Of a DNA stretch of 64,000 bases, positions 1 to 64,000 are shown piece after piece. Under the pieces are notes generated by a model. It made no database searches, was not told the origin of the DNA, and was given only the letters and a program-made list of their open reading frames with translations. How positions within the stretch are numbered: position 1 is the stretch's first letter; each line of letters begins with the position of its first letter. Made by a program: the position numbers and the translations under genes. This DNA comes from Candidatus Bathyarchaeota archaeon (GTDB lineage: Archaea; Thermoproteota; Bathyarchaeia; Bathyarchaeales; Bathycorpusculaceae), in NCBI GenBank assembly GCA_963767735.1, contig CAVYES010000005.1:256001-320000 (forward strand). The letters run 5' to 3'.

Positions 1-220
1 AGACAACCTTGCAGTGCTAAATTTCGTTTCTGCCAATTCAGGAAAGTCCAAGATTGTCTGTTTCTGCATGGGTGAACAAGGCAAGGTTTCCAGGCTTCTT
101 TCGCCGTTGTTTGGTGCCTTCTTCACTTTCGCTTCGCTTGAGCAAGGCAGCGAAACTGCTTCTGGGCAAATCTCTATTCAAGAACTGAGGGCAACTTTCA
201 AGTTTTTGGAGAACAAGTAA
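1..220 (+). CDS. aroD: 3-dehydroquinate dehydratase type I, C-terminal part (runs off the left edge)
   Basis: FCMGEQGKVSRLLSPLFG...TFAS...TASGQI matches the AroD C-terminus; directly precedes aroE. Confidence 0.85.
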   Translation, partial: DNLAVLNFVSANSGKSKIVCFCMGEQGKVSRLLSPLFGAFFTFASLEQGSETASGQISIQELRATFKFLENK

Positions 221-221
221 G

Positions 222-1079
222 ATGGAAATTTCGGGAAAAACGCGCGTTTGCGGAGTAATCGGCGACCCAATAGAGTACACTCTTAGCCCAATTATGCATA
301 ATGCAGCGTTTGAGGCTTTGGAAATAGACTACTTTTATTTAGCCTTTAAAGTAAAGTCCGCAGAAGTAGAAGACGCAATAAGAGGTATTCGGGCGCTGAG
401 CATTCTTGGCTTAAACGTAACCATGCCCCACAAACACGCGGTCACCAAATATTTAGATGAGATAGACCCAACTGGCAAAGCCACAGGTTCCGTCAACACC
501 ATCTTAAACAAGGATGGAAGATTGCTCGGCTTTAACACTGACGGCGTCGGAGCACTAAATGCGCTCGAACAGAACGGCGTGGAACTGAGAGGCAAAAAAG
601 TGCTGGTGCTTGGAGCAGGCGGCGCTGCAAAAGCCATAGCATACACTCTCTCGCAAGCAGCGGACGAACTAGTGATTTTGAATCGTATACCTAAACCAGC
701 AGCAGAGATAGCTGACCTCTTAAAACAAAAGTTCAACAAAAAAATCATCGCAGACCAACTCTCGCCAAGCACAATCAAAGAAAACCTTGCTGAATCTGAT
801 GTGCTTATTAACGCCACTTCAGTCGGAATGAACCCAAACGCCAACCAAACCCCAGTGGCACTCGAGTGGCTCAAACCTGACTTGACAGTAATGGACATAG
901 TTTACAATCCAATTGAAACAAAACTCGCAAAGGACGCTAAAGCCGTGGGAGCCAAGGTGGTAAGTGGGGTTGAAATGTTAATTTATCAGGGCGCTGCCTC
1001 GTTTGAAATTTGGACTGCCTGCAAGGCGCCAGTTGCGGTTATGAGGAAGGCAGCGCTTAATCACTTGCGGACGGTGTAG
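222..1079 (+). CDS. aroE: shikimate dehydrogenase
   Basis: GDPI..TLSP.MHN, NVTMPHK, NTDG, GAGGAA, MLIYQG motifs. Confidence 0.95.
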   Translation: MEISGKTRVCGVIGDPIEYTLSPIMHNAAFEALEIDYFYLAFKVKSAEVEDAIRGIRALSILGLNVTMPHKHAVTKYLDEIDPTGKATGSVNTILNKDGRLLGFNTDGVGALNALEQNGVELRGKKVLVLGAGGAAKAIAYTLSQAADELVILNRIPKPAAEIADLLKQKFNKKIIADQLSPSTIKENLAESDVLINATSVGMNPNANQTPVALEWLKPDLTVMDIVYNPIETKLAKDAKAVGAKVVSGVEMLIYQGAASFEIWTACKAPVAVMRKAALNHLRTV

Positions 1080-1083
1080 AAGA

Positions 1084-1953
1084 TTGACTGGAAAAGCTAC
1101 GGCTATCGCTCATGGCGCGGCAACAATCGTTAACGCAATGGCGCTCGGCAAAGGCGCAGCATTCGGAGTTGACCTGTGGACTAAGGCAGAAGTCAAATTA
1201 ACGGATGAGCCTCACGTTATCCAAGCAGAAATAACCTCTGACCCAAAAGAAAATACCGCCTTAATGGAGAAAACAGCAGCGCGGGTTCTCCAGAGGTTCA
1301 GTCTGGATAATAGTTTTGGAGCTAAAGTAAAAACTTGGTCAAACATTCCAATCGCTAAAGGATTAAAAAGCAGCAGCGCAGCAGCAAACGCAGTCGCCAT
1401 AGCAACGGTAGCTGCGTTGGATAAAACGCTTGACGACTTAGAAATCATAAAGTTAGGCGTAGACGCTGCCTTCGACGCAAAAGTGACTGTAACAGGCGCT
1501 TTCGATGACGCTTGCGCTTCATACTTCGGCGGCGCAGTTATCACAAACAATTTTAAACAAGAAATAGTTAAGCAGTTTCCGTTAATTGAAGATTCAGTAG
1601 TGCTTTTCCATATACCGCCTGAAAAGGCGTACTCAGCCGATTCAAACGTGCAGAGGCTACAAACGGTGAAAACGCTCGTTGAAGTCGCATATAAGGAAGC
1701 CTTAGAAGGCAAGGTTTGGGAAGCATTGACGCTTAACGGCTTGATTTACTCTTCAGCCTCAGGATACAACCCTTCAATCGCGATTGATGCGTTAGCTGCT
1801 GGAGCAATGGCAGCTGGGCTTTGCGGCAAGGGACCAGCAGTAACAGCAGTTACACCGAAGAATAAAATTGAAGAAGTAAAAACTGTCTTACAAAAGTACA
1901 GCGGCGAAATCTTACAGGCTAACATCAATCGTGAAAAAGCTAAGGTGCTATAG
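1084..1953 (+). CDS. aroK: archaeal GHMP-type shikimate kinase
   Basis: IPIAKGLKSSSAAA GHMP motif; VTGAFDDACAS; aro operon context. Confidence 0.92.
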   Translation: MTGKATAIAHGAATIVNAMALGKGAAFGVDLWTKAEVKLTDEPHVIQAEITSDPKENTALMEKTAARVLQRFSLDNSFGAKVKTWSNIPIAKGLKSSSAAANAVAIATVAALDKTLDDLEIIKLGVDAAFDAKVTVTGAFDDACASYFGGAVITNNFKQEIVKQFPLIEDSVVLFHIPPEKAYSADSNVQRLQTVKTLVEVAYKEALEGKVWEALTLNGLIYSSASGYNPSIAIDALAAGAMAAGLCGKGPAVTAVTPKNKIEEVKTVLQKYSGEILQANINREKAKVL

Positions 1954-1956
1954 CAA

Positions 1957-3285
1957 ATGACGGACATAATAATTAAGAAAACTGAACGGTTAAACGGCGA
2001 GGTTTGTGCTCCTCCATCAAAATCTTACACACAGAGAATAGTCATAACGGCTGCTTTATCTGAAGGGGTTTCCAAAGTGTCAAATCCGCTTTTATCGGAA
2101 GACACCCAAGCAACCGTGCGCGCTATCACCGCTTTAGGTGCAAACATGGCAAGAAGTGAAGGCTGCTGGACCATCACGGGAGCAAACCCGCTTATAAATG
2201 CTAAAGCGCCTGTTGACTGCGGTGAATCCGGCGCCACGTTACGTTTCATGATGCCTGTGGCAGCTCTAGCACCTGACCCATCAACCCTGATTTTTAATGG
2301 TTCTCTTGATCGCAGACCCATCGAGCCTTTGCTTAAAAGCCTTGATGAACTCGGAGCCAAAGCTTGCACCAAAAAAATTCGCGTCCAAGAAAACGGAAAA
2401 GAAAAAACGAAAGATGCCGTTTTAGTTGAAGGCGGAGGCATCTTGGGCGGGGAGACCTCTATTGCTGGAGATGTTAGTTCTCAGTTCATTTCTGGATTAA
2501 TGTTCGCGTGCCCAATGGCAAAAGTGGATACAGAAGTCACTATAACAACTCCGCTTGAGTCCTCGGATTACGTTAAAATGACTTGGGATGTACTTGCAAA
2601 GCATGAAATTCAACTTGAAGTTCATGATAACTTTAAACGCATAAAGATTCCAGCTAATCAAACGTATAAGCCCCAAGACTTACGGGTGCCCGGAGATTTT
2701 TCTTCAGCTGCCTTTCTCCTCTCTGCCGCGGCAATAACCAGCTCTAAGGTTCAGATAAACAATCTTGAATACAAAACTGTTCAAGGTGACAAGGCAATTC
2801 TGGGAATCCTCAAGCAAATGGGAATTGAGGGAAAAGTATGCCAAAGCAGCGTTGAAATAAACGGAACCGGATGTCCGCTTGAACCTCTCAATGTTGATGC
2901 AAGAAATATTCCAGACCTAGTTCCCGCCTGTGCCGCCTTAGCATGTTACGCTAAGGGCACATCCAAAATCACTGGTGCCCAAAGGCTCAAACTTAAAGAG
3001 TCAGATAGGTTGAACTCGCTTTATCTTGAGCTGAGAAAGATGGGTGCAAAAATAAAGGTAGATGCAACCAGCTTAACCATAGATGGCCCCTGCGCCCTGC
3101 ATGGCGCCGTGATTAATCCACACAACGATCACCGAATCGCGATGGCTTGTGCGGTTGCAGCTTTAGGCGCAGAAGGGCAAACTACTATTCAAAATGCCGA
3201 GTGCGTTAGAAAGTCTTATCCGCAGTTCTTCACTCATTTAAAGCAAATAGGAGCTGAAATTGTTGGCGGGAAATTCGATTGGTAA
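1957..3285 (+). CDS. aroA: EPSP synthase (3-phosphoshikimate 1-carboxyvinyltransferase)
   Basis: PPSKS, GESGATLR, SSQFISG, KESDR, DHRIAM, KSYP motifs. Confidence 0.96.
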   Translation: MTDIIIKKTERLNGEVCAPPSKSYTQRIVITAALSEGVSKVSNPLLSEDTQATVRAITALGANMARSEGCWTITGANPLINAKAPVDCGESGATLRFMMPVAALAPDPSTLIFNGSLDRRPIEPLLKSLDELGAKACTKKIRVQENGKEKTKDAVLVEGGGILGGETSIAGDVSSQFISGLMFACPMAKVDTEVTITTPLESSDYVKMTWDVLAKHEIQLEVHDNFKRIKIPANQTYKPQDLRVPGDFSSAAFLLSAAAITSSKVQINNLEYKTVQGDKAILGILKQMGIEGKVCQSSVEINGTGCPLEPLNVDARNIPDLVPACAALACYAKGTSKITGAQRLKLKESDRLNSLYLELRKMGAKIKVDATSLTIDGPCALHGAVINPHNDHRIAMACAVAALGAEGQTTIQNAECVRKSYPQFFTHLKQIGAEIVGGKFDW

Positions 3286-4369
3286 AGAGTTCATAGTAAC
3301 CACTTTCGGCGAAAGCCACGGCAAAATCGTTGGCGTAGTATTGGACGGTTGTCCCGCGGGATTGCCTCTTTCTGAAGCGGACATTCAAGTGGAATTGGAT
3401 AGGCGTATTCCTGCAGAGCCGAAAATTGTTTCGGGAAGAATCGAAAAAGACATCGTCAACATTCTTTCGGGCGTTTTTAACGGTTTTACAACTGGTGCTC
3501 CAATCGCTTTGATGGTTGAGAATAAAGAGGTTGACTCAAGCGATTATGAAGCAATCAAGGATCTGCCAAGACCAGGACACGCCGATTACCCCGCCCAAGT
3601 AAAGTATGGCGGCTTCAACGATTACCGAGGCGGCGGACGCTTCTCAGGCAGAGTCACAGTCGCACTCATCATGGCTGGGGCAATAGCCAAAAAATTGCTA
3701 AGCAAATTCGACGTTGACGTTTTAGCTTACACCCGAGCAGTTGGCAAAGTAAAAAGTGATAAAAAGTTTAGTGCCGAGGAGATCCGAAAGAATAGGTACG
3801 TAGCGGTTACTCGTTGTCCAGACTTCGCCTGTGCAGAGAGAATGGAGGAAGCTATAGTTACTGCGAAAAAAGACGGTGATAGTGTCGGCGGGGTAGTTGA
3901 ATGCATTGCCCTAAACGTTCCAGTGGGAGTTGGCGAGCCACTGTTTGATTCACTTGATGCCGATTTAGCAAAAGCATTGTTTGATATTCCCGCCGTAAAA
4001 GGCGTAGAGTTCGGCTTGGGGTTTAGAGTTGCAGAGTTAAAGGGTTCAGAAAGCAACGACCCCTACCTTATGCAAAGCGGAAAAGTTGCAACAGCAACAA
4101 ATAACGCAGGCGGAATCTTAGGCGGAATATCCAACGGTATGCCAATCATGATGCAGGTAGCGATAAAACCAACACCTTCTGTCGGCAAAGAACAGAAAAC
4201 CGTTAACCTCTCTACGATGGAAGACATGAGTCTTCGCATAAAGGGTAGGCATGACCCCTGTGTTGTCCCAAAAGCCGTTCCCGCCGTAGAATCTGCAGTT
4301 GCTATAACCTTAGCTGACCATATGATTCGCGCGGGCTTTATACCGAAAGTTTTGGAGAGAAAGAAATGA
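3260..4369 (+). CDS. aroC: chorismate synthase
   Basis: TFGESHG, RPGHAD, RGGGRFSGR, GRHDPC motifs. Confidence 0.97.
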   Translation: MLAGNSIGKEFIVTTFGESHGKIVGVVLDGCPAGLPLSEADIQVELDRRIPAEPKIVSGRIEKDIVNILSGVFNGFTTGAPIALMVENKEVDSSDYEAIKDLPRPGHADYPAQVKYGGFNDYRGGGRFSGRVTVALIMAGAIAKKLLSKFDVDVLAYTRAVGKVKSDKKFSAEEIRKNRYVAVTRCPDFACAERMEEAIVTAKKDGDSVGGVVECIALNVPVGVGEPLFDSLDADLAKALFDIPAVKGVEFGLGFRVAELKGSESNDPYLMQSGKVATATNNAGGILGGISNGMPIMMQVAIKPTPSVGKEQKTVNLSTMEDMSLRIKGRHDPCVVPKAVPAVESAVAITLADHMIRAGFIPKVLERKK

Positions 4370-4629
4370 TGAACGAAATCAAACAGCTAAGAGAAAAAAT
4401 AGACCAAATTGACGAGCAAATCCTAAATGCCCTCAGCGAAAGAGCCAAAATATGCAGTGCTATTGGTTTGGTTAAGAAAAAAAATGGCGTGCAAATAAGA
4501 GATACTTCCAGAGAAAATGAGGTTTATCTGCGCGTCAAGGAAAAAGCTGTTGAATTTCGCTTGGACCCCATTAAAGTTGAGGCAGTTTACCGCGAAATAG
4601 TTAATATGTGCAGTGCTGTTCAAGAGTAG
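4366..4629 (+). CDS. chorismate mutase (AroQ type)
   Basis: LREKIDQIDEQIL..L.ER...IG..K......D..RE pattern. Confidence 0.9.
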   Translation: MMNEIKQLREKIDQIDEQILNALSERAKICSAIGLVKKKNGVQIRDTSRENEVYLRVKEKAVEFRLDPIKVEAVYREIVNMCSAVQE

Positions 4630-4658
4630 AAAATACCTCTCGAAGGAGAGTTAAACCT

Positions 4659-5738
4659 GTGCTCTACGAGATAAACGAGAAAGCCATAAGGCTCGAAAAT
4701 CAAGGAAAAAAGATAATACGCCTAAACCTAGGGGACCCAGACTTAGCTACGCCTAACGAGATAATTGAAGCAGCATACGCAGCGATGAAGGCGGGCAAAA
4801 CAAAGTATTCTTCCTCTTACGGCGAGACTAAACTTCGTGAAAAGCTCGCTAAGTTCCACGGTGTTAAAGCTGAAAACGTAGTTATTACGCCCGGTTCGAA
4901 ATGGGGCATATTCGCCACCATGTATCTTATGTTGAAAGCTGGGGGGAACGTTGTTATCCCGACGCCTTACTGGACAGCTTACGATTTAATTGCTAAAAGT
5001 CTTGGTGTTCAAACTAAACTGTTGCGGACAGAGATGGAAGACGGCTGGAAAATAGATTTGGATAAACTGGAAGCCATGATTGACAAGAACACACGCATGA
5101 TAATACTCAACAATCCAAACAATCCCACAAGCAAAGTCATGGATGCAAAAACACTTGACGGCATAGTAGAAATTGCAAACAGGAAAAACGTTACCATTCT
5201 CTCAGACGAAGTATATGGAACAATCAGCTTTGTTAAAACAAAAAGCATCCTGGAATATGACAACGATCACACTCACATTCTTACCACTGGCTTCTCCAAA
5301 ACATTTAGTATGACAGGATGGAGAATCGGCTATATTATAGCAAACAAAAAGCTTGTTGACAACATTACAAAACTCAATCAAATAACCATCAACAACGTCC
5401 CAGTATTCATTCAAGAAGCCGCATTAAAAGGGCTGGAAATGCAAAAGCAACTTGCCACAAAAATAAAGGAAGAATACAAAGAGCGAGCGATTATGGCAAG
5501 CAAAACCTTAGAGAAGGCAGGATTCTCATTCACAAAACCCGAAGCGCCATTCTACGTTTTTCCCAAACGCAAAGGCATAAACTCTGAAAAATTCACCTTA
5601 GACCTTCTTGACAAAGGCGTAGCAGTAGCTCCAGGAACAGCGTTCGGCGATTACCCAGAGCACTTCCGCATCTCGTTAACTGCGCCCAGAGCTGAAATAA
5701 AGACAGCGTTAGACATCATAAGCGAGGCGCTTGGATGA
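4659..5738 (+). CDS. class I/II PLP aminotransferase (aspartate/aromatic)
   Basis: NNPNNPT, SDEVY, GFSKTFSMTGWRIGY; start moved to in-frame GTG 4659 after AGGAG. Confidence 0.88.
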   Translation: MLYEINEKAIRLENQGKKIIRLNLGDPDLATPNEIIEAAYAAMKAGKTKYSSSYGETKLREKLAKFHGVKAENVVITPGSKWGIFATMYLMLKAGGNVVIPTPYWTAYDLIAKSLGVQTKLLRTEMEDGWKIDLDKLEAMIDKNTRMIILNNPNNPTSKVMDAKTLDGIVEIANRKNVTILSDEVYGTISFVKTKSILEYDNDHTHILTTGFSKTFSMTGWRIGYIIANKKLVDNITKLNQITINNVPVFIQEAALKGLEMQKQLATKIKEEYKERAIMASKTLEKAGFSFTKPEAPFYVFPKRKGINSEKFTLDLLDKGVAVAPGTAFGDYPEHFRISLTAPRAEIKTALDIISEALG

Positions 5739-6613
5739 GAATCGCCATAATTGGCGCGGGAAAAATGGGTGTTTGGTTCGCAAAATTTTTCAATTCAAAA
5801 GATTACTCTGTGACATTGGCAGACCGCAAGAAAGAGAAAATAGCTAATTTAAAAAAGGAATTGCCTGTTAGGCTGACTACTGATTTTAAGGAAGCCGTTG
5901 CTGATGCCGACCAAGTTTTACTCTGCGTATCCATAAACGCTTTAGAAGAAGTAGCAAAAACTATTAGTCCTGCACTTCACCGAGGGCAAGTCGTCATGGA
6001 TATATGCTCAATTAAAGAAGCTCCTGTCCAAGTTATGCATGAGAACATAAAAGGCGCCTTGGTTCTGGGAACTCATCCAGTTTTCGGTCCGGGAAGCAAT
6101 GGTGTCAAACACAAAGCGTACGTTCTAACTCCAACCAACGCTGAAGAGGAAAAATTTGCTGCCGAATTCAAGACGTGGCTAGAACAAGAAGAAGCGCGTG
6201 TCTTTGTCATGTCTCCGAAAAAGCATGATGAACTTATGTCAGTTGTTTTGGGTTTACCGCATTTTCTGGGCTTAGTTGCCTGCGAAACGCTTCTGGAACA
6301 AAAAGATTTTCCCGAAACAAAAGAGGTTGCGGGCACTACATATCGGATGCTATTCACTTTGGCTGAAGCAACCGCGCTTGAAACACCTGACCTTTATGCA
6401 AGCCTACAAACAAATCTGCCTGAACTGGGCGAAATCGAAGACTTGTTTATGGCTAAAGCAAAAGAATGGCTCAACCTAATAAAAAACAATGATACAGAAG
6501 CAATCGTTAAAAGAATGGCGCAATTGAAAGCGAAACTGACTGAAGTAGACCCAGACTTCGCTAAGTCTTATGAAGCAATGTATAAAATGCTGGAATCAAC
6601 GGAAAAATCATAG
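5735..6613 (+). CDS. tyrA: prephenate dehydrogenase
   Basis: IIGAGKMG Rossmann motif, DICSIK, HPVFGP, HDELMS. Confidence 0.92.
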   Translation: MRIAIIGAGKMGVWFAKFFNSKDYSVTLADRKKEKIANLKKELPVRLTTDFKEAVADADQVLLCVSINALEEVAKTISPALHRGQVVMDICSIKEAPVQVMHENIKGALVLGTHPVFGPGSNGVKHKAYVLTPTNAEEEKFAAEFKTWLEQEEARVFVMSPKKHDELMSVVLGLPHFLGLVACETLLEQKDFPETKEVAGTTYRMLFTLAEATALETPDLYASLQTNLPELGEIEDLFMAKAKEWLNLIKNNDTEAIVKRMAQLKAKLTEVDPDFAKSYEAMYKMLESTEKS

Positions 6614-6614
6614 C

Positions 6615-7427
6615 TTAAGCCGCTTTCGGGTAAGAACCCAATATCCTAACGAATATCGCATATTTCTCTAATGCTTTCAACGCTTCTGCACATTGAGGTT
6701 CGGTTCGATGTCCCTCAAAATCAAGGTAAAAATTGTATTCCCACGCCGTCTTCTTTGTGGGTCTTGATTCAATTTTGGTCAAGTTAATGTTTCGCTTAGC
6801 AAATTCTCCGAGTGCATGGTAGAGTGAGCCTGGCTCGTGTTTTGCTGAGAAAATTATAGATGTTTTGTCTTTTCCTGTAGGAGGAGAATCTTCAGTTGAT
6901 AACACAAAGAAGCGGGTATAGTTCTCAGGGTTGTCCGCGATGTCTTCTGCGAGAATGCTCATGCCGTAGAGGTCGGCTGCTCTTTCGCTTGCAATCGCCG
7001 CAGCATTCTTTAAGCTTTTTTCTTTGAGCATCTTGACGCTGCCAGCCGTGTCATAGGTGGGTATGAGTTCGCGTCCAAACTCCTCCAAGAAACTTCGGCA
7101 CTGCGCCAGCGCCTGCGGATGGGAGTAAACAACCTTGATGTCTGCTAAGGCGGTGCCTGGGTTTGCGATGAGGCAATGCTCGATTTTCACGATGACTTCC
7201 CCGCACACTTTCAAATCGTACTTCAGGAAGAGGTCGTAGTTTTGGGTTACGCTGCCTTCTAAGCTGTTTTCAACGGGGACGACGCCGAACCTGGACTCCT
7301 GTGTGCAGACCCTGTCGAAAACGTCTTTGAAGTCCTTGCAGGGGTTAACTTCTGTTTTGGCTCCAAAGAATTGAAAGACTGCGCTTTCGCTGTAAGCGCC
7401 CCGTTCGCCTTGGAAGGCTACTTTCAC
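6615..7427 (-). CDS. pheA: prephenate dehydratase with ACT domain
   Basis: FQGERGAYS, PVENSLEG, SHPQALAQC, NYTRF, TKIESRP. Confidence 0.96.
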   Translation of the reverse strand: MKVAFQGERGAYSESAVFQFFGAKTEVNPCKDFKDVFDRVCTQESRFGVVPVENSLEGSVTQNYDLFLKYDLKVCGEVIVKIEHCLIANPGTALADIKVVYSHPQALAQCRSFLEEFGRELIPTYDTAGSVKMLKEKSLKNAAAIASERAADLYGMSILAEDIADNPENYTRFFVLSTEDSPPTGKDKTSIIFSAKHEPGSLYHALGEFAKRNINLTKIESRPTKKTAWEYNFYLDFEGHRTEPQCAEALKALEKYAIFVRILGSYPKAA

Positions 7428-8941
7428 TTTTTGTTCCCTCGATTCTTAATCAAGAGTTTGTTTATACCATTTATCATTGCTTCAACACTAGCCATAACGA
7501 TATCTTCTCTTGCTGCGCGTGCGGAAACGATGTTGCCTTTTTCATCCTCAACTTTAATGACAACTTCTGCCACGGCGTTTGAGCCGCCCGTTATTGCTTC
7601 AAGCCGGTACTCTCTGAGCCGTATGTTTTCTAGATTATTGGTTATTTTTTGGATGGCTTTCAGTACGGCGTCAACTGGGCCTACGCCTGTTTCTGCTGCA
7701 ACGTATTCTTTTCCATCTAAAACGAGCCTTACTGAAGCGGTTGGAATAACTTTTATGCCCGTTATAACGGCTAAGTCACTTAAGTCAACGATTTTTTCTT
7801 CCCCTATCACTTCACCCATAACTGCTGAAGTTAACGCAAATAAATCAGCGTCAGTCACCATCTTACCCTTATCACCTAACTCTTTGACACGTTGAACAAT
7901 TTCCTGCAGCTGCTGTTCAGTTGGGTGGATGCCTATCTCTTCCAGTTCAGCTTTTACGCCGCGCGTACCAGCTAGTTTTCCTGCAACTAATTTTCTTGTG
8001 CGTCCCACTAACTCCGGATTTATCGGCTCGAAGGTTAATGGTTTCTCCGTTACTCCCCTCGTGTGAATGCCTGATTCATGGGCAAAAGCGTTTTCTCCTA
8101 CAATGGCCTTGTTAGCTTGCACATTTATACCGGTCAACGATGAAACCAATCTGGAAGTGCCGTATAATAACCGTGAGTTTACACCTGTCTTGTACTTGTA
8201 AATCAGATGTAAAGCCATAACTACTTCTTCAAGTGAAGCGTTCCCAGCGCGCTCACCTAACCCGTTGACAGCAACGTGCACCTGATCGGCGCCAGCTTCG
8301 ACTGCGGCTAAGGAGTTTGCAACGGCTAAACCGAAATCGTCATGGCAATGCGTGCTAATGGGAACGTTAACTACAGTTTTTAGTTCTTCAATGAGTTTGA
8401 TTGTTGTTTTCGGAATCATTATGCCTACGGTGTCAGGAACGTTTAGTATGTCCATTCCTGCTTTCTCTGCTGCTTGGCAAACTTGCTTTAAAAAGGGCAT
8501 TTCTGAGCGCGTGGCGTCCATTGGTGAAAACTCGCATTTGAAACCATGCTTCTTAACATACTCAACAGATTCCACGGTTGAAGACAACACCTGTTCAGGC
8601 GTTAAGTTCACGGCGTACCTCATCTGCACAAGCGAAGTTGGAATAAAAACGTGAATTAAGTCAACGTCGCAGTCAATTGCAGCGTCAATATCGCCTTTTG
8701 TTGCACGCGTCAAAGCGCAGATTTCTGGTTCTAACCCAGCTTTAGCAATCTCCTTGACAACTTTTTTTTCGCCCTCAGAAGAGCTTGGAAAACCGGCTTC
8801 GATAACGTCGACGCCTAGCTTGCTTAATTGACTTGCAATCTCAATCTTATCGTCTGCAGTTAAAGTAACGCCGGGTGTTTGCTCGCCATCTCTTAGTGTA
8901 GTGTCAAAAATACGGATACGTTTTGAAGTTTTATCGTTCAT
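7424..8941 (-). CDS. leuA: 2-isopropylmalate synthase (LeuA/CimA family)
   Basis: DTTLRDGEQ, HCHDDFG, GLGERAGN, AHESGIH and C-terminal regulatory domain; citramalate synthase activity not excluded. Confidence 0.85.
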   Translation of the reverse strand: MNDKTSKRIRIFDTTLRDGEQTPGVTLTADDKIEIASQLSKLGVDVIEAGFPSSSEGEKKVVKEIAKAGLEPEICALTRATKGDIDAAIDCDVDLIHVFIPTSLVQMRYAVNLTPEQVLSSTVESVEYVKKHGFKCEFSPMDATRSEMPFLKQVCQAAEKAGMDILNVPDTVGIMIPKTTIKLIEELKTVVNVPISTHCHDDFGLAVANSLAAVEAGADQVHVAVNGLGERAGNASLEEVVMALHLIYKYKTGVNSRLLYGTSRLVSSLTGINVQANKAIVGENAFAHESGIHTRGVTEKPLTFEPINPELVGRTRKLVAGKLAGTRGVKAELEEIGIHPTEQQLQEIVQRVKELGDKGKMVTDADLFALTSAVMGEVIGEEKIVDLSDLAVITGIKVIPTASVRLVLDGKEYVAAETGVGPVDAVLKAIQKITNNLENIRLREYRLEAITGGSNAVAEVVIKVEDEKGNIVSARAAREDIVMASVEAMINGINKLLIKNRGNKK

Positions 8942-8945
8942 TTTT

Positions 8946-9983
8946 TCAACCAGTTTTCACTGTTAAGGCTGCAGCAATGGCTTCTGCCATCCCCACGGTC
9001 GTGGCGTTGCCGCCGCAGTCTGGAACAGTTTGACCGTTACGTAACGCGTATACTACCCCATTCTCTATTGCAGCGCCTGCTTTGATGCATTTTTTGTCGC
9101 TGTATTTTTCGCCGAGCCACTCCAGCATCATCTTCGCGGAAAGTATCATGGAGATTGGGTTTGCGGTGTGTTTTCCTGCTCTGTTTGGTGCTGAACCGTG
9201 GATAGGTTCGAAGAGTGCAAAGTTGTCGCCTATGTTTGCGCCTGGCGCCATACCCAACCCGCCGATAAGTTGGGCTGCTTCGTCTGAGAGGATGTCGCCG
9301 AACATGTTGCAGGTGCAGAAGACATCGAATTCTTGGGGCTCTTTTATCAAACGCATAGATGCTGCGTCAACGTATAACTCGTTGAAGGCGATGTCTGGGT
9401 ACTGTTTTGCCGTTTCGCGGCATATGCTGGCGAATAAACCGTCGGTTACGCGCATAACGTTGGCTTTGTGTATGGCGGTTACTTTCTTTTTGCCATTTCG
9501 CAGACGTGCGATTTCGAAGGCTTTCTTGGCTATGCGCTCACAATTTGCTCTTGTGATGATTCTCATGCATATGGTTGTGTCGTTGCCTACGGTGAATTCT
9601 AAGCCCTTGTAAACATCCTCAGTGTTCTCTCTAACAAACATCATATCTATGTCAGGTCGAGCCACAGGAACGTTAGGATAAGCTTTCAACGGACGCAAAT
9701 TGGCGTACAAATCGAACATCAGTCTGAGTTTAACTATGACGTCGGCTGCGGTTTCGCCTACGGGTCCCTTTAGGCAAGCGTGGGATTCTTTGATTTTTTG
9801 CACTGTGTCTTCGGGTAATGCGGCGCCTCTTTTAGCTAAGGTTGCGTCGCCCGCTTCAGCCTCAATAATTTTGAGGTTTAATCCGAATTTTTTCTGTGCT
9901 GAGTCTAGAACTTTTAGGGTAGCTTCGGTTAATTCTGGTCCGATGCCGTCGCCTGGGATTAGGGATATTTTGTATTCTGTCAT
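8946..9983 (-). CDS. leuB: 3-isopropylmalate dehydrogenase family
   Basis: PGDGIGPE, RENTE, NMFGDILSD, FEPIHGSAP; leu operon context. Confidence 0.85.
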   Translation of the reverse strand: MTEYKISLIPGDGIGPELTEATLKVLDSAQKKFGLNLKIIEAEAGDATLAKRGAALPEDTVQKIKESHACLKGPVGETAADVIVKLRLMFDLYANLRPLKAYPNVPVARPDIDMMFVRENTEDVYKGLEFTVGNDTTICMRIITRANCERIAKKAFEIARLRNGKKKVTAIHKANVMRVTDGLFASICRETAKQYPDIAFNELYVDAASMRLIKEPQEFDVFCTCNMFGDILSDEAAQLIGGLGMAPGANIGDNFALFEPIHGSAPNRAGKHTANPISMILSAKMMLEWLGEKYSDKKCIKAGAAIENGVVYALRNGQTVPDCGGNATTVGMAEAIAAALTVKTG

Positions 9984-10484
9984 TTTTTGTTTAGTCTCCT
10001 TCTCAGGTTTTCGATTAATCCGCCATCTGCTAATATTTCAATTATGAATGGTGGTAGCTTGTCTACTTGAAAGCTTTTTGCCTTTTGAAATGTTTTCTAT
10101 CTTGCCAGCTTCAACATCCACGGCTATTTCGTCACCTGTTTCAACAGCAGCCGATATGCCTTCGCATTCGATTACTGGTAAACCGATGTTAATCGCGTTT
10201 CGGAAGAAAATCCGAGCGAAAGATTCTGCTAACACGCATTTTACGCCTGCGTACTTTAGGGCTAGTGGCGCTTGTTCTCGGCTTGAGCCGCATCCGAAGT
10301 TTTTGCCGCCTACTACGATTACGCCTTTTTTTGCTTTTTCAGGAAAAGCTGGGTCTAAGCTTTCCAGGGCATGTTTTGCTAACTCGTAAGGGTCAACTAA
10401 TACCAGGTATTTTCCAGGCAGAATAACGTCTGTGTCAATGTTGTTTCCGAATTTTATCGCTGGACCTTTAATTTTCATATTCAT
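9980..10484 (-). CDS. leuD: 3-isopropylmalate dehydratase small subunit (frameshift near 10075)
   Basis: NIDTDVILP, NFGCGSSREQA; the typical C-terminus LPPFIIEILADGGL continues in another frame after an A5 run and ends at a TGA overlapping the leuB ATG. Confidence 0.9.
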
Positions 10485-11749
10485 GCTTTTGCCTCCAGTT
10501 TTCTGGGGTCAGTGATTTTGCCTGTGACTGCTGAAGCAGCTACCGTTGCTGGAGAAGCTAAGTATACGCTGGCTTGGGTGCTGCCCATTCTTCCAATAAA
10601 GTTCCTGTTTGAAGTGCTTACGCAAACTTCGTCTGCTGCTAATAATCCTATGTGACCGCCTAAGCATGGACCGCATGCCGAACCGCAAACTATTGCGCCT
10701 GCATCAGTGAAGATTTCCAATAAGCCTTCGTTTAACGCTTGCTTGTAAACTTCTTGGGAAGCTGGAATCACAAGTGCCCTAACATTGTCTTTTACGCGTT
10801 TGCCCTTTAGGATTTGAGCGGCTAAGCGTAAATCTTCGATTCTGCCGTTGGTGCATGAACCAATAAACGCCTGCTCGATTGGAACGTTGCCTGCTTCTGA
10901 AATTGGCTTAACATTGTCAACCGATGATGGGCATGCTATTTGCGGCTCCATCTTTGAGACGTCAAATTCCACTGTCCGCTCGTAAACTGCGTCTTTGTCG
11001 CTTTTCAACGATTCAAAGTTGGGTAATGCTTTGACTCTGCCTTCTAGGAACTTGCGGGTTGTTTCGTCAGGTTCGATGATGCCGTTTTTGGCGCCCATTT
11101 CCACAGCCATATTGCACAGCGTCATTCTTCCCGCTATGCTCATGCTTTTTATTGTTGGACCCGTGAATTCAGTGCTTTTGTATGTTGCGCCGTCAACGCC
11201 CATTCGTCCGATTATTGATAAGATTAGGTCTTTTGGTGTAACGTACTTTTGAAATTGCCCAGTCACGTTTATTTTAATCGCTTCCGGCACTTTTAGCCAA
11301 ATTTTTCCAGTAGCAAAGACTGCTGCTGCTTCGGTTGAGCCTATTCCTGTTGCGAAAGCGCCGAAGGCTCCGTACGTGCAAGTATGTGAATCAGCGCCTA
11401 CGATTACTGTTCCAGGAACTACATGCCCTTTCTCCGGCATAACTTGGTGGCAGATTCCGCCTCTGCCTATGTCATATATGCGTATTTTTTGGTCTTTGGC
11501 GAATTGACGCATGGTCTTGTGCAGTTCTGCCGCTTTAACGGACTCAGCCGGCACCTGATGGTCCAGAATCACCACTGCTTTTTGGTTATCCCAAACTTTT
11601 TGTACGCCTATTTTTTTGAAGGCTTCAACGGCTAAAGGTCCAGTTAAATCATGCACCATTATCATGTCTACGTTTGCATCCACGATTTCTCCTGGGTGCA
11701 CAACTTTTTTTCCTGAAGCTTTAGCCAAGATTTTTTCTGTAATGTTCAT
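10481..11749 (-). CDS. leuC: 3-isopropylmalate dehydratase large subunit
   Basis: GICHQ, GADSHTCTYG, FIGSCTNGR, CGPCLG, STSNRNF. Confidence 0.93.
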   Translation of the reverse strand: MNITEKILAKASGKKVVHPGEIVDANVDMIMVHDLTGPLAVEAFKKIGVQKVWDNQKAVVILDHQVPAESVKAAELHKTMRQFAKDQKIRIYDIGRGGICHQVMPEKGHVVPGTVIVGADSHTCTYGAFGAFATGIGSTEAAAVFATGKIWLKVPEAIKINVTGQFQKYVTPKDLILSIIGRMGVDGATYKSTEFTGPTIKSMSIAGRMTLCNMAVEMGAKNGIIEPDETTRKFLEGRVKALPNFESLKSDKDAVYERTVEFDVSKMEPQIACPSSVDNVKPISEAGNVPIEQAFIGSCTNGRIEDLRLAAQILKGKRVKDNVRALVIPASQEVYKQALNEGLLEIFTDAGAIVCGSACGPCLGGHIGLLAADEVCVSTSNRNFIGRMGSTQASVYLASPATVAASAVTGKITDPRKLEAKA

Positions 11750-11857
11750 GTTTTTTTCTCTTCTTTTACAATTAACTGTTATTTTTGATTAATCTGCCGA
11801 GGCGGTTTCTCATTTTTGAGAAACGGAAAGTTAAGGGTTTCCGTTCGGAAAGACGAT

Positions 11858-12370
11858 TTATTCGTCTATTCTTACCGATTTTGCTCCTCTTGCCAATGCT
11901 GTTATGCCTGTTCTTGCAAGTTCAATGACGCCCGTTGCTTTCATCAAGTTTAGGAACGCATCAAGCTTATCAGGTGTTCCTGTGATTTCCACGGTTAAAC
12001 TGTCAGTGGAAACGTCAATGATTCGTCCTCGGAAGACTTCTACGCAGTTGATAATGTCAGAGCGATCTTTCGCTGTTGGAGAGTTAACTTTTATCAAAGC
12101 CAGCTCACGCATTACATAATTTCCCGGCTCCAGTTCCTCGACTTTAAGCACATCGATAAGTTTTGCGACTTGCTTGACGACTTGGATGATTGTTTTTTCA
12201 TCCTCGTTGACTGTTATTGTCATGCGCGCGATGTCTTTCCTTTCGCTCGGGCCGACAGTGATGCTTTCAATGTTAAAGTTTCTACGTCGGAACAGGTTTG
12301 AAACGCCGAAGAGCACACCTGGCTTGTTTTCGACAAGTACCGAAATTATTTTGGTTCTTCCAGCTTCCAT
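11858..12370 (-). CDS. ilvN: acetolactate synthase small (regulatory) subunit
   Basis: LVENKPGVL..F.RR.FNIESITVG; RELALIKV; ELARTG. Confidence 0.95.
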   Translation of the reverse strand: MEAGRTKIISVLVENKPGVLFGVSNLFRRRNFNIESITVGPSERKDIARMTITVNEDEKTIIQVVKQVAKLIDVLKVEELEPGNYVMRELALIKVNSPTAKDRSDIINCVEVFRGRIIDVSTDSLTVEITGTPDKLDAFLNLMKATGVIELARTGITALARGAKSVRIDE

Positions 12371-14097
12371 TAGTAGTCACCTCTCTGCTGTGGTAAACCG
12401 CAACCTGGCGGCACAAAGGGGACAACATCATGCTCCGAGCCTATAGGCACATCGATCACCGTTGTAACCTTACTGTTCAGTGCTGTCTTAACTGCTTTTT
12501 GGAATTCCTCCATTGATGTCGCTCGCAATCCCTGCGCCCCGTAAGCTTCTGCCAGCTTGACGAAATCTGGTGTTTTACCCAAGTGAACTGCCATGTAACG
12601 TCGTTTGTAGAGCATTCTTTGCCACTGAGCAACCATGCCCAGCACCGAATTGTTCAGCACTATAACGGTGACGGGAATCTTTTCCGTAACGGAGCATGCA
12701 AGTTCCTGCTCGCTCATTATGAAACTGCCGTCGCCTGCTATGTCAACGACTGGTCTATCTGGGCATGCGACTTTTGCTCCGATTGCAGCTGGAAAGCCAA
12801 AACCCATGGTTCCTAAGCCTCCTGAACTGATGAAGGATCGAGGCTTCAGAGCTTGGAAATAAAGCGCTGACCACATCTGGTTTTGCCCAACTTCCGTAGT
12901 TACTATCGCGTTTTCAGGCAGCAGCTTCCTTAACTCCATCAGCAACGCTTTCGGAACTATGTCTCTGGGTCTATCCTTCAGCAGGGGACTCAGCTGTTCT
13001 TTTGCTTCTTTAACCCGCTTTGCCCAAGCATTGCCTTCACTCTTATGCAGTTTATCGCTTAAGGCGGCAAGCAAAAGCTTCAAGGCTGCTTTGGCGTCGC
13101 CGACTATGGGCACATCAACCTCAATGTTCTTGCCGATTTCTGCTTCATCAATGTCTATGTGGATTTTTTTAGCTTCCCTCGCAAAAGTGTCCAAATTTGC
13201 TGTTGCGCGGTCAGAGAATCTTGTTCCCACGGCCAGTAGCACATCGGCTTCGCCTAGCAATTTGTTCGCCGCCGGGTTTCCATGCATTCCTATGCTTCCT
13301 ACCGACAGGGGATGCCCTTCGGGGAACGAGCCTTTGCCCATGAATGTTGTGGCGACTGGCGCCATCAACAGGTCAGACATCTGCATGATTTCGTCTGAAG
13401 CACTCGAGATTATGACTCCTCCGCCTGAAAGAATCAGCGGGCTCTCCGCTTTCGCAAGCAAACTGGCGGCTTCACTTATCTTAGTTAAGTCTATCTCGAT
13501 CATAGATTTGTAGCCTCTAGCTTCGATCTTATCAGTTACCTCCACTTCGCCAATATCTGACTGTACATTTTTGGGTAAGTCAATCAGAACTGGCCCTGGC
13601 CTGCCAGTGGACGCTATGTAGAACGCTGTATTGACGATTGTTGGAATTTCAGCAACTGTCCTGGGCTGAAAATTGTATTTGGTGATTGGGGTTGTAATGC
13701 CAATTATGTCGGCTTCTTGGAAAGCGTCCTTGCCGATAAAGTATGACGTGTTAATACCTGAGGACGGAACCTGCCCCGTCAATGCTATTATAGGTGAAGA
13801 ATCCATGTACGCGTTCGCTATGCCTGTTACCAAGTTTGTAGCTCCAGGTCCTGAGGTTGCCATACAGACTCCTACCCGACCGCTGGCTCTGGCATAGCCT
13901 TCGGCTTCATGCGCTGCGCATTGCTCATGCCTAGCGAGGATGTGCCTGATTTTCTTATTGCCGCATAATGCATCGTACACAGGCAATATTGCTCCACCTA
14001 AGATGCCGAATATAACATCCACGTTTTGTTGTTCAAGGGATTCTAAGAGTGCTTTTGCACCAGACATTTTGGTCATTTCATTGCTTCTCCAATACAA
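12370..14097 (-). CDS. ilvB: acetolactate synthase large subunit (true start probably 14076 or 14067)
   Basis: ARHEQ, TSGPGATN, GRPGPV, GQNQMW, GDGSF ThDP motif. Confidence 0.96.
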   Translation of the reverse strand: MYWRSNEMTKMSGAKALLESLEQQNVDVIFGILGGAILPVYDALCGNKKIRHILARHEQCAAHEAEGYARASGRVGVCMATSGPGATNLVTGIANAYMDSSPIIALTGQVPSSGINTSYFIGKDAFQEADIIGITTPITKYNFQPRTVAEIPTIVNTAFYIASTGRPGPVLIDLPKNVQSDIGEVEVTDKIEARGYKSMIEIDLTKISEAASLLAKAESPLILSGGGVIISSASDEIMQMSDLLMAPVATTFMGKGSFPEGHPLSVGSIGMHGNPAANKLLGEADVLLAVGTRFSDRATANLDTFAREAKKIHIDIDEAEIGKNIEVDVPIVGDAKAALKLLLAALSDKLHKSEGNAWAKRVKEAKEQLSPLLKDRPRDIVPKALLMELRKLLPENAIVTTEVGQNQMWSALYFQALKPRSFISSGGLGTMGFGFPAAIGAKVACPDRPVVDIAGDGSFIMSEQELACSVTEKIPVTVIVLNNSVLGMVAQWQRMLYKRRYMAVHLGKTPDFVKLAEAYGAQGLRATSMEEFQKAVKTALNSKVTTVIDVPIGSEHDVVPFVPPGCGLPQQRGDY

Positions 14098-14171
14098 TTA
14101 ATAGACTCTCGTCTAAAAAGAAATTGTTTGAAAACTTTTCGATGGCTGTTTCAAAGGGTTCCCTATAAAAA

Positions 14172-14222
14172 TCAAAGAACAAGTACCCGAAGATTCCAGC
14201 TATTGAGGTGACGATCCCTCAT
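14172..14222 (-). promoter_or_regulatory. candidate leader peptide MRDRHLNSWNLRVLVL of the ilv-leu operon
   Basis: 17-codon ORF with GAGG 7 nt upstream; last six codons L-R-V-L-V-L; followed by a hairpin and T-tract before ilvB. Confidence 0.5.
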
Positions 14223-14292
14223 CTTAATTCCTCTTGAAACTCTACGTTCCTTAAATTATCTCATTGAACAAATAAAAAGTTTACGGTGTTAC

Positions 14293-15723
14293 CAGTAGAT
14301 GGAAAAGTAGTTTATGATTCTGATGCTTCATTCACATCGTAATCATAACAATTCCTCGATCGGAGCGTTCTAAGCAAGCTTTTTCATTGAACAGTTTTAT
14401 ATCCTGAAGGCTTGAATAGTTGAGAAAGTGGCGGAGTTTAGGGTCTGATCTACGCGATCGAGTCCCTCGAACTGCATCTGAGAATGCTTACCGTCGAGGT
14501 GGCCCTAACCCGCCAATAACAAAGCCTTCAAAATGCACAGCCAACCGCGTCAACGTCAAAACTGGCCTATCAAACGCCTTCTTCAAAGCCCTGCAGAGCA
14601 GAAAGTTAGCGTAATGCCAAACATTGTAGAGCAGCACAGAAGCCATCTGGTAGAGCAGCCTAAGCTTGTAGTTGGTGCTTGTAGTTTTAGCCTGAGCATT
14701 ATCCTGCACACGATAACCAGTCTCAATACCCCACCTCCGCCTGTACTCAGAAGGAATAGACGACGGCAACGCAAGAGCCAAAGACCTTGGAAGATTCGTT
14801 GCAAAACCAAAATAGAGATCACAAACAGTAAGCTTCTTCTTTTTCGGCAACTGCCCTGCTGGTCGTTTATAGATGTAGAGAGTGAAGCTGACGCTTTTTC
14901 TTTTATTGCCCAAAGTGAAACGTTTGGCTCGCTGCTTCTGGTCATAGTTCATCATTGCTTCTTTGACTGTGCCATTCTTAACCGCTGGAATGATGAAATA
15001 GACGCCTAAACTCTTGAGCATAGTAATGACGTCTACTGTGAAGAATGCGCGGTCAAGCAGCACTATACTGATGTGTACCCCTCTTGCCTTTGCTTCAAAG
15101 AGTAGTTTCTCTACAACCTGTGCTTTCTCGCTGAACTGGTTTACGGTAATAGAGTAGATTGCTAATCGTCTTCCGGCTTCAACAATATCCATGCTGGCAT
15201 ACGTGTAGCCCCAATTTGTTCCTCTCTCCTGTTTGCCGCCTATCACATTCTTAGCGTCTGGGTTTCCGTAGAACGGTTGCCTGGTATAATCAATTGCAAC
15301 CACTGCTTTGCGTCTGAAGATGCTATAGCATCGTAGGATGAGTAGAACCTGATCGTTTGCTTCTATAAGTGAGTCTCGAATCTGCTTCTCAGCTAAACGC
15401 TCTATTCTTCCTCTGAAGGTTCTTCCCGTGGGAACCTTGTTTGGCATAGCGCATTTTTCTGAGAGGTCTAATAAGCCGCCTTCAGCGTAGCTTTGGGAGA
15501 GCGAGAGTTGGATTAGACATTGGTTGATATGACTGCTGGTGTAGAGGCTGTTTTTGGCTGCTGGAAACTGCAGGTAGTTGTTGAGCAGGTTGGCTGTGAA
15601 CTTGAAGACTTTGCTTGAAACTTTTCGTTCTTTTGATTTACGCTTTATCGTCTGAGCGCAAGATCTCAATTGTTTGCACTAAAATACTAATATCAAACCC
15701 TTAAGCTACTTTTCCATCTACTG
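14293..15723 (-). mobile_element. ISH3-family (IS4-like DDE) insertion sequence, 1431 bp
   Basis: Perfect 18-bp TIRs CAGTAGATGGAAAAGTAG (14293-14310 and 15706-15723); 5-bp TSD GTTAC (14288-14292 and 15724-15728). Confidence 0.93.
14488..15669 (-). CDS. ISH3-family DDE transposase
   Basis: AIDYT..PFYG, LLDRAF, YRRRWGIETGYR motifs; lies inside the TIRs. Confidence 0.92.
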   Translation of the reverse strand: MRSCAQTIKRKSKERKVSSKVFKFTANLLNNYLQFPAAKNSLYTSSHINQCLIQLSLSQSYAEGGLLDLSEKCAMPNKVPTGRTFRGRIERLAEKQIRDSLIEANDQVLLILRCYSIFRRKAVVAIDYTRQPFYGNPDAKNVIGGKQERGTNWGYTYASMDIVEAGRRLAIYSITVNQFSEKAQVVEKLLFEAKARGVHISIVLLDRAFFTVDVITMLKSLGVYFIIPAVKNGTVKEAMMNYDQKQRAKRFTLGNKRKSVSFTLYIYKRPAGQLPKKKKLTVCDLYFGFATNLPRSLALALPSSIPSEYRRRWGIETGYRVQDNAQAKTTSTNYKLRLLYQMASVLLYNVWHYANFLLCRALKKAFDRPVLTLTRLAVHFEGFVIGGLGPPRR

Positions 15724-15904
15724 GTTACTCTCATTTGTTTACAACTTTTTGTTAAAAATTACCTCGCCAAAGCCAACCTACAACTTGATTTCCAAGAAGG
15801 AGAAATAATGACGACTACGAACATTGTTTTTCTCTGACTATCATTGGGTAGTTGATAAAAGCACTTATAACCTGCATTCTCTTTTTCCTTATCTGTGAAG
15901 AAGT

Positions 15905-16090
15905 ATGTGTGAATTTAACATAATCCTCAACGGACAAGTGCAATTCAAAGACGTTATTTACGTTAAGGTTGAAGGAGATAACGTGACAGTTAAGAATATT
16001 TTGGGTGAAGCTAAAGAATTTAAAAATTGCAAGATTATTGAGGTTGACGTTAACTCTACCAGGCTAGTTCTTGCTTCATTGAAACCTTAA
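15905..16090 (+). CDS. CooT-family small nickel-binding protein
   Basis: MCE start, DV..V.VEG..V...ILGE...I.EVD pattern, 61 aa. Confidence 0.75.
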   Translation: MCEFNIILNGQVQFKDVIYVKVEGDNVTVKNILGEAKEFKNCKIIEVDVNSTRLVLASLKP

Positions 16091-16187
16091 AACAGTCAGA
16101 CTCGAATGCGCGCCTACATTTTCACATTTTTTCCAATACAACTCACAACTCACTATAGCAAAAGAGAACATAAAAAAAGGAAGAAGA

Positions 16188-16964
16188 TTACTGTTTTCTT
16201 CTATTATATGCATATACTCCAGATACTACCAAGACTGCGATTAGGGCTACTGTCACGATCATTTCGGCTGCGTTTGAAAATTCGGGTACTGTTGGAGTCG
16301 GTGATGTGGTGGTGCTGATTAGAGAGAATACTGGCTGGTAGCTGTATGTGTATCCGTATCCGTGGTCTACGTCGTAGGGGTTGTTTGTGGGTGTGTCTGT
16401 GAATGCGTATGCTCCGTGTGTTAGAGGATATCCGCCGATTACCCAGTTGTCGAATTTCCAGCCGCTTGCAGCAGTGGCTGTTAGACTGAAGGCTGAGGCG
16501 TTGGATAGGTCGTAGGTTCCTGGGCCTGGTGCTGTGGTTCCTCCCACTGCGGATAAAACTACGACAATTGCGTCAGTGGTTGTTGGTGGGGATGCTACGG
16601 TGATGGGTATTGTAAAGTTTAGTTCTGTATAAACTGGTTCTATAGTGTAGGTTGTTGCGGTGAATGTGGTTGTCAGTGGGTTTGATATGGATGATGTTGC
16701 TCCCGAAAGACTGCTGGAGATAATCCAGTAGCTGAATACGTAGTAGCTAGATGCTGGGGTTGCGGTAAAGGTGTACGATGATCCGGCAGTGTCGGTGTAG
16801 GTTCCTGCGGCTGGACTAGTTGTTCCGCCTATTGCCCCTAAAACAGTTACAGTGGCGTTTCCTTGTGCACTCACGGTTGAAACGCTTAAACATATGGCTA
16901 GTAATAGAAGTGCGGTTATCGAAGTTAAAACCAGAGTTTTTAATTTTTTTGAAGATTTTAACAT
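16188..16964 (-). CDS. secreted protein with two beta-rich repeats and a PEF-CTERM-like sorting signal
   Basis: Signal peptide; repeated GGTT.P..GTY...F...A.....F..W.I (InlB B-repeat-like); VPEF + TM helix + basic tail. Confidence 0.75.
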   Translation of the reverse strand: MLKSSKKLKTLVLTSITALLLLAICLSVSTVSAQGNATVTVLGAIGGTTSPAAGTYTDTAGSSYTFTATPASSYYVFSYWIISSSLSGATSSISNPLTTTFTATTYTIEPVYTELNFTIPITVASPPTTTDAIVVVLSAVGGTTAPGPGTYDLSNASAFSLTATAASGWKFDNWVIGGYPLTHGAYAFTDTPTNNPYDVDHGYGYTYSYQPVFSLISTTTSPTPTVPEFSNAAEMIVTVALIAVLVVSGVYAYNRRKQ

Positions 16965-17449
16965 TTTTATTCATGCTCGCAAAAACTATATGCGTTGTTC
17001 AAGGGAAACTGAATCAAATTTCACTATATTTAACTTTGTGACTGTATTATAGCAACAACAAAGGAAGCTAATAATGTTCCAGAAACAGCCTTTTCACATC
17101 CATTAATGTCTCATCAAGACCGTTAAACCGTGGCTCTCGCGCTCTGACTTGCCCCTTAATCATGTTGTAAAGCCTCGATCTTAAAAGAAACAGACACAAA
17201 CAATGCAAAACGTATAGAGGAGAATACTATACTAGCCGCTTCTACAAGTAAAAAGATAGCAAGTTGCGTCTAAGCATAAAGAAGCCAGCAAAATACCGCG
17301 AGCAGTTAATTAAGCCGAAAAGATTACCACTGTTGATACATCGTGAGAGGCTCGCTAAGCCAATTAGTTAATGCTGAGAACGTTTTTGCGACCAATTGGA
17401 GGCTTAACTTTTTCTGGATTTATATATTCTAAAATCAATAGGTTAATGG

Positions 17450-18160
17450 TTGCAAGACCAATTGGCAAGGAAACAACAGATGAGTAACAGGCAAAAGTTC
17501 GAGCAGGATTTAACCGTCCTATTATCAAGGTTAACAAAAGATTCCGATAAAAAAGCTGAAAACAAACTAAACATGCTAAAAGACTGGCTGGTAAAGCTGC
17601 AAAAAGAAAACATTTTAAAAATCAATCATTCCGTAATGGAGCTTGTTTGCGCCAAATATCTTATTCAAAAAGGCTACGAAGTTCAGCTTGAATATCCGTT
17701 AAACGAAATTTTAACCTGCGATTTATACGCCATAAAAGGTTATGGAAACCTAGTCGTTGAGGTAGAAACTGGTTATATTCCTCCTGAAAACGCTTTGGCT
17801 CCATTAACTTACACTTCTGCAAGGTTGGCAAGCAAAATAATACGGTACAGTAGTTTTGCAGGAAAATTCGCGTTAGGCGTACCACCACACTATATTCTGC
17901 CTTTTCCCCGTGCGCTTTCTAAACCTCCAAGAAACCGAACAGAACAAGAAATAACGCAAATAAAAAAGCTCTGTGATGCCTACTACCAGAAACCGCCTGT
18001 AACTCTTGAAGAAATACGCAATGCACGCATTCATGAAATCTACATAATTGATGTTGACCGGGCCAAAGTCCAAGAAATCGACCCTGAAGCTTACCTCAAA
18101 AGAGCAATGCAAAAAGGCATAGTATACGATTATCTTCCATCTGAAAATAGGGAACCATAA
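17450..18160 (+). CDS. conserved archaeal hypothetical protein, PD-(D/E)XK-like
   Basis: GYEVQLE...CDLYA.KG....VEVET arrangement. Confidence 0.6.
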   Translation: MQDQLARKQQMSNRQKFEQDLTVLLSRLTKDSDKKAENKLNMLKDWLVKLQKENILKINHSVMELVCAKYLIQKGYEVQLEYPLNEILTCDLYAIKGYGNLVVEVETGYIPPENALAPLTYTSARLASKIIRYSSFAGKFALGVPPHYILPFPRALSKPPRNRTEQEITQIKKLCDAYYQKPPVTLEEIRNARIHEIYIIDVDRAKVQEIDPEAYLKRAMQKGIVYDYLPSENREP

Positions 18161-18161
18161 A

Positions 18162-18431
18162 ATGCCATTTTACGTTTACATTTTACTTTGTTGCGATGGA
18201 AGTTTCTACACAGGCTACACCAAGAACTTAGATGTAAGAACAAAACTGCATCAAAACGGAAACGGCGCAAGGTACACAAAATTACACAAACCCCAAAGGA
18301 TTGCTTACGTTCAACTGTTTGATTTACGAAGCGAAGCCATGAAGCGCGAAAGGGAAATAAAAAAGCTGAGCCATCAACAAAAACTTGCCTTAGTAAGCTC
18401 ACAAAGCAAAAATAAACAAAAAACAGTTTAG
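18162..18431 (+). CDS. GIY-YIG nuclease (UPF0213-like)
   Basis: YVYIL.C.DGSFYTGYT..L..R...H..G.GARYT; AMKRE..IK. Confidence 0.92.
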   Translation: MPFYVYILLCCDGSFYTGYTKNLDVRTKLHQNGNGARYTKLHKPQRIAYVQLFDLRSEAMKREREIKKLSHQQKLALVSSQSKNKQKTV

Positions 18432-18517
18432 TGCAAATTTTTTTTATGTTTTTTATCAATCAGAACACGCATTCTGCATTCAAAAGAGTGCAACTCAATT
18501 GTCCAAATCACAATAAT

Positions 18518-19651
18518 CTAGCTAGTCTGTTGTTTTCCATTTTTGTAATTGTGCAGTTCCGATAATCTGAGAAGCGTCTCCTTGTAAACAGCAATCGCAT
18601 CCAAATACTCGCTTATCTCAATATGCTCATCCAACGTGTGATCAAGATGTGAGTCACCTGGACCATAAGTTACAATTGGCAAATTCATGGATTTGCCGAG
18701 GATGTTCATATCCCCTGTTCCCGTTTTATGAAGAAGCATTGCCGGTTTGTTTAGTACCTTTCTAACAGAAGAAGAAAGTAGATGCACCAATGGTGAAGCC
18801 TTGTTAACTTCGAATGGCTCGACGGTATCTTGAACGGTTGCTTTTACAGAAACCTTTGGATTGGCAGCTTGGTACTTGGTAATGATCTTCTCTATCTGCT
18901 CAAAAACCTGAGCAGTGGAAAACTGTATCGGCACTCGGACGTCAAGGTTCATTTCCACCTCAAAAGGAACAACGGAGGTTGCTCTTCCCCCAACAACTTT
19001 GACTAAACAGGCAGTCACAGCATTGTATGGACTAGCTGAAGGATCAAGCGACGGATATGAAGAAGCGTTTTTGATTTGTTCCCAAAGCTCATACGCTTTC
19101 TCCAAGGCATTATCGTAAAGCCAAGGCGTAGACGAATGCCCCGTTTCAGTTTTGCAAACGATTTTGAGTTGGATTTGCCCTTTGTAGCCGATGGTTATGT
19201 TCTCAACGCCGCTGGGTTCGCCGAAAATGGCGTAGTCAGCTTTAATTCCCTGGGTTATCAAGTGCTTGACGCCTCTGCTGGTGGCTTCTTCTTCAACAAC
19301 GCAAGCAACCAAAATTTCACCCTTAAACCCAGGCTCCTTAGCAGCTGCAACCGTAGCTATGATCATTGCGGCAAGCGGGCCCTTCGCGTCTACAGCACCT
19401 CGAGCGTAGATTTTGCCTTCTTCAATCCGAAGCGGCAAATGCCCTGCTACAGTATCCATATGCCCGCACAGCAGGATAACGGGCTCGCCTTCACCTACGA
19501 CGCCGATTACATTTCCAATAGCGTCTTTGCCAACCTCGAAACCCATCCGCTTCATTTCATAGGCTAAGAAGTTAGCTGCGTCCTCTTCTTTTCCTGAAGG
19601 GCTATAAATGCCCAGAAGGTTAGTTAGAAACCGTACTGCTTGCTCGCTCAT
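18518..19651 (-). CDS. lysK: [LysW]-lysine/ornithine hydrolase (M20 family)
   Basis: GHMDTV, GAVDAKGP, VEEE, GEPSG, YGPGD..LDHT..E; start moved to in-frame ATG 19651. Confidence 0.9.
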   Translation of the reverse strand: MSEQAVRFLTNLLGIYSPSGKEEDAANFLAYEMKRMGFEVGKDAIGNVIGVVGEGEPVILLCGHMDTVAGHLPLRIEEGKIYARGAVDAKGPLAAMIIATVAAAKEPGFKGEILVACVVEEEATSRGVKHLITQGIKADYAIFGEPSGVENITIGYKGQIQLKIVCKTETGHSSTPWLYDNALEKAYELWEQIKNASSYPSLDPSASPYNAVTACLVKVVGGRATSVVPFEVEMNLDVRVPIQFSTAQVFEQIEKIITKYQAANPKVSVKATVQDTVEPFEVNKASPLVHLLSSSVRKVLNKPAMLLHKTGTGDMNILGKSMNLPIVTYGPGDSHLDHTLDEHIEISEYLDAIAVYKETLLRLSELHNYKNGKQQTS

Positions 19652-20831
19652 TTTCCTCTTCCCCAAAAACCTCATCTAAAACCAAGACTGCCCGATCAAT
19701 CTGTTCTTTCTCAATAACCAAAGGTGGCAAAAGCCGAACAACTGTTCTTCCAGCATCAAGGACCAAAACACCTTTTTCCACCGCTTTGAGAATTACGTTA
19801 TGGACGTCAAAGCGTAGTTCCATGCCAAGCATTAAGCCTAAGCCGCGAATTTCCTTGATTATTTTGTGTTTTGCCTGCAAATCTTCCAGTTGAGCTTTGA
19901 AATACTTGCCCAGAGTAGCTGCTCGGTCTGTGAGTTTTTCTTCTACAAGCGCATCTATGGCGGCGCATCCTGCGGCACAAACTAGTGGGCTTCCGCTGAA
20001 AGTGGTTGAGTGCTCACCGATTTTGAGCGCTGACATAATGTTTTCTTTTGCAACGGTTATTCCGATGGGCAAGCCGCCTGCAAACGGCTTCGCTAAACAC
20101 ATGATGTCGGGGGTGACACCCCAGTTCTGGCACCCGAACAGTTTGCCCGTGCGCCCAAAACTGGTTTGCACTTCATCAAAAATTAACAAAACATTCTTCT
20201 CATCACAGATTTGCCGCGCAGTCTGCAGGTAACCGTCAGGTGGAACACGAATGCCGCCCTCCCCGCGAATAGGCTCCATCAAAACCGCGGCTGTTTTCTC
20301 AGTTATCGCTTCACGAATTTTCTCGGGGTTATCAGGGGCTACATGCTTGAACTCGGGAACCAGAGGCATGAAAGGCTCGCGGTATTTCTTGTCCCATGTT
20401 GCCGATAGCGCACCCATGGTTTTGCCATGAAAAGCACCCATCAGAGCAATTATTTCTGGTTTGCCCGTGTATTTGCGGGCGAGTTTTATGGCACACTCGA
20501 CTGATTCGGCGCCGCTGTTTGAAAGGAACGCTTTATCCAAGCCGTTCGGCGTTATCTTTACAAGTTTTGTTATGAATTCGGCTCGTTTGTCGTTGTAGTA
20601 GCCGCTGTGACATGTAATAAGCTGCTCTGCTTGAGCTTGGATGGCTGCTACAACTTTTGGGTGGCAATGCCCCAGCAAAGCTACTCCGTAGCTGGTTGAG
20701 CAATCCAAGTATTCTTTGCCGTTTATATCCCAGACAAGCGCGCCTTTGCCTCTTGTAAGTACGATTGGTTTTTTGGAGAAAACATTCGCCATGAACCGAT
20801 TTTCAATATCCATGATTTCTTTGTCATTCAC
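19620..20831 (-). CDS. lysJ: [LysW]-aminoadipate/glutamate semialdehyde aminotransferase (ArgD/LysJ)
   Basis: NSGAE, FHGKT, DEVQTSFGRTG, AKPFAGG (class III aminotransferase). Confidence 0.9.
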   Translation of the reverse strand: MNDKEIMDIENRFMANVFSKKPIVLTRGKGALVWDINGKEYLDCSTSYGVALLGHCHPKVVAAIQAQAEQLITCHSGYYNDKRAEFITKLVKITPNGLDKAFLSNSGAESVECAIKLARKYTGKPEIIALMGAFHGKTMGALSATWDKKYREPFMPLVPEFKHVAPDNPEKIREAITEKTAAVLMEPIRGEGGIRVPPDGYLQTARQICDEKNVLLIFDEVQTSFGRTGKLFGCQNWGVTPDIMCLAKPFAGGLPIGITVAKENIMSALKIGEHSTTFSGSPLVCAAGCAAIDALVEEKLTDRAATLGKYFKAQLEDLQAKHKIIKEIRGLGLMLGMELRFDVHNVILKAVEKGVLVLDAGRTVVRLLPPLVIEKEQIDRAVLVLDEVFGEEENERASSTVSN

Positions 20832-21642
20832 CAGTTATCACTGTCCCAACTTTATGATTCAACGCGCAACTAATAGGCTGATTTCCCGTGCCCGCCGTAA
20901 CTAAAACTTCCTTAACGCCCTGGTTCAAAGCGTCCAGCGCCGCGTGGACTTTGGTGCTCATCCCTTGCCCAATGCTTGACATGACCTCTTTAACCTCAGT
21001 TGCACTAATCTTTGGAACACACTCACCTTTGAGCATTAAGCCTGCCACGTCGGTGAGCAGTATTAAGCGGTCTGCTTTGAGGGCGCCTGCAATTATAGCG
21101 GCTGTTCGGTCGCCGTCCACATTGAGTGGTTCAGAATCTTGGCTAAGAGCTATAGGTGTCACAATTGGCACATAGCCTTTTTCAAGCAGAAGGTTTAGCA
21201 GTTCAGAGTTAACGTGGGTTATTTTTCCTGTGTAGCCGCCGTCGATAACTTTTTTTCTGCCCCGTTCATCAATGTGGATGAGTTTGGTTTTTCTTTCAGC
21301 TTTCAAAGTTGCCGCATCTAAGCCGGTTATGCCTACAGCTTGGATGCCTTGGCTTTGCAATGCTAATACAATTTGCTTGTTAATTTTGCCCGCCATAACC
21401 ATCGTGTAAATTTCAATTGTTTCTTTGTCGGTGTAGCGGCTTCTGAACCCTTCAGGTGAAATTATGAATTTTTGTTCTTTGCCAAGCTTAGACGCGATTT
21501 CGGTGACTTCAACGCCGCCGCCGTGCACAAGGATAACTTTGTTGGTTTTGGATACTTCTTTTAGGTCGGCAACTAAATCTTGGGATGCGCCTTCTTTGAG
21601 TATGCTTCCGCCCATCTTAATTACAAGCAGCATAGCTATCAC
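20824..21642 (-). CDS. lysZ: [LysW]-aminoadipate/glutamate kinase (ArgB/LysZ)
   Basis: VIKMGGS, VHGGG, SRYTD, LNVDGDR. Confidence 0.92.
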   Translation of the reverse strand: MIAMLLVIKMGGSILKEGASQDLVADLKEVSKTNKVILVHGGGVEVTEIASKLGKEQKFIISPEGFRSRYTDKETIEIYTMVMAGKINKQIVLALQSQGIQAVGITGLDAATLKAERKTKLIHIDERGRKKVIDGGYTGKITHVNSELLNLLLEKGYVPIVTPIALSQDSEPLNVDGDRTAAIIAGALKADRLILLTDVAGLMLKGECVPKISATEVKEVMSSIGQGMSTKVHAALDALNQGVKEVLVTAGTGNQPISCALNHKVGTVITGE

Positions 21643-22693
21643 ATCGGATGGAAACCAGTACTCTTCAAGCCGGTGGTCTCATCAATGCCCATGAGAATAT
21701 TCATGCATTGTACGCCTTGACCTGAAGCGCCCTTGGTCATGTTATCGAGGGCTGAGAAAAGCAAAAGCCGATTCGCATGATCATCAATCTCAAAGCCGAC
21801 GTCACAGAAGTTTGTGCCCATCGTCACTTTCGGATCAGGCAACTGGTACGGTCCTTTCTGATACTTCACCAAACGCAAAAACGGTTCATTGCCATACATT
21901 CCGCGGAGAGCTTTCCAAATATCCTTGTTCTCTAACTTTTGTTTTGGAAAAGTGTGAATAGTTGCAAGGATTCCGCGTACCATGTTCACGGCGTGAGGAG
22001 TGAACGATATTTTTACTGGTTCATTCGTTAACGCGTTAAGTTCTTGCTCAACTTCGGCTATGTGGCGGTGCCCAACAACTTGTAGGGTCGCACTCCGCTA
22101 AAGCGTTCAGGATGATGCGAAGACGCGGTTGGTTTGCTGCCGCCGCCGGAAGAACCAACTTTTAGGTCAACCACAATCTTGTCTTTGTCAACCAGTCCAG
22201 CTTTCACTATAGGCGCTAAGCCCAAAATGGCGGATGTTGCCATGCAGCCTGGGCAAGCAACAAGTTTTGCGTTTTTTATTTCTTCCCGATGAAGCTCGGG
22301 CAAGCCGTACGCTGCTTCTTTGAGCATTTCTGGGTGGGCATGTTTCCAGCCATAGTAGGTTTCGTAGTCGGCTGGGTTTTTGAGGCGAAAATCAGCGCTC
22401 ATGTCGATTACTTTTAAGCCTGCCTCTAAAAGTTTAGGAACTAAGTTAACTGAGCCACCATGTGGGGTTGCTGTGAAGATCAAGTCGCAGTTTTTCTGCA
22501 ATTCAGCCATATCTTGGGGCACAAATTTTAGTTGGGTCAATCCTCGCAGGTTCGGGTGTACATTGAAGACGTATTCTCCTACGCTTTGGCGTGAAGTAAC
22601 CATAGTTACCTCTGCTTGCGGGTGAAGAAGAAGCAGCCGCAGAAGTTCGCTGCCAACGTATCCTGAACCGCCAATTATTCCAATTCTCAACAT
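21639..22693 (-). CDS. lysY: [LysW]-phosphate reductase (ArgC/LysY), frameshift near 22080
   Basis: GGSGYVG, DMSADFRL, YGLPE, PGC; RPYK joins VVGHRHIAEVEQEL in the next frame, ending DNMTKGASGQ. Confidence 0.9.
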
Positions 22694-22713
22694 GTTTTTT
22701 CCTCGTTACTTGA

Positions 22714-23899
22714 TTAATGGTCAATTAGGCTCTGCGCACCCTTCAAGAGTGGAATCGCTACATTGTAGCCTGTTGCAAGCCGAGTGTTCTCCCAGAACTC
22801 TGGGCAAGAATTCGACTCATGAAACACCAATGCGCTCTTATTTTTTTCTACGCTTTCTTCAATTATCTTTTTAATATTTTCGTAATGTTCACTGTTTGCG
22901 TAGCCTTTGAAGGCTTTTTCAAGTTTACTGTTCCATCCTTGGAAGTCAGTTAGGCGAGTTTCATCCTGCTTAACCTTTTGAACAGGCACAAACGCTTTTG
23001 CAGCTTTATCAAGTTCACCTTTAAGGTAAGCGTCATCAACCTGCTTGTTTTCTTTAACGTTCACCATGGCGTCTAAAGCGAAAATCCATGCTTCACTGCC
23101 TTTGCCAAGGGTTTTGCCACATTTCACCGCCAACTCCTGAATGCTTTTGGGTAGTTTGGCGCCGAAAACCAAGTTGCCCAAGAAAGTGTTTGTTCTAAAA
23201 TCCTTAAAGCCGGCTCTCGCCATTGCAATGTGGATAGCAAACGGGTTGTTTACCTTTTTCTTTGTGAACGATTATTCTTAAATCGTAAAACCACTTTTGA
23301 ATCAGTTCCTGGGCGACTACGCCGACTGGGTTGATTATTGAGGGTTTTGTTTCTTGGATGTTAGCGATGAGTTCTTCATTGTTTTTTGCAAGCATGATCA
23401 TTTTGCCATGTGTTCCAGCATCAGCTTTAATCACTATACCTTCTGATAGAGGAATTTCTTGTTGAAACAGTTCCGCAATGTCTTTTTCGTTGTGAATTAC
23501 TTGCCCATTCTTCAAAGTGTCAGTTGAGTCGCATGGAACGTAAACTGTTTTGGGAATCGGTATGCCTTCTTTCCAAAGGTGAAGTAATGTGCGTAGTTTG
23601 CTGTAGCAGATAAATTCGCTTTGCGAAGAGTTTAATGTTTTTTTGCCAAGCATTTCCATGATGTATGAGGCTTGGAGACGGCGATTTTTGCTTTGTGCAC
23701 GGTTAAGCACAACAGCGGTGTCATTGATTATGCTTGTGTAGTCTTTGCCTTTGGTTTTAGCGTTAAAGCCATCTTTGGAGATTGACAAAGCGATTTTTCG
23801 AAATGGCAGAAAAGTAAGGTCAATGCCTAATTGCTGTGCGGTTAGTTTTATGCCGTTTTCATCGTTTTCAGACCGCTCATACAAAAGTGCAATGCTCAT
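22714..23899 (-). CDS. LysX/ArgX ATP-grasp ligase, divergent with a long insertion, frameshift near 23230
   Basis: LNR, SKLRTL, IPKT, GTHG, QELI...DLRI, FRTN, ESN.CPEF; adjacent to lysW. Confidence 0.8.
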
Positions 23900-23971
23900 C
23901 GCTTTCTGCTTCCACTAAAAAAATTATTCAAAAAACTGATTAAAATAATGAAGGCTGGTTAGGGATACTGT

Positions 23972-24157
23972 TTATTCGCCCCAGTCTTCTCCTTCAATAG
24001 TTAATTCTTGAAGGTCTACGCATCCGCCTTTTACTTGTTTAACTTCAAGTTCAAGTCCGCATCCGGGGCAACTTAGAATTTCTCCTTTTTCTGTGTCTGA
24101 TGGAACATCAAGATCTGCGTCACAGTCGGGGCATTTTGCCTTGGTCATAGCCTTCAT
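23972..24157 (-). CDS. lysW: LysW amino-group carrier protein
   Basis: CPDC...CPGC zinc ribbon and C-terminal EDWGE. Confidence 0.96.
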   Translation of the reverse strand: MKAMTKAKCPDCDADLDVPSDTEKGEILSCPGCGLELEVKQVKGGCVDLQELTIEGEDWGE

Positions 24158-24245
24158 TTCTGAGGGTTTGAATTTACTGGTTTAATCATTTTTATTCGTC
24201 ACTTTATTTATTTCGGAAATGTCTTTTTGATTAATTCGACTTTAA

Positions 24246-24273
24246 TTTAAACATTGTGACTTATTTGTTACAA
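24246..24273 (-). promoter_or_regulatory. TATA box plus palindromic operator of the lysW operon
   Basis: TTGTGAC-N6-GTTACAA next to TTTAAA; 25/26 identical to 54082-54107. Confidence 0.7.
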
Positions 24274-24441
24274 CTTGAATTTTTAATGTTCCATTTGGTG
24301 CAGTAACCAGTATAAAAAGGACTTAAAAAACGAAAAAAGCGCAATAAACAAGTAAAGACAACGAAATCCGCAATGCTACTACAAAGCTTTAATGGGGAAA
24401 TCGTTAAATTTTTCTATCAACAATAACATTCGGCGACAAGA

Positions 24442-24853
24442 ATGGATGAAAAAGATAAAGAAATAATCAAACTTCTAAAAGATGACTCAAGAGCAGGCTA
24501 CGGCGAAATAGGCACAAAAGTAGGCTTATCCGAAGGTGCAGTGCGAAAAAGAATCAAAACATTAAGCGACCAAGGGGTCATACGAAAATTCACAGTAAAA
24601 ATCAGCCGTTGCAGAAGGCGCTCAAGCCATAACTTTGCTTGCAACCAACCCAGCCCACCCAACACAGGAAGTATCAAAAAAAATCCAAACAATCCCAAAC
24701 GTTGAAACAACCTATGAAGTCAGCGGCGAATACGACATCGTGGCAGTTATCAGCGGAATGAACATGACAGAAGTTAACGAGTGCATAGAAAAAATCCGCA
24801 TGGTAGAAGGCATAGTGAAAACCAACACAATGATCGTCCTACGCAGCTCCTAG
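24442..24853 (+). CDS. Lrp/AsnC (LysM-like) regulator, frameshift near 24607
   Basis: HTH D..D..I..L..D.R...EIG..VGLSEGAVRKRI; RAM domain YEVSGEYDI in the second frame. Confidence 0.88.
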
Positions 24854-25092
24854 CCGTCTCTGCCAGATCAGCCCCAAAATTTTGAGAGAACAACAGTCTA
24901 ACCCATAAAAAACAAAGGGATTAATTCGAGCTTTTTGTTAAAATACCTCGCTTTAAGCTCTCTATTTGTTTGTTCGTATTAGAGTCTTGAAAGTTGTTGA
25001 ATCGTAGAGGTGTTGAACAGAGCGACCGGTGCCGAATTAAAGCAATAAGATTTATTAATACTTACGATACAGTTTTCATTTGGGCAAGAAAA

Positions 25093-25728
25093 ATGGTTGA
25101 AAAATTACAAGAAAGCGCGCAGACTTTAAAATGCTTAAACACTATAGAAATCGAAGCTTTTGGACTCTATGAAGTGTTATCCAAGAAAATGAATCCTCCG
25201 GAGAGCAGCTTTGTTTTATGTTTAGCATATGACAGCCTAAAATGCGCAAAGATAACACAGGGAATACTTGACTACATTGACCTACCTGAAACAGAAAACC
25301 TGAACTGCAAAAAAAACCTTGCAGAAATCGCGAACAACATTTCCAAATTTAACAGAAAACTATCCAAAACAAATAACCTAAATTACGAGCTTTCCTGCGA
25401 AATACTGAAAGAATTAACTACTCTAGAAGATCAACTCAGCGAAGTCTACACCAATTACCTGCAATCCCCCGCAATTAGAAATATAGCCGATGAATTTTCA
25501 AAACTGGCCTTAAATTTGAGCAATTTCAAGAAAATCTTTGAAACCATAATAGAGCAAAAACAAAAACACCGAGAAATCCTCATCGAAATAATATATTGCT
25601 TTGAAGCAAAAGAAGCAGAACGACTCCGAACCATGGCGCCAACATTCAAATATAAAAACCCCGACGAATGGATCCACGAATCCACACTTCACGCTTTCAC
25701 AGACACACAAGTCAAAGAAAACGTTTAA
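25093..25728 (+). CDS. hypothetical helical protein, possibly ferritin-like
   Basis: Long ORF with E..A..LY..L and E...HRE.L patterns; start moved to ATG 25093. Confidence 0.5.
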   Translation: MVEKLQESAQTLKCLNTIEIEAFGLYEVLSKKMNPPESSFVLCLAYDSLKCAKITQGILDYIDLPETENLNCKKNLAEIANNISKFNRKLSKTNNLNYELSCEILKELTTLEDQLSEVYTNYLQSPAIRNIADEFSKLALNLSNFKKIFETIIEQKQKHREILIEIIYCFEAKEAERLRTMAPTFKYKNPDEWIHESTLHAFTDTQVKENV

Positions 25729-25744
25729 AATCCCTTTTTCTTAT

Positions 25745-25925
25745 CCAAAAGCAGCATTTCCTTAGTTTATCATCGCGGCACTTCTATTAATGGACCTGTC
25801 ACGGCGGGCAAAGCCTTCTGAGCTGTCAAACCGAAAACGGCAAATACCAAAGCAATAACTGCATAAGGAGAACATTGCTAAAAACAAAATGGAGACAAAT
25901 GCAATCGCTAATGCATTCAAACTTC
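25745..25925 (-). pseudogene. relic of an Acr3 arsenite efflux permease C-terminus
   Basis: Minus strand reads AVIALVFAVFGLTAQKALPAVTGPLIEVP, then broken frames. Confidence 0.55.
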
Positions 25926-25983
25926 CTTCTCCTTATGAAGCAAGAAGTTACCGATTAATCGAAATTATCTTATAAGATTTTGC

Positions 25984-26697
25984 TTAAAACTTTATTTTCT
26001 TAATTCTCTCTACACCGCTAACGGCTCCAACGTAGGCGATATCGGTTAACCCGACAAAAAAACCAGTTTCCACAACGCCCGGAATCATCTTCAACTTTAC
26101 TTCCAACTCTGCTGGTTTAGCTACCTCACCAAAATAAGAATCAAAAATGGCGTTACCATTGTCAGTTATCACCGGACCAAGCTTTCCTTTGCCTTCACGC
26201 AAAACAGGCTGTCCATCTGCATCAATAATTTTTCGTTTTACCAGTGATAGGGCAAAAGGCAAAACCTCAATCGGCACAGACTGGTTATTTTCACCTAGCA
26301 CTTTCACTTTTTTCTTCTCATCAGCAATAATAATGTTAAGTTTAGAGGCGGCAGCAACAATCTTTTCCCTCGCCAAGGCTGCACCCATACCCTTGATCAA
26401 AAATAATTCAGGAGTCACTTGGTCTGCACCGTCGATGGTCACGTCTATTTGTGGATGTTCATCTAAAGTTGTGATGGGAATTCCACATTCGACACCTAAC
26501 AGGAAAGCTTGGTACGAAGTGGGAATACCCATGACACGCAATTTTTCGCGTTTTATTCTTGCGCCTAATGCTTCTATGGCAAACGCGGCGGTACTTCCGC
26601 TTCCTAAACCAACGATAAAGCCATCCTTGACGTGTTTAACCGCCTCTAAGGCCGCCCTCTGTTTTGCCTCTTGAACTGGGTCAAGGTTAACTTTCAA
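25984..26697 (-). CDS. rpiA: ribose-5-phosphate isomerase A
   Basis: GLGSGST, IDGADQ, IKGMG.AL.REK, ITDNGN, PGVVETG. Confidence 0.96.
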   Translation of the reverse strand: MKVNLDPVQEAKQRAALEAVKHVKDGFIVGLGSGSTAAFAIEALGARIKREKLRVMGIPTSYQAFLLGVECGIPITTLDEHPQIDVTIDGADQVTPELFLIKGMGAALAREKIVAAASKLNIIIADEKKKVKVLGENNQSVPIEVLPFALSLVKRKIIDADGQPVLREGKGKLGPVITDNGNAIFDSYFGEVAKPAELEVKLKMIPGVVETGFFVGLTDIAYVGAVSGVERIKKIKF

Positions 26698-27418
26698 TTT
26701 CCATCTGCCCCAGTTTATCTAAAACCTTCTCAACTTCACTTCTAATCGACTCAATCCTTTTCTCAGCCTCAGTTTTAGCGTCAGGCTTTTCCTCCGGAGG
26801 CTTGCGCTTCTTTTTCTGCTTTTCCTCCCCTGCCTCTTCTTCTTCCTCCTCATCACTTTTTTCTATCTGCGAAACGGGTGCTTGAGTCGGTAATTTTACA
26901 GGTATCTCTCTTATCGGTTTAACATCAATCTTCGTTCTTAGCTCTTCAACCTTTGAGGTTAATTCACCGAAACGTTCACTGAACAGCTTCATTAAATCTT
27001 CCTGCATGCCCTCAAGATCATGCAAAGCAACTATTGTTTCATCTTTCGAAATGGATTCTTTGATAGACATCATCCTAGCCTTGTAGCTTGCCGCAAGCTT
27101 TTCTCTCTCTGCCTCCGAGATTTTTCCTTCCGCTTGCGCTTCATATAAGCGCCGTAGTGCATCACTTAAAATCTCTCGTTCTAAATCGAGCATCCGCAGT
27201 TCATCTTTTGCGTTAGAAGCCGTTGTTGTTTGGACGCTTTTGGAGACTCTGAATGGCGAAGCTCCATATTCAAGGAGCGGATCATTATCTGTTTTTTGAG
27301 GTTTTTTCTGCTTGGGTTTATTGCCCAGTTTTCTCATGGAAAAAATCACTGTTCCGCAGGCGACGATTATCACTACCGCTACCGCAGTGACTATTACCGG
27401 GTCATCATACCAAGCCAT
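26687..27418 (-). CDS. membrane-anchored coiled-coil hypothetical protein
   Basis: N-terminal TM helix (from ATG 27418), charged helical body; overlaps the rpiA start. Confidence 0.7.
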   Translation of the reverse strand: MAWYDDPVIVTAVAVVIIVACGTVIFSMRKLGNKPKQKKPQKTDNDPLLEYGASPFRVSKSVQTTTASNAKDELRMLDLEREILSDALRRLYEAQAEGKISEAEREKLAASYKARMMSIKESISKDETIVALHDLEGMQEDLMKLFSERFGELTSKVEELRTKIDVKPIREIPVKLPTQAPVSQIEKSDEEEEEEAGEEKQKKKRKPPEEKPDAKTEAEKRIESIRSEVEKVLDKLGQMEIES

Positions 27419-27670
27419 GCCAAGCTGTCCTCGATATCTTGATTGCGCACCATGTATATATAAATTAATACAAGCAGTCCACACGGTTTTCCAACTTTAA
27501 ATATTGAAAACCGCAGCATGCTGTTTTACTTTTTCACTCGCGCTTTTTCAAGACATCATAGCATGAAAACGAATGGCAGCCAGACAAAACAACTGAGAAC
27601 CATTGTAATTGATATAGAACTGGACCCTGAAAATTCATAAATGCGGAGAGAAAGGGTGCTGTTTTTCGGT

Positions 27671-28054
27671 TTAGCCTACGATCTGCGTTATTTTTTTGAT
27701 GATGCCTTTTTCTATCTCGCGAGTCCACAGCATCTCAGGCACGTCAACGACGAGAAACAGCATCTACGTTAAGAGTGCTTCGATTGCTGCCACTGCCAAG
27801 TTCTGGACCCATTTGCCTATGCCTACATGGATTGTAAAATCATTGGGCTGCCCCGCTATGAGGATAGTGAATGCTCTGTCCGCAGTAATGATATCCCGCA
27901 GAACCCCTGCCTTCTGCGCTTGAATAATTATTCCCAAAGGCACTGTTTTCGACTGTGTTTTGTAGCCTTCGGCTGATAGTTGTTGAACGATCTGCTGTGA
28001 TAACTGAGTCAGGTCTTTGTTTTTTCCTTGAAAATGCAATATTTTCTCAGACAC
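27671..28054 (-). CDS. hypothetical protein interrupted by an in-frame TAG at 27764-27766
   Basis: Frame continues MLFLVVDVPEMLWTREIEKGIIKKITQIVG after the TAG. Confidence 0.6.
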
Positions 28055-28289
28055 TACTTGATCAGGTTCCAAACTAAACCTCAACATTAAGTTGGAGTAG
28101 CGACGAATTAATAGTTTTTCAAGACCCTCAAGATGAGAATGCCATTGCTAATTATTCCGACGATTCCACCGATTATTATCAGCCCAAACAATTTAATGGC
28201 AGGCAATCTGCTCCAACAGGATAATTTATCTTTAGCAAGTTACCACTTTCTCTGTAGGCAAAACCCTGCATTTGTGAGTTTAGAGCGAA

Positions 28290-29525
28290 ATGGTTACTGA
28301 AGAGAACCCCAGGCTTGTTGTTTTCGACGTTGAAGGAGTGCTGATTCCGAAAAACCGCTTCTTTTTCGAAGTGGGAAAAACCTTAGGCTTCGTTAAGCTG
28401 GTCAGGATCCTTTTTTTCGGTTTACTCTATGAAGCAGGCATTTTAAAGTTACAGTCAGTGCTGAGGCACGTTTTTGAAGAATCAAAAGGGGTTGAGCTTG
28501 AAACTTTAACTTGCATTTTTGAAAAAATTCCTTCGACGCCCCTTTTAAAAAATATTTTTTCTCAAATAAAAATGAGAAACTGCAAAATTGCCTTGATTAG
28601 CTCAGGGTTGCCAACGGTTATTGTTAAAAAATTAGCTGACGAATTATGTGCAGATTACGCTTATGGCATTGAAGTTGAAACCAGAGATGGCAAGTTGACC
28701 GGTAAAATCTGGGGTGACGCCATTGAGCCAGAGGGGAAACTGAAAATTTTATCGCAAATTTTAACAGCCGAAAACTTACGGTTAAGCGATTGCATCGTTG
28801 TTGCTGATGACAGAAATAACCGGTGCATTTTTTTGCCTGGAATGTTAAAAATCGGTTTTAACCCCGATTTTGTTATAAGAGTTAAAGCTGACAGGGTAGT
28901 GAATGGCAAACTTTCTGCTATCTTGCCCATTATTGATGGGAAACCGCATAAACGTTCTTTTCCGTCAACAAACGACTTTCTCAGAGAAGATATTCATGCT
29001 TCCGGATTTTTTGTGCCAGTTATCGCCTCTTTAATCGGCGTGCCCACAGTTGGCATTTTAATTTTCGGGACAGCCTTGATATACACAGTATCGGAAATTT
29101 GGCGTTTAGAAGGAAGAGAATTATCATTCATTTCGGCGATTACACGCCACGCTGCCAATCAATCAGAATTACGCGGCTTCGCTGCAGCACCCCTTTACTT
29201 TGCTTTTGGCATTGTGTTTACTTTACTTGTGTTTCCTGCCCCGGCAAGTTACGCTGCTATCGCTATGTTTTGCTTAGGCGACAGCGTGGCCTCGCTTTTT
29301 GGCGGTCTTATTTCAACGTCGTTACCATTTAACAAGGGGAAAACCTGGGAAGGCTCCCTATCTGGTTTCTTTTTTGCGTTTTTAGCTGGCTCGTTTTTTG
29401 TTCATCCATTATTTGCTTTTATTGGTGCCGCGATTGCTATGACCGTGGAGGTTCTTCCTTTGCCAGTGAATGACAATGTGCTGGTGCCAATTATTACGGG
29501 AGCGGCGTTGACGCTGTTAAGATAA
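28290..29525 (+). CDS. HAD hydrolase fused to a dolichol/phytol kinase-like (CTP transferase) membrane domain
   Basis: N-terminal VVFDVEGVL, ISSG, K, ADD; C-terminal GDSVASLFG, KTWEGS, DN motifs with several TM helices. Confidence 0.8.
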   Translation: MVTEENPRLVVFDVEGVLIPKNRFFFEVGKTLGFVKLVRILFFGLLYEAGILKLQSVLRHVFEESKGVELETLTCIFEKIPSTPLLKNIFSQIKMRNCKIALISSGLPTVIVKKLADELCADYAYGIEVETRDGKLTGKIWGDAIEPEGKLKILSQILTAENLRLSDCIVVADDRNNRCIFLPGMLKIGFNPDFVIRVKADRVVNGKLSAILPIIDGKPHKRSFPSTNDFLREDIHASGFFVPVIASLIGVPTVGILIFGTALIYTVSEIWRLEGRELSFISAITRHAANQSELRGFAAAPLYFAFGIVFTLLVFPAPASYAAIAMFCLGDSVASLFGGLISTSLPFNKGKTWEGSLSGFFFAFLAGSFFVHPLFAFIGAAIAMTVEVLPLPVNDNVLVPIITGAALTLLR

Positions 29526-29747
29526 TGGCGGTGTTGCCTAAAGATAATTTTTCAACAAATTATTTCTTGCCTCTCTTATTAATCACAGGCTTTTGTGGTG
29601 CTCAAGCCTACTTAAAACAATCAAAAACGACGTATTCTATATGCCAAGTCTCAATCTATGTTTTGATTCTATAAGGTGGTTCTTGTGCAAAATACAAAAA
29701 AACAGAAATAGGAACTCTCGGTCCTAATTGATTACGAGTGGGGCTTA

Positions 29748-30948
29748 TTGAAAAACGATTACGATATAATCATTGTAGGAGCTGGACCCGCTGGATTATC
29801 TACTGCTAAAGCTGTATCTGAAAAGGGTTTGCGTTGTCTTGTTTTAGATAAGAGTAGGGAAATTGGTTTTCCCGTGCGAACCAGTGGAGGTTCATGGATA
29901 CAGGATATGCTTGACCTCAAAATTCCAGAAACCTGTTACAATCCCGTCTCAGAAGTTTCATTCGTGGCACCAACTGAAAAGGCAACGCTTAGTTTTGACA
30001 AGCCTGTCGCATGTATTCTTGACGTGACTGAACTTAATAGATTTCTTGCTTGCCGCGCAAAACACTTCGGAACAGAACTTTTGCTTGAAAGTCAAGTTAA
30101 TGATGTATTAATCGAAGAAGGATTCGTAACTGGAGTAGAGGCAAATATTGACGGCAGAGTTCAAAAAATCCGTTCCAGAATAGTTGTTGACGCCTCAGGT
30201 TTGAGTGCTACACTGGCCAAAAAAGTTGGCTTACTTAAATATTGGCCAAGAGTAGCACTTGGAGTACAATTTGACGTAGCGTCACCTAAAATTAACCCGG
30301 AAAAAGTTGTGTTATACGTTGGAAACAAAATTGCCCCAGCAGGTTACGGATGGGTCTTTCCTTGGAAGAACAACAGAGCCAGAATAGGCGTCGGTATAAT
30401 AAGGCCCGATTCTTTCGCCAACCCGCTTAGGTATGCGCAAGACTTGTTGAATAACGATCAGCTAGTTGGACTAAAAAATGATTTCAAGATCTTAGGCAAA
30501 GAAGCAGGGGTCTTTCCGTCATCAGGTCCTCTTGAAAAAACCATCGCAAACGGTTTTGTGGCAGTTGGAGATTCAGCGGGTCAAGGTTCTCCGTTACACG
30601 GGGAAGGAATCAGATATGCAATCTACTTTGGCATTATGGCTGGTACAACCATATGCGACGCTTTTCAGAAAAAAAATTTTTCGACAAAAACCCTGCAAAA
30701 GTACGAAAAGAGCTTGGAGACAAAAAGAGGGAAGGAACTTCAGAATTGGGCTTGCCATCCAAAAACGGATATCAAAGTATGATGACGCTCAATGGGATTC
30801 AAGCGTGAGATACCTGGGAAAAATCGGATTAAACGACCCCGAAACCGTTATTCAATTATTTAGAACAGACTTCTCATACAGAAATCTCTGGCGAACTTTC
30901 CAGCACTCACCAATTCAAGCTCTAAAAACTCTTCTAAGAGGCATGTAA
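29748..30948 (+). CDS. geranylgeranyl reductase family flavoprotein, frameshift near 30710
   Basis: IVGAGPAG, VDASG, GYGWVFP, VGDSAG..P..GEGI. Confidence 0.85.
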
Positions 30949-31082
30949 AACATACATTCCTGACTATGATAAAAAAAAGGCAAGTTTTGAAGTTTCTCTG
31001 TTCTCTGTATTATGTGTGCTACCATTGATTCTGTATTTTAGGAAAATATAACTTCAAAGAAAAAGATTGAGCTTGGAACCTA

Positions 31083-32000
31083 TCAGGGAGCCGGTGGTGG
31101 AGGCGGTGGAGGCGGCAGAGGTGTCTTTTGGCGTCTTCTAAGTAACATCAGAACGGCGATGACAACAACAATAACGGCTACCACGACGGCTATAGTCAAT
31201 ATTGGCAATTGTGCGGTTGCTGTCGAGCCGGTGGGCGAAGGGGTCGGCTGAGGCGATGTGCCATTCGCCAAGGTCAAGGAATCAACCAATAATGAGTAGC
31301 TTGCTATTTCATCTGTTAATTGTGGTGTGTCATCTGTGGGTGATGCAAAAAAATGTAAAGCGTCAGTAGGGGCAAACGAGGGAGTTAGCTCATCTGTGAA
31401 GTTCAACCCTATCACTGTTCCGTTACTGTTATAAAATGTTGCAACTACCCATGGATGTTGATCCACTTGAGTTCCATTGTTCAGAATGGTTCCGTCAATA
31501 TAATATGTGCCGTTGCCGGGAATGTAGGGAGCGCTGCCTCCTGGATTCGGAATTATCACACCGGCATATTGTCTGTCCTTTGTATCAGTAACTGAAGTAA
31601 CTGTAACTTGGACGGTGCTGACTGAAGAGACCCAGCTTAGGTCGGGTGTGGAACTGCTCGCCGCATTAAAGTCTAGGTAGAACGGAGCCTTTTGCCCAGG
31701 AAGCGTATCGTAAACGAATGCTTGGGTGGCGGTTTGTGCCAGCTCCGTTTCGGTTGAGCTGAAAGCGGTGCCTTGGATAGTTACGTTTCCTATGATGTTT
31801 GAACCCACATTCTCTACTTCACCTACCACAATCAAGTCGCCAGGTTCCGATGCTAAAACAGTGTTTGAAGGGGCAACATACCGGCTGTATGAGAGAACGG
31901 TGGCTTCAGATGTGGACGCTTTCACACTTCGCGTAGACAATAGGCTAAACGCAGCTAAAACTAAAATTGCGATAATTACAATAGTTGTTATTTTTTTCAA
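31083..32000 (-). CDS. secreted, membrane-anchored protein with two FxLYD-like Ig domains and a poly-Pro tail
   Basis: Signal peptide; GEVENVG and GTILNNG repeats; ATFYNSNG; C-terminal TM, RRRQK and a Pro run. Confidence 0.72.
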   Translation of the reverse strand: MKKITTIVIIAILVLAAFSLLSTRSVKASTSEATVLSYSRYVAPSNTVLASEPGDLIVVGEVENVGSNIIGNVTIQGTAFSSTETELAQTATQAFVYDTLPGQKAPFYLDFNAASSSTPDLSWVSSVSTVQVTVTSVTDTKDRQYAGVIIPNPGGSAPYIPGNGTYYIDGTILNNGTQVDQHPWVVATFYNSNGTVIGLNFTDELTPSFAPTDALHFFASPTDDTPQLTDEIASYSLLVDSLTLANGTSPQPTPSPTGSTATAQLPILTIAVVVAVIVVVIAVLMLLRRRQKTPLPPPPPPPPAP

Positions 32001-32609
32001 ATTCTCTTCGCTTCGACGTTGGACTGGTTTGTTTGATAAGGTATTTTTTAGTTTATTAAGGTTTTCATATTTATGCAGGTTCTATTGAGTTGCTTGTTAC
32101 GTGTAAATGAATCATGAATGATGATAGAGTTAGTTTTGGAATCATTCGATTCTTAGACGAAACTTAGACCTATAAAATCACGTTTTTCTTTCAGTGAAAG
32201 ATGAATTTTTAATCTACCGATTCTTATTTGGGTAGTTATGAGTAAGGACCTGCAACGTGTACTAGGGTTTACTGGCTTTTTTGCCGCTGCAACAGTGGCT
32301 ATGGAACGCTCTGCTGTTCGCTTCTGGGATAGTTTACATGGTCATAAGAAAAATATGAGAGTGGCTAATCGCTTTTTTTCTCAGCGGAGGAAATTGTCGA
32401 GCATCTTTGTTAATCTTTTCCTATTCTCTACATAACAAATCTAAGAACGCTTTTCACAATTGTGGAAGTTCAAATAGTGGATGAGGCTTTACTGAAATGC
32501 TTTGGTTTCTTGATTTTTCTGTTTAGCTAGATCGAAAAATTGTTGTTGTATCAACTTGCCAACCATACAAATTTAAAAACAAAACCAGTCACAGTTAGTT
32601 TGATGTATT

Positions 32610-32714
32610 ATGAAAGACGATTTTGAGTGCCCGTGGTGTGGCTCAAATTTTGAAGACGGCAAAGAACTACATTTGCATGCACAAAAACATTATAGATCTT
32701 CAGTACAAGCATAA
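32610..32714 (+). CDS. 34-aa C2H2 zinc-finger microprotein
   Basis: MKDDFECPWCGSNFEDGKELHLHAQKHYRSSVQA fits F-x-C-x2-C-x3-F-x5-L-x2-H-x3-H; TTTAAA about 35 bp upstream. Confidence 0.75.
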   Translation: MKDDFECPWCGSNFEDGKELHLHAQKHYRSSVQA

Positions 32715-32941
32715 TTTCTAAGAAACCTCCTGCTTCTGCCGATTTTTCTTAGTGTGGAATTTTTCAGTTCGCAGTGGCGGGTCAGATACTGATGTAGACT
32801 TACAGCTTGTTCTAGTTGAAAGATGATTTACTGAAAGTCAAATCCCCCGATATTCTTAGAAATTCTTAATCCTTTAAGGCTGAAAAACAGGAAAAGTTAT
32901 GATTGATGAAGAAATGGTACTTTACGTCATAACGTTTTTAT

Positions 32942-33223
32942 ATGCTACATCAAGAAATCAAGCCAGCGATGGCTATGAATAGACAAGAAGCAGTTAAGGT
33001 GCTGCAAGAGATACTATGTGAATGTGATGGGTCAATCTCCATGAGCTCAGTTTCACTTTCGCCTATTACACCAAATAAAGCGCAGAGTTCTTCTTTCGAG
33101 TTGCGAATAAACTGCAGGCTTGATGACTCTTTGAGAACGTGCATCAACGCTGTTCTTGAGAGACACAAGTTAGCCATGAAAGAATTAGGTACATCATTGG
33201 TGATTTACCGCCCCAGAACTTAA
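32942..33223 (+). CDS. small hypothetical protein (start probably MNRQEAV)
   Basis: Compact alpha/beta-looking ORF followed by an A/T-rich tract. Confidence 0.6.
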   Translation: MLHQEIKPAMAMNRQEAVKVLQEILCECDGSISMSSVSLSPITPNKAQSSSFELRINCRLDDSLRTCINAVLERHKLAMKELGTSLVIYRPRT

Positions 33224-33588
33224 AAAAACGCGCCAATTATCAAATAATTCTTACCCACGATTTATTCTTAATTTTATGTTCTTAACGTATCTCCCAAATC
33301 TTAGAAGTGTTTTTAGTTTAGGCTTGCCTTGTTTTAAATCTGGGAAAAAGAAGTGGTTGATATTAAACCTGTAAATTTGATAGGGCAAAAAGGGTGATTA
33401 AGCGAATTTAGCCGAGTGCTAACATCGATACGGCGCAAAAATGGTGATGTACGCCTTATCTTATTTAGCAGCCAAACTCGCTTAACAAGGTGGCTCTTGA
33501 TTAATTCCTTTTTCTTTCTGTAGTCAGCTACGATTGTAAAGAAAATAAAATAATGTTGGCACAAATTGAAACAACAATCGATCAGTTG

Positions 33589-35181
33589 TTAAGTGAATTT
33601 ATACGTGATTTTCGCGTCATTCCTTTTTTTGGAAATCTTGACTTCGGCTTGTTCGCTGTTTATTCCGTGCCAAATAATTTTATAGCCGAGTTGAGTTAAG
33701 GCGCAGGATGCGTCGCTTACTCCTTGAGCTTCAATTAGCCTTATTGCTTGGGTAAGAGGTAGTTTTGCTGATTGTTTTAGGCAATCTTCGATTTGATTGT
33801 TTATTTGAATTAACTTCTCTTTGCTTACTAAAATATTGGGCATCGCCACGTAGCCTGTGGGAGAATTAACTGTTAGAACTGCTTTGGCGGCTTCTGTGGA
33901 AATGCCAATTCTTGCTGCAAACTCGTCGTAGGAGACAACTGGCTCCGTAAATTTAACGTGGAGGTTCTCTAAGAATTTGATCTCTCTGTCTTTAACTCCT
34001 TCAAAAGCGGTTTCTAAGTAACGCAGAATTGAAGCGAGAGGAATTTTGTCATGATAGTAAATGAAGTTCAATTGTGTGCGCTTCTCCAGTGCGGTGAGTT
34101 TCTCACATGCCAAAGCTTCATCGACCAGCAGAAGCATCTTTGCCTCTACGTGCTTTAGCTTTTCTGCTTTTCTCAGTAAGTATTCTTCAGTCCAGAACCC
34201 CACAATCTCCAAATAGATTTTGACGCCGGCTCTTTCAAGAGAAAAATCGGGTATTATCACTTGAGTTCCCGCAGGGACGGGTTCGGGTTCTCTTTTCAAA
34301 GTCCAACCGGATTTCACAGCTTGAAACTGCAGAGCAAAGCTCTCTTCGGCGGCGCTATCGTAGGTTTGAGGCGGCAAATTGGGTTTCTTAAAAAGTGCGC
34401 CTTGTTTTTGGCTTTCGATTTTGAAGTTGCAGATTTCGTTTGTGTATTTCCACAGTATCTTCGCGGTGATGGTCCATTCGGGGTTAGCGACAATTATTGG
34501 CAGTAGTTTGGCCATGCTGACTCCATATCTTTTCGTGAGTTTGAAGAGGCTGGCTGGGCCGTCGATTTTCACCCACAAACCATTGTCGCGATAAACCTCG
34601 TAGATTAAACCCAGTTTTTTCACGAAATAAAACAGGCTCTGCCAGTTGCCGGAAGCCGTGAAAGTCAGTTCTGTGGCGTCAAATAGAAGCGTCTGTGACA
34701 GACTAAGATTGTACTGTTCCAGCAGTTCATATGCTAAGGGTGGGGTAAACTTTTCAAGAATCAACTCGTCATCTAAGTCAGCGTACAGATGCGCCTCAAG
34801 GTTTTCTGTTGTCACCGCCATTTCTGAAGCGACATCGTCGATTATTCTTCGTCGCTTTTCTGGAGTGGTGGGCACACCAACCTTTTCTGTTGCTTGAAAG
34901 ATTTTTCTCCTTAAATCTACTGGGTTGATTTTGCTGTTGCAGACAAATGTGCCTGTTCGGTCCAACAGCAAAGCTAATGCCCTAACGAAGCGATATTCGT
35001 ATCCTCTATTCTCAAGGTCGGTGACTATGGCTTTTAGAACTTTTTTCTTTTCTCCAACATGTTCCTTGTACGCCTCGATGAGGCAGCCTGCAACCTCGAG
35101 GTTGTCGTTGGAAAGCTTGGAGTAGCGGGGCAGGATCTCACCTTTCCTCTTCCAGACCACGAGCAGGTTACTTGGAAGCAC
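33589..35181 (-). CDS. bax1: DUF790/Bax1 endonuclease
   Basis: LYADL, YNLSL.QTLLF, DGPASLF....RYG, IPDF, LEIVGFWT..YL..K; coupled to XPB. Confidence 0.88.
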   Translation of the reverse strand: MLPSNLLVVWKRKGEILPRYSKLSNDNLEVAGCLIEAYKEHVGEKKKVLKAIVTDLENRGYEYRFVRALALLLDRTGTFVCNSKINPVDLRRKIFQATEKVGVPTTPEKRRRIIDDVASEMAVTTENLEAHLYADLDDELILEKFTPPLAYELLEQYNLSLSQTLLFDATELTFTASGNWQSLFYFVKKLGLIYEVYRDNGLWVKIDGPASLFKLTKRYGVSMAKLLPIIVANPEWTITAKILWKYTNEICNFKIESQKQGALFKKPNLPPQTYDSAAEESFALQFQAVKSGWTLKREPEPVPAGTQVIIPDFSLERAGVKIYLEIVGFWTEEYLLRKAEKLKHVEAKMLLLVDEALACEKLTALEKRTQLNFIYYHDKIPLASILRYLETAFEGVKDREIKFLENLHVKFTEPVVSYDEFAARIGISTEAAKAVLTVNSPTGYVAMPNILVSKEKLIQINNQIEDCLKQSAKLPLTQAIRLIEAQGVSDASCALTQLGYKIIWHGINSEQAEVKISKKRNDAKITYKFT

Positions 35182-36530
35182 TATGATGCCTCTTCAGTGG
35201 TTAGGCGTCGCCTGCGGCTGATGCCAACTTCCACGGTTTCCTTGGAAATGATTTCTATTAGTTTGGCGGTTTTGCCTTCTTTCTTTCTAAGAAGCCGTCC
35301 TAGCCTTTGCACGTGTTCGCGTGCGCTTCCAGTTCCGCCAAGGATTAAGCCGACTGACGCGTCTGGAACATCTACGCCCTCGTCGAGAACCTGGGATGTA
35401 ACTATGACTTTGTATTTGCCGTTTCCAAAGTTTGTTAATATCTCGCGGCGCTCCTCCCTCGTGGTCTGATAGGTAACGGCTGGAATCAGAAAACGCCTAC
35501 TAATAGTATAGACCAAGTCATTGTACAGTGTGAAAATCAGAATCTTCTCGTCTCTGTACGTTTCTAGTCTTTCGGCTAACAGGTTAAGTTTTTCCTCGGA
35601 GTTAACTGCGACTCTTAAGGCGCGGTTTCGAGCGAGAAGTGCTTCTCTAGCATGTGGGTCTCTGCCAGTCGTCATTATGAACCTCTGAAAATCAGCTGCG
35701 TTTTTCAGGACGATTTTTTTCTGGCGAAGATAGTTCTTAAAGACGCTCATTTCGGCTTCGTAGGTTTGTTGCTCTTCAGGGGTCAGTTCGACTGATACTT
35801 TCTCGTACGTGTAGGGTGAGAGGTGTTTTCCTGCGAGTTCTTCAATGTCGACAGAGTAAACTGGGTCGCCTACAATTAACGGAAGAAGTGCGTGTCTCTG
35901 GTCGCTTCTCTCGTAGGTGGCGGTTAAGCCCATGCGATAAGGCGCAATGTACATCTCGCCTATTTGCATATAACCAGGAGAAGCTAAGTGATGCACCTCA
36001 TCAAAAACCAAGAACATAAACCTGTTTCCTAACTGCGCTGCCTGCGAGTAAGCTGAATCATAAGTTGCAACTGTCACCATGCGTATGATGTTTTCGCCTC
36101 CGCCTACGACGCCGGCTTCCACGCCGAGGCATTCTCTCACTCTTTTTCTCCATTGGTCAATTAGATCCAATGTTGGAACAATTATCAAAGTCTGTGTTCT
36201 GAGCAGATCAATTGCCTTGAGTGCGATGAAAGTTTTTCCGGCTGCTGTGGGCAAAATCAATACTCCTCTGTTGCCCGCGTGACACCAGTTGTCTAAGGCT
36301 TTGTTCTGGTAAGTCCTCAACTCCACGTTACTCTTTAATTGTTCGATTGGAGGCGGATTGGGAACGTCATCATCGTATCTGATTCCGCTCTCCTTAAAAT
36401 ATTCCAAAGCGTCCTTGTAGTGACTGGCCTTCAGTCTGTAACAGCCGCATCGGGAATCCCATTTACCATATGGAGTTCCAATCTCCCCTTTCAAAAGAAG
36501 GGTGCCCTTGTCAAACCACAAACGCAGCAT
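35181..36530 (-). CDS. xpb: XPB/Rad25-like SF2 helicase
   Basis: LRTYQ, PTAAGKT, DEVHH, GLTAT, DEGVD, QRLGRLLR. Confidence 0.9.
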   Translation of the reverse strand: MLRLWFDKGTLLLKGEIGTPYGKWDSRCGCYRLKASHYKDALEYFKESGIRYDDDVPNPPPIEQLKSNVELRTYQNKALDNWCHAGNRGVLILPTAAGKTFIALKAIDLLRTQTLIIVPTLDLIDQWRKRVRECLGVEAGVVGGGENIIRMVTVATYDSAYSQAAQLGNRFMFLVFDEVHHLASPGYMQIGEMYIAPYRMGLTATYERSDQRHALLPLIVGDPVYSVDIEELAGKHLSPYTYEKVSVELTPEEQQTYEAEMSVFKNYLRQKKIVLKNAADFQRFIMTTGRDPHAREALLARNRALRVAVNSEEKLNLLAERLETYRDEKILIFTLYNDLVYTISRRFLIPAVTYQTTREERREILTNFGNGKYKVIVTSQVLDEGVDVPDASVGLILGGTGSAREHVQRLGRLLRKKEGKTAKLIEIISKETVEVGISRRRRLTTEEAS

Positions 36531-36960
36531 GACGATTACTCCCGCTTCTAATCAATTAAACTTACGCCAACTTTATCAGGAGAAGTTAAATGCAAAGTAA
36601 GAAGCAGCCAATCAGAACGCTAGGGTGAAAGTAGCTTACTAAATACTTCGAGTCTTGAGATCGACAATGCTTTATCTTGAATTCAATTTCCGCAGTATGT
36701 AGAAAAGTGCACGCGGGTAAAACGAGACCATCTGAGTTTTTGCTGATTGAGTATTAGCGCTCGCTACGTCATTCTTTTTCGAGGGTTGAAGTTCGATTTT
36801 TTTTCTGTTTTTACGGAAATGTATCTTTCTTCGACATACATAATCTTGTTTATTAAGTCATAATATTTAAAGGGTCAACGAATGAACTTACTTAATAATC
36901 CAAAGGAGGGTTGAAAAAACAAAAGCGCGCTCTTCAAGCGTTATTTTGGGTGAATAAAGA

Positions 36961-37686
36961 ATGTTTTTTAAAAGGCAGATTTTTGTAGCAACCGCTATAG
37001 GCGTAATTATGCTTATGAGTGGATTACTAGGTACGGCTAATCCACAGCCTCAAGTCACAGGAGTTGAATCCATTCTGAGTATCTCTCAAATATCAGCGAC
37101 TCCCCAATTTTTCTTTCAACAAAATCTCTACTTAGTCAGCACTATTGGCGAACCAACCTACTGGATTCAAGCATTCTTCCTTTATACTCCAACAACTATG
37201 CTAAGCCTTTTTCTGAATGTAAATGGAAAATGGGTTGCAAGTAATATGCCAAATTACATACAGGTTGCTTTTCCCTCAAATTTAACCCTCCAAACCTACA
37301 TCGGCAACAACAGTCAACTGTACACAGCACTCAAATATAACGACGCAACTGCGTTAATTTTGAAGTGGAATTTCACGAGCATCGACTCAACATACAGTTT
37401 TAGCAATCAATTAATCAAGGATGATAAAGGCTATGTTGGAAACGAAATGATTTTTGAAACACCAAACCTAAAAGGATTAGCGACAGCAGAAAAATATATT
37501 AATGGAAAATGGGTACCGGCTACAAAACTAGGACTTGTGGACAACTTAGGCGATCAATCAACTGTCTACTACAGTTCATCAATGGAACACACATCTTCTC
37601 TAACTTTCTCAATTATCAAAGGCATAGCCTACTTCTGTCCGAACTACGCAAACAATAGCGCCTACACGGGCATTATAATAAAATAG
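36961..37686 (+). CDS. secreted beta-rich protein, weakly thermopsin-like
   Basis: Signal peptide; QQNLYL...YWIQ segment; several N-x-S/T sequons. Confidence 0.55.
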   Translation: MFFKRQIFVATAIGVIMLMSGLLGTANPQPQVTGVESILSISQISATPQFFFQQNLYLVSTIGEPTYWIQAFFLYTPTTMLSLFLNVNGKWVASNMPNYIQVAFPSNLTLQTYIGNNSQLYTALKYNDATALILKWNFTSIDSTYSFSNQLIKDDKGYVGNEMIFETPNLKGLATAEKYINGKWVPATKLGLVDNLGDQSTVYYSSSMEHTSSLTFSIIKGIAYFCPNYANNSAYTGIIIK

Positions 37687-37729
37687 CTCGCTCGCGTATC
37701 TAACTGACCTCATATTTATCAAAAAGTCA

Positions 37730-37920
37730 GCAAGAAGACCTCTGGTCTTGACCAGAGGCTGAATTGCGTAGTCTAGTTGTTTGTTCCTCAATGTAACGTT
37801 GGATTGTTTCGGGAAACGTGCCATGCTGATCAGCGTGCGTAGTTGTTCATAGATTAGTTTGCGAAGTGTTGATGCTTCTAGCTTTGCTCGCATGCGTGCT
37901 GGGTAACCAAGTTTGAAATG
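37730..37920 (-). mobile_element. degraded IS200/IS605 relic (TnpA C-terminus plus end hairpin)
   Basis: Minus strand encodes HVS/ETIQRYIEEQ; 9-bp hairpin CCTCTGGTC-TT-GACCAGAGG at 37739-37758 within a GCAATTCA...TCTTGC context. Confidence 0.7.
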
Positions 37921-38106
37921 CGGTATGGTTTTAATGAAATGTGTTCTTAACTCTAAGCATAAAAAAGTTTTCGAATGCTAAAAGTTATTTGTGAGGTTAT
38001 TGTCAATCTAAGAAATCCTAAAAAAAGAAAACTAAAAAAAGAAAAAAGGATAATGTGGAACGTGTGCGTGCGCGTGAGTAGCGGTCGGTTTTTGGTGTTG
38101 GAGTTT

Positions 38107-39990
38107 TTATTTTCGTCTCTTCTTTGCAATAATAACCGCGGACAAGACTATGATCATAAAGGCAAGTAAAGTAATTCCTAGCAATTGACCAGGAAATTCT
38201 GGAATCGTCGGTGTTGGGGCGGCAGTTGGTTTAGCGGTTGGGGCGGCAGTTGGGGCATGAGTTGGGGAAGCAGTTGTAGCTGGTGGAGCGGTGGGTGCAG
38301 TGGTTGTTTGAATTGGCGGTGCTGTTGGTGCAGCTGTTGGTGCAGCTGTTGGTGCAGCTGTTGGTGCAGCTGTTGGTGCAGCTGTTGGTGCAGCTGTTGG
38401 TGCAGCTGTTGGTGCAGCTGTTGGTGCAGCTGTTGGTGCAGGTGTTGCGGTTGGGCTTGGAGTGGGTGATGGGGTTGGTGCCAGCTGTTCGGTTTCTACT
38501 GTACCAGAAATTATTCCTGAGGGTATCGCGGTTAACTGTAAGTTAACGCCTGATGTAACTGCGCTAACCGTTACTGATACTCCGGATTGCATTACCGTTG
38601 TGTACTCGTCTGCTGATGCTGTTACGGTGTATGTTCCCGTTGTTGTCAGACCCGTTGATATTGTATAGTCTCCTGAGCTGTCTGTTGTGGCTGAGCCTTC
38701 GGCAAATGTTATGGGATCTTCCGCGGTTACAGAGGCTCCATCTATTGGGTTACCCAGTGTGTCGGTGACTTTTCCTGTTATTGTTCCTGAAGCTGCAATG
38801 GTGAGTTGTATGTTTTCTCCTGAAGTTTTTAGCCCCTGAGTCACGGCTACGCCTGAAATGGAGTTAAAACTTTCGCCGTAGAAGGCTTCAACTGTGTAGG
38901 TGCCTGTTCCCAGATCAGTTGTAATTTGGTATACTCCTGCTGAATTAGTGGTTGCAGAGCCGAAGTAAGTGCCATCGGCGGAGGAGGCAATAACGTCTGC
39001 GCCTGCAATGGGTGTACCACCTACTGTATTAGTGACTGTTCCTGAGATTATGCCGGAAAGCGGTAGAGCCAGGTTTTCTCCTGAAGATGTTTGTCCTTGG
39101 GTCACTGCGAAAGATGCAGTTGTTTCGGGCAGGTAGTTGGTTGGGAAAAATGCTGTTACGTTGTATGTTCCTGTGCCTAAGTTGTTGTCCATTGTGTATT
39201 GTCCATTGCTATTTGTCGTTGCACTTCCAGAATATTGGCCGTTTGATGATTCCGCAATAACGCTAATACCTGAAAGGGCCGCGTGAGAGTTTGCATCGGT
39301 GACTGTTCCTGAAATAGTGGCTGATATTGGGAGAGCAAAGTTAACGTTTGCGGTTGTGGCGCCTGCGTTCACTGTGATTGGGCTAACAGATTGATACAAG
39401 TATGGTCCTTCGAAGGCATAAGCGCTTACGTTGTAGGTTCCTGTTGGTAGGTTTGTGTTTATTTCATAGTTTCCGTTGCTGTCAGTGAATGTAGAGAAAC
39501 CGCTTGGAGAGTCTGCACCTGTCGAGTTTTCCGCTGTCACAATTACGTCTGCTACTGGGAGACCTGTTGAGGCATCGGTTACATGACCAGTTATGATTCC
39601 TGACTCAGTTACAAATATGGTTTCGCCAGAAGTTGTTTGGCCCGCTGTGACTGCAACGTTGTCGAGTTCTGCGTCAACGTAGCCGGTGGCGAGAGTTGTT
39701 AATGAATAAGTGCCAGTGCCCAGGTAGCTTGTGATGCTATATTGTCCTTGAGCGTTTGTGACAGCTGAGCCTTCACCGTTGCCAGATGCTGAGACCGTAA
39801 CGTTTGGAACTGGGAAGGGAGGTTGAGCTGAGGCTCGTCGCGGAACTGAAGCAACGCCTAATATCGCTGCGGCGATTAAGCCTACTAAAAGTATGGTCAT
39901 CAATAAATTGGCTGCTGCTTTGGCTTTGTTTTGGTTACCTGACATATGATGTGCTAATGCTAAAATTGATATTCTTGAGGTTTTTTTCAT
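38107..39990 (-). CDS. cell-surface protein with about five carboxypeptidase-regulatory-like repeats, PTAA linker and PEF-CTERM-like signal
   Basis: Repeats I.G.VTD...T.S.G.Y.I...L.TGTY.V.A; IPEFP + TM + KKRRK. Confidence 0.85.
   Translation of the reverse strand: MKKTSRISILALAHHMSGNQNKAKAAANLLMTILLVGLIAAAILGVASVPRRASAQPPFPVPNVTVSASGNGEGSAVTNAQGQYSITSYLGTGTYSLTTLATGYVDAELDNVAVTAGQTTSGETIFVTESGIITGHVTDASTGLPVADVIVTAENSTGADSPSGFSTFTDSNGNYEINTNLPTGTYNVSAYAFEGPYLYQSVSPITVNAGATTANVNFALPISATISGTVTDANSHAALSGISVIAESSNGQYSGSATTNSNGQYTMDNNLGTGTYNVTAFFPTNYLPETTASFAVTQGQTSSGENLALPLSGIISGTVTNTVGGTPIAGADVIASSADGTYFGSATTNSAGVYQITTDLGTGTYTVEAFYGESFNSISGVAVTQGLKTSGENIQLTIAASGTITGKVTDTLGNPIDGASVTAEDPITFAEGSATTDSSGDYTISTGLTTTGTYTVTASADEYTTVMQSGVSVTVSAVTSGVNLQLTAIPSGIISGTVETEQLAPTPSPTPSPTATPAPTAAPTAAPTAAPTAAPTAAPTAAPTAAPTAAPTAAPTAPPIQTTTAPTAPPATTASPTHAPTAAPTAKPTAAPTPTIPEFPGQLLGITLLAFMIIVLSAVIIAKKRRK
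38321..38440. repeat. perfect 12-bp tandem repeat (GCTGTTGGTGCA)x10 encoding (A-P-T-A)n
   Basis: Directly visible, 120 bp. Confidence 0.95.
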
Positions 39991-40475
39991 AAAAATCCCT
40001 AGTTTGTTCGACTTAAAATAACATCTTTAATTCCTAAGATTGATGTAGACTCTTAACTGATAAAAAACTATGTGACTGTCTCCACGCAATAACATGTTGC
40101 GCATAAAAGGCCCGTCTGGCTGTTTCCAAAATGGTAAAAGCAGGTGCAACTAGTTTTTTGGTTCTTTGGATTTTTTGTCAAGAGTACAATTCGGAACATG
40201 AGTTAAAAACAAAAAAATAGCTTTATCGCAAAATTTTGGTTTAAACTTGGGATGTTATTGTTTCGGATGATTCTGCAAAGTTCTCGGTTACTGACTTTTC
40301 TTGTCAAAAATCGGTTGCTGTCGTGAGATGGCTATTTTTAGGGTTCTGTTAACTTGGTAAGATACGACTTCTCCAAGTAAACTTTCAAGGGTTCTGGTTA
40401 ATCTACGAACTTTAACTAAATACATTCATTGAAAGCATACAAAATATTTAGACAGAGAGACTTAGCTAGTTTGAT

Positions 40476-40610
40476 TTATCGTAATTTTCTCTTTTGTCTT
40501 TTTAACTCAGATTCTTTTTCTCGTGGGGCTGCCTTGGCGTCGCTTAATGTAACAACTTCAACGGTGTTTCCAGCGATAACGACTTTAAATGCTACCATTT
40601 CCAATTCCAT
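40476..40610 (-). CDS. possible 44-aa protein MELEMVAFKVVIAGNTVEVVTLSDAKAAPREKESELKRQKRKLR
   Basis: GGTGA Shine-Dalgarno upstream; no recognised family. Confidence 0.35.
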   Translation of the reverse strand: MELEMVAFKVVIAGNTVEVVTLSDAKAAPREKESELKRQKRKLR

Positions 40611-41157
40611 TTCTATTCACCTATCATGTTTGTACTTGTCCTTAACAAAGGCTTCTTCGACAACACATTCAACGATATCTTTCTCGTATGTCAGTTTTTT
40701 CTTCATTCTATATCAAATATACTGTTTTAATTAGCAACTTAAGACCTATGAACCTCGAATCAATATTTGAAATTAACACTATTTTACGCAAACCTAATTA
40801 AGACACCAAAAAGAACCTGAAAAACCGTTTGAACCCCGACAAATAAGCCATGGCGAAAGAATCCAAAAAATAAACTATCATAGGCTAACGGAAACACTCA
40901 CTAAAAAAGTAAGCTCAAGTGTAAACAAAGAGCAATATCGTTAATGTGGGCTTTTCCCTTGTTCTTAGAAAATTGTAAACTGCCAATTCACCAATCACCA
41001 CACCAATAACTGTTCTGACGAGTTCCGTTAGGTGACTTAGCATAAAATTTAAAGCACGAGACATAATTAGAGAAGTTCGATATATTTCTGTTTATGAAAT
41101 AACACAATATATAAAGGGTTAACCTCATTGGTTAGCGCCAAAAAAGAGTGTTAAACG

Positions 41158-41856
41158 ATGGAGAAAGGAGAAGCTCAGATTTTCCATTCGATGCAGGTTA
41201 TTATAGCTGCGTTGAATGAGGAAGAAGGAATCGGGTTAACGATAGCTGAGCTTAGAAAGTACCTGAGAGAGATCAAAATTTTGGTGGTTGACGGCAAAAG
41301 CGCTGATCGAACTGTGGAAACTGCCAAGAATTGTGGGGCGGAAATTGTTTTTCAGGATGGCATAGTTAAAGGCGACGCGGTTGCCAAAGCTATCGAAAAT
41401 ATTGACCCGGACGTAGATTATGTGGTAATCACCGACGCTGACTATACTTACCCGGCAGAGTATATTCCAAAAATGATTCAAACATTAGAAAAGAACCCAA
41501 CGGTTGGCATGGTTTGTGGAAATAGATTTACTGCGGATTTAGATAACCGAGCCCTTCATGACGTGTTCTACTTTGGGAACCGGCTAATAGCGTTAACCCA
41601 CAATTTCTTAAACGGAGTCCCATTAGCTGACCCGCTGACCGGATTGCGTGTAGTACGTGCGGAAATTCTTAGAAAATGGAAAGTTAAATCCAAAGGTTTC
41701 GACATTGAGGTTGAACTGAATCATCGCGTGGAGGGAGAAGGTTTTGGCATCTTGGAAGTTCCCATTAAATATCGAGAAAGATTAGGTGAAAAGAAATTAG
41801 GCGTCAGAAATGGCGCAGAAATTTTTAAGCGCATAATGCTAGAAACAACTTATTAA
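41158..41856 (+). CDS. GT2 glycosyltransferase (dolichol-phosphate hexose synthase-like)
   Basis: IAALNEE, VVDG.S.D.T, DAD.TYP, GNRF, GFDIEVE, Y.ER.GEKK. Confidence 0.9.
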   Translation: MEKGEAQIFHSMQVIIAALNEEEGIGLTIAELRKYLREIKILVVDGKSADRTVETAKNCGAEIVFQDGIVKGDAVAKAIENIDPDVDYVVITDADYTYPAEYIPKMIQTLEKNPTVGMVCGNRFTADLDNRALHDVFYFGNRLIALTHNFLNGVPLADPLTGLRVVRAEILRKWKVKSKGFDIEVELNHRVEGEGFGILEVPIKYRERLGEKKLGVRNGAEIFKRIMLETTY

Positions 41857-41897
41857 ACCGTTCAGTTTACCCGTCTTCGGTTTCTCTTGTGGTGCAA

Positions 41898-42086
41898 TCA
41901 CGCTTGACTTGGCTTGATTGACGTTTGCAGGCGTTTTGTTAATTGGGTTTTGTAGCTATATTGTTGTTGCTTTGCATATCCCACAAAATTAGTGCTCCAT
42001 CCGACAATGAATACGATGATGAATATTGGTGCAGGGAAAGCGACTCTGAGTTTGTTGCGTTTTTTTCTGTTGGTTGGTTTTGTCAT
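41898..42086 (-). CDS. small single-TM hypothetical protein
   Basis: Basic N-terminus and a hydrophobic helix; TATA-like sequence upstream. Confidence 0.45.
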   Translation of the reverse strand: MTKPTNRKKRNKLRVAFPAPIFIIVFIVGWSTNFVGYAKQQQYSYKTQLTKRLQTSIKPSQA

Positions 42087-42425
42087 GGGTTGCCGTTATG
42101 ATCTTGTGGCTTAATTATTAATATAAAAGCTTTATGAATTGTCAGTAACTAAAAGGCAATAGTCGAACACTCGTACAGATTAAATTTTAAGCCCAAACCC
42201 AAACTCAAACTACTTTTAATTAATTGATTTTATTTTTTTATTAACTTGTTTTCTTATTCTTTCTCTCTTACCATCACAGAACTGTATCAACGCGTGCATC
42301 ATGTATATCACACAGCAGCACACACACAAAATGAACAAAAAAACCCATCTTTTAAGAACTTAACAGAACCTAAAACAGCAAGCTTTAATTGAAGTATCTG
42401 CCTTACGATAATCTGAGGCTTTTAG

Positions 42426-42834
42426 TTGATTATTGCTGGTTTTGATGTGTCTTTTCCAGGCATACTTTATACCATAGTAGGGCTGATTATACTTTGGATA
42501 ATTGTTTCAATTCCTGTTTGGCTTGCTGGAAAAGGCTGTAACTGGAGGAAAAGCAACTTTTGGAGATGCTTTACTGGCAACGCTTGCTGGACCAATTGTC
42601 TACTTTGTCGTTGTTTTTTTGGTGGGCTTTTTCCTTGGAACTGCGGCTTTGGTTTTCGGTTACATTTTGGCGCTTATTGCTTGGATTTGGGTTTTCAAGG
42701 CAAGTTTCCAAACAGGCTGGCTTAGAGCGATTCTGATAGCAATTCTAGCATGAGTCTTCTTTATCGTTTTAAGCATAATAATTGATGCTCTGTTCGGAAT
42801 AGCGTATCCTGCGCCGTTTTTCCCAAAAATCTAG
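42426..42834 (+). pseudogene. multi-TM membrane protein with a frameshift (near 42535) and an in-frame TGA (42751)
   Basis: Two ORFs join at WLAGK/AVTGGK; the hydrophobic frame continues past TGA to PAPFFPKI. Confidence 0.6.
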
Positions 42835-42938
42835 AAAAATCATCACTTTAGGAAACACATACTTGGTAAATTAGTTAGTCGGCAATTACGGAAAGAATTA
42901 TATTCCTGATTTTGGTGATGCTAAACTGGTGATTTGTT

Positions 42939-43226
42939 TTGGTGAGCTTTGACAAGCTTTCTGGGAAGTTTGTTATTTGTGCAGGCGGTTTTGACCTAGG
43001 AGAGGTTAATGGGGTAGATATTGACACTAACACTTGGCAAGTTACCCATTTACATGTAAAGTTGTCAAAATCAGCATCTGGGGACCTTGGATTCCAAAAA
43101 AGATTTGGAAGCTCAACTGTATGCGTGCCTATCGCATTGGTTTCTAAAGTTGGAGACAATATATTGTTAAATAAGTGTCTTGATGAATTAAGCAAAAACC
43201 CACAAATTACAGAATGCCCAGGATGA
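42939..43226 (+). CDS. PRC-barrel protein
   Basis: L.GK.V....G..LGEV..VDID...W.V..L.V; VP...V..VGD.ILL. Confidence 0.85.
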   Translation: MVSFDKLSGKFVICAGGFDLGEVNGVDIDTNTWQVTHLHVKLSKSASGDLGFQKRFGSSTVCVPIALVSKVGDNILLNKCLDELSKNPQITECPG

Positions 43227-43416
43227 TAACTAAAGATTGAACCAAATGCTTGCGGAAGGCAACCAGTAGGCGGCGGTGCCCATTGCCTAAAATGCCACAT
43301 CTATTTCTGTTTCGCATCCGTAATTAGTTTAGTCTCGCACTCTCCTTGAGCGAAATTAACTGTTGTTGTTAGCTATCAGTCACATATTCTAGTAAATTTA
43401 AACGAAATTACACGTC

Positions 43417-43677
43417 TTGAGGATGCCGCGCTTGAGCTTCGATTTAGTTAAAAAATGGACGTTTCGATATACCCGTTTCAGCGTGATTGGGACAGCGGTA
43501 TGGGTTGTAAATACTGTTCTATACTTTGCTTTGTTCAGGTTCTTCGGTGAATTAACGTGGTTTATTACTTTATTTACTGGTGTAATGGAGTTTGCGTTGA
43601 TTACTTTCTTTAATAAGACAAGTAAGGGCAATATGTTTGAAGCATCAAAAGAGAATACGTGTGAATATAATATGTAG
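43417..43677 (+). CDS. two-TM half-GtrA-like protein, paralog 1
   Basis: KKWTFRYTRFSVIG...EFALITFFNKTSKGNMFE. Confidence 0.7.
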   Translation: MRMPRLSFDLVKKWTFRYTRFSVIGTAVWVVNTVLYFALFRFFGELTWFITLFTGVMEFALITFFNKTSKGNMFEASKENTCEYNM

Positions 43678-44021
43678 TAGATATAGCGGCGTTTCTAACC
43701 GCGCGCCGCGCTTTATTTTTCTTAGCACTAATTGTAGTTAATAACTATGTGTTTCTGTGACATTGCAGTTACAAAACATTGCATGTGCGCTTAATTTAGG
43801 GACAACCACGCGCTTACGGTTTTGTCCAGTATTATGTTTAAACATTAACAAAGCTGAGCTTCCGACAATGCCAATCCACAGCACTTGAAAGCGAAAAAAC
43901 TACTCTATGTATGAACTAAAACTAGGAATTTAAAACGCAGCTACAGAACCCAGCACTTATACTATTCATTAAAAAAAGTTTAGTCAAAAAAAATAAAAAA
44001 ATGGGTTAAACCGCGCTTTTT

Positions 44022-44300
44022 TTACTGACACTCTCGTAAAGTCTTTATTTGTTCGAGAGGGACATTCAAGTTGATTACGTGACCATATGCTTGTACAAGG
44101 TTCAATGGAATGCAAATGTACACGTTCCCCATCATAGGCTTTTTGAATCTCAGTTCTTTTGCCGCTTCCTTCGTCAAGTCAACACGTAGATGTGTTATTG
44201 CTCCCTTGTCAACATCAAATTCGATTCCGTCGATTTCACCAAGTGCGTAAGCATCAGTGGTCACAACGCTTTTCCCGTATAAATCTTTCAAATTTGTCAA
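44022..44300 (-). CDS. PRC-barrel protein
   Basis: L.GK.VVT.D...LGEI..IE.D.....I..L.V; IP...V...G..I.L. Confidence 0.85.
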   Translation of the reverse strand: MTNLKDLYGKSVVTTDAYALGEIDGIEFDVDKGAITHLRVDLTKEAAKELRFKKPMMGNVYICIPLNLVQAYGHVINLNVPLEQIKTLRECQ

Positions 44301-44409
44301 AAAATTAAACCTCCGTACTAGAAAGAAACTTATTCTAGCAATAAAAGTTTTCGGATATTCTCATGGGCAAACTTTGAGCTCGCAATATGTCGGTGAGGCT
44401 TTTTATTTA

Positions 44410-44616
44410 TCAATGTTGAGGCAGTATTTTCTCGAATATAAACCATCCGAGAAGGCTTAAGCCTACGAATGATCCTGCTCCCAAAAGAGCGGCTACTCCT
44501 AAATTGTTATGGTATGTACTTACCAAAACAACAGCAACAATAACTACAAAAACAAAGTATCCAATTTCAGATATTCTTATCCAATGATTCGAAGACAATC
44601 CACCAGCCTCCAACAT
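44410..44616 (-). CDS. small two-TM membrane protein
   Basis: Two hydrophobic helices; upstream TATA-like ATTAATAA. Confidence 0.5.
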   Translation of the reverse strand: MLEAGGLSSNHWIRISEIGYFVFVVIVAVVLVSTYHNNLGVAALLGAGSFVGLSLLGWFIFEKILPQH

Positions 44617-44933
44617 ACTAAGTTAAGTTGACATGATGTTTATTAATTTAGCCATGAAAAAATTCCCAAAAATTTTGTGCTTTTTCGTGATTTTTTCTAA
44701 CTAACTCTACCTTGACTTAAGATATATAGAAGAGAAAACCACCTAAAAGTTTATAGCTAGATTAGAACAATAATAACATAGTGACCAAAAATGAGTAAAG
44801 AATTAAGTAATAAGAAATTACTAAGCCCCTAAGGCTGGAACAGCGACATCATCTCCTCATTCTTAAAACTGCATCCCCGTTTAATATGAACATTATCAAC
44901 ATACACTGGAACAAGTTTTTGAGTGTGATAAAC

Positions 44934-45195
44934 ATGGGTAAGCCATCTGAGAAGAGTTTTGAAGAAAGAGCAAACAAGTGGATTATACGCTTCATCAAAT
45001 TCAATATTGTTTGGATTCATCGTTTTTCTAATCGGAACCGCCGTCTTCGCGTTTGCTTTCAGCACTTTTGGCGAGTGGACTTGGTTAGTAGCCAGCGGAA
45101 CCGGAGGCATATTGCAGTTTTCCTTAATCAGCTACTTAAACACAACAAAGAGAGGAAAAATATTCGACAGCTGCGAGCAGAGAAGAGTAGACTAA
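44934..45195 (+). CDS. two-TM half-GtrA-like protein, paralog 2 (frameshift near 45011)
   Basis: KWIIRFIKFNIV joins GFIVFLIG...QFSLISYLNTTKRGKIFDSC when one T is removed. Confidence 0.7.
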
Positions 45196-45356
45196 ATTCT
45201 GATATTTATTCTTGATAAACTGATTGACGATTGGAAAGGACCGATTAGATAAACCATAGGTGAGAGGCATACTCGCGCTATAAAAACGATATTAATGCTG
45301 ATTTAGTTAAATCTGGGTGTCTGGTAAGTGTTCGTTACAAGAGAGATAATTATTTG

Positions 45357-45623
45357 TTATTTGGACACTCCTGTTGATTTACTATCGTGTGGAGTGCAGC
45401 TGTCAAATATTACGCCTTTCTTAGTCTTGTTAAAGTAACTGATTAATGCAAACTCGATAATTCCACCATTCACGCTAACGACAATATAGGATACTTCTCC
45501 TAAAAAAGGGAAGAGAAATACATAATAAAGAACGATGTTTAGTAAGAAAACGGTTAAGCCTATGACGTTGTATTTTATGTAACGCCAAGTCCATTTTTTG
45601 AATATGTCTTTGAGTTTGCTCAT
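45357..45623 (-). CDS. two-TM half-GtrA-like protein, paralog 3
   Basis: KKWTWRYIKYNVIG...EFALISYFNKTKKGVIFDSC. Confidence 0.75.
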   Translation of the reverse strand: MSKLKDIFKKWTWRYIKYNVIGLTVFLLNIVLYYVFLFPFLGEVSYIVVSVNGGIIEFALISYFNKTKKGVIFDSCTPHDSKSTGVSK

Positions 45624-45824
45624 TCCGTTTTCTCTTCTCCTATCGCGAATTAAGCGTTAATATTATGATACGGGTTCCCTCATCGAGAGTTTTGCCATAA
45701 AGCTCGTCACAACTTAAGATTTTGCCCAATAAATGAGCTTTCAGAAATCAGAATATGAATTAATAATGTTCTTTTTTATTTAAATCCTAAATTCGGATAT
45801 CTATTTTACTAAACTGACTGAAAA

Positions 45825-46043
45825 ATGAAAGGCAGAGTCTCGAAGGATTTTCTTGAAACATGCTTTTCCATCTCGAGTTTCAAAGCGATTGGGGTTCAGA
45901 GGCGCGAGAATGATTTTGAAGGCAACAAAACACAATACAGCGATTTTAAAAACTACTGCAAAGAATACGACTTTCAATTATGTGTAATTGGCAAAAACGG
46001 AAAACCAAACCCAATCGACCCAGAAACATTAACAAAAAAATAA
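45825..46043 (+). CDS. small hypothetical protein
   Basis: 72-aa ORF, no recognised motif. Confidence 0.4.
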   Translation: MKGRVSKDFLETCFSISSFKAIGVQRRENDFEGNKTQYSDFKNYCKEYDFQLCVIGKNGKPNPIDPETLTKK

Positions 46044-46079
46044 AACAGTGAAAAAAGAGAAACAGATTTACGGAAATTT

Positions 46080-46268
46080 TTAAACAACGTATTGGATGGG
46101 CGCGACGAAAAACTGCGTGTTTTCCACAAGTTCCTTTTGGGCGTGGTCAAAAAGCCATTGTGAGAGCTTTTGGCATCCGCTGGGATTACAGGAGAAACTT
46201 TTTGCCTTTGCATCCCACTTCTTGCAGGCAGAACAGGGAATTTCTGAATTGCTACCTATCGCAACCAT
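46080..46268 (-). CDS. small Cys-rich (probable Zn-binding) protein
   Basis: CxxC-x11-C-x4-C motif; TATA-like sequence upstream. Confidence 0.6.
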   Translation of the reverse strand: MVAIGSNSEIPCSACKKWDAKAKSFSCNPSGCQKLSQWLFDHAQKELVENTQFFVAPIQYVV

Positions 46269-46467
46269 GAATACATAGCAGGGATAAAATTGATTTATCA
46301 GTTATGAAGCAGCAATTAAGAGTACTTATACAGCTTAAAACTCAACTAAACCCAAAAACCTAAGCCTACCTCGCTCGCAAGCAAAGGCCGTGATATCAGC
46401 CCTCAGATCAAAATCATCAATAACCGAAACTTTTTTTTGTAACTATAGTGCCTCTTTGAGTTTTCCT

Positions 46468-46562
46468 TTCCATTTTGAACTGCCATCGGATCAACTTTGG
46501 AACCTAAGTATTGTTGTTTTTCTCAGGTTTCATTGAAAAATTACTTTTCCAGTAATTGGCTT
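46468..46562 (-). pseudogene. truncated relic of the tandem-AbrB gene found at 61911
   Basis: Reads (K)PITGKVIF...VPKLIRWQFKME versus MPLTEKVSF...IPKLIRWRFKME; lost start, 1-bp deletion, TAG. Confidence 0.85.
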
Positions 46563-46579
46563 GTGGAATACCTTGCCGC

Positions 46580-46864
46580 GTCTCATTTTCTTTACCTTCT
46601 TTACTCAACCGCAACAAATCAAACTCTAAGCCAAGAAAGTTACCAAGACAGCGTGTCAAAAAATGGCAACGCATCTGCTATTATTCTTTCAGGAAAGAAC
46701 AAAGTGGGCTCTACAGCGATGCTTTTGATTTTCTTGACTTTTCTTGACGTTTACCAACTTTTTTTTGACTTATTTCGACTTTTATCGACTTTTATTGACT
46801 CAACCTGCAAAAATTTCAGGCTTTGGTTCAAAAAACCAACCCAAAACAACAAGAACAAAAATTA
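46580..46864 (-). repeat. second copy of the leader plus 10-bp-phased array element (two units)
   Basis: Reverse complement of 46829-46864 is 34/36 identical to 61733-61768; GAC array at 46721-46800. Confidence 0.85.
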
Positions 46865-46940
46865 TCCGATTTTGCTTTTCTCACTCGAACGGTTTAATAA
46901 AAACGCGCACAGTAAATAATTGTAACAGGAGATTCAATTT

Positions 46941-49013
46941 TTGCATTCACAACAAAAAAATAAACCAAACAGGCTGGTTAACGAAAAAAGCCCTTATCTT
47001 CTTCAGCACGCTTACAACCCCGTTGACTGGTTTCCTTGGGGTCAAGAGGCCCTCGATAAAGCGAAAGCTGAAGACAAACCAATTTTCCTCAGCATCGGCT
47101 ACGCCAGCTGCCACTGGTGTCACGTCATGGAAGAGGAATGCTTCAGCGACCAGCAAGTAGCAGACCTGCTCAACCAATCGTTTGTCTGCATTAAAGTTGA
47201 CCGCGAAGAACGTCCCGACTTAGACGCCGCCTACATGGCTGTTTGTCAAGCTATGGGCAGAAACTGCGGCTGGCCACTCAACATACTCATAACACCCAAG
47301 CTTAACCCGTTTTTCGCCGCAAGCTACATACCAAAATACAGCGGACGAGGCTTAACGGGTATGTTGGATCTTGTTCCTCAAGTCATGCAAATATGGAAAC
47401 TGCAACGTCCACAACTAGAAATTGTTGGAGTAGACATCAAAAGCCGCATAGAAGCAATGGAAAAAAGAACCCCTCAGAAAGAACTTGGTAAAGAAACTCT
47501 GCAAGACGCCTACGACCGCTTAACACTTGACTTTGACAGGGAAAACGGAGGTTTTGGCACGGCACCCAAATTTCCAAGACCCCACACGCTCCTTTTCCTA
47601 TTACATTATTATGCGAAAACAGACCAAAAAAACGCCCTTTTTATGGTTGAAAAAACGCTAACGCAAATGCGCCTAGGAGGCATATTCGACCAGTTAGGCT
47701 TCGGCTTCCACCGCTACAGCACCGACGAAAAATGGTTAGTTCCTCACTTTGAAAAAATGCTCTACGATCAAGCACTAATCGCAATAGCTTACATGGAAGC
47801 TTTTCAGGCAACAGGCGCCAAACGCTATGCACTCGCCTGTAAAGAAACCCTGGATTACACCCTCCGAGATTTAGCGGCTCCCCAAGGAGGATTTTACTCG
47901 GCGCAGGATGCCGATACAGAAGGCGAAGAAGGCAAATTCTACCTTTGGACCATGGACGAAGTGCTCGACACGTTGCCTCCTGCCGACGCTGAATTGGCCG
48001 TCCACATTTACGGGCTAAAACCAGAAGGCAACTTTATTGATCCTTCCGGACGGTCCAACGGCAAAAATATCCTCAAAATCGCCGAACCCTTAGAGGAGCT
48101 TGCACCATACATGGGTTTAACACTGCAAGAACTCATCGACCGCCTGCACACCATAAGAGAAGCGCTTTTCGAGGCAAGAAAAAAACGGGTGCCTCCAGCA
48201 ATAGATGATAAAGTGTTAACTGACTGGAACGGCTTAATGATTGCTGCTCTGGCAAAAGCGGGCAGGGTTCCAAACGAAGCAAAGTACATTGAAGCCGCAG
48301 AGAAAACTGCTGACTTCATCCTGAACCAAATGCTAAAAGATGGCATGCTCTATCACCGCTACACAAAAGGTGAAACAGCCGTGGAAGGCTTCCTAGACGA
48401 CTACGCCTTCTTTGTATATGGGCTAATCGAGCTCTACGAGGCAACCTTCGAAGACAAATACGTCACAGCTGCATCCGCTTTAACCAAGACCATGCTGGCT
48501 AAATTTTGGGATGAAAAAAACGGCGGATTCTTCCAAACGCAAAACAGTGAAGCTGCCATGCCAAAAATAAAGCAACTATACGACGGCGCAACTCCATCAG
48601 GTAACTCAGTTGCGTTACATGACCTGCTATGGCTGAGCCGCTTAACAGATGAACCCACATATAACACCGTGGCAATTCAAATAAGTAAAACATTCGCGCA
48701 AGAAGTCGAGGGTGCTCCTGAAGCGTACACGTTCTTTCTTTCTGCAACGAACTTTCTGATAGCCTCCTACAGCGTGATCTTAGTCGGCGATTTAAAGGAA
48801 AAAGATACACAAGAAATCCTAAATGTACTGAGGAAGAACTACCTGCCAACCACAGTTATATCGCTTAAATATCCAAGCGAAACAGGCTTAGGCTACCAGC
48901 AAATCGAAGGAAAAGCAACCGCCTACGTATGCCAAGACCAAACATGTCTCCCACCCACCAACAGTCTAATGCAAGTTCTAGAACAACTCGGAGTGAAAGG
49001 AGAAAAACGTTAA
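46941..49013 (+). CDS. YyaL/SSP411 thioredoxin-domain protein
   Basis: [49 protein letters not shown]. Confidence 0.95.
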
Positions 49014-49116
49014 ATTTTTGCGTACAAACCTAAAGGAAAAAAATTAAATCAAAAACAGGAATTGTTTATATATTACCGCTTGGTTGTTGAAACATAGTTG
49101 TATTTGGAAATGGAAG

Positions 49117-49416
49117 ATGATTAAAATGCAAACATGTCCCTATTGTGGCGCGACCGTTCCTGAGGGCGCAATTGCTTGTGGTAAATGCGGCGCTTCGTTA
49201 GTTTCCTCGCAGCCTCAAACGTCTACAACATTTCAGTCACAAAGCAATTCATCTGATCAATCTTCAGGTTCTAGTTCCACTTCGTGGTCAGGCGGAAATT
49301 ATGATTCGGAATTGTCAACTCGGCTTCAAAAAGCCATGAGAAGAAACGAGTTATTGAGCTACGCGATTGTTGCTTTAATAATAGTTCTGTTCGTTTTGTT
49401 ATTGACCGGGTTATAA
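49117..49416 (+). CDS. zinc-ribbon protein with Ser-rich linker and C-terminal TM anchor
   Basis: CPYCG...CGKCG; hydrophobic C-terminus. Confidence 0.8.
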   Translation: MIKMQTCPYCGATVPEGAIACGKCGASLVSSQPQTSTTFQSQSNSSDQSSGSSSTSWSGGNYDSELSTRLQKAMRRNELLSYAIVALIIVLFVLLLTGL

Positions 49417-49453
49417 AGAATTGAAAACTACTGATTAGATGGAGAAATCAAAA

Positions 49454-49558
49454 ATGGAAAATTCCTTAGAAAATACGGTTAAAAGATTAGAAACGACAAA
49501 TAAGATACTCATCGTCGCAGTAGTTATCTTAGTTGTACTTATCGTTCTAATCATATAG
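49454..49558 (+). CDS. 34-aa tail-anchored microprotein
   Basis: GGAG upstream; MENSLENTVKRLETTNKILIVAVVILVVLIVLII. Confidence 0.55.
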   Translation: MENSLENTVKRLETTNKILIVAVVILVVLIVLII

Positions 49559-49645
49559 CCAGCCGCCGCATGTAAAAAAACATCGGAACGCTGCAGAAAG
49601 CTAGCCAGCAAGCTTTCTTTTAATTTAACTTTAGTCAGCTTAAAT

Positions 49646-51053
49646 CTAAATCTTGTCTAAGTTGAATTCTTCGTGGATTGCTCGAACTACAGCTGTGCCG
49701 TCTTTTTCTTTGACAACGAATGAAATGTTTAGTTCTGAGCTGCCTTGTGCGATCATACGTATGTTTATCCCTTTTTTTGCGACCGTAGTGAAGATTTTGG
49801 AGGCTACTCCTAAGGTTCCTTTCATGTTGGCTCCCATTACAGCTATTACGGCAACGTCGTCTTCTGCTGTAACTTCGCTGACTAAACCGCCTCTGTCCAG
49901 CAAAGCAATTTCAAGGTTACTAATAGCTCGGCCTAAAAGTCCTCGGCGAATAATCATTGAGATGTTCGCTTCCGAAACCGCGGTGGAAATCATCATGACG
50001 TTAATGTTGTTTTTGCCCAGTACATCAAAGACTCTAGCGTAGCTGCCGGGGGCTCCTACCATTCCTGCGCCGTTAACGTTCAGCATGGCTACGTCTTTTA
50101 TAATTGCCACGGCTTTAACGACTTCCTTTGAATTTCCATCTGGTTCTTTTGTTATCAGTGTCCCTTGGTTTTCGGGGTGGAAAATGCTGCGTATTCTCAC
50201 AGGAATGCCTTCTTTTATTACTGGTTCAAGAGCGCGAGGGTGCATGGCTTTGGCGCCGAAAATCGCCATTTCAGCCGCTTCCTGATAGCTGAGCTGGGGA
50301 AGCATTTTGGCTAACGGAACAATTTTTGGGTCAGTAGTCATTATGCCATCGACGTCGGTCCATATCCAGACTTCATCAGCACCTAAACCAACCCCTAAAA
50401 TAGTGGCGGTATAATCTGAGCCACCCCGCCCAACGGTGGTGACAATGCCATCTTGATTTGCTGCAATAAATCCAGTTACAACGGGGATAACGTTTTTTTC
50501 CAGCAGTGGTACAAGACGTTCTCGGATGAGATGAGTGGTGATAATTCATCAGTGGATCGGCTTCACCGAAGTTGGAGTCGGTGACAATCCCTGCTTCTTT
50601 GCCTGTGAACCATTGAGCCTCAAACCCTTTGTCTTTTATGGCACCCCAAACAATAGGCGCAGATAATCGCTCGCCAAAAGAAACCACATAATCTTTAGAT
50701 TTTGGAGTGAGTTCGCCAACATAGCAGATGCCTGTTAAAACTTTCTCCAGTTCAGCAATTGTTTTCTCAATGGTCTCAGTAACTTCTTTTTGCAACTGTT
50801 TGCTGTTAATTGCGGTTGAGATTGTCTCTAAATGTTTGTTCAGTAATTCTTTGGTAAAGGTTTGGATGTGTTTTTCGTCGCTTTTTTTGGCCAGTTCAGC
50901 AACTTCAATTAGGCTATTGGTTACACCTGCTAGAGCTGAAACAACCACGGTAACGTTGTCTTTTTGAGCGTTTTTGATGACCAGGTCGGCTACATGACGT
51001 ATGTTTTCGCTCGTACCAACACTGGTGCCGCCGAACTTCATCACGATTTTCAT
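49646..51053 (-). CDS. lysC: aspartate kinase, frameshift near 50541
   Basis: KFGGTSV, SFGERLS; VVTGFI..GRGGSDYTA and two ACT domains in the second frame. Confidence 0.9.
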
Positions 51054-51055
51054 TT

Positions 51056-52111
51056 TTAGGACTCCAAATTGTTATTTAAAATTCGATCTGCTAATTTATG
51101 TCTTATATCTAATAGGTCTCTTAAAACTGCACTGGCAGTTTCAATTCCGCCTGCACCTCTACCGATGAGTGTTTGTTCTGCAGCATACTCCGTAGAGAAG
51201 GTTATTGCGTTTAATACACCGCTGACGCACAGGGGGTTGTTTTTAGCTATTTCCGTGGGTTTAACAGATGTTGTATTGCCGTCTATTGAACCAATGAGCT
51301 TGATCGTGTTACCCCTCTTTGAAGCCTCATCAAGCGCTTGCAGCGATACGTCGCGGATGCCTGTTCTATCAACGTCTTTTAAGGTTATTTTCTTGTTTAA
51401 TATCCAGTTCGACAGAATGACGACTTTGCAGGCAGTATCAAACCCGTCAATATCCATTGACGGCTCTTTCTCAGCGTAACCAAGCTTTTGCGCATTTGCT
51501 AGCGCTTTCTGGAAGGTCACGCGGTTTTGAGACATTTCAGTTAGTATATAGTTAGTTGTGCCGTTCAGTATACCACGTATGGCTAGGATTTTGTCTCCTG
51601 CAAGGCATCGTTTCGCAAACTCTAGCATTGGTGTTCCACCGCCGACAGTTCCGCTGAATCTCAGGTAAACATTGTTATATTCAGCCAACTCCGTAAGGGC
51701 TGGCATCGCTAGGGCCAATGGACCTTTATTGGTTGTGACCACATGTTTCCCTGTTTTAAACGCTTTAGTAATGTGTGAGAGGGCTGGCTCACCGTTTTTG
51801 ATATTGACAGGCGTAACTTCTACAACCACTTCTGCTTCAACTGACTCAATAACATCTAACGCAGGTATTCCTGGGTGCCCAAACTCCGGGTCGGCGGATA
51901 TTGGATAACCCCGTTTCTTAATCTCTTCTAACTTTTCAGGGCTCAGACCTTTTGGGTTTATAACAGCGCCGTCAATATCGGCGATGGCAACGATTTTTGG
52001 GTTAAACCCGTAATCCTTAACCTTTTCTGCATATCCGCGAGCAAGAATTGTTGTTACGCCCTTCCCGACTACGCCATAGCCAACTAAGATAATCCTCATT
52101 TTCATGTTCAC
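51056..52111 (-). CDS. hom: homoserine dehydrogenase
   Basis: GYGVVG, VTTNKGP, GILNGTTN, GAGG.ETASA. Confidence 0.94.
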   Translation of the reverse strand: MNMKMRIILVGYGVVGKGVTTILARGYAEKVKDYGFNPKIVAIADIDGAVINPKGLSPEKLEEIKKRGYPISADPEFGHPGIPALDVIESVEAEVVVEVTPVNIKNGEPALSHITKAFKTGKHVVTTNKGPLALAMPALTELAEYNNVYLRFSGTVGGGTPMLEFAKRCLAGDKILAIRGILNGTTNYILTEMSQNRVTFQKALANAQKLGYAEKEPSMDIDGFDTACKVVILSNWILNKKITLKDVDRTGIRDVSLQALDEASKRGNTIKLIGSIDGNTTSVKPTEIAKNNPLCVSGVLNAITFSTEYAAEQTLIGRGAGGIETASAVLRDLLDIRHKLADRILNNNLES

Positions 52112-53358
52112 CTTGCCAAAATAACTCTTGGGGTTTTTAATCCTAAAGCCTGTTCGATAGCGGATATTTCAGCGTCAACCTCAATGGGTTTTTCGCTTTG
52201 TTTGATTGCAGTATCAGGATCCTTTAAACCGTGTCCTGTCGTGATGCAGACTACCCGTTCATCCTTATCGATAACTCCATTGTTAACTAGCTTCTTTAAA
52301 CCTGCAATAGATGAGGCACTTGCAGGCTCCACAAAAATGCCCTCAATCCGAGCAAGCGTTTTCTGCGCGTCCAAGATTTCCTCGTCGGTTACGGTTTCAG
52401 CGGTTCCATGCGATTCATGAATGGCCTTAATGGCTTTCTTCCAGCTTACCGGAGCGCCGATTCGGATAGCTGTGGCGATAGTTTCTGGTTTCTCTACTGG
52501 AATTATTTTGTCGCTGCCAGTTTTGATTGCCTGTGCTATGGGCGCTGAGCCAGATGCTTGTATACCCGTCATTTTGGGCAGTGTTTTTATGTACCCGAGT
52601 TTGTGGAATTCAGTTAAGCCTTTCCAGACTGCGCTTATGTTTCCAGCATTACCTACTGGTATGATGATTCTGTCTGGTGCTTCATTGTTTAGTTGTTCGC
52701 AGATTTCATAACCCAAAGACTTCTGTCCCTCGATACGGAAGGGGTTAATTGAGTTAAGAAGGTAAATGCTTTTGTGCTTCTCAGCTAGTTTAAGCACGAA
52801 TTCTAAGGCTTGGTCAAAATTACCGCGTACCTGCAAAACTTTAGCGCCGTGAATCATCGCTTGCGCCAACTTGCCATAAGCAATCTTACCAGAAGGAATA
52901 AGGACCGTGCATTTTATTCCTGCCCGCGCAGCATAAGCCGCTAAGCTAGCGCTGGTGTTGCCTGTTGAAGCGCAGATTACGTGTCTTGCGCCGAGTTCCA
53001 CGGCTTTTGTGACGCCTATGGTCATGCCTCTGTCTTTGAAGCTGCCTGTTGGGTTTTCGCCCTCATTCTTAACGTACAGTTGTTTTAGTCCTAATTCGTC
53101 GCCTAAGCGTTGGGAACGGTGTAACCCCGTGCCGCCTTCGTTTAGCGAGACTATGTGTGCGGCTTCGTGGATGGGCATGAAGTCGCGGTATCGCCAAACG
53201 GATAAGGGCTTTGTTTTCCAGTCGCTGTCTTTGAGGGTTTCGGCTAACTCTTTAAAGTCGAATTTTATTTCAAGGATGTCTCCACATTTCTTGCAGAAAT
53301 AGATAATCTCATCTATATCGTATTTTGCTTTGCAGTTTATGCATTCTTGATGTGTCAT
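52108..53358 (-). CDS. thrC: threonine synthase
   Basis: NPTGSFKDRG, ASTGNT, PVGNAGN, EPASA, TGHGLKD. Confidence 0.96.
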   Translation of the reverse strand: MTHQECINCKAKYDIDEIIYFCKKCGDILEIKFDFKELAETLKDSDWKTKPLSVWRYRDFMPIHEAAHIVSLNEGGTGLHRSQRLGDELGLKQLYVKNEGENPTGSFKDRGMTIGVTKAVELGARHVICASTGNTSASLAAYAARAGIKCTVLIPSGKIAYGKLAQAMIHGAKVLQVRGNFDQALEFVLKLAEKHKSIYLLNSINPFRIEGQKSLGYEICEQLNNEAPDRIIIPVGNAGNISAVWKGLTEFHKLGYIKTLPKMTGIQASGSAPIAQAIKTGSDKIIPVEKPETIATAIRIGAPVSWKKAIKAIHESHGTAETVTDEEILDAQKTLARIEGIFVEPASASSIAGLKKLVNNGVIDKDERVVCITTGHGLKDPDTAIKQSEKPIEVDAEISAIEQALGLKTPRVILAR

Positions 53359-53458
53359 GGTTTAATCTCCGTAAGCGCCTTTTCACGGCTTGGAAACTTA
53401 AGCTGTAGTGAAGTATCAACTGTGACATTATTAATTTTGTTGTTTCGCTAACGGCTTC

Positions 53459-54037
53459 TTAACCCACCATATTAGACAAAACCTCATATGTTTTTAGGCT
53501 GTCTTTTTTCTCAACCACCATGATTGTTTCCGTCCAACAAGAAATAAACTCAATAATGTTCACGTTCTGTTCTGCCAGTAACGTTGCTAGGAAAGCGACA
53601 ACTCCCGGCGTTACTTCAAGTTCTTCAGGTGAATGAACCACAATCATGGTGCAGTTGTCATGCTTGACCAAAGTGGTAATGCGTTCAGGCAAATCGCTTC
53701 TATCGAGCAGGTAAACAAATTTTCCTAGTAAGTCAACTTCCATTCCTGTTTTTGAGCTGAGTTCTTTGCTCGTTATCATAACCGCTTTTCGGTCATAAAC
53801 GGCTATGCTGCTGCGTTTTAGAAGTTGGAGGACTTTTTCTTCTCTTTTTTGCTTATGCTTTTGCAGTTCCTCCGAGTAACGGCGCAAAGCGGCTTTTATG
53901 GCGCTTGTGTCACTGGTTTTTAGTTCTTGTTGTATCTGTCTGGATAGCTCGCTTAGGTTCACTATGCCTTTTTCTAGTGCTTCCAGCAGATACGGTTTGT
54001 TTCGCAGGTGGTCTCTTACGTTTTGGGCTATTGTCAT
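53459..54037 (-). CDS. putative HTH plus ACT-domain amino-acid-sensing regulator
   Basis: N-terminal helical GIVNLSELSRQI; C-terminal ACT TPGVVAFL...LAEQNVNIIE; start moved to ATG 54037. Confidence 0.75.
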   Translation of the reverse strand: MTIAQNVRDHLRNKPYLLEALEKGIVNLSELSRQIQQELKTSDTSAIKAALRRYSEELQKHKQKREEKVLQLLKRSSIAVYDRKAVMITSKELSSKTGMEVDLLGKFVYLLDRSDLPERITTLVKHDNCTMIVVHSPEELEVTPGVVAFLATLLAEQNVNIIEFISCWTETIMVVEKKDSLKTYEVLSNMVG

Positions 54038-54081
54038 ATTGGCTATTGATTGTATCAAATGGCACATTTAAATTTTATTAA

Positions 54082-54107
54082 GTAACAAAAAAGTCACAAT
54101 GTTTAAA
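54082..54107 (+). promoter_or_regulatory. operator plus TATA box of the argG operon
   Basis: GTAACAAAAAAGTCACAATGTTTAAA, 25/26 identical to the lysW promoter motif. Confidence 0.7.
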
Positions 54108-54148
54108 AATACAGCATTGAAGGTTAGGGGAATAATTCACAGCAAAAA

Positions 54149-55390
54149 ATGGGGGAGCAAAACATAACCGAAAAAATCGTGTTAGCGTACTCAGGCGGAT
54201 TAGACACATCCGTATTAATCAAGTACCTCCAAGAAAAATACGACGCACAAGTAATAACGGTAACTGTAGATGTTGGCCAAGGCGAAGACCTCAAAGCCTC
54301 TGAGGAAAAAGCCAAAAAGCTCGGCGTTCTCAAACATTTCTCAATCAACGCCAAAGACGAGTTTGCAAAAGACTATATTTTCCCAGCCATAAAAGCCAAC
54401 GCACTATACGAAGGAAAATATCCCATAAGTACGAGCCTCTCGCGGCCACTCATTGCGTCAAAAATGGTTGAAGTCGCCGAAAAAGAAGGCGCCACTGCCC
54501 TGGCTCATGGCTGCACAGGAAGAGGCAATGACCAAGTACGCTTTGACGTAACACTTGGGTCTTTAGCGCCTGACAAAAAAATTATTGCTCCAGTCCGCGA
54601 GTGGGGTATGACGCGCGAAGAAGAAATTGCTTACGCCAAAACTAAAGGCGTCCCCGTCTCCAACGCCGCCAGAAAATATAGCATAGACGCAAGCGTGTGG
54701 GGCAGAGCCATCGAATGCGGACTGCTTGAAGACGCAAGCCAAGCGCCTCCTGAAGACGCTTACGAATGGACAACTTCACCTGAAAAAGCACCAAATACCC
54801 CCGAAATTGTTACCATACAATTTGAGGCTGGTGTACCCGTTGCGGTAAACGGCAAAGCCATGCTGCCCCTGGAGCTTATTGAAGAAATGAATAAGATTGC
54901 GGGCAGAAACGGCGTTGGCAGAATAGACCACATAGAAGACCGCTTAGTCGGAATAAAATCAAGGGAAGTTTACGAGTGTCCTGCAGCAACCGTGATTTTG
55001 GAAGCTCACAAAGACCTGGAAAAGATGGTTATGACACGGCATCAAGTCCTGTTCAAGCAGCAGGTTGAAGCCGAATGGGTGTTCTTAGCATACGCTGGTT
55101 TATGGGTTGACCCTCTAAAAGATGACCTTGACGCTTTCATAAACAAGTCACAGGAAAACGTCACGGGGGAAGTCAAACTTAAACTCTACAAAGGTGGCAT
55201 GCAAGTTATCGGACGCTCCTCGCCGATGTCGCTCTACGACAAAAACCTTGCCAACTATAACATCAAAACAACGTTCAATCAATCCTACTCTAAAGGCTTC
55301 ATTGAACTGTGGGGGCTTCAAACAAGAATGTACAATGCCCTTAAAAAGTCAGGCAAAAAAACAGCCAAGAAAAGCAAGAGAACCTCGTGA
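54149..55390 (+). CDS. argG: argininosuccinate synthase
   Basis: LAYSGGLDTS, HGCTGRGNDQVRF, KSREVYE. Confidence 0.97.
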   Translation: MGEQNITEKIVLAYSGGLDTSVLIKYLQEKYDAQVITVTVDVGQGEDLKASEEKAKKLGVLKHFSINAKDEFAKDYIFPAIKANALYEGKYPISTSLSRPLIASKMVEVAEKEGATALAHGCTGRGNDQVRFDVTLGSLAPDKKIIAPVREWGMTREEEIAYAKTKGVPVSNAARKYSIDASVWGRAIECGLLEDASQAPPEDAYEWTTSPEKAPNTPEIVTIQFEAGVPVAVNGKAMLPLELIEEMNKIAGRNGVGRIDHIEDRLVGIKSREVYECPAATVILEAHKDLEKMVMTRHQVLFKQQVEAEWVFLAYAGLWVDPLKDDLDAFINKSQENVTGEVKLKLYKGGMQVIGRSSPMSLYDKNLANYNIKTTFNQSYSKGFIELWGLQTRMYNALKKSGKKTAKKSKRTS

Positions 55391-55417
55391 ATGGTGAGTA
55401 AGCTGGAGGGTGAGTAA

Positions 55418-56929
55418 GTGTCAAAGATGTTGCATGGGGGGCGGCTAACGTCTTTGCGTGAAGATGTTGCTAAATTTACTTCTTCACGAAAAGACGATGA
55501 GCGCTTAGCATTGGCCGTTGTTGACATCAACAAAGCCCACATTGTAATGCTGATGGAGCAGAAAATAATACAGCGGCAAGACGGAGTAAAAATCTTAAAA
55601 GCTCTTTCTAAGCTTTCCGACATTAAGCTTGATTCTGCCGCTGAAGACGTTCATATGGCAGTTGAAGAAGCAATACTTAAGGAAACTGGACCTGAAGTCG
55701 GCGGGAATCTGCATATCGCAAAAAGCAGAAACGACCAAGTCACAACTGCCATCCGCATGCAACTTCGAAATGAACTTGTTGAATTGATGCTTAAGGTTTT
55801 GGAGATGGAGGAAAGCCTCATAGACACAGCCAGCAAACACGTCGACACGGTTATTTTGGAATATACTCACCTGCAAGCTGCGCAGCCCGTCACATTTGCC
55901 CATTATTTGCTCTCTTATGTTCAAGGGTTGGAGCGTGACTTAGAGAGACTTCGGGGCGCTTATGAACGGGTCAACTTGTGCCCTCTTGGCTCTGGAGCAT
56001 TAGCAACAACAAGTTTCCCAATAAACCGCAAAAGAACTGCTGAGCTCTTGGGCTTCAAAGCGGTGTTGGAGAATTCAATTGATGCAGTTGGCAGCCGAGA
56101 CTTCATACTAGAAACCCAAGCCTCATTAACGTTGCTTGCTGTGAATTTAAGCCGCTTAGCTGAGGATCTGATAATTTGGAGCTCACAAGAGTTCGGTACA
56201 ATCGATTTGCCTGACGAGTTCACATCAACCAGCAGCATCATGCCGCAAAAAAAGAACCCGGAAGTGCTTGAAGTTATTCGTGCGAGAGCCAGCTATGCGC
56301 TCGGCGATTTCGTTGCTTCGGCTACTGCTCTGAAGAGTCTGCCCACAACGTATAATCTTGATTTTCAAGAGGTAACGCCGAAACTTTGGGCTTCAACCGA
56401 CAACTTAGCCAGCTCACTGTGCATATTCTCCCAACTTATGTCTAACTTGAAAGTGTCAACAAACGTTGAAAGTAAAGCCGCAGCAGGCTTTGTAGGCGCA
56501 ACAGAATTGGCTAACATGCTCGTGCGCAAATACAACGTTGCTTTCCGAACCTCGCACAAGATAGTTGGCGCTCTTGTCAAAACGCTGATTGAGTCAAAAC
56601 AAACTCTGATGGATGCAACGCCTGAACTGCTGCAAAAGGTGGCTCAGCAAGCGATTGGAATCAAATTAATTGTTAAGAAACAGGATATGGTTGAATGCAC
56701 AAATCCACGCAAAATAATCGAAACATATAAAGTGCAAGGTGGTCCTTCACCCGTCGAGGTTGAAAGAGCCATAAAAACACTAAAAAAGAACATTATAAGT
56801 TCCAAAAGGTACATATCTGAACTCAAACATAACCTTGCCAATTCAGAAAGCCGTCTCAACTCCATCGTAGAATCTTACTCTCTTTCAAACTCTCCATCAA
56901 ACGTAAGACTTAAAAATCCAACCTTATAG
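55418..56929 (+). CDS. argH: argininosuccinate lyase
   Basis: SRNDQV, YTHLQ.AQP, SSIMPQKKNP. Confidence 0.96.
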   Translation: MSKMLHGGRLTSLREDVAKFTSSRKDDERLALAVVDINKAHIVMLMEQKIIQRQDGVKILKALSKLSDIKLDSAAEDVHMAVEEAILKETGPEVGGNLHIAKSRNDQVTTAIRMQLRNELVELMLKVLEMEESLIDTASKHVDTVILEYTHLQAAQPVTFAHYLLSYVQGLERDLERLRGAYERVNLCPLGSGALATTSFPINRKRTAELLGFKAVLENSIDAVGSRDFILETQASLTLLAVNLSRLAEDLIIWSSQEFGTIDLPDEFTSTSSIMPQKKNPEVLEVIRARASYALGDFVASATALKSLPTTYNLDFQEVTPKLWASTDNLASSLCIFSQLMSNLKVSTNVESKAAAGFVGATELANMLVRKYNVAFRTSHKIVGALVKTLIESKQTLMDATPELLQKVAQQAIGIKLIVKKQDMVECTNPRKIIETYKVQGGPSPVEVERAIKTLKKNIISSKRYISELKHNLANSESRLNSIVESYSLSNSPSNVRLKNPTL

Positions 56930-56942
56930 GTAGAATAGGGCT

Positions 56943-58088
56943 TTGGTCCCACAACATAGCACGTCCAACAAAAATAAAAAAGCGATTCTGCTTCTTGAAG
57001 ACGGAACGTCATTTATCGGCAACGGTTTTGGAGCAACAGGAAAAATCTCAGGAGAAGTGGTATTCTCAACTCAAATGGTTGGTTATCCAGAAGCGCTTAC
57101 TGACCCATCCTATAAAGGTCAAGTTTTAACCTTTACTTATCCGCTGGTTGGCAACTATGGTGTTCCATCAAACGAATTAAACCTGGGTCTTCCGCTCTAT
57201 TTCGAGTCAGACCACATACAAGTGCAAGGATTAGTAATTCACGAGTTATGCCACGAACCCTACCATTGGGCATCAACAAGAACCTTGGACAAGTGGCTAC
57301 TAGACGAAGGAGTCCCAGGAATATATGGAGTAGACACTAGGCGTTTAACAAAGAAACTGAGAACTCATGGGGTCATGCTCGGAAACTTGCAGGTTTTTGA
57401 TGTAGGCGAAGAGCCTAATTTGGATGCTCTTTTAAAGAACGGCCAAGACATTGCTGACCCTAACTTAACTGATTTGGTTAAGGAAGTTTCAGTGAAACAA
57501 CCCATCAAATACAGCGTGGAGGGCAAAAAAACTGTTGTCCTAATCGACTGCGGAGCCAAATACAGCATCATCCGCAACCTGCTTAAACGAGGCATAAACG
57601 TTATACGAGTACCTTATGAGACTTCAGCCAGCGAAGTCATGGCATACAATCCCGACGGCGTCTTCTTAAGTAACGGACCGGGCGACCCTAAGAAATGCGT
57701 GAAAACGATCGAGTGCGTGCGCGAAGTAGTTGATAAGGTTCCTTTTATGGGCATATGCCTCGGCGCTCAAATATTGGCGCTGGCGATGGGCGGAGACACT
57801 TATAAGTTAAAGTTCGGTCACCGCGCCCAAAACCAACCCGCCCTTGACCTAATCAACCGTCGTTGCTACATTACAACTCAAAATCACGGTTACGCAGTAG
57901 ACATAGAAGCCCTAAAGAAAACCCCGCTGGAATGTTGGTTCATAAACCCTAACGACAAAACCACGGAAGGCATCAAGCACAAAAGCAAACCTGTTTTTGC
58001 CGTACAATGGCATCCGGAAGCCTCGCCAGGACCATACGACACCGAGTTGCTGTTTGACAAGTTCGCAAAAACGTTGGAGGCGACTTAG
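56943..58088 (+). CDS. carA: carbamoyl-phosphate synthase small subunit
   Basis: TDPSY, SNGPGDP, GICLG, QNHG, QWHPEASPGP. Confidence 0.97.
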   Translation: MVPQHSTSNKNKKAILLLEDGTSFIGNGFGATGKISGEVVFSTQMVGYPEALTDPSYKGQVLTFTYPLVGNYGVPSNELNLGLPLYFESDHIQVQGLVIHELCHEPYHWASTRTLDKWLLDEGVPGIYGVDTRRLTKKLRTHGVMLGNLQVFDVGEEPNLDALLKNGQDIADPNLTDLVKEVSVKQPIKYSVEGKKTVVLIDCGAKYSIIRNLLKRGINVIRVPYETSASEVMAYNPDGVFLSNGPGDPKKCVKTIECVREVVDKVPFMGICLGAQILALAMGGDTYKLKFGHRAQNQPALDLINRRCYITTQNHGYAVDIEALKKTPLECWFINPNDKTTEGIKHKSKPVFAVQWHPEASPGPYDTELLFDKFAKTLEAT

Positions 58089-61000
58089 GTGCCAAAGTTT
58101 GACTGGATAAAGAAAGTGATGGTTCTTGGCAGCGGCGCCATAAAAATCGGTGAAGCAGCCGAGTTTGACTATTCGGGCAGCCAATGTCTTAAGGCTCTGC
58201 GGGAAGAGGGCATTGAAACCGTTCTGGTTAATCCTAACATTGCCACTATTCAGACTGACCCGCGGTTATCCGGAAAAGTGTATCTTCTTCCAGTGACGGC
58301 TGAATATGTTGAGAAAGTTATTGAAAAAGAACGTCCTGACAGTATTCTTTTGGGGTTCGGAGGACAAACCGCGTTAAACTGCGGTTTAGAACTGGAAAAG
58401 AAAGGTATCCTGCAGAAATACAATGTTAAAGTTTTGGGTACGCCTGTTCATGCTATAGAGGATACGGGTGATCGTGAACGTTTCCGGCAAGCGATGCTTA
58501 AAGCAAATGTTCCGCCGTTAAACAGCAAATCAGCCACAACCGTAACGCACGCTTTGGAAATCGCTGATGAAATTGGTTACCCCGTTATAATTAGAGTTGC
58601 ATATACTCTTGGAGGCAAAGGCGCAGGGGTAGCACATAACCCTAATGAATTAAAGGAGATAGCGACCCTTGGTTTAGCGCAGAGCCGCATAAGCCAAATA
58701 CTCGTTGAAGAGTATGTTGGACACTGGAAAGAAGTCGAATATGAAGTAATGCGCGACTACGCAGACAACTGCTTAACGATTTGCAACATGGAAAACTTCG
58801 ATCCCATGGGTGTCCACACCGGCGACTCCATCGTTGTGGCTCCTTCGCAAACCATGTCAAACCGTGAATACCACCTTATTCGGTCAACTTCAATAAACGC
58901 AATACGCAGCTTAGGAATTGTGGGCGAATGCAACATTCAATGGGCGTTGAACGCGCGATCAGAAGAGCATCGAGTAATCGAAGTTAACTCACGTATGTCC
59001 AGAAGCTCAGCTTTAGCAAGTAAAGTAACCGGGTACCCCTTGGCTTACATAGCGACAAAACTAACCCTGGGCTATTTGCTTCCAGAACTCATAAACAAAG
59101 TAACAGAAGTCACCACAGCCTGTTTTGAACCAGCCTTAGACTACATAACTGTGAAGATTCCACGGTGGGATCTGCAGAAATTCAAAAACGCTGACCGCCA
59201 CATCGGTCCCCAGATGCGCTCCGTTGGGGAAGTGATGGCTATTGGCCGCTGCTTTGAAGAGGCATTGCAAAAAGCTGTACGCATGTTGGATACTGGCAAG
59301 ATAGGTTTAGTTTGCAACCCCGAAGACTCGGAGCCTGAGCCTGAAGAGAGAATACGCGATGTGCTCTCGAACCCCACTGACGAGAGGCTCTACACGATTG
59401 TTAAAGCACTAAAAATGGGGATACCCATCGCGGAAATCTACCGCTTAAGCGGCGTCGACCCCTTCTTCCTGCATAAGATACAAAATATAATTAACATGGA
59501 AGCAAATCTGCGCCAGTTAAACCTTGCAGAGGCCTCGGCGACAGAAGTGATTCGGGAAGCGAAGCGTTTAGGATTCTCGGATGAGCAAATCGCTAAGTGC
59601 CAATGCACCGATGAATATACAATTAGAGCGTTTAGAAAAAACGCAAACATTCTGCCCGTAGTTAAGCAGATAGACACGTTGGCGGCTGAATGGCCAGCGA
59701 AAACAAACTATCTCTACCTCACATACGGTGGAGATGAAGATGACATCGAATTAACTAATAACACAAGCAAAGTTATCGTGTTGGGCGCCGGCGTCTTCAG
59801 GATAGGTTCAAGTGTGGAGTTTGACTGGTGCGGCGTCAACACGATTTGGGCACTCAAGAAATACGGTGTTCAAGAAGCAATAATGGTTAACTACAACCCA
59901 GAAACGGTCTCCACGGATTACGATGTTTCGGACAAACTCTACTTTGAAGAACTTACAACTGAGCGAATATTGGATATTTACGAGAAGGAAAATCCTTTAG
60001 GCGTCATCACCAGCGTCGGCGGTCAAATTCCAAACAACTTAGCCATGAAACTCTCTAACGCAGGCGTTAAACTGCTTGGGACTTCCGCTGAAAACGTTGA
60101 TTTGGCTGAGGACCGCTCAAAGTTTAGTGCTCTTTTAGATCAGCTGGGAATTTGTCAGCCAAGCTGGAGCAAACTGCTCTCGATTGCAGATGCAAAACGG
60201 TTTGCACAGAAAATTGGTTACCCAGTTATTGTGCGCCCCAGCTACGTTCTGTCTGGTTCAGCGATGCGCGTAGCTTACAACGAGACGTCGCTTGAGAATT
60301 TCCTCAACTTAGCTGCTAAGGTTTCGCTTGATCACCCAGTAGTTATAAGCAAATTCATTAATCGCGCCAAAGAGGTTGAGGTTGACGGCGTTTCTGACGG
60401 CGAAACCGTTTTTATCGGCGCTATAATGGAGCATGTTGAAAACGCCGGCGTCCACAGCGGCGACGCAACCATGACCATCCCGCCTCAAGCCCTAAAGGTT
60501 GAGGTTCAGAAGAAAATTGAGGATTGCACCCAGAGAATAGTTAAAGCTCTCAACATTCACGGACCCTACAACATCCAGTACCTTGTTAAAGACGACGTAG
60601 TAAACGTCATTGAATGCAACCTGCGCGCTTCACGTTCGATGCCGTTTGTCAGCAAAACACGCGGAATAAACCTCATTGACCTCGCCACTTTAGCTATGCT
60701 GGGCAAGAAAATTGATGGAGTTCAGTTGTCGCCGATGACTGTTGCGCCCCATGTCGGTGTTAAGGTTCCGCAGTTCAGCTTTATGCGTTTAAGCGGGGCT
60801 GACCCGGTTCTGGGCGTGGAGATGCTTAGCACTGGTGAGGTGGCGTGTTTAGGCGAAAACTTCTCTGATGCCTTTTCTAAAGCGTTGCAGTCTGCAGAAG
60901 TTAATATTCCCTCAAAAGACGGTGCGTTGCTGATTAGTGTTGGGGGCGATCAGGAACGTAAAAAACGTGTTGTGCCGATAGCAATGGCTTTTGCTGAGAT

Positions 61001-61364
61001 GGGCTTCAAAATCTACGCAACTGCCCATACCGCCGCTGTACTTAACGCTAACGGCGTGAACGCTACTGTGCTATACAAGGTTAAGGAGGCTGAAGCTAAC
61101 CCAAACATTCTGGATTACCTGCAGGAGCGTAAAATCGACTTAGTCATAAACGTGCCCATAGCTAACAGACAGAACAGTTTCACAGACATCTTAACCGACG
61201 GCTACGTAATCCGACGCCAAGCAGTGGAGTTTAATGTGCCGGTGATTACGAATTTGCAGTTAGCAGCAGCTTTGGTGGATGTTTTAAAGCAGAAGGGCCA
61301 AAACGGCACCACAATTCGTTCATTAAACGAGTATATGGATGACTTACCCTGGAAACGCTGGTAA
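58089..61364 (+). CDS. carB: carbamoyl-phosphate synthase large subunit
   Basis: GSGAIKIG..AEFDYSG, two ATP-grasp halves, C-terminal MGS domain. Confidence 0.97.
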   Translation: MPKFDWIKKVMVLGSGAIKIGEAAEFDYSGSQCLKALREEGIETVLVNPNIATIQTDPRLSGKVYLLPVTAEYVEKVIEKERPDSILLGFGGQTALNCGLELEKKGILQKYNVKVLGTPVHAIEDTGDRERFRQAMLKANVPPLNSKSATTVTHALEIADEIGYPVIIRVAYTLGGKGAGVAHNPNELKEIATLGLAQSRISQILVEEYVGHWKEVEYEVMRDYADNCLTICNMENFDPMGVHTGDSIVVAPSQTMSNREYHLIRSTSINAIRSLGIVGECNIQWALNARSEEHRVIEVNSRMSRSSALASKVTGYPLAYIATKLTLGYLLPELINKVTEVTTACFEPALDYITVKIPRWDLQKFKNADRHIGPQMRSVGEVMAIGRCFEEALQKAVRMLDTGKIGLVCNPEDSEPEPEERIRDVLSNPTDERLYTIVKALKMGIPIAEIYRLSGVDPFFLHKIQNIINMEANLRQLNLAEASATEVIREAKRLGFSDEQIAKCQCTDEYTIRAFRKNANILPVVKQIDTLAAEWPAKTNYLYLTYGGDEDDIELTNNTSKVIVLGAGVFRIGSSVEFDWCGVNTIWALKKYGVQEAIMVNYNPETVSTDYDVSDKLYFEELTTERILDIYEKENPLGVITSVGGQIPNNLAMKLSNAGVKLLGTSAENVDLAEDRSKFSALLDQLGICQPSWSKLLSIADAKRFAQKIGYPVIVRPSYVLSGSAMRVAYNETSLENFLNLAAKVSLDHPVVISKFINRAKEVEVDGVSDGETVFIGAIMEHVENAGVHSGDATMTIPPQALKVEVQKKIEDCTQRIVKALNIHGPYNIQYLVKDDVVNVIECNLRASRSMPFVSKTRGINLIDLATLAMLGKKIDGVQLSPMTVAPHVGVKVPQFSFMRLSGADPVLGVEMLSTGEVACLGENFSDAFSKALQSAEVNIPSKDGALLISVGGDQERKKRVVPIAMAFAEMGFKIYATAHTAAVLNANGVNATVLYKVKEAEANPNILDYLQERKIDLVINVPIANRQNSFTDILTDGYVIRRQAVEFNVPVITNLQLAAALVDVLKQKGQNGTTIRSLNEYMDDLPWKRW

Positions 61365-61402
61365 ATCCCAAAGGGGTGCTTCCGAGTTAATTTTCTTTAT
61401 CT

Positions 61403-61870
61403 TAAATTTTTGTTCTTTGTGTTTTGGTTTGCTTATCTTTTTCAGGGTTTGAACTGTTTGCAGGTTGCGTACACAGAAGGACACAGAAGGATAAGAAAGG
61501 ACACGAAAGGATAAGGAAGGATAAGCGAGGCAAAAAAAGGTATTTCATGCAGAACAGTTGCGTCGCCACTGATCTTTGTGTTTTGGGCTGATTTTTTAGT
61601 TTAGAACTCGATTCGTTTGCTGGTTGAGTAAGGAAAAGTAACAGAAAGTGAGGAAAAGTGAGGAAAAGTGACGAAAGTTTGCCGGTTAGATTTTTTTAAG
61701 GAGTGCGGATTTTCAAGTGTTTAGTTCTTTTCTAATTTTTGTTCTGGTTGTTTTGGGTTGCTTTTTTGGTTTAGGGCTTGTGGCCTTTGTAGGTTGCGAC
61801 TTTATTCGACCGCCATTGACCTTTTTTGACTGCTTGCGGCTCTTTTCGACTGCCTGCGGCTCTTCATGAC
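61403..61870 (+). repeat. three tandem units of a T-rich leader ending GGTTG, each followed by a 10-bp-phased array
   Basis: Arrays: AGG x7 (61471-61540), AGT x5-6 (61627-61680), GAC/GGC x8 (61798-61870); leader ends at 61463, 61622 and 61792. Confidence 0.9.
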
Positions 61871-61910
61871 CATAAACGCTTAAGTATAGGTGCTAAAGCA
61901 AGAATCTGGT

Positions 61911-62189
61911 ATGCCCTTAACTGAAAAAGTCTCCTTTACTGTGATGCTTCAGAGTTTCAATAAAGTGCAAATTCCAAAGCTGATTCGATGGCGCTTCAAA
62001 ATGGAGAGTGACCAAGCGTTGAAGGTGGGCGTAAATTTTTTGGGCATCCATAAGGGCTGGCAGTTTTTTTATGCAAAGATGCGTAAGGATGGACGCATAT
62101 CCATTCCAATTCTGGTGCTAAACCTATTTGAAGATGAAAACACGAGCCTAGTAGGCTACGCGTTAGAGGTAATGGTTGAACCAGCCTGA
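61911..62189 (+). CDS. tandem AbrB/SpoVT-like (MraZ-like) DNA-binding protein
   Basis: Two AbrB-type motifs, NKVQIPKLIR and KDGRISIP; CTTAAGTA TATA-like box about 28 bp before ATG 61911. Confidence 0.75.
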   Translation: MPLTEKVSFTVMLQSFNKVQIPKLIRWRFKMESDQALKVGVNFLGIHKGWQFFYAKMRKDGRISIPILVLNLFEDENTSLVGYALEVMVEPA

Positions 62190-62349
62190 AGCCCAACAGA
62201 GTTAACAACCAAAATCGTATTGCTGTTTAAAGGTAATATGTCCGTTTGGTAATAGATACATAATATCGAGACGCCGTTCCATCAGTAGGGCTAAAAACGA
62301 CTTAACACTATAATCGCATGAGCACAAGTCAGCGGTTGAAAAGCAAGCG

Positions 62350-63090
62350 GTGTATTGTTTGGAGAAAACTTCAACCAAGCGAAGAAAAGTCATTATTGCT
62401 TCCATGTTGATAGTGGTGCTTGTTATTTCTACAGTGTCTGCCTTCCTTATTTTTTCTAAACATGAATCTACAACACTTGACTTGAGTGTTTCTTTAAATC
62501 AAACAAACGTAGTTCAGGGAAGCAACTTGCAAACAGAAGTTAACGTTACTTTAATTGGTGGTGCTGAAAATGTTTCTTTGGGCAGTAATGCGGGTTCAAG
62601 TGGCATAAGATGCAGTTTTGAGCCTGCAACTGGCATTTCTAACTTTACGAGTGTCCTTACGATGAATGTGCCCGATTCTACTCCGTCTGGTAATTACTCT
62701 GTGCTTGTTACTGCCTCAGGCGGTGGAGAAATAGAAAACGCTTCCAACATTATTTCAGTACTTAATGCTAACGTCACGGTGTTAGGAATCGTATCGGTTC
62801 CCTACCCAGCTCTAATCGAATTTACAGACCAGCAAACCAATTTAACGTCAACTTTCCATTTCCCTTTAAGTGAATCCTCAAATGCCGGCGAAGTCACGCT
62901 CTACAATTCGGGTAATTCCTACACTATCATTCTTGCGAACGAGCATACCTACAACGTGACCGTAAGCGCCTATTTCACCTTCTTGTGGGCTACTTTCACT
63001 GACACTTTTCAGGATGGCACTTTGTTCGTCTATGCACCAGCAGGTAACAGCACAATGCCTGAACAAAACTTCTCCCTTCCAAACAGTTAA
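62350..63090 (+). CDS. membrane-anchored Ser/Thr/Asn-rich extracellular Ig-like protein
   Basis: Basic N-terminus plus TM helix; TPSGNYSVLVTASG; many sequons. Confidence 0.7.
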   Translation: MYCLEKTSTKRRKVIIASMLIVVLVISTVSAFLIFSKHESTTLDLSVSLNQTNVVQGSNLQTEVNVTLIGGAENVSLGSNAGSSGIRCSFEPATGISNFTSVLTMNVPDSTPSGNYSVLVTASGGGEIENASNIISVLNANVTVLGIVSVPYPALIEFTDQQTNLTSTFHFPLSESSNAGEVTLYNSGNSYTIILANEHTYNVTVSAYFTFLWATFTDTFQDGTLFVYAPAGNSTMPEQNFSLPNS

Positions 63091-63302
63091 AAATTTTCTT
63101 TTTCTTTCGACAATCCCTTTTACAATTTATAGATTAGCCCAACGATTTTTGTGACTTTTTTAAATCATAAAATCAACATGGTTAACCACCCGTTGATTTT
63201 CAATTTCCCTTCTGTTTCTTATTGACTTTTAGTAAAGAACGATTGGTATTTATCGCTGGGAGAGGCTTTATTTTTCAATGGGTTTCTGTGGAGTTTTGTG
63301 CT

Positions 63303-64000
63303 GTGAAGAAAACAAGAGTAATTATTATGGGTGCAGCTGGGCGAGACTTTCACAATTTTAATGTCTGCTATCGGAGAAACAAGCAATACGAGGTTGTCGC
63401 CTTCACTGCTGCTCAGATTCCAGGCATTGAAAGAAGAAACTACCCTCCAGTTCTGGCGGGACCAAACTATCCTGATGGAATCCCCATCTATCCAGAAGAA
63501 AAACTAATAGACCTAATTAGGAAATACGAGGTTGAGGAAGTGGTCTTCGCCTATAGCGACGTTTCCCATGAGTATGTGATGCATGAAGCATCAGCGGTGC
63601 TTTCTAATGGGCCTGATTTTAGGCTGATGGGACCTTTGACAACTATGCTGAAAGCCAAAGTTCCTGTTATATCTGTCTGCGCTACAAGAACTGGAGCGGG
63701 AAAGAGCCAGACATCCAGAAAAGTAGCTGAGATTCTCAAGAACTTCGGCTACAGAATCGTGGTTGTTAGGCATCCCATGCCCTACTGTAATCTTTCTACA
63801 GAGGCAGTTCAACGCTTTGCTTCTTTTGCGGATCTGGACAAGTATGCTTGCACCATAGAGGAAAGAGAGGAGTACGAGCCCCACATCCTGCGCGAGAACA
63901 CGGTTTATGCGGGGGTCGACTACGATAGAATCTTGGCCGAAGCCGAAAACGAAGCCGACATCATAGTTTGGGATGGAGGCAACAACGACCTTCCCTTCTA
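63303..64000 (+). CDS. COG2403 P-loop protein (cDPG-synthetase-like; arginine synthetase ArcE family), partial; missing from the ORF track
   Basis: GTG start after GGAG; MGAAGRDFHNFN, VAFTA.QIP, RTGAGKSQT, IEEREEYE, WDGGNND; runs off the right edge. Confidence 0.85.
   Translation, partial: MKKTRVIIMGAAGRDFHNFNVCYRRNKQYEVVAFTAAQIPGIERRNYPPVLAGPNYPDGIPIYPEEKLIDLIRKYEVEEVVFAYSDVSHEYVMHEASAVLSNGPDFRLMGPLTTMLKAKVPVISVCATRTGAGKSQTSRKVAEILKNFGYRIVVVRHPMPYCNLSTEAVQRFASFADLDKYACTIEEREEYEPHILRENTVYAGVDYDRILAEAENEADIIVWDGGNNDLPF

Follow-up and report, generated by a model that had tools for sequence, protein, structure and literature searches.

Our analysis revealed that a short region ahead of ilvB is likely a conserved, translated cis-regulatory leader in the window examined here, a term that denotes the whole 64 000 nt stretch of DNA from Candidatus Bathyarchaeota archaeon that was analysed. 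The region has an archaeal-type promoter and a Shine–Dalgarno (SD) sequence, both of its overlapping reading frames are conserved across Bathyarchaeia and it is linked to branched-chain amino acid (BCAA) genes. The leader probably serves to tune the operon behind it to amino acid supply by means of the ribosome, a form of control hardly documented in archaea, and it represents a conserved element amenable to testing in one of the major archaeal classes yet to be cultured.

The operon occupies the minus strand and starts with ilvB (14076-12370), which was identified by its Pfam TPP_enzyme_N/M/C domains and by NCBIfam TIGR00118 at 745 bits. It continues with ilvN (12370-11858), leuC (11749-10481), leuD (10484-10038), leuB (9983-8946), a leuA-family synthase (8941-7424) and the prephenate dehydratase gene pheA (7427-6615), all six assigned from the ORF list, Pfam and NCBIfam. 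Gene spacing suggests that ilvBN-leuCDB-leuA-pheA (6615..14076) is read as one transcript. Sequence and conservation place the promoter at 14272..14287 on the minus strand, where a BRE-like ACCGTAAAC precedes the TATA box TTTTTAT (14278-14272). The latter was invariant in 5/5 sequences (alignment columns 23-29), and CCGTAAAC was conserved or similar in all five aligned relatives. No conserved TATA-like element was found nearer to ilvB in the alignment of five relatives, and leader transcription would be expected to start approximately 25 nt past the TATA box, near 14250. The ribosome-binding region of ilvB itself (14074..14090, minus strand) comprises GGAG at 14090-14087 and the ATG at 14076-14074, and is crossed by the +1-frame ORF described below. 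Abutting the promoter is an insertion sequence (14288..15728, minus strand), which is bounded by 37 nt terminal inverted repeats at 14288-14324 and 15692-15728 (two matches versus none expected) and carries a DDE transposase gene (15669-14488, minus strand; PF01609). In the closest relatives, L001 and L002, the intergenic region is uninterrupted by this element, which is a neighbour and no part of the leader. Beneath the leader, the opposite strand contained only short, unconserved ORFs.

The zero-frame leader ORF (14172..14222, minus strand) has 16 codons and a TGA stop and encodes MRDRHLNSWNLRVLVL, reading ATG AGG GAT CGT CAC CTC AAT AGC TGG AAT CTT CGG GTA CTT GTT CTT TGA. Its SD sequence, AGAGG (14230..14234, minus strand), lies 7 nt upstream of the ATG at 14222. 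A sequence-only reading of the window had located the TATA box, the GAGG, the 16-codon ORF and the pairing segments considered below, and all were found on the minus strand where it had placed them; its count of Leu or Val in five of the six final codons, with three CTT codons, was likewise correct. That reading had left room for the ORF being a product of chance, which the relatives contradict. An ORF with its SD, situated either at ilvB or at a LeuA/CimA-family synthase gene heading the operon, recurs in 12/12 fetched Bathyarchaeia loci, and among the window, L001, L002 and L007 the DNA identity of the leader ORF is 84–96 %, as against 38–61 % at the four-fold degenerate sites of ilvB and 51–77 % in the spacer 3′ of the ORF. 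L001, L002, L006 and L007 all keep the ORF, and more distant versions of it occur in L004, L014, L015 and L016, of which L015 comes from Ca. Bathyarchaeum tardum. Variation in the ORF includes ATG/GTG starts, TGA/TAA stops, two synonymous CTT>CTA changes in L007 and Val, Ile or Phe at codon 15. Since start, SD and stop are retained in relatives and identity far exceeds that at the ilvB four-fold sites, the ORF is not a chance occurrence, and this comparison of sequences indicates that it is under selection.

Conservation is not evenly spread along the ORF. Its most widely conserved part is the N-terminal M-R-D-x-x-[LV] core, rather than the Leu/Val tail, and AGG-GAU is invariant in 9/9 leaders of the RTGAGGGAT type. 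All nine also carry an SD-like purine run 6–9 nt upstream (GAGG or GGAGG in eight, GGGGG in L006). Six of the eight ilvB-proximal ORFs of the window's type have exactly 16 codons, despite sequence divergence beyond codon 6. The conserved branched-chain codons are that at position 6 and the last four, V-L-(V/I/F)-L, the latter in 4/4 members of the window's clade; the distant leaders have only two to four scattered BCAA codons, and Leu11 is peculiar to the window, its counterpart being Arg in L001, L002 and L007. The Ile/Leu/Val (ILV) content is modest (6/16 in the window's ORF versus 24 % in its long ORFs). Aligning the 5′ regions across relatives, as the sequence-only reading had proposed, bore it out in part: the short ORF is kept, but the Leu/Val tail is limited to a clade and the enrichment is modest. 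In 1.25 Mb searched, the pattern [AG]TGAGGGAT occurred 14 times, of which nine were leaders, and [AG]TGGGG-N6-TTT[AG]T[CT] occurred eight times, all of them leaders. The leader family was seen in 12 Bathyarchaeia loci, and approximately 54 bacterial loci were searched by pattern only.

A second frame, which the sequence-only reading had overlooked, overlaps the leader ORF. The +1-frame ORF (14078..14218, minus strand) has 46 sense codons (GIVTSIAGIFGYLFFDFYREPFETAIEKFSNNFFLDESLLIVLEKQ) and a TGA that ends 1 nt before the ilvB ATG (caaTGAaATGacc). It possesses no conserved start codon, and in L001 and L007 the +1 frame is wholly devoid of ATG, GTG and TTG. In all ten ilvB-proximal leaders this frame is open for 40–76 codons, and in nine it reaches the ilvB start, ending between 4 nt before and 20 nt after the first candidate start; the exception is L006, with a stop 28 nt upstream of the ilvB start. 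The junctions are TGA-a-ATG in the window, ATGA in L001, TTGA in L002, TGA-gt-ATG in L007, TAAATG in L014, TAG-a-ATG in L003 and TGA-g-ATG in L050, and the two frames share 20 nt in L004 and L016, so that outside L006 the ilvB leaders display the stop–start proximity typical of translational coupling by termination–reinitiation. Over the same stretch, frames 0 and +2 have between one and seven stops each. By dinucleotide shuffling, a stop-free +1 frame had P = 0.04–0.18 per leader, and the openness seen in the window is by itself unremarkable, at P = 0.059 when the +1 frame is specified and 0.18 when any frame is allowed. The combined value was about 6e-8, as a product over the window, L004, L016, L014, L003 and L050 in which lineages were treated as independent; the argument from the +1 frame draws on 12 relatives that are not fully independent of one another, as an open frame can be inherited and that of L003 is partly a recent synthase stub.

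Within the window's clade, the +1 frame stays open through 1 and 2 nt indels and shows no third-position periodicity. It starts with G-I in 8/8 aligned ilvB leaders, and its peptide showed no conservation beyond the first five residues, G-I-[VAT]-x-S, and no Pfam match. A frame that is open without periodicity or peptide conservation suggests selection on its readability and not on its product. The absence of a Pfam match, of peptide conservation past five residues and of codon periodicity also led us to reject the +1 ORF as a conserved small protein, and an N-terminal extension of ilvB was rejected because the frame relative to ilvB varies among relatives. An open +1 frame leading to the ilvB start points to control at translation, through frameshifting and coupling, or to translation-dependent completion of the transcript, rather than to a hairpin attenuator.

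Sister leaders were found at the LeuA/CimA-family synthase, which NCBIfam assigns only as far as the LeuA/CimA/homocitrate subfamily. In four of five Bathyarchaeia loci, the full-length synthase (512–519 aa) has no in-frame ATG, GTG or TTG upstream of DTTLRDGEQ, which bears on genome annotation, as gene callers can be expected to truncate it; in L007, the first listed ORF starts at 747. Relative to a conserved mini-ORF that begins with AUG, M-G-[YND]-x-F-I, the synthase lies in the +1 frame, and the distance from the mini-ORF motif to DTT varies from 6 to 12 codons and is in frame in 8/8. Ser/Phe exchanges in the synthase frame correspond to synonymous AUC/AUU (Ile) codons in the mini-ORF frame. 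In the methanogen loci L008, L009 and L075, the same frame opens with a canonical ATG or GTG one or two codons upstream. The synthase stop abuts the ilvB start in synthase–ilvB operons; L004 retains the synthase and still has a leader of the window's type before ilvB, and in L003 the leader is followed by a decayed synthase stub, IKIFDTILKDGEQ (Pfam HMGL-like, E = 0.0028). A 10-base match of CTTTTTAGAC to the start of the L007 synthase had suggested that the window's spacer is such a stub, and this candidate was dropped, as the alignments were not significant: local alignment of the four window-clade leaders with five synthase 5′ regions gave uncorrected p values of 0.04–0.97, with 300 Markov shuffles each. 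If the synthase is a citramalate synthase, the UUU-AUY dicodon of these leaders, considered next, would be an Ile-specific sensor.

Candidate slip sites were present throughout the family, and a uniform shift site conserved across leaders was not. In 19/19 leader ORFs, an NUU or UUC codon stands before either a stop or a codon for a branched-chain amino acid, and UUU-AUY occurs in 8/8 synthase-type leaders. CUU-UGA is shared by the window, L001 and L002; L007 lacks it and has UUU-CUA, and the others have UUU or UUC with a BCAA codon. In the window, the Val-Leu-Val-Leu tail and stop, GUA CUU GUU CUU UGA (14172..14186, minus strand), offers CUU-GUU, GUU-CUU and CUU-UGA as candidate sensing or slipping sites, and it is at this CUU/GUU/UGA tail that a ribosome may slip. 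A recoding review (PMC5009743) gives CUU_U before UGA as the site at which bacterial RF2 genes shift frame. SD-like elements accompany some of these codons: in L016 and L014, GGAGG precedes UUU/UUC by 5 nt, and in leaders of the M-G-Y type, GGGG precedes UUU by 5–6 nt, whereas the window has only CGGG, which is separated by 2 nt from the first CUU. The first motif has CAC before CUC in the window's clade, a combination that cannot re-pair. Rare codons were rejected as the leader's signal, since CUU, GUU and GUA are ordinary in this genome (CUU makes up 19 % of Leu and GUU 41 % of Val codons). The second codon of the +1 frame is AUH in nearly all motif copies and never AUG, being GUU in the second copy of L021, and the zero-frame codon at that site is NAU, rather than the genome-preferred NAC, in all but one copy.

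We infer from these sequence patterns that either frame is translated, that ribosomes slip between them at such sites, that BCAA supply is sensed and in which direction expression responds. The frameshift-and-coupling mechanism that we favour, and to which we give somewhat less than an even chance, uses the two overlapping frames as follows. Ribosomes would initiate at the leader AUG, and those remaining in frame would stop at 14172, leaving about 95 nt to ilvB. Some ribosomes would instead slip into the +1 frame, and more of them would do so when charged Leu-, Val- or Ile-tRNAs are scarce and translation pauses while the P site is occupied by a U-rich codon (CUU or GUU) and the A site by a branched-chain codon or UGA. 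Slipped ribosomes would cross the spacer and terminate at the ilvB start, so that ilvB would receive ribosomes by termination–reinitiation and by unmasking of its SD; they would probably also keep RNA polymerase coupled over the U-rich spacer. Several observations count against the frameshift: the SD-like stimulators are not at the 3 nt spacing of RF2, no single shift site is conserved, BCAA enrichment is modest and the codons are not rare, the +1 stop of L006 comes 28 nt early, and the AUH codon could equally mean a weak non-AUG start. That ilvB carries its own GGAG counts against an obligatory coupling.

The sequence-only reading had proposed a different device, in which a switch segment, CCTTTGAAAC (14157-14148), pairs either with GTTTTCAAA (14135-14127) in a 'terminator' helix followed by TTTCTTTTT (14123-14115) or with the upstream GTTTCAAGAGG (14240-14230), which covers the leader SD; its 'terminator' region (14115..14157, minus strand) lies within the +1 ORF. 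Under classical ribosome-mediated attenuation, which we consider very unlikely here, a stall at Leu/Val would lead CCUUUGAAAC (14157-14148) to pair with the upstream GUUUCAAGAGG, whereas behind an unstalled ribosome CCUUUGAAAC would pair with GUUUUCAAA (14135-14127) and RNA polymerase would terminate at UUUCUUUUU. The named segments do exist in the sequence, RNAalifold recovered the AGAGG/CCUCU pairing in 5/5 sequences, and U5 runs are found at 14171-14167, just after the stop, and at 14119-14115. Archaeal polymerases terminate at oligo-T, so that termination independent of a hairpin is conceivable, and two other archaeal ilvB genes have classical-looking leaders (L063 and L020, described below). 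The 'terminator' helix had 72.5 % of cells paired with three double-change cells, a covariation score reached by only 4/500 shuffles, in an alignment of five sequences of which one defined the helix. However, this helix was absent from the minimum free energy (MFE) fold, and the terminator scan found no terminator-like hairpin on the minus strand. The SD-covering helix had 80 % of cells paired, but its covariation was no better than that of shuffles (262/500 reached it). Folding was at shuffle level (leader, z = −0.46; spacers, z = −1.08, +1.32, +1.05 and −0.31), as expected from the warning in the sequence-only reading that the stems are weak, and the T-runs are not conserved, being absent in L001 and short in L006. 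Attenuation would in addition require the antiterminator to close around the stalled ribosome, and it leaves the open +1 frame unexplained. Searches of Rfam gave no leader family, with no match at gathering score across the whole window and, in an E-value search of 13950-14400, five matches (E = 0.32–9.2) with bit scores far below gathering scores. With no stable covarying structure and no curated family, the leader does not resemble a riboswitch or a T-box-like sensor. What stands of the leader-peptide idea is the conserved, SD-led upstream ORF at ilvB, with its conserved promoter, its branched-chain codons at conserved positions and its link to BCAA loci; the alternative hairpins and the terminator found no thermodynamic, covariation or terminator-scan support.

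Other readings keep one or both frames and dispense with slipping. The +1 ORF might be initiated at its second codon, AUC (14215-14213), a weak non-AUG start 5 nt past the strong AUG. The AUG mini-ORF would then serve as a gate or decoy, while the +1 ORF would couple to ilvB or, in the sister leaders, be the synthase. We regard this competition between two starts as improbable. The G-I opening of the +1 frame in 8/8 aligned ilvB leaders, the near-constant AUH, the preference for NAU over NAC and the canonical starts one or two codons upstream in the three methanogen loci all accord with it, but the distance from SD to AUC would be 14 nt, initiation at AUH is rare in archaea, and no role is left for the 16-codon length, the UUU-AUY dicodon or the Ile-synonymous AUC/AUU variation, nor is there an obvious step at which an amino acid would be sensed. 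Similarly unlikely, in our estimation, is that the zero-frame ORF acts alone, a stall at its last Val, Leu or Ile codons freeing the ilvB SD from pyrimidine-rich RNA in the manner of ermC or cat, or, as a variant, the stalled ribosome protecting the 5′ end from exonucleases, with the +1 frame incidental or otherwise used. In the window's clade, the ORF does close with the regulatory codons, and MFE folds pair the ilvB GGAG with GUUUUC in the window and L002 and with UUCUCC just past the stop in L001; L063 has its ilvB SD paired with the final Leu codons of the leader ORF. However, the masking partner varies among relatives, a purine-rich SD pairs with any U/C-rich run and the folds are at shuffle level, and the +1 frame open in six lineages and the synthase genes devoid of a start would go unexplained.

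A reading without translation, in which the core AUGAGGGAUCGUCACCUC and the repeat GGAAUCGUC form a regulatory-protein site or small RNA switch, acting in DNA or in RNA, and the ORFs are by-products, draws on conservation at the nucleotide level. AGG-GAU is kept in all nine leaders despite the existence of six Arg codons, Leu6 is kept as CUC even though this codon makes up 13 % of Leu codons, and third positions are conserved beyond the need of the peptide. Furthermore, a small hairpin, UGAGG-N8-CCUCA (14204..14221, minus strand), which takes in the UG of the start codon as well as CUC, the codon for Leu6, is present in the MFE fold and the RNAalifold consensus; four of its five pairs are unchanged in five sequences, the outermost U-A is broken in L001 (U-C) and there is no covariation. 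Against this, all nine leaders have a start codon, with ATG/GTG swaps, and an SD-like run, stops change to other stops, the spacings of motif copies are multiples of three, and UUU-AUC becomes UUC-CUC in L014 with Phe and a BCAA retained; the frame is open across a spacer that is unalignable between lineages, and neither an Rfam match nor a stable structure was found, all of which makes this reading quite improbable. That the leader is due to chance or is what remains, decaying and now functionless, from the 5′ end of a synthase gene since deleted is extremely unlikely. Such a deletion is seen in L003, with its stub, and in synthase–ilvB operons the synthase stop already abuts the ilvB start, but the ORF is conserved far above neutral sites, the window-clade leaders had no significant similarity to synthase 5′ regions in the 20 comparisons mentioned above, neither divergence nor indels have closed the +1 frame, and L004 has the synthase as well as this leader before ilvB.

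The frameshift-and-coupling mechanism also has a broader version, which we hold to be possible while thinking it rather more likely to fail than to hold: BCAA synthesis in Bathyarchaeia, and in some methanogens with a related cassette, may be controlled by a programmed +1 frameshift that reads amino acid supply. In a short ORF initiated at AUG, a U-rich codon precedes one for Ile, Val or Leu, and scarcity of the cognate charged tRNA would cause a slip into a +1 frame devoid of a start, this frame being either the synthase itself or a spacer ORF from which ribosomes pass on to ilvB.

Ribosome-sensed control of amino acid operons is textbook biology in bacteria, and a full-text search of the literature outside subscription journals found, among the papers listed, no account of it for archaeal ilv or leu genes. 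In seven of the 14 further archaeal loci inspected, ilvB is preceded by an ILV-rich leader ORF; such ORFs occur in Archaeoglobi, in Thermoplasmata-like archaea and in DHVE2, which suggests that leader-peptide control is widespread in Archaea. Two other archaeal ilvB leaders look classical: in L063, an ILV-rich ORF is followed by AAAGGC-GUUCU-GCCUUU and U6 (z = −1.94), and the ilvB leader of L020 has a G/C hairpin with a U-run. Like the bacterial BCAA attenuators, such as the ivbL leader of ilvBN and the ilvGMEDA and leu leaders in Escherichia coli, the window's leader has a short, SD-led ORF with codons for the amino acids of the pathway, on which the ribosome presumably senses charged tRNA; ilvBNC of Corynebacterium is reportedly another example of a branched-chain leader-peptide attenuator. 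It differs from them in lacking a terminator/antiterminator set, a conserved intrinsic terminator and an Rfam match, in having only two to five regulatory codons and a second frame that runs to the structural gene, and in its archaeal host. To our knowledge, the N-terminal core is not conserved in bacterial leaders, whereas it is conserved in the archaeal leader.

Translational attenuation of ermC and cat is a form of translational control that depends on an upstream ORF. In mycobacteria, polycysteine short ORFs respond to cysteine, according to a preprint (bioRxiv 10.1101/834739). As in these systems, the fate of the ribosome on the leader ORF would set operon expression without a classical terminator switch; unlike them, where one frame acts by unmasking of RNA or by stalling, the present leader has a frame devoid of a start that is open to the next start.

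The bacterial RF2 cassette likewise consists of a short zero-frame ORF with an early stop, and its productive reading is the +1 frame, which has no start of its own. The six bases CUU_UGA end the window's ORF as in RF2 genes, G-rich SD-like elements precede the U-rich codon in several members, and sensor and effector lie within one short stretch. In the ilvB leaders, however, a spacer ORF that would couple to the gene behind it occupies the +1 frame, and only in the sister leaders is that frame fused to an enzyme; the proposed slow step is a branched-chain codon and not the stop alone, the shift site is not uniform and slipping is predicted here from sequence. The SD-like elements stand 2–6 nt upstream of the shift codon, compared to 3 nt for RF2 (PMC5009743). 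The short ORF, the overlapping frame devoid of a start and the stop–start coupling, taken together, suggest starvation-induced frameshifting as the sensor. In this the leader resembles hungry-codon frameshifting in E. coli as outlined in the same review (PMC5009743), where the A site is empty, an amino acid is scarce and the tRNA in the P site slips. That review stated in 2016 that 'no examples are known' of functional trans-frame products from hungry-codon frameshifting (PMC5009743). In E. coli the process is known as an error (PMC5009743), whereas in the leader it would have been selected as a means of regulation. If the mechanism holds true, hungry-codon frameshifting would for the first time be seen to serve as a metabolic sensor in nature, and archaea would have their first demonstrated leader mechanism that responds to amino acids.

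Upstream of ilvB, on the minus strand of the window, every element described by the sequence-only reading was found in place: the TATA-like TTTTTAT (14278–14272), the Shine–Dalgarno (SD) sequence AGAGG (14234–14230), and the leader ORF MRDRHLNSWNLRVLVL with its stop (14222–14172), as well as the T-rich run and all three segments proposed to pair. Judged on the window alone, this ORF would not be distinguishable from chance, as short ORFs are frequent and Ile, Leu and Val (ILV) account for 24 % of the amino acids encoded by the long ORFs of the window; it was conservation in relatives that marked it as more than chance. An IlvB scan of species-representative genomes yielded 80 loci, of which 12 belong to Bathyarchaeia, and the short ORF proved to be conserved, not absent, in the ilvB 5′ regions of these relatives, a comparison that the same reading had proposed. 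The closest loci by IlvB identity, L001 (93 %), L002 (85 %), L007 (82 %) and L006 (80 %), have the BRE/TATA and the ORF in common with the window and also carry an SD; their ORFs read MRDCHLHSWNRRVLIL, MRDRHLNSWNRRVLIL, MRDCHLNSWDRRVLFL and, from GTG, RDRHLNAVFVRRFVQSIL, respectively, each followed by a stop. Among the window, L001, L002 and L007, the ORF DNA is 84–96 % identical, the four-fold degenerate sites of ilvB 38–61 %, the 5′ UTR 44–79 % and the spacer 51–77 %. Changes within the leader ORF comprise ATG to GTG at the start, TGA to TAA at the stop, V/I/F at codon 15 and a pair of synonymous CTT to CTA substitutions, and are consistent with translation.

More distant Bathyarchaeia (L004, L016, L014 and L015; IlvB identity 63–66 %) have an SD and an ORF sharing the first nine bases, which reads MRDCVLEKHCFVHTPN, MRDNVLWRNSFIGELY and, both from GTG, RDSRVRRNRFLSR and RDHWVLEGQKMGDRFIH, again with a stop after each. 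The 9-mer [AG]TGAGGGAT occurs 14 times in 1.25 Mb, counting both strands, and nine of these occurrences are leaders; the length is exactly 16 codons in six of the eight ilvB-proximal ORFs. The leader ORFs look as if a single motif had been repeated in frame (AGG-GAU-CGU-CAC-CUC, then UGG-AAU-CGU-CGG-GUA-CUU; window 14194–14218, and relatives), its copies being spaced 18–42 nt apart across leaders and always by a multiple of three. In locus L050, one complete mini-ORF directly follows another, with TAA-ATG as the junction.

The frame +1 to the leader ORF is open up to the ilvB start. In the window it begins just after a UGA overlapping the AUG (A-UGA-GGG-AUC...) and runs for 46 stop-free codons to the TGA at 14080–14078, one base before the ilvB ATG. 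It is open for 49 codons in L001 and 48 in L002, where its stop overlaps the ilvB start (ATGA and TTGA), for 48 in L007 (TGA-gt-ATG), 59 in L014 (TAAATG), 76 in L003 (TAG-a-ATG) and 61 in L050 (TGA-g-ATG); in L004 (53 codons) and L016 (56) the stop lies 20 nt inside ilvB, and L006 is the exception, with 40 codons and a stop 28 nt before the ilvB ATG. Frames 0 and +2 hold one to seven stops each over the same stretch. In dinucleotide-preserving shuffles a stop-free +1 frame had P=0.04–0.18 per leader, and multiplying these values for six lineages (window, L004, L016, L014, L003 and L050) gives approximately 6e-8 on an assumption of independence that is imperfect. The +1-frame peptides resemble one another at the first residues only (G-I-[VAT]-x-S) and matched no Pfam family; substitutions in the frame showed no third-position excess, with differences at codon positions 1/2/3 of 6/8/6, 11/15/7 and 12/14/9. 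Nor is any start conserved in this frame, L001 and L007 lacking any in-frame ATG, GTG or TTG; the frame stays open in clade members despite 1- and 2-nt indels between them. We infer from these patterns that selection is acting on the readability of the RNA in the +1 frame up to the ilvB start.

A related mini-ORF, M-G-[YND]-x-F-[IV], occurs in the remaining Bathyarchaeia loci; it precedes ilvB in L003 and L050 and precedes a LeuA/CimA-family synthase gene heading the ilvB operon in L004, L005, L007, L015 and L021. In 12 of 12 Bathyarchaeia loci, and in the window too, a leader of this family is therefore found either at ilvB itself or at the gene heading its operon. Methanogen synthase genes also have a mini-ORF, in Methanothrix (L008, 1435–1464, and L009, 1493–1522; MNAWDRFIW-stop) and Methanoculleus (L075, 1508–1531; MSDRFIC-stop), and all eight matches to [AG]TGGGG-N6-TTT[AG]T[CT] in all sequence searched are sister leaders. 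The methanogen genes begin within the overlapping conserved mini-ORF, whose 27 sense-codon bases are identical in both Methanothrix loci; the flanks differ and the stop changes from TAA to TAG. UUU-AUY (Phe-Ile) is present in all eight synthase-type leaders, and in ilvB-type leaders a Val, Leu or Ile codon comes after a U-rich one. NCBIfam places the synthase no more narrowly than the LeuA/CimA/homocitrate subfamily, which leaves citramalate synthase as one candidate identity; that the Ile codon serves the Ile branch is therefore a lead only.

Relative to the AUG/GUG mini-ORF, the synthase lies in the +1 frame in all eight leader-bearing genes, a relation kept while the distance from motif to DTT varies between 6 and 12 codons. 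The full-length synthase ORFs of L004 (1217–2755), L007 (588–2132), L015 (1439–2998) and L021 (1455–3008), of 512–519 aa, have no ATG, GTG or TTG from the preceding stop up to the catalytic DTTLRDGEQ; that of L005 (1433–3004) has one in-frame ATG, inside the mini-ORF, and the methanogen genes have ATG or GTG. Gene callers would truncate such start-less genes, and the first ORF listed for L007 begins at 747. Both frames are constrained: in the synthase frame, changes at GGN and AUY are synonymous, a Ser/Phe alternation in that frame is AUC/AUU, synonymous for Ile, in the mini-ORF frame, and the synthase-frame Leu codon is UUA in 9 of 10 copies, in keeping with what UUU-A in the other frame demands. 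The +1 arrangement of the synthase genes carries the same message as that of the ilvB leaders. At L003 (2777–3008), the mini-ORF MGYRFIEPLSS-stop is followed, before ilvB, by a decayed 5′ synthase stub, IKIFDTILKDGEQTPRVSS (Pfam HMGL-like, E=0.0028), in a frame that is open for 76 codons and has its stop 1 nt before an ilvB ATG. This locus illustrates a route by which deletion within a synthase gene can give rise to an ilvB-type leader. The window spacer was considered as a similar remnant and no such ancestry was detectable.

By ORF, Pfam and NCBIfam evidence, the window's minus-strand operon comprises ilvB (14076–12370), ilvN (12370–11858), leuC (11749–10481), leuD (10484–10038), leuB (9983–8946) and a LeuA-family synthase gene (8941–7424). 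It seems to include pheA, encoding prephenate dehydratase with PDT and ACT domains (7427–6615), given its 4-nt overlap with the end of the leuA-family gene; in most leaders of the family, the conserved codon at the P site is one for Phe (UUU/UUC). Directly upstream of the leader lies an insertion sequence (14288–15728), recognized from 37-nt terminal inverted repeats (14288–14324 and 15692–15728; 84 % complementary) and a minus-strand DDE transposase gene (15669–14488; 393 aa, Pfam DDE_Tnp_1); the insertion sequence ends 9 nt from the ilvB TATA box. The site is uninterrupted in L001 and L002. In the genome that carries the window, regulatory DNA upstream of the ilvB promoter, if any, is shifted by 1.44 kb. 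The element also separates the promoter from a divergent 61 aa CooT-family ORF (15905–16090, plus strand; PF10133, E=1.2e-9), which has the same position in L001 and L002.

The sequence-only reading had proposed a hairpin attenuator behind a Leu/Val leader peptide; its SD-led ORF upstream of ilvB stands and is conserved, and its alternative helices and terminator are not supported. Leader folding was no better than that of dinucleotide shuffles (z=−0.46), spacer z-scores were −1.08 (window), +1.32 (L002), +1.05 (L001) and −0.31 (L007), and RNAalifold on five sequences gave −11.4 kcal/mol with a covariation term of +0.46, i.e. no bonus. It recovered an invariant UGAGG/CCUCA hairpin at the start codon and the proposed SD helix, in which AGAGG pairs with a CCUCU downstream of the ORF (80 % of cells paired); its covariation score was reached by 262 of 500 shuffles. 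The supposed terminator helix had 72.5 % of cells paired and three double-change cells, with its score reached by 4 of 500 shuffles, in a set of only five sequences that included the one used to define the helix. A terminator scan of the minus strand was empty. T-runs are absent in L001 and short in L006, and Rfam gave no match for the leader. On these results, we do not accept the hairpin model. Archaeal polymerases terminate at oligo-T, and hairpin-independent termination may occur at the U5 runs.

Outside Bathyarchaeia, the 330 nt before ilvB were surveyed in 14 archaeal loci. ILV-rich ORFs with ordinary ATG starts were present in seven (DHVE2, Archaeoglobi and Thermoplasmata-like archaea): L020 (2789–2893; ending LLLSVLVILLIIIVQ), L044 (about 2908–2976; MRGISLPVRTSILNVVRLVLLF), L063 (2884–2970; ending GVVILVGIIVVLL), L067 (about 2897–2974), and L040, L048 and L061 (about 100–170 nt before ilvB; ending PILVVLGVLVDLRILRP). 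After the L063 ORF, a hairpin and U6 are nested in a helix pairing the last Leu codons with the ilvB SD (z=−1.94), and the L020 ORF is followed by a hairpin and U-run; both look like classical attenuators in archaea. Of the other seven loci, five have ilvB immediately preceded by a synthase gene, L036 has no leader ORF in the 330 nt and one is truncated at a contig end. With ILV-rich ORFs in half of the loci, leader-peptide control of ilvB looks common across Archaea, and the prior for the element in the window rises accordingly.

The element is probably a translated regulatory leader of some kind. Its layout is a conserved promoter, an SD-led 16-codon ORF and a start-less +1 frame from that ORF to the ilvB start, and U-rich plus branched-chain dicodons occur in 19 of 19 leader ORFs (CUU-GUU, GUU-CUU and CUU-UGA in the window). 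More tentatively, we propose frameshifting and coupling: ribosomes starting at AUG 14222 would mostly terminate at 14172, and a fraction would slip +1 when a Leu, Val or Ile codon or the stop is decoded slowly, reach the ilvB start and couple into ilvB. Slippage would be the ON direction, as the +1 frame of the synthase leaders is the enzyme itself. Archaeal termination factors act on untranslated RNA, and slipped ribosomes would also keep the polymerase escorted over the U-rich spacer, so that a transcriptional component is possible, akin to the sequence-only idea minus its hairpins. Alternatively, the second +1-frame codon, AUH, could be a weak start, giving direct entry into that frame; AUH occupies this position in nearly all motif copies, the second copy of L021 having GUU. 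Weak points of the frameshift reading are a shift site that is not uniform across the family and, for coupling, ilvB's own GGAG. In several leaders, G-rich, SD-like runs precede the U-rich codon by 2–6 nt (GGAGG in L016 and L014, GGGG in M-G-Y type leaders), at a spacing unlike that of RF2 genes, which is a further weak point.

A full-text literature search brought up nothing concerning leaders of archaeal ilv/leu genes or frameshifts in the synthase genes described here. In the available extracts, archaea and attenuation are mentioned only in passing (PMC1262725, PMC13158618), Haloferax uORFs appear in a ribosome-profiling paper with no regulatory case (PMC7261190), and the uORF4u paper states in general terms only that uORFs regulate in archaea too (PMC10219788). 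The extracted part of a recoding review (PMC5009743) includes only a few archaeal frameshift cases and says of hungry-codon frameshifting yielding useful trans-frame proteins that 'no examples are known'; it also gives CUU_U before UGA, matching the CUU-UGA of the window, as the shift site of bacterial RF2 genes, with GG_GGG or GG_AGG as their G-rich run. The element would act as a leader-peptide sensor does, but it shows neither the alternative helices nor the terminator that define a classical attenuator. Its layout is similar to that of the RF2 cassette, although the slow codon, the spacing and the output differ.
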